Virus record (IMG/VR): IMGVR_UViG_3300017469_000047
Location: 1 to 6,304 of that record
DNA length: 6,304 nt
Strand: one strand, 5' to 3'
The notes below the pieces were generated by a model. That model was not told the origin of the DNA, searched no databases, and worked only from the letters and a program-made list of their open reading frames with translations. Below, in pieces: positions 1 to 6,304 of the stretch; positions within the stretch are counted from its first letter, which is position 1, and each line of letters starts with the position of its first letter. Made by a program: the position numbers and the translations under genes.

Positions 1-23
1 CTTGGTGTGTGACCTTTTGCCAT
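1..23 (-). CDS. Rudivirus major capsid protein (SIRV2 gp26/ORF134-like), N-terminus only, truncated by window edge
   Basis: Reverse complement of 23..1 reads ATG GCA AAA GGT CAC ACA CCA AG = MAKGHTP(R), matching the recalled SIRV MCP start MAKGHTSR. Rudiviral context and an upstream TATA box support it. Only about 8 codons are visible. Confidence 0.85.
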
Positions 24-53
24 TTTTGGTCAAATACAATTATTATCTTCAAA

Positions 54-61
54 TATATAAA
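54..61 (-). promoter_or_regulatory. TATA box of capsid gene
   Basis: Minus-strand TTTATATA 31-38 nt upstream of the ATG at 23; no downstream GTC motif. Confidence 0.65.
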
Positions 62-72
62 AACTCACGTCT

Positions 73-153
73 TATACACAATATAACGTATATGCTATGT
101 TGCCATTGTTCTTCCTGTAGGAAATCAAGCCATATACATAATATAATGTATAT
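73..153. repeat. Two imperfect palindromic 21-bp direct repeats, 60-bp period
   Basis: 73-93 tatacacaatataacgtatat versus 133-153 tatacataatataatgtatat (19/21 identical). The second copy is a perfect dyad ATATACAT-N6-ATGTATAT (132-153). Confidence 0.75.
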
Positions 154-159
154 AGCATG

Positions 160-195
160 CCCTAATTGTTAACTAAATACCGATAATAATTAGGG
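160..195. repeat. 12-bp inverted repeat / hairpin
   Basis: ccctaattgtta (160-171) pairs with taataattaggg (184-195): 11 Watson-Crick pairs plus one G-U on the + strand, 12-nt loop. Confidence 0.7.
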
Positions 196-242
196 AAATT
201 GATAACTACTAATTAGACTATACGTTAACTAGAAATAAAACA

Positions 243-253
243 TTTAATTGTCA
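243..253 (+). promoter_or_regulatory. TATA-GTC rudiviral promoter
   Basis: TTTAATTGTCA, with the first T 29 nt upstream of ATG 272. Confidence 0.5.
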
Positions 254-271
254 TCCATGAATATGAAAACT

Positions 272-589
272 ATGGAAGATATAGTTATAATTGAATGTAG
301 AAAGTTCACCGACCAAGTATTGAATTGGTTAAACGCATTTTATCCAAGTAACATTTATTATTACCATGTAATGGATAACGATACTTCACTAACTTTAAAA
401 ATAAGATTAGTTATGGCACATAATTTATATATAAAAAGAGTAAATGGAATTATAAGTTACATCAAAAGAACTTTTAGATATTCGCCATATATAAGAGTAA
501 ATTACAGATATAACAGGCCTTTCTTTGATTTAACAATATTATGCGGCAAGGGCAATGAAGACTTTTATTCGTCAGAAGATGAAAGATAA
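272..589 (+). CDS. Hypothetical protein (~105 aa), positional equivalent of the small ORF between the dUTPase and MCP genes in SIRV
   Basis: Open frame 248..589. ATG 272 is preferred from TATA spacing (alternatives 257 and 263; TTG 248 lies inside the promoter). It ends 12 nt before the next gene, suggesting an operon. Confidence 0.75.
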   Translation: MEDIVIIECRKFTDQVLNWLNAFYPSNIYYYHVMDNDTSLTLKIRLVMAHNLYIKRVNGIISYIKRTFRYSPYIRVNYRYNRPFFDLTILCGKGNEDFYSSEDER

Positions 590-601
590 AATTGGGCAAA
601 T

Positions 602-1132
602 ATGATACTAAGCGATAGGGATTTAAAATATTATCTACAAAAAAATTGGATAAAAATAACACCATTTTCCACTGAAATAGTAAGAGAAAACGGCATAGAT
701 TTACGAATTGGCACACAATTTGCAAGATTAAATAAAACTGACAAAGTTTTTGAAATTGGTAAAAATCTTGCAGATTTCTATACTATTACACATGCTAACG
801 ATTTTATAGTTCTTCCACATGAACACGTTTTGATGACAACTATGGAATATATTGAATTACCAAATGATGTAATGGCTTTTGTTAATTTACGCTCAACTTT
901 CGCCAGATTGGGATTATTTATCCCTCCAACTATAGTAGACGCTGGATTTAAAGGGGAATTAACTATAGAAATTGTAGGTTCAGAATTTCCAATAATGCTA
1001 AAAAGTGGGCAAAGATTTCTGCATTTAATATTTGCAAAGACATTAACTCCAGTTGAAAACCCATATCACGGTAAATACCAAAATCAAGAAAATGTTACAT
1101 TACCAAAATTTGAAAACAAGAAAGAAAGTTAA
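602..1132 (+). CDS. dcd: dCTP deaminase / dUTPase family protein (trimeric dUTPase fold)
   Basis: Motifs [38 protein letters not shown] and PYHGKYQ are typical of Sulfolobales Dcd and the SIRV dUTPase. Confidence 0.95.
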
Positions 1133-1166
1133 AAAAGAATTTTTTTATTTGGTCTAAAAACTTTTT
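1131..1166. terminator. Probable bidirectional T-rich terminator between convergent dcd and svtR
   Basis: AAAAAAGAATTTTTTT and AAAAACTTTTT give oligo-T tracts on both strands. Confidence 0.55.
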
Positions 1167-1174
1167 CGGGAATT

Positions 1175-1336
1175 CTATTTCGCTTCTCTCTTCTGTAGGT
1201 ATTCAATCACTGCCTCCCGTATAACCTCTGTTAGTGTTGTATCATGCTCTGCACAATACCTTTTTAGCCTTATTTTTAAATTCCTATCTATATTAATACC
1301 GAAAACTACCTTTTCACTTTTGGGCTTTTCCGCCAT
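1175..1336 (-). CDS. svtR: SvtR-like ribbon-helix-helix transcriptional repressor (53 aa; not in ORF track)
   Basis: Hand translation MAEKPKSEKVVFGINIDRNLKIRLKRYCAEHDTTLTEVIREAVIEYLQKREAK matches the recalled SIRV1 ORF56b pattern VFGI..D..LK.RLK.YCA....LT..I.EA..EYLQKR. Confidence 0.92.
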   Translation of the reverse strand: MAEKPKSEKVVFGINIDRNLKIRLKRYCAEHDTTLTEVIREAVIEYLQKREAK

Positions 1337-1359
1337 TTTTGCTCATTCTATAAATACAT

Positions 1360-1377
1360 ATTATGACATATTTATAT
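1360..1377 (-). promoter_or_regulatory. svtR TATA-GTC promoter
   Basis: Minus strand ATATAAATATGTCATAAT, identical to 3467-3484 on the + strand. Confidence 0.75.
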
Positions 1378-1417
1378 GTTGTGATTTTTTGGGAAAAGTC
1401 TATTGTTAAATAAGTAA

Positions 1418-1612
1418 CTAATGGTGAAAACAATGACTCCATAAATCTACAAATATTCCAGTTGAAACTACAATATCTGCAATTGCAATAAATTTGACTA
1501 GAGAAATGTTAGTTGTAAAATACAAAATTATATTAAGCAAAATAATTATAAGTAAACCGTATAAATCATGAGTTTTTCCTTTTTTAAAATAAGAAAACAT
1601 ATTACAACTCAT
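1418..1612 (-). CDS. Small membrane protein with two predicted TM helices
   Basis: Basic N-terminus followed by hydrophobic stretches LYGLLIIILLNIILYFTT and LVKFIAIADIVVSTGIFV. It starts 2 nt after the upstream stop (alternative ATG 1600). Confidence 0.7.
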   Translation of the reverse strand: MSCNMFSYFKKGKTHDLYGLLIIILLNIILYFTTNISLVKFIAIADIVVSTGIFVDLWSHCFHH

Positions 1613-1614
1613 TC

Positions 1615-2313
1615 TTAAATTCCTATATATTTAAATATCTTTTTCTTTAACCAAGTTGTCTTAATAAAATTTCTAGGATTAGCAAAAGGTATTTTATGGT
1701 CAACTGTATATTTTTCAACTTTTTGAAGATATATTGGAAATGGAGCATTTAATACTGGAATTCCTGTCTCTATGGTATAAAGTGCTATTTCTGTTGGATT
1801 ATATTCAACAAAATATTCATTTGTTTCTTCTGGAAAAGTCGGAAAAACCTGATAAAAATTAGGTAAATTATTTGGTTGAGAAAATCCACATTCTTCCAAA
1901 ATAAGTTTCTTTTTTGCAGGAACATAAAAAACTCCTGCATAATTTATATTATTCTTAGAATCCTGAACTAAACCAACTCTATATGGCGTATCATAGTGAT
2001 AATTCAAATGTCTATTACCACTAGTTATAAAATTAATAACTCCTAATGCTTTATACACCTCAGTATAAAAATTCAAAAAAGCATAAGGTCTTACCAGCGG
2101 AGTTCCTCTAACTAACACAAAATCATAATCAAATGAAGAATTATTGTAAATTATCCAATTTAAGCAACTAGAAATTGCATTAAAATTTTCATAAGTTACG
2201 CCATAATTTAATCCTTGCACTTCCCTAGATAGTTTAACAGATTCATCTTGGTCAATGTCTAAAACTGAAAATTTAGGTTCTGTTCTTAATTGCTCTAATA
2301 ATGACTTTTCCAT
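1615..2313 (-). CDS. Hypothetical protein (~232 aa), aromatic-rich and probably beta-rich
   Basis: Long ORF in AT-rich DNA. ATG 2313 (MEKSLL...) lies 31 nt below a TATA-GTC element; the track's TTG start at 2337 falls within that promoter. Confidence 0.85.
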   Translation of the reverse strand: MEKSLLEQLRTEPKFSVLDIDQDESVKLSREVQGLNYGVTYENFNAISSCLNWIIYNNSSFDYDFVLVRGTPLVRPYAFLNFYTEVYKALGVINFITSGNRHLNYHYDTPYRVGLVQDSKNNINYAGVFYVPAKKKLILEECGFSQPNNLPNFYQVFPTFPEETNEYFVEYNPTEIALYTIETGIPVLNAPFPIYLQKVEKYTVDHKIPFANPRNFIKTTWLKKKIFKYIGI

Positions 2314-2324
2314 GATACTAAAAA

Positions 2325-2344
2325 AGCAACTTGACAATAATAAA
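2325..2344 (-). promoter_or_regulatory. TATA-GTC promoter of ORF232
   Basis: Minus strand TTTATTATTGTCAAGTTGCT. Confidence 0.65.
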
Positions 2345-2430
2345 CTTATTACGAAAAATGAAAGTATTTATATGTTGCTATTTTTTGCAGAAGGCTTATT
2401 ACTGAGTTTCTTTCTAAAAATAAAATTGAA

Positions 2431-2718
2431 ATGACTATAACTACAGATGCTTTGGATGGATTTCTAGTAATAATGGGTGTACTAATAGCTAGTTATGTTG
2501 TTGGCGAAGTTGTACATCTTTTCAATCAGAAGCAAAATAATGAAACTTTCCAAAATGCAATAAACGAGATGACAAAAAGTACAATTTCAGCAGTTGAAAG
2601 CATAAAAGATACTACAACACTTGGAATTAATTCATTATTAAATATGGATACATTAAGAGATGTAAATTCGTTAGCACAGAAAAAAGTTGAACAAAGTCAA
2701 CAAACACAAACTAAGTAA
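2431..2718 (+). CDS. Virus-associated pyramid protein PVAP (SIRV2 P98/gp49, STIV C92 family), virion egress
   Basis: N-terminal TM segment (GFLVIMGVLIASYVVGEVVHL) plus KST..A.ESIKDTT..GIN.LLNMDTLRDVNSLA, near-identical to the recalled SIRV2 P98 sequence. Confidence 0.95.
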   Translation: MTITTDALDGFLVIMGVLIASYVVGEVVHLFNQKQNNETFQNAINEMTKSTISAVESIKDTTTLGINSLLNMDTLRDVNSLAQKKVEQSQQTQTK

Positions 2719-2719
2719 T

Positions 2720-3064
2720 TTATTTTTTAGACTTAGCCATATAAGCTAATACTTTTTTTATATCATTTTTTGTTTTTGGAACTAATTGGATATTTATATC
2801 TGCATGAGTAGGCATTTTCTCATGAACTTTAAAATAATCCAATTTCTTATTAGTAAAATATAAAATATGATAATGTAAACCATGTGTTTTAGCAGTATAT
2901 TCCTTAACACTGAAAATATGTGAATTTCTATCATGTCCATGAGCATAATTCTTAAATTTCTGAAAAATTGGCGTAACCGAATTATATCGATAATTTGCGG
3001 CAATTGTAATAAAATAAGTGTAAGTGTATAAAAAGTGAAAGCTGAAAAGTTTTTGGCAGTCCAT
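2720..3064 (-). CDS. rep: HUH Rep nicking/joining endonuclease (SIRV1 ORF119 / SIRV2 gp16-like)
   Basis: Motif 1 YFITI, HUH motif GLHYHILYF, catalytic Tyr in YMAK (YxxK); size and context fit. Confidence 0.92.
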   Translation of the reverse strand: MDCQKLFSFHFLYTYTYFITIAANYRYNSVTPIFQKFKNYAHGHDRNSHIFSVKEYTAKTHGLHYHILYFTNKKLDYFKVHEKMPTHADINIQLVPKTKNDIKKVLAYMAKSKK

Positions 3065-3081
3065 GTCATCAATTAAAAATC

Positions 3082-3095
3082 TGACATTTAAATGT
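3082..3095 (-). promoter_or_regulatory. rep promoter (TATA-GTC within a perfect 12-bp palindrome)
   Basis: ACATTTAAATGT (3084-3095) is palindromic; minus strand TTTAAATGTCA begins 28 nt above ATG 3064. Confidence 0.6.
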
Positions 3096-3106
3096 ATATG
3101 GCACGT

Positions 3107-3114
3107 TTATATAT
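3107..3114 (+). promoter_or_regulatory. TATA box of tandem-RHH gene
   Basis: TTTATATA 29 nt upstream of ATG 3136 (leaderless spacing). Confidence 0.65.
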
Positions 3115-3135
3115 TTGTTGTAGGCATGTAAAACC

Positions 3136-3408
3136 ATGAAACAACAAAGGAATAAGTATATACAAATACGTATACCTTCAAAGCAAAAAAATCTTTTTTA
3201 TGAAAAACAAGACTTAATAAAGCAAGAAATCGAAAAAATAATAAATCAGCAAAAACCATTCAAAAGAATTGAAACAACAGACCCTTATGACGGAACAGTA
3301 AGTATTCCGATCGATGAACTATATTACGAAAAGTTAGAGGAATTAGCTAAAAAATATAATATTAAAGTTGGAAGTATAATAAGGTCTATATTCTTCGAAC
3401 TAAGTTAA
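3136..3408 (+). CDS. Putative tandem ribbon-helix-helix DNA-binding protein
   Basis: Two alternating-hydrophobic strands (KYIQIRIP and TVSIPID), each followed by helices. The second unit, EKLEELAKKYNIKVGSIIRSIF, is a canonical CopG/RHH pattern. Confidence 0.75.
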   Translation: MKQQRNKYIQIRIPSKQKNLFYEKQDLIKQEIEKIINQQKPFKRIETTDPYDGTVSIPIDELYYEKLEELAKKYNIKVGSIIRSIFFELS

Positions 3409-3410
3409 AT

Positions 3411-3433
3411 ATTTTTTTGTAAAGCTTTTTTTT
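3411..3433 (+). terminator. Oligo-T terminator
   Basis: T7 and T8 tracts immediately after the stop at 3408. Confidence 0.6.
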
Positions 3434-3465
3434 CTGTCAATGTGGCAAATTAGCAACTTGACAAA

Positions 3466-3504
3466 TATATAAATATGTCATAATGCATATTATAAATTGG
3501 GGAG
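3466..3504 (+). promoter_or_regulatory. gp17 promoter (TATA-GTC) and Shine-Dalgarno
   Basis: TATATAAATATGTCATAAT, then GGGGAG at 3499-3504 before GTG 3510. Confidence 0.7.
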
Positions 3505-3509
3505 AAAAG

Positions 3510-3911
3510 GTGTCATCCCTTAAAGAAATATTAGACGAGTTGGGAAAACAGGTAAAACAGACAAATAAAATAGCCTCAAGGGTTTTAAAAATTAAAGGCA
3601 TAAAGCGAATTGTAGTGCAACTAAATGCAATACCTCAGGATGGAAAAGTAAGATATTCATTAACTATACACAGCCAAAATAATTTCAGAAAACAACTTGG
3701 AATAACTGCCAATGACTCAGAGGACTTAAAATTAATCAGTGAATTCTTAGCAAAATATGCAGATTTGCTAAATGAATACGTAAGATACACACCAAGAAAT
3801 AACAATAGAATTGAAGAAGAAGAGCTAAATATGGAAGAAAATGAAGAAAACGAAAAAGAAGAACAAAAACCAAAAAGGATGAGTAAAAGAAACGTGGAGG
3901 AAGAATTTTAA
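3510..3911 (+). CDS. ssDNA-binding protein (SIRV2 gp17/ORF131b-like)
   Basis: SLKEI.DELGKQ...IKGIKRIVVQLNA.PQDGK.RYSLTIHSQNNFRKQ and an acidic tail ending VEEEF, as recalled for gp17. GTG start chosen from the SD site and homolog length. Confidence 0.93.
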   Translation: MSSLKEILDELGKQVKQTNKIASRVLKIKGIKRIVVQLNAIPQDGKVRYSLTIHSQNNFRKQLGITANDSEDLKLISEFLAKYADLLNEYVRYTPRNNNRIEEEELNMEENEENEKEEQKPKRMSKRNVEEEF

Positions 3912-3925
3912 ATTGTCATAAGACA
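3906..3925 (+). promoter_or_regulatory. Internal TATA-GTC promoter for the ATPase gene
   Basis: TTTTAAATTGTCATAAGACA overlaps the gp17 stop; first T is 31 nt above GTG 3937; contains mini-dyad TGTC-ataa-GACA. Confidence 0.55.
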
Positions 3926-3936
3926 TTATTTTTTTT

Positions 3937-5244
3937 GTGGACAGTTCAGCCCAACTCTTGGATAAAGTTAAATCTCACTCTTTTTTTTATAATCCACGTG
4001 ATACTGAAAGAATTTTAAATATTATCTTAGGAGGGAAACAAATCGAAGAACAGAAAAAAAATGAAATTTTAAAGGCTTATAAAAGGGGAATTGACCACCA
4101 ATATTTTTCAGCAAATCTGCCATATTATGATGAAATAAAATTTATCTCGAAAATTACACAATTTAAAGTTAAAAACGATGAAATAATAGCAAGATTTCAA
4201 AATGGTTTTATCTCAAGTTTTGACCCTCACCAAATTGCAGATAATCCGGATGACTTTTATAATTTAATAAGTAGTTATATGTTTGTTAAAATCAAAAAAG
4301 GAGTTGGAAATTGGTATATATCGGATATCTATTCAATTGAACCACCAAATAATTACGAAATTGCAAAAGAGTTGTTTGAATTAGCGAATTCAGAAAAACA
4401 AACATGGGCTTTATTACTTCAAGCTTTTGGTTTTGACCCATTAAAAATGGAAGTAAGTGATATGTATTTAACTCTGCAAAGGCTATTTCCATTATTTAAA
4501 TCCCCAATTACAAAAAGACAAATAAATTACATTGAAATTTCCAACAGGGGAACTGGAAAAACTACAACTTTCATGATTTTACAAGAAGTATTTAACTTTA
4601 GATATTACACCGAGTCACCAACTTATGCAAATTTAATATATGATGCAAGAAATAATATGTATGGGGCTGTATTTTTGTCAAATGGATTGATTTTTGATGA
4701 AATACAAAATTGGAAAGAGGGATTTTCAGCAAAAGAATTAGGTTCAATTAACGCAACTTTATCAACTGGTTTAGAAAATTGTGTTTGGACTAGGGGGGCA
4801 GGAACAGAATCCAGGTCTTCTACTATACAAAAATGTATTCCAATTATTTACGCCGGAAATCCATATTCCCTAACAATAAACAGGTTAGCAATGCCCGACT
4901 TAGAAGACTATCTAGCAAACTATGAAATATTTACCCCTGCAATTTTGGACAGAATTCATATTATCCAAATAGCAGTTAAAAAGACCTATGAGAAAATTAT
5001 AAACGGAAGAGTATTATATCCATCAATTTTAAGGGCATTAGTTGAATTAATACAACAGAAAATAAATACTATAAATAATTATATAACATGTGATAATTTG
5101 GAATCAAGAAGACAAGAACAAAGCATAGATATCCAAATATTATTACAGGCTTTTGATATAGATTTACAATTTGGCAAAAAGACCAATGAGGAAATATGCA
5201 ATCAAATGATAAACTTTATGCGATATAGTAATTTAGGGGGATAA
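3937..5244 (+). CDS. AAA+ ssDNA-annealing ATPase (SIRV2 gp18/ORF436-like)
   Basis: Walker [10 protein letters not shown], Walker B LIFDE, sensor-1 YAGN, Arg finger AILDR; 435 aa, lying between gp17 and the nuclease. Confidence 0.93.
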
Positions 5245-5246
5245 AA

Positions 5247-5861
5247 ATGAATTATGAGGAATTTGTAAAACAGAGTTTTAAGATAAAATACGATGAAAAT
5301 ACAATATTCCCTAGTGAAATTGGAATATGCTTTAGAAAAAGCTATTTCAGTAGGAAATTTGAATTTGAAAAAGGAATTAATGAACTAGTTTTGGATTTAG
5401 GTGAACAACATCATGAAAGAATTGAAAATTACTTTGTTGAAAAATTAAATTGTAAAAGTGAAGTTGAAGTAAAGGGGGTGATTGAGGGTATTAACATATC
5501 AGGAAGAATAGATTTATTTTGCGGAAACGACTTAATTGAAATAAAGACAATCTCAAATAACTATTTCCAAATAAAAGACTACCATCTTTATCAAGTTGCA
5601 ATATATTATTATTTACTCCAACACCAAGATTACAAAATCGATAACATCTATATTATATACTTAAATAGAATAAATAGGGAAGTTAAACAATTTCTAATAG
5701 ATAGAAAAATAATGGATGAATATATACAAAAAGCAATTGACTGGATAAAGAAGTTTAAAGAATATATAAAGATGGAGGATTATAAAAATATACCGCCTGT
5801 AAATTCATATCTTTGTAAGAATTGTGAATTTAAAGGAAAATGTTACGGTAAACTATTATAA
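5247..5861 (+). CDS. cas4: Cas4-like RecB-family ssDNA nuclease (SIRV2 gp19/ORF207-like)
   Basis: GRID...IEIKT and QVAIY RecB motifs; Fe-S ligand pattern C28 plus C190/C193/C199; G-rich SD upstream, 2 nt after the ATPase stop. Confidence 0.95.
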
Positions 5862-5885
5862 ACTGGAAGACGAGAAATAAAAATG

Positions 5886-5898
5886 TTTATAATTGTCA
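5886..5898 (+). promoter_or_regulatory. TATA-GTC promoter
   Basis: TTTATAATTGTCA, 38 nt upstream of ATG 5924, preceded by a purine-rich BRE-like tract. Confidence 0.65.
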
Positions 5899-5923
5899 TA
5901 GAGCTATATGTTTTTGTGGGAAG

Positions 5924-6202
5924 ATGAGTCAAAAGGAAATGGAAATAGTAGAAAACATAGTTAAAGTAATTCAGGAAGAAGACATATACAACATTCTAAA
6001 TAATGCAATAAAATTTACTGGAAAGTTTGAAATTCTTTTTTACATCAAGAAAGAAACAAAAATAAGCGGATATTTGTCAATGCGAAATAGAACATTCTAT
6101 TTCGAAATTAGGCTATATAAATACCCCAAAGACAGAGAATTTACAATCGGCATAACTATAGGAAAAATAACCCTAGTTAAAAAAGTAGAGGAGGTGATTT
6201 GA
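5924..6202 (+). CDS. Hypothetical protein (92 aa), positional equivalent of SIRV2 gp20
   Basis: ORF with its own promoter, abutting the next gene; N-terminal helical pattern followed by beta-strand pattern. Confidence 0.8.
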   Translation: MSQKEMEIVENIVKVIQEEDIYNILNNAIKFTGKFEILFYIKKETKISGYLSMRNRTFYFEIRLYKYPKDREFTIGITIGKITLVKKVEEVI

Positions 6203-6304
6203 ATGGGCAAAAAAGCAATTAGTTTTAAGGCAGATAATGATTTAATAATTGCAATTGAGAAATATGCTTACAAAAAAAGAATAAGCAGAGGGGAAGTGAT
6301 AAGA
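6203..6304 (+). CDS. RHH/CopG DNA-binding protein (SIRV2 gp21/ORF59b position), truncated by window edge
   Basis: MGKKAISFKADNDLIIAIEKYAYKKRISRGEVIR fits the RHH pattern; strong SD GAGGTGAT at 6191-6198; ATG directly follows the upstream TGA. Confidence 0.88.
   Translation, partial: MGKKAISFKADNDLIIAIEKYAYKKRISRGEVIR

What the first reader, a model, noticed from the sequence alone, without database searches (positions are those of the whole stretch)
73..153. Paired palindromic 21-bp repeats at 60-bp period directly upstream of the capsid promoter
Seen: two 19/21-identical units separated by 39 unique nt; the second is a perfect 8-6-8 dyad, and the first lies about 12 nt upstream of the MCP TATA box. 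Inference: tandem operators for a late-gene regulator, or an origin or packaging signal. The repeat-spacer-repeat dimensions also resemble a minimal CRISPR-like unit or guide RNA, although the repeat lacks the Sulfolobales ATTGAAAG end.
Basis: partly seen in the sequence, partly recalled or inferred. Interest (0 to 1): 0.6.

Follow-up and report, generated by a model that had tools for sequence, protein, structure and literature searches.

The report
Conserved palindromic upstream element of rudivirus promoters
The two 21-bp palindromes are real: they are two copies, one per 60-bp promoter module, of a protein-binding site that rod-shaped archaeal viruses keep about 50 bp upstream of the transcription start of the capsid gene and several other central-region genes, not a CRISPR unit, origin or packaging signal.

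Summary
R1 (72-93) and R2 (132-153) are 19/21 identical and 60 bp apart, R2 is a perfect 8-6-8 dyad, and R1 ends 11 nt from the capsid (MCP) TATA box. No shuffle of 1000 reproduced the repeat.

The window is a fragment of a Yellowstone-type rudivirus. The same 20-bp palindrome, TATACATWATATWATGTATA, lies with its centre exactly 59.5 nt before the MCP start codon in all 15 distinct Ice- and Usarudivirus promoter sequences examined, and at 68.5 nt in Hoswirudiviruses. Further copies sit exactly 60 bp (and once 120 bp) upstream in 11 distinct lineages.

The palindrome also recurs at 4-6 other intergenic sites per genome, always about 6 nt upstream of a BRE/TATA. These include the promoters of ORF564, ORF399, ORF110 and ORF269 and the ORF488/ORF154 intergenic region.

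SIRV2 RNA-seq contigs put the MCP mRNA 5' end 9 nt before the ATG, so the palindrome centres lie near -51 and -111.

This is best read as an upstream transcription-factor site, most likely activating. It coincides, by inference, with the upstream footprint of the host activator Sta1 on the SIRV1 capsid promoter. The binder is not established. The CRISPR-like, origin and packaging readings are not supported.

The parts
1..23 (-). 5' end of the major capsid protein gene. The ATG is at 23-21 (MAKGHTP...) and the gene runs off the contig end.
   Evidence: Direct reading. The N-terminus, the leader TTGACCAAAA-ATG and the synteny match the SIRV MCP genes.
24..49 (-). Short leader and initiator region of the MCP promoter. 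The transcription start is inferred near position 32, 9 nt before the ATG. It also holds a match to the loose published Sta1 consensus at 39-54.
   Evidence: In three SIRV2 RNA-seq runs the MCP contigs begin at L050 2005, which is SIRV2 14049, 9 nt before the ATG. This was transferred to the window by gap-free alignment.
50..71 (-). Core MCP promoter: the TATA box (complement of about 50-63, TTTTTATATATTTG) and a BRE-like stretch (GTGAGTT, within complement of 62-71).
   Evidence: Direct reading. The block CGTGAAAATTTAT is conserved in 15 Ice- and Usarudivirus promoters, and the same palindrome-N6-GAGT-TTTATTT layout occurs at other promoters.
72..93 (.). R1, the promoter-proximal copy of the palindrome. 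It is an imperfect dyad with its centre 59.5 nt before the MCP ATG, about -51 from the inferred transcription start.
   Evidence: The position is identical in all 15 Ice- and Usarudivirus promoter sequences examined.
94..131 (.). Spacer between the two copies. Its length is fixed and its sequence is poorly conserved. It appears to be a decayed copy of the BRE/TATA-to-start part of a duplicated promoter module.
   Evidence: Mean pairwise identity is 0.61 for the spacer against 0.83-0.87 for the palindromes, while the spacing is exactly 60 in 11 distinct lineages. In SIRV5 the stretch after the distal copy still resembles GAGT plus a TATA.
132..153 (.). R2, the distal copy. It is a perfect 8-6-8 dyad, one substitution short of a perfect 22-bp palindrome. 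Its centre lies 119.5 nt before the ATG, about -111 from the start.
   Evidence: It is the best-conserved block of the intergenic region (0.87).
62..170 (.). Two tandem units of about 60 bp (62-110 and 122-170 are detectably similar, 71%). Each is one palindrome plus flanks.
   Evidence: the repeat finder family D1. One to three such units occur at 60-bp steps in relatives.
209..218 (+). Half-site-like copy, TATACGTTAA, identical to the far arm of R1. It lies 6 nt before the A/T-rich box of the divergent gene's promoter. Its status is uncertain.
   Evidence: Inverted repeat I4, 84-97 with 214-227, and direct reading. TATAC-rich repeats occupy the same place in relatives.
257..589 (+). Divergently transcribed gene of unknown function, a homologue of SIRV2 ORF103c. 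It shares the intergenic region with the MCP gene.
   Evidence: phrog_8699, E 3e-40. BLASTP to SIRV2 ORF103c, 4e-21.
1175..1336 (-). SvtR/56B-like ribbon-helix-helix protein. It is the only recognisable DNA-binding protein encoded in the window and is listed as context and as a candidate binder to test.
   Evidence: Pfam PF21432 56B_RHH, E 2.9e-11. BLASTP to SIRV2 ORF56b, 5e-16.

Best explanation
R1 and R2 are two copies of a conserved promoter-upstream element of Rudiviridae. It is a 20-22 bp palindrome, TATACATWATATWATGTATA, that serves as the double-stranded DNA binding site of a symmetric (dimeric, or dimer-of-dimers) transcription regulator.

It lies about 6 nt upstream of the BRE/TATA, with its centre near -51 from the transcription start. 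In archaea this is the position of an upstream activating site rather than of a repressor operator.

The same element precedes the promoters of several central-region genes, including minor structural proteins, so it defines a regulon. At the MCP promoter, the most heavily expressed viral gene, the whole 60-bp promoter module (from the palindrome's upstream edge to the transcription start) has been tandemly duplicated in many Yellowstone-type rudiviruses. The upstream copy lost its TATA but kept, and even perfected, its palindrome. This gives two (in one contig three) phased binding sites that presumably raise occupancy or cooperativity.

Shown:
- the repeats are real;
- their position and spacing are conserved;
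- the motif is dispersed at promoters;
- the MCP RNA 5' end has been located in SIRV2.

Inferred:
- protein binding;
- the activating sign;
- the binder. The best-documented candidate is the host winged-helix activator Sta1, whose upstream DNase I footprint on the SIRV1 capsid promoter falls on this palindrome by my mapping.
For: 1. Position. The palindrome centre is 59.5 nt before the MCP ATG in all 15 distinct Ice- and Usarudivirus promoter sequences and 68.5 nt in four Hoswirudiviruses. Second copies lie exactly 60 bp upstream in 11 distinct two-copy lineages, with a third at 120 bp in L018. ARV3, from another genus, has a weak second copy, also at +60.

2. Phylogenetic footprint. Mean pairwise identity is 0.87 for the distal palindrome, 0.83 for the proximal, 0.78 for BRE/TATA, 0.61 for the spacer and 0.50 further upstream.

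3. Regulon.
- SIRV2 has 4 sites with at most 2 mismatches against 0.04 expected. SIRV5 has 6 against 0.03. ARV1 and SMRV1 have none.
- Nearly all sites with up to 4 mismatches are intergenic by the records' annotation, in genomes that are 80-93% coding.
- Nearly all are 42-66 nt from a start codon.
- The promoters involved are orthologous across genera: MCP, ORF564, ORF110, the ORF269/methyltransferase operon, ORF399, ORF1070 and ORF436, plus the ORF488/ORF154 intergenic region.

4. Shared layout. Nine oriented sites follow palindrome-N6-GAGT-TTTATTT-(GTC).

5. Symmetric double change in ARV3, TATACCTAATATTAGGTATA, as expected for a dimer site.

6. Viral enrichment. 33 of the 54 IMG/VR loci carrying the pattern are rudiviral.

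7. RNA evidence. SIRV2 RNA-seq contigs from three runs start 9 nt before the ATG, 26 nt after the TATA, which places the palindrome centre at about -50. No contig covers the palindrome.

8. Sta1 literature (PMC1635249).
- Sta1 was the only protein pulled down on the SIRV1 promoter 134, 399 and 56 fragments.
- It activated promoter 134 in vitro.
- It gave two roughly 20-bp footprints, one in the core promoter and one about 30 nt upstream.
- The Reg2 oligo maps to -40..-11.
- The only matches to the published consensus in the expected upstream place are -70..-55, inside the palindrome (-69..-50), and an adjacent overlapping one at -82..-67 on its outer edge.
- The 399 fragment also contains the palindrome.

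9. The hairpins are predicted unfolded at 78 C, so the symmetry is more plausibly read by a protein on duplex DNA.
Against: No binding or transcription experiment exists for this window, and the figure showing the SIRV1 footprints is not held. The overlap of the palindrome with Sta1 region 1 is therefore my inference.

Sta1 is an imperfect fit.
- The motifs shown to be essential for Sta1 binding at the host sso0777 promoter (TTATT, CANGNA, TTATT; PMC2175319) are not in the palindrome.
- Sta1 also bound the promoter-56 fragment, which lacks the palindrome.
- Its measured affinity for the one oligonucleotide tested, the core-promoter oligo Reg2, was low (10 uM).
- R1 does not match even the loose consensus.

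An upstream position does not prove activation. SvtR represses from about 80 nt upstream (PMC5569661).

The palindrome is absent from ARV1 and SMRV1 and weak in SRV, SBRV1 and ARV2, so it is not universal in the family.

The lineages compared are related, so the counts of lineages are not independent events.
Confidence: 0.7

Rival explanations
1. The palindrome is a repressor operator for a virus-encoded ribbon-helix-helix protein (an SvtR-like or gp21-like protein, bound as a dimer of dimers as Arc binds its 21-bp operator). It keeps the capsid and other late promoters off early in infection. The two sites nucleate spreading toward the TATA box.
For: - Most characterised archaeal viral regulators are RHH repressors, and SvtR acts from a distal high-affinity site (PMC5569661).
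- The window encodes an SvtR-like RHH at 1175-1336.
- gp21/ORF59b is the only recognisable DNA-binding regulator, among the small SIRV2 proteins compared, that is shared by all motif-bearing genomes. It is reported to bind viral middle-late promoters (PMC9976892).
- No high-quality copy of the palindrome was found in any of the Sulfolobales representative genomes scanned. This favours a viral over a host regulon.
- In two-copy promoters the distal site is near perfect, while the TATA-side arm of the proximal site is degenerate (17 against 4 mismatches). This is a high-affinity-distal, low-affinity-proximal pattern.
Against: - Neither the SvtR consensus (best match has 4 mismatches) nor the gp21/aCcr1 box AGTATTA or its seed GTATTA occurs in the window's intergenic region.
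- SvtR homologues were not detected in the Hoswirudiviruses that carry the palindrome, while gp21 is also present in ARV1 and SMRV1, which lack it.
- The gp21 beta-strand does not co-vary with the motif variants.
- Only the host 14-kDa protein was seen in pulldowns from infected cells with the full promoter fragment, although 6-7 kDa proteins could have been missed.
Confidence: 0.2
2. R2 is only a relic of a tandem duplication of the promoter and has no function of its own. Only the proximal copy, if either, matters.
For: The repeated unit is about 60 bp, the same as the distance from the palindrome's upstream edge to the transcription start. The stretch after the distal copy looks like a decayed BRE/TATA. 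SIRV1, SIRV2, SIRV3, SIRV10 and the Hoswirudiviruses manage with one copy.
Against: The distal copy is the most conserved block (0.87), whereas the rest of the duplicated unit has decayed to 0.61. It is closer to the perfect palindrome than the proximal copy in most lineages (10 against 21 mismatches in total). The 60-bp spacing is invariant despite spacer divergence.
Confidence: 0.07
3. The repeat-spacer-repeat is a minimal CRISPR-like array or encodes a small guide or structured RNA. Alternatively, the palindromes act as a replication origin, a packaging signal or a cruciform.
For: The dimensions (21-22 nt repeats, 39-nt interval) fall within the range of Sulfolobales arrays. From my own knowledge, virus-borne mini-arrays exist in some Sulfolobales viruses. 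Palindromes are common at origins.
Against: - There is no ATTGAAAG-type repeat end.
- The similarity continues into the 'spacer'.
- The interval has only chance matches in phage and virus records (E >= 0.6).
- There is no Rfam family.
- The element lies upstream of the mapped MCP start, and no SIRV2 RNA-seq contig covers it (weak evidence, because contigs drop rare and small RNAs).
- The hairpins are predicted to melt at 78 C.
- There are 6 or more dispersed copies per genome, each at a fixed distance from a BRE/TATA. This does not fit a single origin or packaging site.
- From established knowledge, rudiviral replication starts at the terminal repeats.
Confidence: 0.03

Closest known systems
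Upstream Sta1-protected region of the SIRV1 ORF134 (capsid) promoter (Kessler et al. 2006, PMC1635249)
   Same: It is the orthologous promoter, and the palindrome sits at the same distance from the start codon (59.5 nt). The published footprint is described as about 20 bp, imperfectly palindromic and about 30 nt upstream of the core-promoter site, which is where the palindrome lies. R2 and the window's core promoter match the published loose consensus ATNT-N8-WNAT. Sta1 binds as a dimer and activates this promoter in vitro.
   Different: The window has two copies 60 bp apart, where SIRV1 has one. R1 does not match the consensus. The published 16-bp site is off-centre relative to the 20-22 bp palindrome. 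The nucleotides essential for Sta1 at its host target are absent. The family-wide distribution at other promoters is not mentioned in any of the papers I could search.
Operators of archaeal viral RHH regulators (SvtR of SIRV1; gp21/aCcr1 of SIRV2)
   Same: They are short A/T-rich, partly symmetric sites in rudiviral promoters, bound by small dimeric proteins encoded nearby. Several sites occur per genome, and distal high-affinity sites have been described.
   Different: The published motifs (ATnnTTCAAnAnnnnnAAAATG and AGTATTA) are not present here. The phyletic patterns of SvtR and gp21 do not match that of the palindrome.
Early-gene regulatory sequence of rudiviruses controlled by Aca8/gp1 (Bhoobalan-Chitty et al. 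2024, PMC11065993)
   Same: It is a conserved promoter-associated motif that marks a co-regulated gene set in the same viruses and was found by comparing upstream regions.
   Different: That motif marks terminal, immediate-early anti-defence genes and centres on a strong BRE/TATA. The palindrome marks central-region genes, including structural ones, and lies upstream of the BRE.
Archaeal upstream activating sites (for example the Ptr2 sites of Methanocaldococcus; from established knowledge)
   Same: Palindromic sites for a dimeric factor lie just upstream of BRE/TATA, often in pairs, and act by helping TBP/TFB recruitment.
   Different: The sequence and the organism are unrelated, and activation has not been shown for this element.

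Membership tests
Sta1 binding site (host Lrs14-like winged-helix activator) | Located about 30 nt upstream of the core-promoter Sta1 site of the capsid promoter | tested here: met
   In SIRV1 the Reg2 oligo maps to -40..-11 and the palindrome to -69..-50. The window aligns to SIRV1 without gaps. The footprint figure itself is not held, so the overlap is inferred.
Sta1 binding site (host Lrs14-like winged-helix activator) | Match to the published consensus ATNT-N8-(A/T)NAT | tested here: inconclusive
   R2 matches on both strands (132-147 and 138-153), and the core promoter matches at 39-54. R1 does not match. The consensus is of low information in 73% A+T DNA.
Sta1 binding site (host Lrs14-like winged-helix activator) | The motifs TTATT, CANGNA and TTATT, shown essential at the host sso0777 promoter | tested here: not met
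   Neither R1 nor R2 contains TTATT or CANGNA. The nearest TTATT is at 40-44, in the core promoter.
Sta1 binding site (host Lrs14-like winged-helix activator) | Physical binding of Sta1 to the element | not testable with these tools
   This needs EMSA or footprinting with an R2 oligonucleotide.
CRISPR mini-array | Repeats resemble host CRISPR repeats, including the conserved 3' end | tested here: not met
   There is no ATTGAAA(G/C) in 24-256 on either strand. The repeat is a dyad of A/T-rich arms.
CRISPR mini-array | A unique spacer bounded by the repeats, with a target elsewhere | tested here: not met
   The similarity extends 11 nt before and 17 nt after the 21-mer. The interval 94-132 has only chance hits in 50,697 phage and virus records.
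CRISPR mini-array | Transcribed and processed | tested here: inconclusive
   No RNA-seq contig lies over the homologous SIRV2 region in 4 runs. However, contigs miss rare and small RNAs, and no small-RNA library was available.
SvtR or gp21 (RHH) operator | Presence of the published binding motif | tested here: not met
   The best SvtR-consensus match has 4 mismatches, and no AGTATTA or GTATTA occurs in 24-256.
Replication origin or packaging signal | One or a few sites per genome, not tied to promoters | tested here: not met
   There are 6 sites in SIRV5 and 6 or more in SIRV2. Nearly all lie 42-66 nt before a start codon and about 6 nt before a BRE/TATA.
Rudiviral palindromic promoter-upstream element (defined here) | The 20-mer TATACATWATATWATGTATA with at most 3 mismatches, its centre 59.5 nt (and 119.5 nt) before the MCP ATG, followed by BRE/TATA | tested here: met
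   R1 has 3 mismatches against the fixed 20-mer (2 with W allowed), at 59.5 nt. R2 has 1 mismatch (0 with W allowed), at 119.5 nt. The BRE/TATA lies at 50-71.

The most novel reading that the evidence does not exclude
The palindrome is the operator of a family-wide rudiviral regulon of central-region (probably middle or late) genes, read by a factor that is none of the three characterised ones (Sta1, SvtR, gp21). At the capsid promoter it has been amplified into arrays of one to three sites phased at exactly 60 bp. These arrays work like a small enhancer, with a strong distal site compensating for a weakened proximal one.
Probability: 0.35. Interest if true: 0.65.

Novelty: new member of a known kind. 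Interest (0 to 1): 0.45.

Why it matters
How archaeal viruses time and boost late or structural gene expression is poorly understood. Only a handful of regulators are characterised, and most are repressors with few known targets.

The element gives a precise, conserved and testable handle:
- a 20-bp site at a fixed distance from the BRE/TATA, at the capsid promoter and 4-6 other sites per genome;
- presence in three rudivirus genera, with weaker forms in two more;
- natural one-, two- and three-copy variants.

It also reinterprets the upstream Sta1 footprint of 2006 as part of a wider, strongly constrained motif. This raises the question of whether Sta1 or another factor is the real reader. 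For genome annotation it marks promoters, and in several records it points to mis-set start codons.

Tried and rejected
1. Rfam scan of 1-600 at a permissive threshold: nothing.

2. BLASTN of the 39-nt interval against phage and virus records: only chance hits.

3. Full-text search for the motif strings and for a rudiviral promoter palindrome. No paper in the held library describes it apart from the Sta1 work. Kessler 2004 and Guilliere 2009 are not held, so a prior mention there cannot be excluded.

4. Host regulon test.
- The exact palindrome was scanned in one genome per prokaryote species. There were 73 hits, mostly Clostridia and none from Sulfolobales.
- At 2 mismatches or fewer in 301 genomes of the class containing the one archaeal hit, 36 genomes matched, against roughly 25 for the reversed control, with only one perfect site.

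5. Hunt for a viral binder by phyletic pattern.
- ORF154 (called a putative acetyltransferase in some of the records; no Pfam family matched here) is present in all motif-bearing genomes and absent from the two that lack the motif. It is not a DNA-binding candidate, and only two genomes lack the motif.
- ORF110, whose own promoter carries the palindrome, was folded (pLDDT 78). It gave a helix plus four-stranded sheet with only weak cystatin/monellin-like matches and no DNA-binding fold, so it was rejected as a candidate.

6. gp21 and SvtR alignments: the DNA-reading strand does not co-vary with the motif variants.

7. Reading the palindrome as back-to-back TATA boxes was rejected. The SIRV2 RNA 5' end fits the canonical TATA 26 nt upstream of it, not the palindrome.

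8. Weak pattern matches elsewhere in the window (1352, 2646, 3469) lie in or at the edge of coding regions, have 3 mismatches each, and were not pursued.

Full report
**What the window is.** The 6304-nt window is a whole IMG/VR viral contig, estimated 19% complete. Its closest relatives are the Yellowstone Sulfolobus islandicus rod-shaped viruses (Usarudivirus; 72-83% identity over the first 0.6-1.1 kb).

The first 23 bases are the start of the major capsid protein (MCP) gene on the minus strand (MAKGHTP...). Downstream on the plus strand lie:
- a gene of unknown function (257-589, phrog_8699);
- a dUTPase (602-1132);
- an SvtR-like ribbon-helix-helix gene (1175-1336, minus strand);
- a Rep-like gene, an ORF131b-like gene and others.

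The finding lies in the 233-nt region (24-256) between the divergently oriented MCP gene and gene 257-589.

**Observation.**
- R1 (73-93) and R2 (133-153) are 19/21 identical, 60 bp apart start to start, with 39 nt between them.
- R2, read as 132-153, is a perfect 8-6-8 dyad. R1 is an imperfect dyad.
- R1 starts 11 nt from the MCP TATA box (complement of about 50-63).
- In 1000 dinucleotide-preserving shuffles of the intergenic region, none reached a 19/21 repeat, 16 had a perfect 8-6-8 dyad and none had both.
- One correction: the similarity extends to 49 nt (62-110 versus 122-170, 71%). The repeated thing is therefore a roughly 60-bp module.

**Conservation at the capsid promoter.** I collected every MCP upstream region in the fetched phage records and IMG/VR loci and anchored them on the start codon.
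- The palindrome TATACATWATATWATGTATA has its centre exactly 59.5 nt before the ATG in all 15 distinct Ice- and Usarudivirus sequences.
- In the Hoswirudiviruses SSRV1, MRV1, ARV3 and (degenerate) ARV2, which infect three different host genera, the centre is at 68.5 nt.
- A second copy lies exactly 60 bp further upstream in 11 distinct lineages, including the window. One contig (L018) has three copies at 60-bp steps and one (L020) has a spacing of 84. ARV3 has a weak second copy, also at +60.
- SIRV1, SIRV2, SIRV3 and SIRV10 have a single copy.
- ARV1 and SMRV1 have none. SRV and SBRV1 have none at the capsid promoter and only weak, degenerate copies elsewhere in the genome.
- Because there are no indels, the sequences stack without gaps. 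Mean pairwise identity is 0.87 for the distal palindrome, 0.83 for the proximal, 0.78 for BRE/TATA, 0.73 for the leader, 0.61 for the spacer and 0.50 further upstream. The palindromes are the most constrained part of the region.
- The 60-bp spacing is kept although the spacer sequence drifts.
- In two-copy promoters the distal copy is near perfect, while the TATA-side arm of the proximal copy has decayed in several different ways: 17 mismatches against 4 in its other arm, and 6 and 4 in the distal arms. The window follows this pattern.

**A dispersed motif tied to promoters.**
- Scanning whole genomes, SIRV2 has 4 sites with at most 2 mismatches (0.04 expected from local-composition shuffles) and SIRV5 has 6 (0.03 expected). 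SSRV1, MRV1 and ARV3 have 1-2 (0.00-0.01 expected), and ARV1 and SMRV1 have none.
- Nearly all sites with up to 4 mismatches are intergenic by the records' annotation, in genomes that are 80-93% coding, and nearly all lie 42-66 nt before a start codon.
- The promoters concerned are orthologous across genera:
  - MCP;
  - the minor structural protein ORF564 (SIRV2, SIRV5, SRV);
  - the ORF488/ORF154 or ORF488/pyramid-protein divergent region (SIRV5 and the four Hoswirudiviruses);
  - ORF1070 (SSRV1, SBRV1);
  - the ORF269/methyltransferase operon;
  - ORF110;
  - ORF399;
  - ORF335;
  - in Hoswirudiviruses, the ORF436 operon and the viral TFB-like gene.
- Oriented toward the gene, nine strong sites share one layout: palindrome, 6 nt, GAGT/GTGA (BRE-like), TTTATTT (TATA), often followed by GTC.
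- ARV3 carries a symmetric double change, TATACCTAATATTAGGTATA, which is what a dimer-binding site would do.
- Of the 54 IMG/VR loci that contain the pattern, 33 are rudiviral.

**Position relative to transcription.** The homologous SIRV2 stretch was laid against RNA-seq contigs of infected cells: three runs of one study and one run of another.
- The MCP contigs begin at L050 2005-2023, and three runs have contig ends exactly at 2005. That is SIRV2 14049, 9 nt before the ATG and 26 nt after the TATA centre.
- The palindrome centre is therefore at about -50. By gap-free alignment, R1 and R2 of the window are centred near -51 and -111.
- No contig lies on the palindrome or the 240 nt upstream of the MCP start. 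Contigs drop weak and small RNAs, so this is only weak evidence of silence.
- The 60-bp unit equals the distance from the palindrome's upstream edge to the transcription start. In SIRV5 the stretch after the distal copy still resembles GAGT plus a decayed TATA.
- The simplest history is a tandem duplication of the whole promoter module, after which only the palindrome of the upstream unit stayed under selection.

**Who reads it.** This is inferred, not shown. Three characterised regulators were compared.

1. Sta1 (PMC1635249).
   - The SIRV1 promoter 134, 399 and 56 fragments pulled down one specific protein, the host 14-kDa winged-helix protein Sta1, from both infected and uninfected extracts.
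   - Sta1 activated promoter 134 in vitro and bound as a dimer.
   - It gave two roughly 20-bp imperfectly palindromic footprints, one in the core promoter and one about 30 nt upstream.
   - The figure is not held. The published Reg2 oligo maps to -40..-11. The published consensus ATNT-N8-WNAT matches at -31..-16, at -70..-55 inside the palindrome (-69..-50) and, overlapping its outer edge, at -82..-67.
   - The 399 fragment contains the palindrome at SIRV1 5204, but the 56 fragment does not.
   - In the window, the loose consensus matches R2 and the core promoter (39-54) but not R1.
   - Against Sta1: the nucleotides essential at its host target (TTATT, CANGNA, TTATT; PMC2175319) are absent from the palindrome. 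In addition, its loose specificity hardly explains a 20-bp motif conserved to the base.

2. SvtR. Its consensus (PMC5569661) is not present, and SvtR homologues were not detected in the Hoswirudiviruses.

3. gp21/aCcr1. Its box AGTATTA (PMC9976892) is not present. gp21 also occurs in the genomes that lack the palindrome, and the capsid promoter was not among those tested in that paper.

A search for another viral candidate gave nothing usable. ORF110, a core gene with the palindrome in its own promoter, folds into a helix-plus-sheet domain with no DNA-binding look. The exact palindrome was not found in any of the Sulfolobales representative genomes scanned. A looser scan of 301 related archaeal genomes showed no clear excess over a reversed control.

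**Mechanism proposed.** A symmetric regulator binds the duplex palindrome immediately upstream of the BRE and helps, or less likely hinders, TBP/TFB recruitment at a set of central-region promoters, some of which drive structural genes. At the capsid promoter one to three phased sites raise occupancy, and where a strong distal site exists the proximal one can be weak.
- The upstream position abutting the BRE, the in vitro activation of the orthologous promoter by a protein that footprints there, and amplification at the most expressed gene all favour activation.
- Sixty base pairs is about 5.6-5.7 helical turns, so the two sites are not on the same face. Whether they cooperate is open.
- The hairpins are predicted unfolded at 78 C, so a cruciform or RNA-structure role is unlikely.

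**Rivals.**
- A repressor operator for a viral RHH protein remains possible, at roughly 0.2.
- A functionless duplication relic is contradicted by the conservation pattern.
- The CRISPR-like, guide-RNA, origin and packaging readings fail their defining tests.

**Novelty and verdict.** The element is the orthologue, here duplicated, of a region already footprinted in SIRV1, so it is a new member of a known kind. What I did not find described in the searchable literature is:
- the exact 20-22 bp palindrome as the conserved unit;
- its fixed geometry;
- its spread over orthologous promoters across rudivirus genera;
- the 60-bp arrays.

Two key older papers are not held, so a prior mention cannot be excluded. 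Interest is moderate (0.45). The result is a solid, testable cis-regulatory signal with an unidentified or uncertain reader, not a new kind of system.

Noticed in passing
window 209-218 (+), with inverted repeat 84-97 / 214-227: TATACGTTAA, identical to the far arm of R1, lies 6 nt before the A/T-rich box of the divergent gene's promoter. Relatives have TATAC-rich repeats (TATAGTATA/TATACTATA) at the same place. It may be a variant or half-site of the same element serving the divergent gene.
   Followed up: partly
window 160-171 / 184-195: A 12-nt inverted repeat, CCCTAATTGTTA / TAATAATTAGGG (92% complementary, 12-nt loop), lies just beyond R2. Only the 184-195 arm is conserved in SIRV10 and L042.
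   Followed up: no
L066 (SIRV5) 15652; L070 (SSRV1) 10918; L072 (ARV2) about 12737; L073 (MRV1) about 10347: The start codons of the ORF488-family structural gene, whether annotated in the record or called by my own ORF finder, lie only 26-29 nt from the palindrome. This leaves no room for BRE/TATA plus a leader. In SIRV5 an in-frame ATG five codons downstream fits the common geometry, so these starts are probably set too far upstream.
   Followed up: partly
window 1132-1340, compared with L066 7460-7776: In SIRV5 a gp21/ORF59b-like RHH gene sits between the SvtR-like gene and the dUTPase. In the window the SvtR-like gene (1175-1336) directly follows the dUTPase, and no gp21 homologue was found by BLASTP anywhere in the 6.3-kb contig. 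gp21 is reported to be a core gene, so it may lie elsewhere in this genome.
   Followed up: partly
whole genomes L065-L074: ORF154 (labelled a putative acetyltransferase in some of the records; no Pfam family matched it here) is present in all eight rudivirus genomes that carry the palindrome and absent from the two that lack it (ARV1, SMRV1). The numbers are too small to interpret.
   Followed up: no
L050 2449-2616 (-) = SIRV2 ORF55, next to the MCP gene: This gene encodes a C2H2 zinc-finger protein (Pfam zf-C2H2, E 4e-6). It is conserved in SIRV5 but was not detected in other genera. It is another small DNA-binding protein to test on the capsid promoter.
   Followed up: no
L075-L147 (genome-contig scan): The exact 20-bp palindrome occurs once each in dozens of Clostridia/Oscillospiraceae ('Fimenecus', Ruminococcus) genomes from gut metagenomes. 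This seems a lot for so specific a pattern, although I did not estimate the chance expectation. It may be an operator or mobile-element end in those bacteria, unrelated to rudiviruses.
   Followed up: no
G227, G091, G126: Three large genomes of the archaeal class scanned carry many copies (up to 11) of TATAAATTATATAAAGTATA or its complement, which looks like a dispersed repeat or mobile-element end.
   Followed up: no
L050 2653 and 2667 (SIRV2 about 14697 and 14711): Contigs from three RNA-seq runs of one study differ from the SIRV2 reference by one inserted A and one C>A change in the ORF55/ORF335 intergenic region. This region lies next to a weak palindrome copy (SIRV2 14712). It is probably a laboratory strain difference.
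   Followed up: no
L070 22782, L072 24697: In SSRV1 and ARV2 a variant palindrome (TATTCAWAATATTATAAATA) precedes the virus-encoded TFB-like gene. The viral basal factor may therefore belong to the same regulon.
   Followed up: no

What the first reader, a model, noticed from the sequence alone, without database searches (positions are those of the whole stretch)
1175..2344. Uncharacterised ORF232 + 2-TM protein cassette between the pyramid gene and svtR: candidate anti-defence or envelope module
Seen: a coupled two-gene unit (2-nt gap) with its own TATA-GTC promoter, divergent from PVAP and followed by a co-oriented small RHH gene. Recalled: in SIRV2 the gene adjacent to PVAP (gp48) is the similarly sized anti-CRISPR AcrIIIB1, but I see no sequence similarity to it. 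Inference: a different cargo in that slot, such as a new anti-defence protein, superinfection exclusion via the membrane protein, or an egress accessory.
Basis: inference. Interest (0 to 1): 0.6.

Follow-up and report, generated by a model that had tools for sequence, protein, structure and literature searches.

The report
Linked beta-sandwich and membrane-hairpin accessory genes
Between the pyramid (egress) gene and the svtR regulator of this hot-spring rudivirus sits a roughly 1-kb add-on of two genes that travel together in related viruses, a soluble beta-sandwich protein and a tiny membrane protein with a cysteine/histidine cluster; both are real and conserved, but what they do is still unknown.

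Summary
On the minus strand lie ORF232 (1615-2313), a 64-aa two-pass membrane protein (1418-1612, 2-nt gap) and an SvtR orthologue (1175-1336), all divergent from PVAP (2431-2718). ORF232 has a TATA-GTC element 19 nt before its ATG.

New findings:
- ORF232+TM is a ~1-kb indel relative to SIRV11, where PVAP abuts svtR. It is bracketed by a duplicated 36-nt svtR promoter segment.
- ORF232 is a non-secreted Ig-like beta-sandwich from a tiny family restricted to Ligamenvirales (PHROG 6678). No Pfam, PDB or AcrIIIB1 similarity was found.
- The 64-aa gene is the short form of the AFV2-ORF202 membrane family (PHROG 26913). Its closest relatives encode a 188-aa, ~6-helix version. Cys, His and Asp residues are invariant.
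- The two genes stay adjacent in three arrangements, are absent together from SIRV10, and in SIRV11 share a promoter core found only twice in that genome. Both are under purifying selection.
- Adjacency to PVAP is not conserved. The SFV1 homologue is not a virion protein, and no homologue is among published predicted anti-defence genes.

Most likely this is a dispensable, membrane-associated host-interaction module. Its function, whether superinfection exclusion, anti-defence or something else, remains untested.

The parts
1615..2313 (-). ORF232: non-secreted Ig/FnIII-like beta-sandwich protein with a basic C-terminal helix. Member of the Ligamenvirales-only family PHROG 6678 (SFV1 ORF28-205, SIFV0066, SIRV11 ORF42, SMRV1 orf32).
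   Evidence: phrog_6678 E 1.7e-13; no Pfam. AF2 pLDDT 86.7, pTM 0.85. BFVD matches to SFV1 and SBRV1 proteins, E 1e-15 and 3e-14; best PDB Z 6.4, generic beta-sandwiches; only 30 representatives among 1.84e9 proteins; dN/dS 0.19-0.30.
1418..1612 (-). 64-aa two-pass membrane hairpin. Short form of the AFV2-ORF202 / PHROG 26913 family, with invariant C3, K13, H15, D16, D56, W58, H60, C61 and H64 (motifs GK.HDLYG and DLW.HCFHH). Translationally coupled to ORF232 by a 2-nt gap.
   Evidence: phrog_26913 E 3e-23, matching profile positions 140-202 of 202. (alignments). (188-aa long form in L015-L026). (hydropathy; dN/dS 0.05-0.20).
2333..2344 (-). Proximal TATA-like box plus GTC element of ORF232. 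The GTC ends 19 nt before the ATG, which suggests a leaderless or short-leader transcript.
   Evidence: The same element is conserved in L015, L018 and L021.
2365..2400 (-). Copy 1 of the 36-nt direct repeat: the BRE/TATA segment homologous to the svtR promoter of SIRV11. It lies in the PVAP|ORF232 spacer, and its TATA (2365-2373) may also serve PVAP on the other strand (inference).
   Evidence: repeat D1, 78% identity, 996 nt spacing. (alignment A7 with the SIRV11 PVAP|svtR spacer).
1365..1404 (-). Copy 2 of the repeat (1369-1404) together with svtR's own TATA-GTC promoter (1376->1365).
1175..1336 (-). svtR orthologue: a 53-aa ribbon-helix-helix repressor. It flanks the module and is co-oriented with it.
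   Evidence: PF21432 E 2.9e-11, above cutoff. (PDB 2KEL, SIRV1 protein 56B, E 1e-12). The ORF232->TM->RHH trio is conserved in L007 and L015-L026.
2431..2718 (+). PVAP (pyramid-forming egress protein). Divergent neighbour and the other boundary of the slot.
   Evidence: phrog_8367 E 3.8e-49. (86% identity to SIRV11 gp10).

Best explanation
ORF232 and the 64-aa membrane protein form one accessory two-gene module of Ligamenvirales. In this virus the module sits inside a duplicated svtR promoter between PVAP and svtR.

Shown:
- Both are real genes under purifying selection.
- The module is an indel relative to SIRV11.
- The two gene families are kept next to each other in three different arrangements, are missing together from SIRV10, and in SIRV11 carry a promoter core that is unique to them.
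- ORF232 folds as a non-secreted Ig-like beta-sandwich with a few family-wide invariant polar and aromatic residues (N57, R69, Y77, Y87, E141).
- The membrane protein is the last two helices of a ~190-aa polytopic viral protein and keeps an invariant Cys/His/Asp cluster.

Inferred:
- By the positive-inside rule, both ends of the hairpin face the cytoplasm, so C3/H15/D16 and D56/H60/C61/H63/H64 would form a cytoplasm-facing metal (probably Zn) site at the membrane surface.
- The beta-sandwich, which usually ends in a basic amphipathic helix, works at the inner face of the host membrane together with this hairpin.
- Because the module is dispensable, mobile, non-structural and lies among host-interaction genes in other rudiviruses, I take it to be a host-envelope-directed accessory function.
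- The most likely function is blocking or altering a membrane-associated host process, such as pilus-dependent entry of competing viruses (superinfection exclusion). It is less likely a soluble anti-CRISPR or a helper of PVAP.
For: - Gene reality and constraint.
- Indel and duplicated promoter.
- Linkage: co-oriented with a 0-4 nt gap or overlap in the window and L015-L026, and with small gaps (up to 75 nt) in L007, L008 and L044. Convergent and 22 nt apart in SIRV4-8, SIRV11 and L027-L036. TM->ORF220 in SMRV1. Both within 2.3 kb on the same strand in AFV2.
- Joint absence in SIRV10, where the TGT-like gene is followed directly by the gp44 homologue.
- The SIRV11 promoter core TAATTTTTTAAT(T)GTCAT occurs exactly twice in 33 kb, once upstream of each gene.
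- ORF232 fold and absence of a signal peptide or TM segment.
- Family-wide invariant residues.
- C-terminal amphipathic helix in 14 of 23 family members.
- TM motifs and the long form.
- Other ORF232-family genes also have small membrane-protein neighbours of unrelated families (SBFV2, L040, L042).
- Non-structural: SFV1 ORF28 is not among the 8 virion proteins found by MS (PMC6105669).
- Variable genes in SIRVs are proposed to drive host interaction (PMC5454432).
Against: - No direct evidence of binding. The complex prediction gave no verdict.
- No expression data.
- Topology and metal binding are inferred from sequence only.
- The window's own C-terminal helix is only moderately amphipathic (muH 0.45, mid-range for the protein).
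- Linkage is not universal. ARV2/ARV3 have the TM gene without an ORF232 relative. SFV1, SIFV and SBFV have ORF232 relatives without the HCFHH TM gene.
- Nothing here ties the module specifically to pili, entry or any defined host target.
Confidence: 0.35

Rival explanations
1. Anti-defence module: ORF232, with or without the membrane protein, inhibits a host immune system (CRISPR type I-A/I-D/III-B, toxin-antitoxin or other), with the neighbouring SvtR-like RHH acting as its Aca-like regulator.
For: - Variable, mobile genes.
- In usarudiviruses the module lies in the terminal variable region, about 1.2 kb from the AcrIIIB1 homologue gp45 and near Aca8 gp47.
- In SMRV1 it lies next to the SvtR-like 'ADa' gene gp34 and predicted anti-defence genes gp35-37.
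- In the window, ORF232 carries a copy of the svtR promoter segment.
- An RHH gene is close by in three lineages: the window clade, SFV1 and SMRV1.
Against: - No family member is listed among 354 predicted anti-defence genes, although SIRV11, SIRV8, SMRV1, SIFV and ARV2/3 were analysed (PMC11065993).
- No similarity to AcrIIIB1 and no hit in PADLOC.
- Strong purifying selection and conservation across rudivirus genera and into AFV2, which is unusual for fast-evolving Acrs.
- It is a two-gene operon with an integral membrane partner, whereas the four archaeal Acrs named in PMC11065993 are described there as small, mostly single genes.
Confidence: 0.2
2. Membrane enzyme or channel: the ORF202-family protein is a metal-dependent membrane enzyme or an ion (proton/metal) channel ('viroporin'). 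ORF232 is its substrate-binding or regulatory subunit, for example a glycan-binding beta-sandwich acting in glycosylation or lipid modification.
For: - Invariant C, K, H, D and W residues, plus acidic/aromatic motifs (SM.LED.FYW, WYYPV, IP..D..E) in the long form, look like an active site or pore.
- The ORF232 invariants (W, N, R, Y, E) resemble a carbohydrate-binding patch. The weak structural neighbours are Ig-like and CBM domains of glycosidases.
- In SBFV2 the homologue is followed, after a 6-nt gap, by a nucleotide-sugar epimerase gene, and glycosyltransferase genes lie nearby in several genomes.
Against: - No sequence or fold match to any enzyme or channel family.
- The short form lacks the whole N-terminal domain with its motifs, yet is retained under the strongest constraint in many lineages.
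- Glycosyltransferases are common in these genomes, so proximity may be chance.
Confidence: 0.15
3. Egress accessory: the pair assists or times PVAP pyramid formation or opening.
For: - Immediate divergent neighbour of PVAP here and in L015-L017 and L021.
- One product is a small membrane protein.
- ARV2/ARV3, which lack a recognisable PVAP (bioRxiv 10.1101/2020.01.16.907410), carry the TM gene.
Against: - PVAP is absent at this junction in L018-L020 and L007, although the module is present there.
- In L008, L044, SMRV1 and the usarudiviruses the module is far from PVAP.
- SIRV1, SIRV2 and SIRV10 lack both genes, going by their absence from the tblastn hit lists and a whole-genome profile search for SIRV10.
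- From my own knowledge, PVAP alone is sufficient to form pyramids in heterologous hosts.
- The TM protein matches no holin family.
Confidence: 0.07
4. Minor virion or envelope component.
For: - ARV3's TM orthologue is annotated 'putative viral structural protein'.
- SFV1 ORF28 lies among VP genes.
- The Ig-like fold is common in virion decoration and adhesion proteins.
Against: - SFV1 ORF28 was not detected in purified virions by LC-MS/MS (PMC6105669).
- Rudivirus virions are non-enveloped, so an integral membrane protein is an unlikely component.
- The genes are variable even among close relatives.
- The basis of the ARV3 annotation could not be traced.
Confidence: 0.07

Closest known systems
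SFV1 ORF28-205 / SIFV0066 / SIRV11 ORF42 / SMRV1 orf32 (PHROG 6678, uncharacterised)
   Same: Homologous over about 150-200 residues (hhalign 97.5-98%; tblastn 27-31% identity). The predicted fold is the same as SFV1 ORF28 and an SBRV1 protein (TM-score 0.69-0.78). The invariant N, R, Y, E and G positions are shared.
   Different: The window protein belongs to a distinct subclade (44-86% identity within it) that has an ..LEECGFS.. motif and sits next to PVAP/svtR. No member has a known function.
AFV2 ORF202 family of viral membrane proteins (PHROG 26913)
   Same: The 64-aa protein aligns with the last ~63 residues, with identical GK.HDLYG and DLW.HCFHH motifs.
   Different: It lacks the ~125-residue N-terminal four-helix domain found in AFV2 and in the window's closest relatives. 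The same truncation is seen in SIRV4-11, SMRV1, ARV2/3, L007, L008 and L044. Function is unknown and no fold match was found.
AcrIIIB1 (SIRV2 gp48; SIRV11 gp45)
   Same: Similar length. It is a variable gene near PVAP in SIRV2, and in SIRV11 it lies about 1.2 kb from that virus's copy of the ORF232/TM module.
   Different: No detectable sequence relationship (hhalign probability 0.05%, E 0.79). AcrIIIB1 is a single gene with the early regulatory motif. ORF232 is the first gene of a two-gene unit with a membrane partner.
Superinfection-exclusion / membrane-acting accessory proteins of phages (analogy only)
   Same: A small integral membrane protein plus a partner, dispensable and variably present in otherwise syntenic genomes.
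   Different: No homology to any such protein, and no functional data. This is an analogy from general knowledge, not a tested membership.

Membership tests
PHROG 6678 (ORF232 family) | Significant profile match over most of the protein | tested here: met
   phrog_6678 E 1.7e-13, residues 40-208. hhalign 97.5-98% to SIRV11 ORF42 and SMRV1 orf32.
PHROG 6678 (ORF232 family) | Shared predicted fold with family members | tested here: met
   Foldseek BFVD: SFV1 protein E 1.4e-15 (TM 0.69/0.78); SBRV1 protein E 2.6e-14.
AFV2 ORF202 / PHROG 26913 membrane protein family | C-terminal two-helix module with GK.HDLYG and DLW.HCFHH motifs | tested here: met
   phrog_26913 E 3.1e-23, profile positions 140-202. 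Alignments A2, A5 and A6.
AFV2 ORF202 / PHROG 26913 membrane protein family | N-terminal ~125-aa polytopic domain (SM.LED.FYW, WYYPV motifs) | tested here: not met
   Absent from the window. The ORF starts at the module boundary, and 372 nt are missing relative to L015. The window therefore carries a 'short form'.
AcrIIIB1 anti-CRISPR | Sequence homology to SIRV2 gp48 / SIRV11 gp45 | tested here: not met
   hhalign probability 0.05%, E 0.79.
AcrIIIB1 anti-CRISPR | Inhibition of type III-B interference | not testable with these tools
   Needs an infection or interference assay.
Predicted archaeal-virus anti-defence genes (regulatory-sequence method, PMC11065993) | Single gene (not in an operon) preceded by a strong BRE/TATA promoter whose flanking regulatory sequence is shared with other genes of the same genome | tested here: inconclusive
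   ORF232 heads a two-gene unit, so the 'single gene' criterion is not met. It does share a 36-nt promoter segment with svtR. Only 6.3 kb of the genome is available, so the genome-wide motif cannot be derived. Homologues in the analysed genomes are not listed.
SvtR (PF21432, 56B-like RHH), for the flanking gene 1175-1336 | RHH fold and sequence match above the curated threshold | tested here: met
   43.5 bits against a cutoff of 27.2. PDB 2KEL E 1e-12.
SvtR (PF21432, 56B-like RHH), for the flanking gene 1175-1336 | Published operator consensus in its own or the ORF232 promoter | tested here: inconclusive
   17 matches with up to 3 mismatches against 8.2 expected. None lies in either promoter. 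The consensus is putative and the DNA is AT-rich.
Holins / lysis membrane proteins | Profile match to a holin family | tested here: not met
   No holin hit for the 64-aa protein in PHROGs or Pfam. The weak holin hit (E 0.011) belongs to PVAP.
Ig/FnIII-like beta-sandwich fold | Structural match to solved beta-sandwich domains | tested here: inconclusive
   Best VIA Z 6.4 (76 aligned residues, rmsd 3.0). Many unrelated sandwiches score Z 4.5-6 and Foldseek PDB gives nothing at E<=0.001. This shows the general architecture only.

The most novel reading that the evidence does not exclude
The beta-sandwich protein and the Cys/His membrane hairpin together form a previously unrecognised, Ligamenvirales-specific, membrane-anchored counter-defence or superinfection-exclusion system. 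A Zn-binding two-helix hairpin recruits an Ig-like effector to the inner face of the host membrane, and the module moves between genome sites by recombination at shared promoter elements.
Probability: 0.25. Interest if true: 0.7.

Novelty: new member of a known kind. Interest (0 to 1): 0.38.

Why it matters
Most genes of crenarchaeal viruses have no known function, and their variable genes are thought to drive the arms race with the host. This work turns two anonymous ORFs into a defined unit that can be tested. The unit has clear boundaries, a conserved partner relationship, a confident fold for one protein and a short list of invariant residues in both.

It also identifies a membrane-protein family shared between Rudiviridae and a lipothrixvirus (AFV2). 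[quoted passage not shown] The TM gene is missing from the annotation of several reference genomes.

If the module proves to act on entry or immunity at the membrane, it would be a new type of archaeal virus-host interaction factor.

Tried and rejected
- Complex prediction of ORF232 with the 64-aa protein: no verdict, score 0.00. This is not evidence either way.
- AFV2 ORF202 as a 'Rosetta-stone' fusion of ORF232 and TM: rejected. Its N-terminal domain is a membrane domain unrelated to ORF232.
- AFV2 ORF208 and ORF286b and ARV3 ORF21-173 as diverged ORF232 relatives: rejected.
- SFV1 ORF27-60 as a TM partner: rejected, not a membrane protein.
- AcrIIIB1 homology: rejected.
- Pfam, NCBIfam, PADLOC and PDB sequence searches gave nothing for ORF232 or either TM form.
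- Foldseek PDB, Atlas and VIA searches of the long TM model returned only generic helical hairpins, Z<8.
- Atlas search for ORF232: no usable hit. The Atlas's own model is poor, pLDDT 0.31.
- A weak hit of the ORF232 profile to a 505-aa protein with a Hint domain (E 1e-4) was judged a marginal beta-sandwich match and was not pursued.
- SvtR operator scan: uninformative.
- Sequencing runs: one DNA run holds 11% of the sampled words and no RNA run holds the sequence.
- The basis of ARV3's 'putative viral structural protein' label could not be traced, because no supplement is held.
- No alternative genetic code was used.
Full report
WHAT IS IN THE WINDOW

The 6,304-nt window is a fragment of a rudivirus from IMG/VR. 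From 2358 to 5849 it is collinear, at about 78% nucleotide identity, with the Yellowstone usarudiviruses SIRV4-11. That stretch holds PVAP, a 117-like protein, an RHH-like ORF90, a PHA01746-like protein, a BrxL-like ATPase and a Cas4-like nuclease. The region of the finding has no close DNA match in annotated phage records.

- ORF232 runs from the ATG at 2313 to the stop at 1615-1617 on the minus strand. All orthologues begin at the same MEK/MQK position, so the upstream TTG (240 aa) is not the start.
- Two nucleotides after its stop, a 64-aa ORF with two hydrophobic helices begins (1612->1418).
- A TATA-like box followed by GTC lies at 2344->2333, 19 nt before the ATG. It is conserved in orthologous loci.
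- PVAP (2431-2718, +) is divergent from ORF232 and is unambiguous (PHROG 8367, E 4e-49).
- The downstream co-oriented 53-aa gene (1336->1175) is a true SvtR orthologue (PF21432 above threshold; PDB 2KEL E 1e-12). It has its own TATA-GTC promoter.
- Against orthologues, dN/dS is 0.19-0.30 for ORF232 and 0.05-0.20 for the membrane module, so both are constrained genes.

THE UNIT IS AN INDEL INSIDE A DUPLICATED PROMOTER

In SIRV11 the SvtR-like gene gp11 abuts PVAP gp10 directly. In the window, a 36-nt direct repeat (1369-1404 and 2365-2400, 78% identical, 996 nt apart) brackets ORF232 plus the TM gene.

Alignment A7 shows how the two spacers relate to SIRV11:
- The window's PVAP|ORF232 spacer is collinear with the SIRV11 PVAP|svtR spacer up to and including the TATA box. 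It then diverges into sequence specific to ORF232, which carries the proximal TATA-GTC.
- The window's TM|svtR spacer carries the second copy of the same BRE/TATA segment, followed by the rest of the svtR promoter.

So the ~1-kb module was either inserted at the svtR promoter or lost from it by recombination between the copies.

ORF232

- It has no Pfam, NCBIfam, PADLOC or PDB sequence match. It belongs to PHROG 6678, of unknown function.
- An exhaustive profile search of 1.84 billion representative proteins finds only 30 at E<=1e-3. The named ones are from Ligamenvirales (SBFV3 gp40, SSRV2 ORF55) or from hot-spring MAG contigs.
- tblastn and profile comparison add SFV1 ORF28-205, SBFV1/2, SIFV0066, SIFV2 gp61, usarudiviral ORF42/ORF53, SMRV1 orf32 and an AFV2 gene.
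- AlphaFold2 with a 27-sequence alignment gives a confident model (pLDDT 86.7, pTM 0.85). It has a short N-terminal strand and helix, a beta-sandwich core and a C-terminal helix.
- The only strong structural matches are uncharacterised SFV1 and SBRV1 proteins. Against the PDB there are only generic Ig/FnIII/CBM-like sandwiches (best Z 6.4).
- There is no signal peptide or TM segment.
- Across the divergent family, the invariant residues are N57, R69, Y77, F79, Y87, E141 and G143. W53, F129, F144, Y179 and P193 are nearly invariant. This polar/aromatic set fits a ligand- or partner-binding patch.
- A basic amphipathic C-terminal helix recurs in 14 of 23 members, but it is only moderate in the window protein.
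- There is no relationship to AcrIIIB1.

THE 64-AA PROTEIN

- It matches only the last 63 positions of PHROG 26913, a 202-position profile.
- In the window's closest relatives (seven IMG/VR contigs, L015-L026), the gene after ORF232 encodes 188 aa. That protein is homologous along its full length to AFV2 ORF202 and is modelled with about six helices.
- The window lacks 372 nt (124 codons) of this gene. Its ORF starts exactly at the module boundary.
- The same short form, starting at the same position, occurs in SIRV4-8, SIRV11, SMRV1, ARV2, ARV3, L007, L008 and L044. The two-helix module is therefore an independent functional unit.
- Invariant residues are C3, F9, G12, K13, H15, D16, Y18, G19, D56, L57, W58, H60, C61, F62 and H64.
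- The lysine-rich N-terminal segment and the short inter-helix loop predict an N-in/C-in topology. That would put the Cys/His/Asp residues of both ends together on the cytoplasmic face. I infer a metal (Zn-type) site, but this is untested.
- No fold or family match exists. The Atlas cluster is virus-only.
[quoted passage not shown] This family is an exception.

THE TWO GENES ARE FUNCTIONALLY LINKED

- They are adjacent and co-oriented in the window clade, across three different flanking contexts (PVAP/svtR; no PVAP; Hjc).
- They are adjacent but convergent, 22 nt apart, in the usarudiviruses.
- They are adjacent in the reverse order in SMRV1.
- They lie 2.3 kb apart on one strand in AFV2.
- SIRV10 lacks both: its TGT-like gene is followed directly by the gp44 homologue.
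- In SIRV11 the 17-18-nt promoter core TAATTTTTTAAT(T)GTCAT occurs exactly twice in 33,356 nt, once upstream of each gene. This argues for co-regulation even where the genes are transcribed separately.
- The link is not absolute. ARV2/3 have only the TM gene. SFV1, SIFV and SBFV have only the ORF232 family.
- Some of those ORF232 relatives abut small membrane proteins of other families: SBFV2 ORF14-65, the L040 65-aa protein and the L042 83-aa protein.

WHAT IT IS PROBABLY NOT

- Not core: it is absent from the SIRV1, SIRV2, SIRV9 and SIRV10 hit lists.
- Not a detected virion protein: SFV1 ORF28 is not among VP1-VP8 (PMC6105669).
- Not tied to PVAP: PVAP is missing at this junction in L018-L020 and L007, and elsewhere the module is far from PVAP.
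- Not among the 354 anti-defence genes predicted from regulatory sequences, although several carrier genomes were analysed (PMC11065993).

Even so, the module's neighbours are typical host-interaction territory. In usarudiviruses they include AcrIIIB1 gp45 and Aca8 gp47. In SMRV1 they include the SvtR-like 'ADa' gp34 and the predicted anti-defence genes gp35-37.

MECHANISM (INFERRED)

I read the unit as a dispensable, membrane-associated, two-component accessory module. The hairpin would provide a membrane anchor with a cytoplasm-facing metal site, and the beta-sandwich would work with it at the inner membrane face. The most likely role is interference with a membrane-associated host process.

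- Superinfection exclusion is my first choice (0.35).
- A membrane-linked anti-defence function is the main rival (0.2).
- A membrane enzyme or channel with ORF232 as its binding subunit comes next (0.15).
- Egress helper and virion component are unlikely (about 0.07 each).

None of these could be tested here. The complex prediction gave no verdict and there are no RNA data.

NOVELTY AND VERDICT

Both proteins are members of catalogued but uncharacterised viral families, so this is a new member of a known kind. What is new is the anatomy: the pairing of the two families, the long and short forms of the membrane protein, the invariant Cys/His cluster, and the indel bounded by a duplicated promoter. 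Interest is moderate. Its 'cargo in a slot' reading is supported, and the specific functional guesses remain open.

Noticed in passing
NC_034624.1 (SIRV11) 28826-29017(-) = L002:4111-4302; likewise in SIRV4, 5, 6, 7 and OM401712-14: The conserved 64-aa HCFHH membrane ORF is not annotated in these GenBank/RefSeq records (tblastn reports 'none' under the match). Metagenome gene callers also missed it in L008 (963-1172) and L044 (5020-5223).
   Followed up: partly
L018, L019, L020 (about 3790-4000) and L007 (9778-10000): These close relatives have no PVAP gene at the 117-like|ORF232 junction where the window, L015-L017 and L021 have one. PVAP may lie elsewhere or be absent, as reported for ARV1-3 and MRV1.
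   Followed up: partly
L002:1172-3300 (SIRV11 gp40-gp41); L003; L039: Usarudiviruses carry an 'amino acid permease' gene followed by a 'queuine tRNA-ribosyltransferase' (TGT-like) gene, immediately upstream of their copy of the ORF232/TM module. The pair remains in SIRV10, which lacks the module. It could be a nucleobase-modification module. This rests on annotation only.
   Followed up: no
window 1175-1336 (-): Besides its clear SvtR match, the RHH protein has a weak sub-threshold hit to the aCcr1 cell-cycle-regulator family (NCBIfam NF053762, E 1.6e-4, 21.5 bits against a cutoff of 60).
   Followed up: no
window 3136-3408 (+): ORF90 (PHROG 11115) has weak RHH/Arc-repressor-like hits in its C-terminal half. 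By eye it resembles an ARV2 gene listed as a predicted anti-defence gene / putative transcriptional regulator in PMC11065993 Supplementary Data 1. I did not align them.
   Followed up: no
window 3937-5244 (+): The conserved 435-aa rudiviral protein (PHROG 6542, labelled 'protease') matches the BrxL-like ATPase domain of the Lon-like BREX protein (PF13337, E 1.7e-13).
   Followed up: no
window 6-160: The non-coding-looking left end contains two similar ~22-nt AT-rich segments (about 74-95 and 133-155). Window 6-97 matches SIRV1 11067-11159 at 86%, and 132-546 matches SIRV10 at 87% (ORF113 homologue).
   Followed up: no
window 1269-1298 and 1608-1637: A 30-nt direct repeat (83% identical) links the inside of svtR with the ORF232-stop/TM-start junction. 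It is probably a chance similarity in AT-rich DNA, but it lies at the site where 372 nt of the TM gene are missing relative to L015.
   Followed up: no
L012:2483-3579 (SFV1); L005:2986-4550 (SMRV1): As in the window clade, an RHH-regulator gene lies within one or two genes of the ORF232-family gene in SFV1 (ORF26-101) and SMRV1 (orf34).
   Followed up: partly
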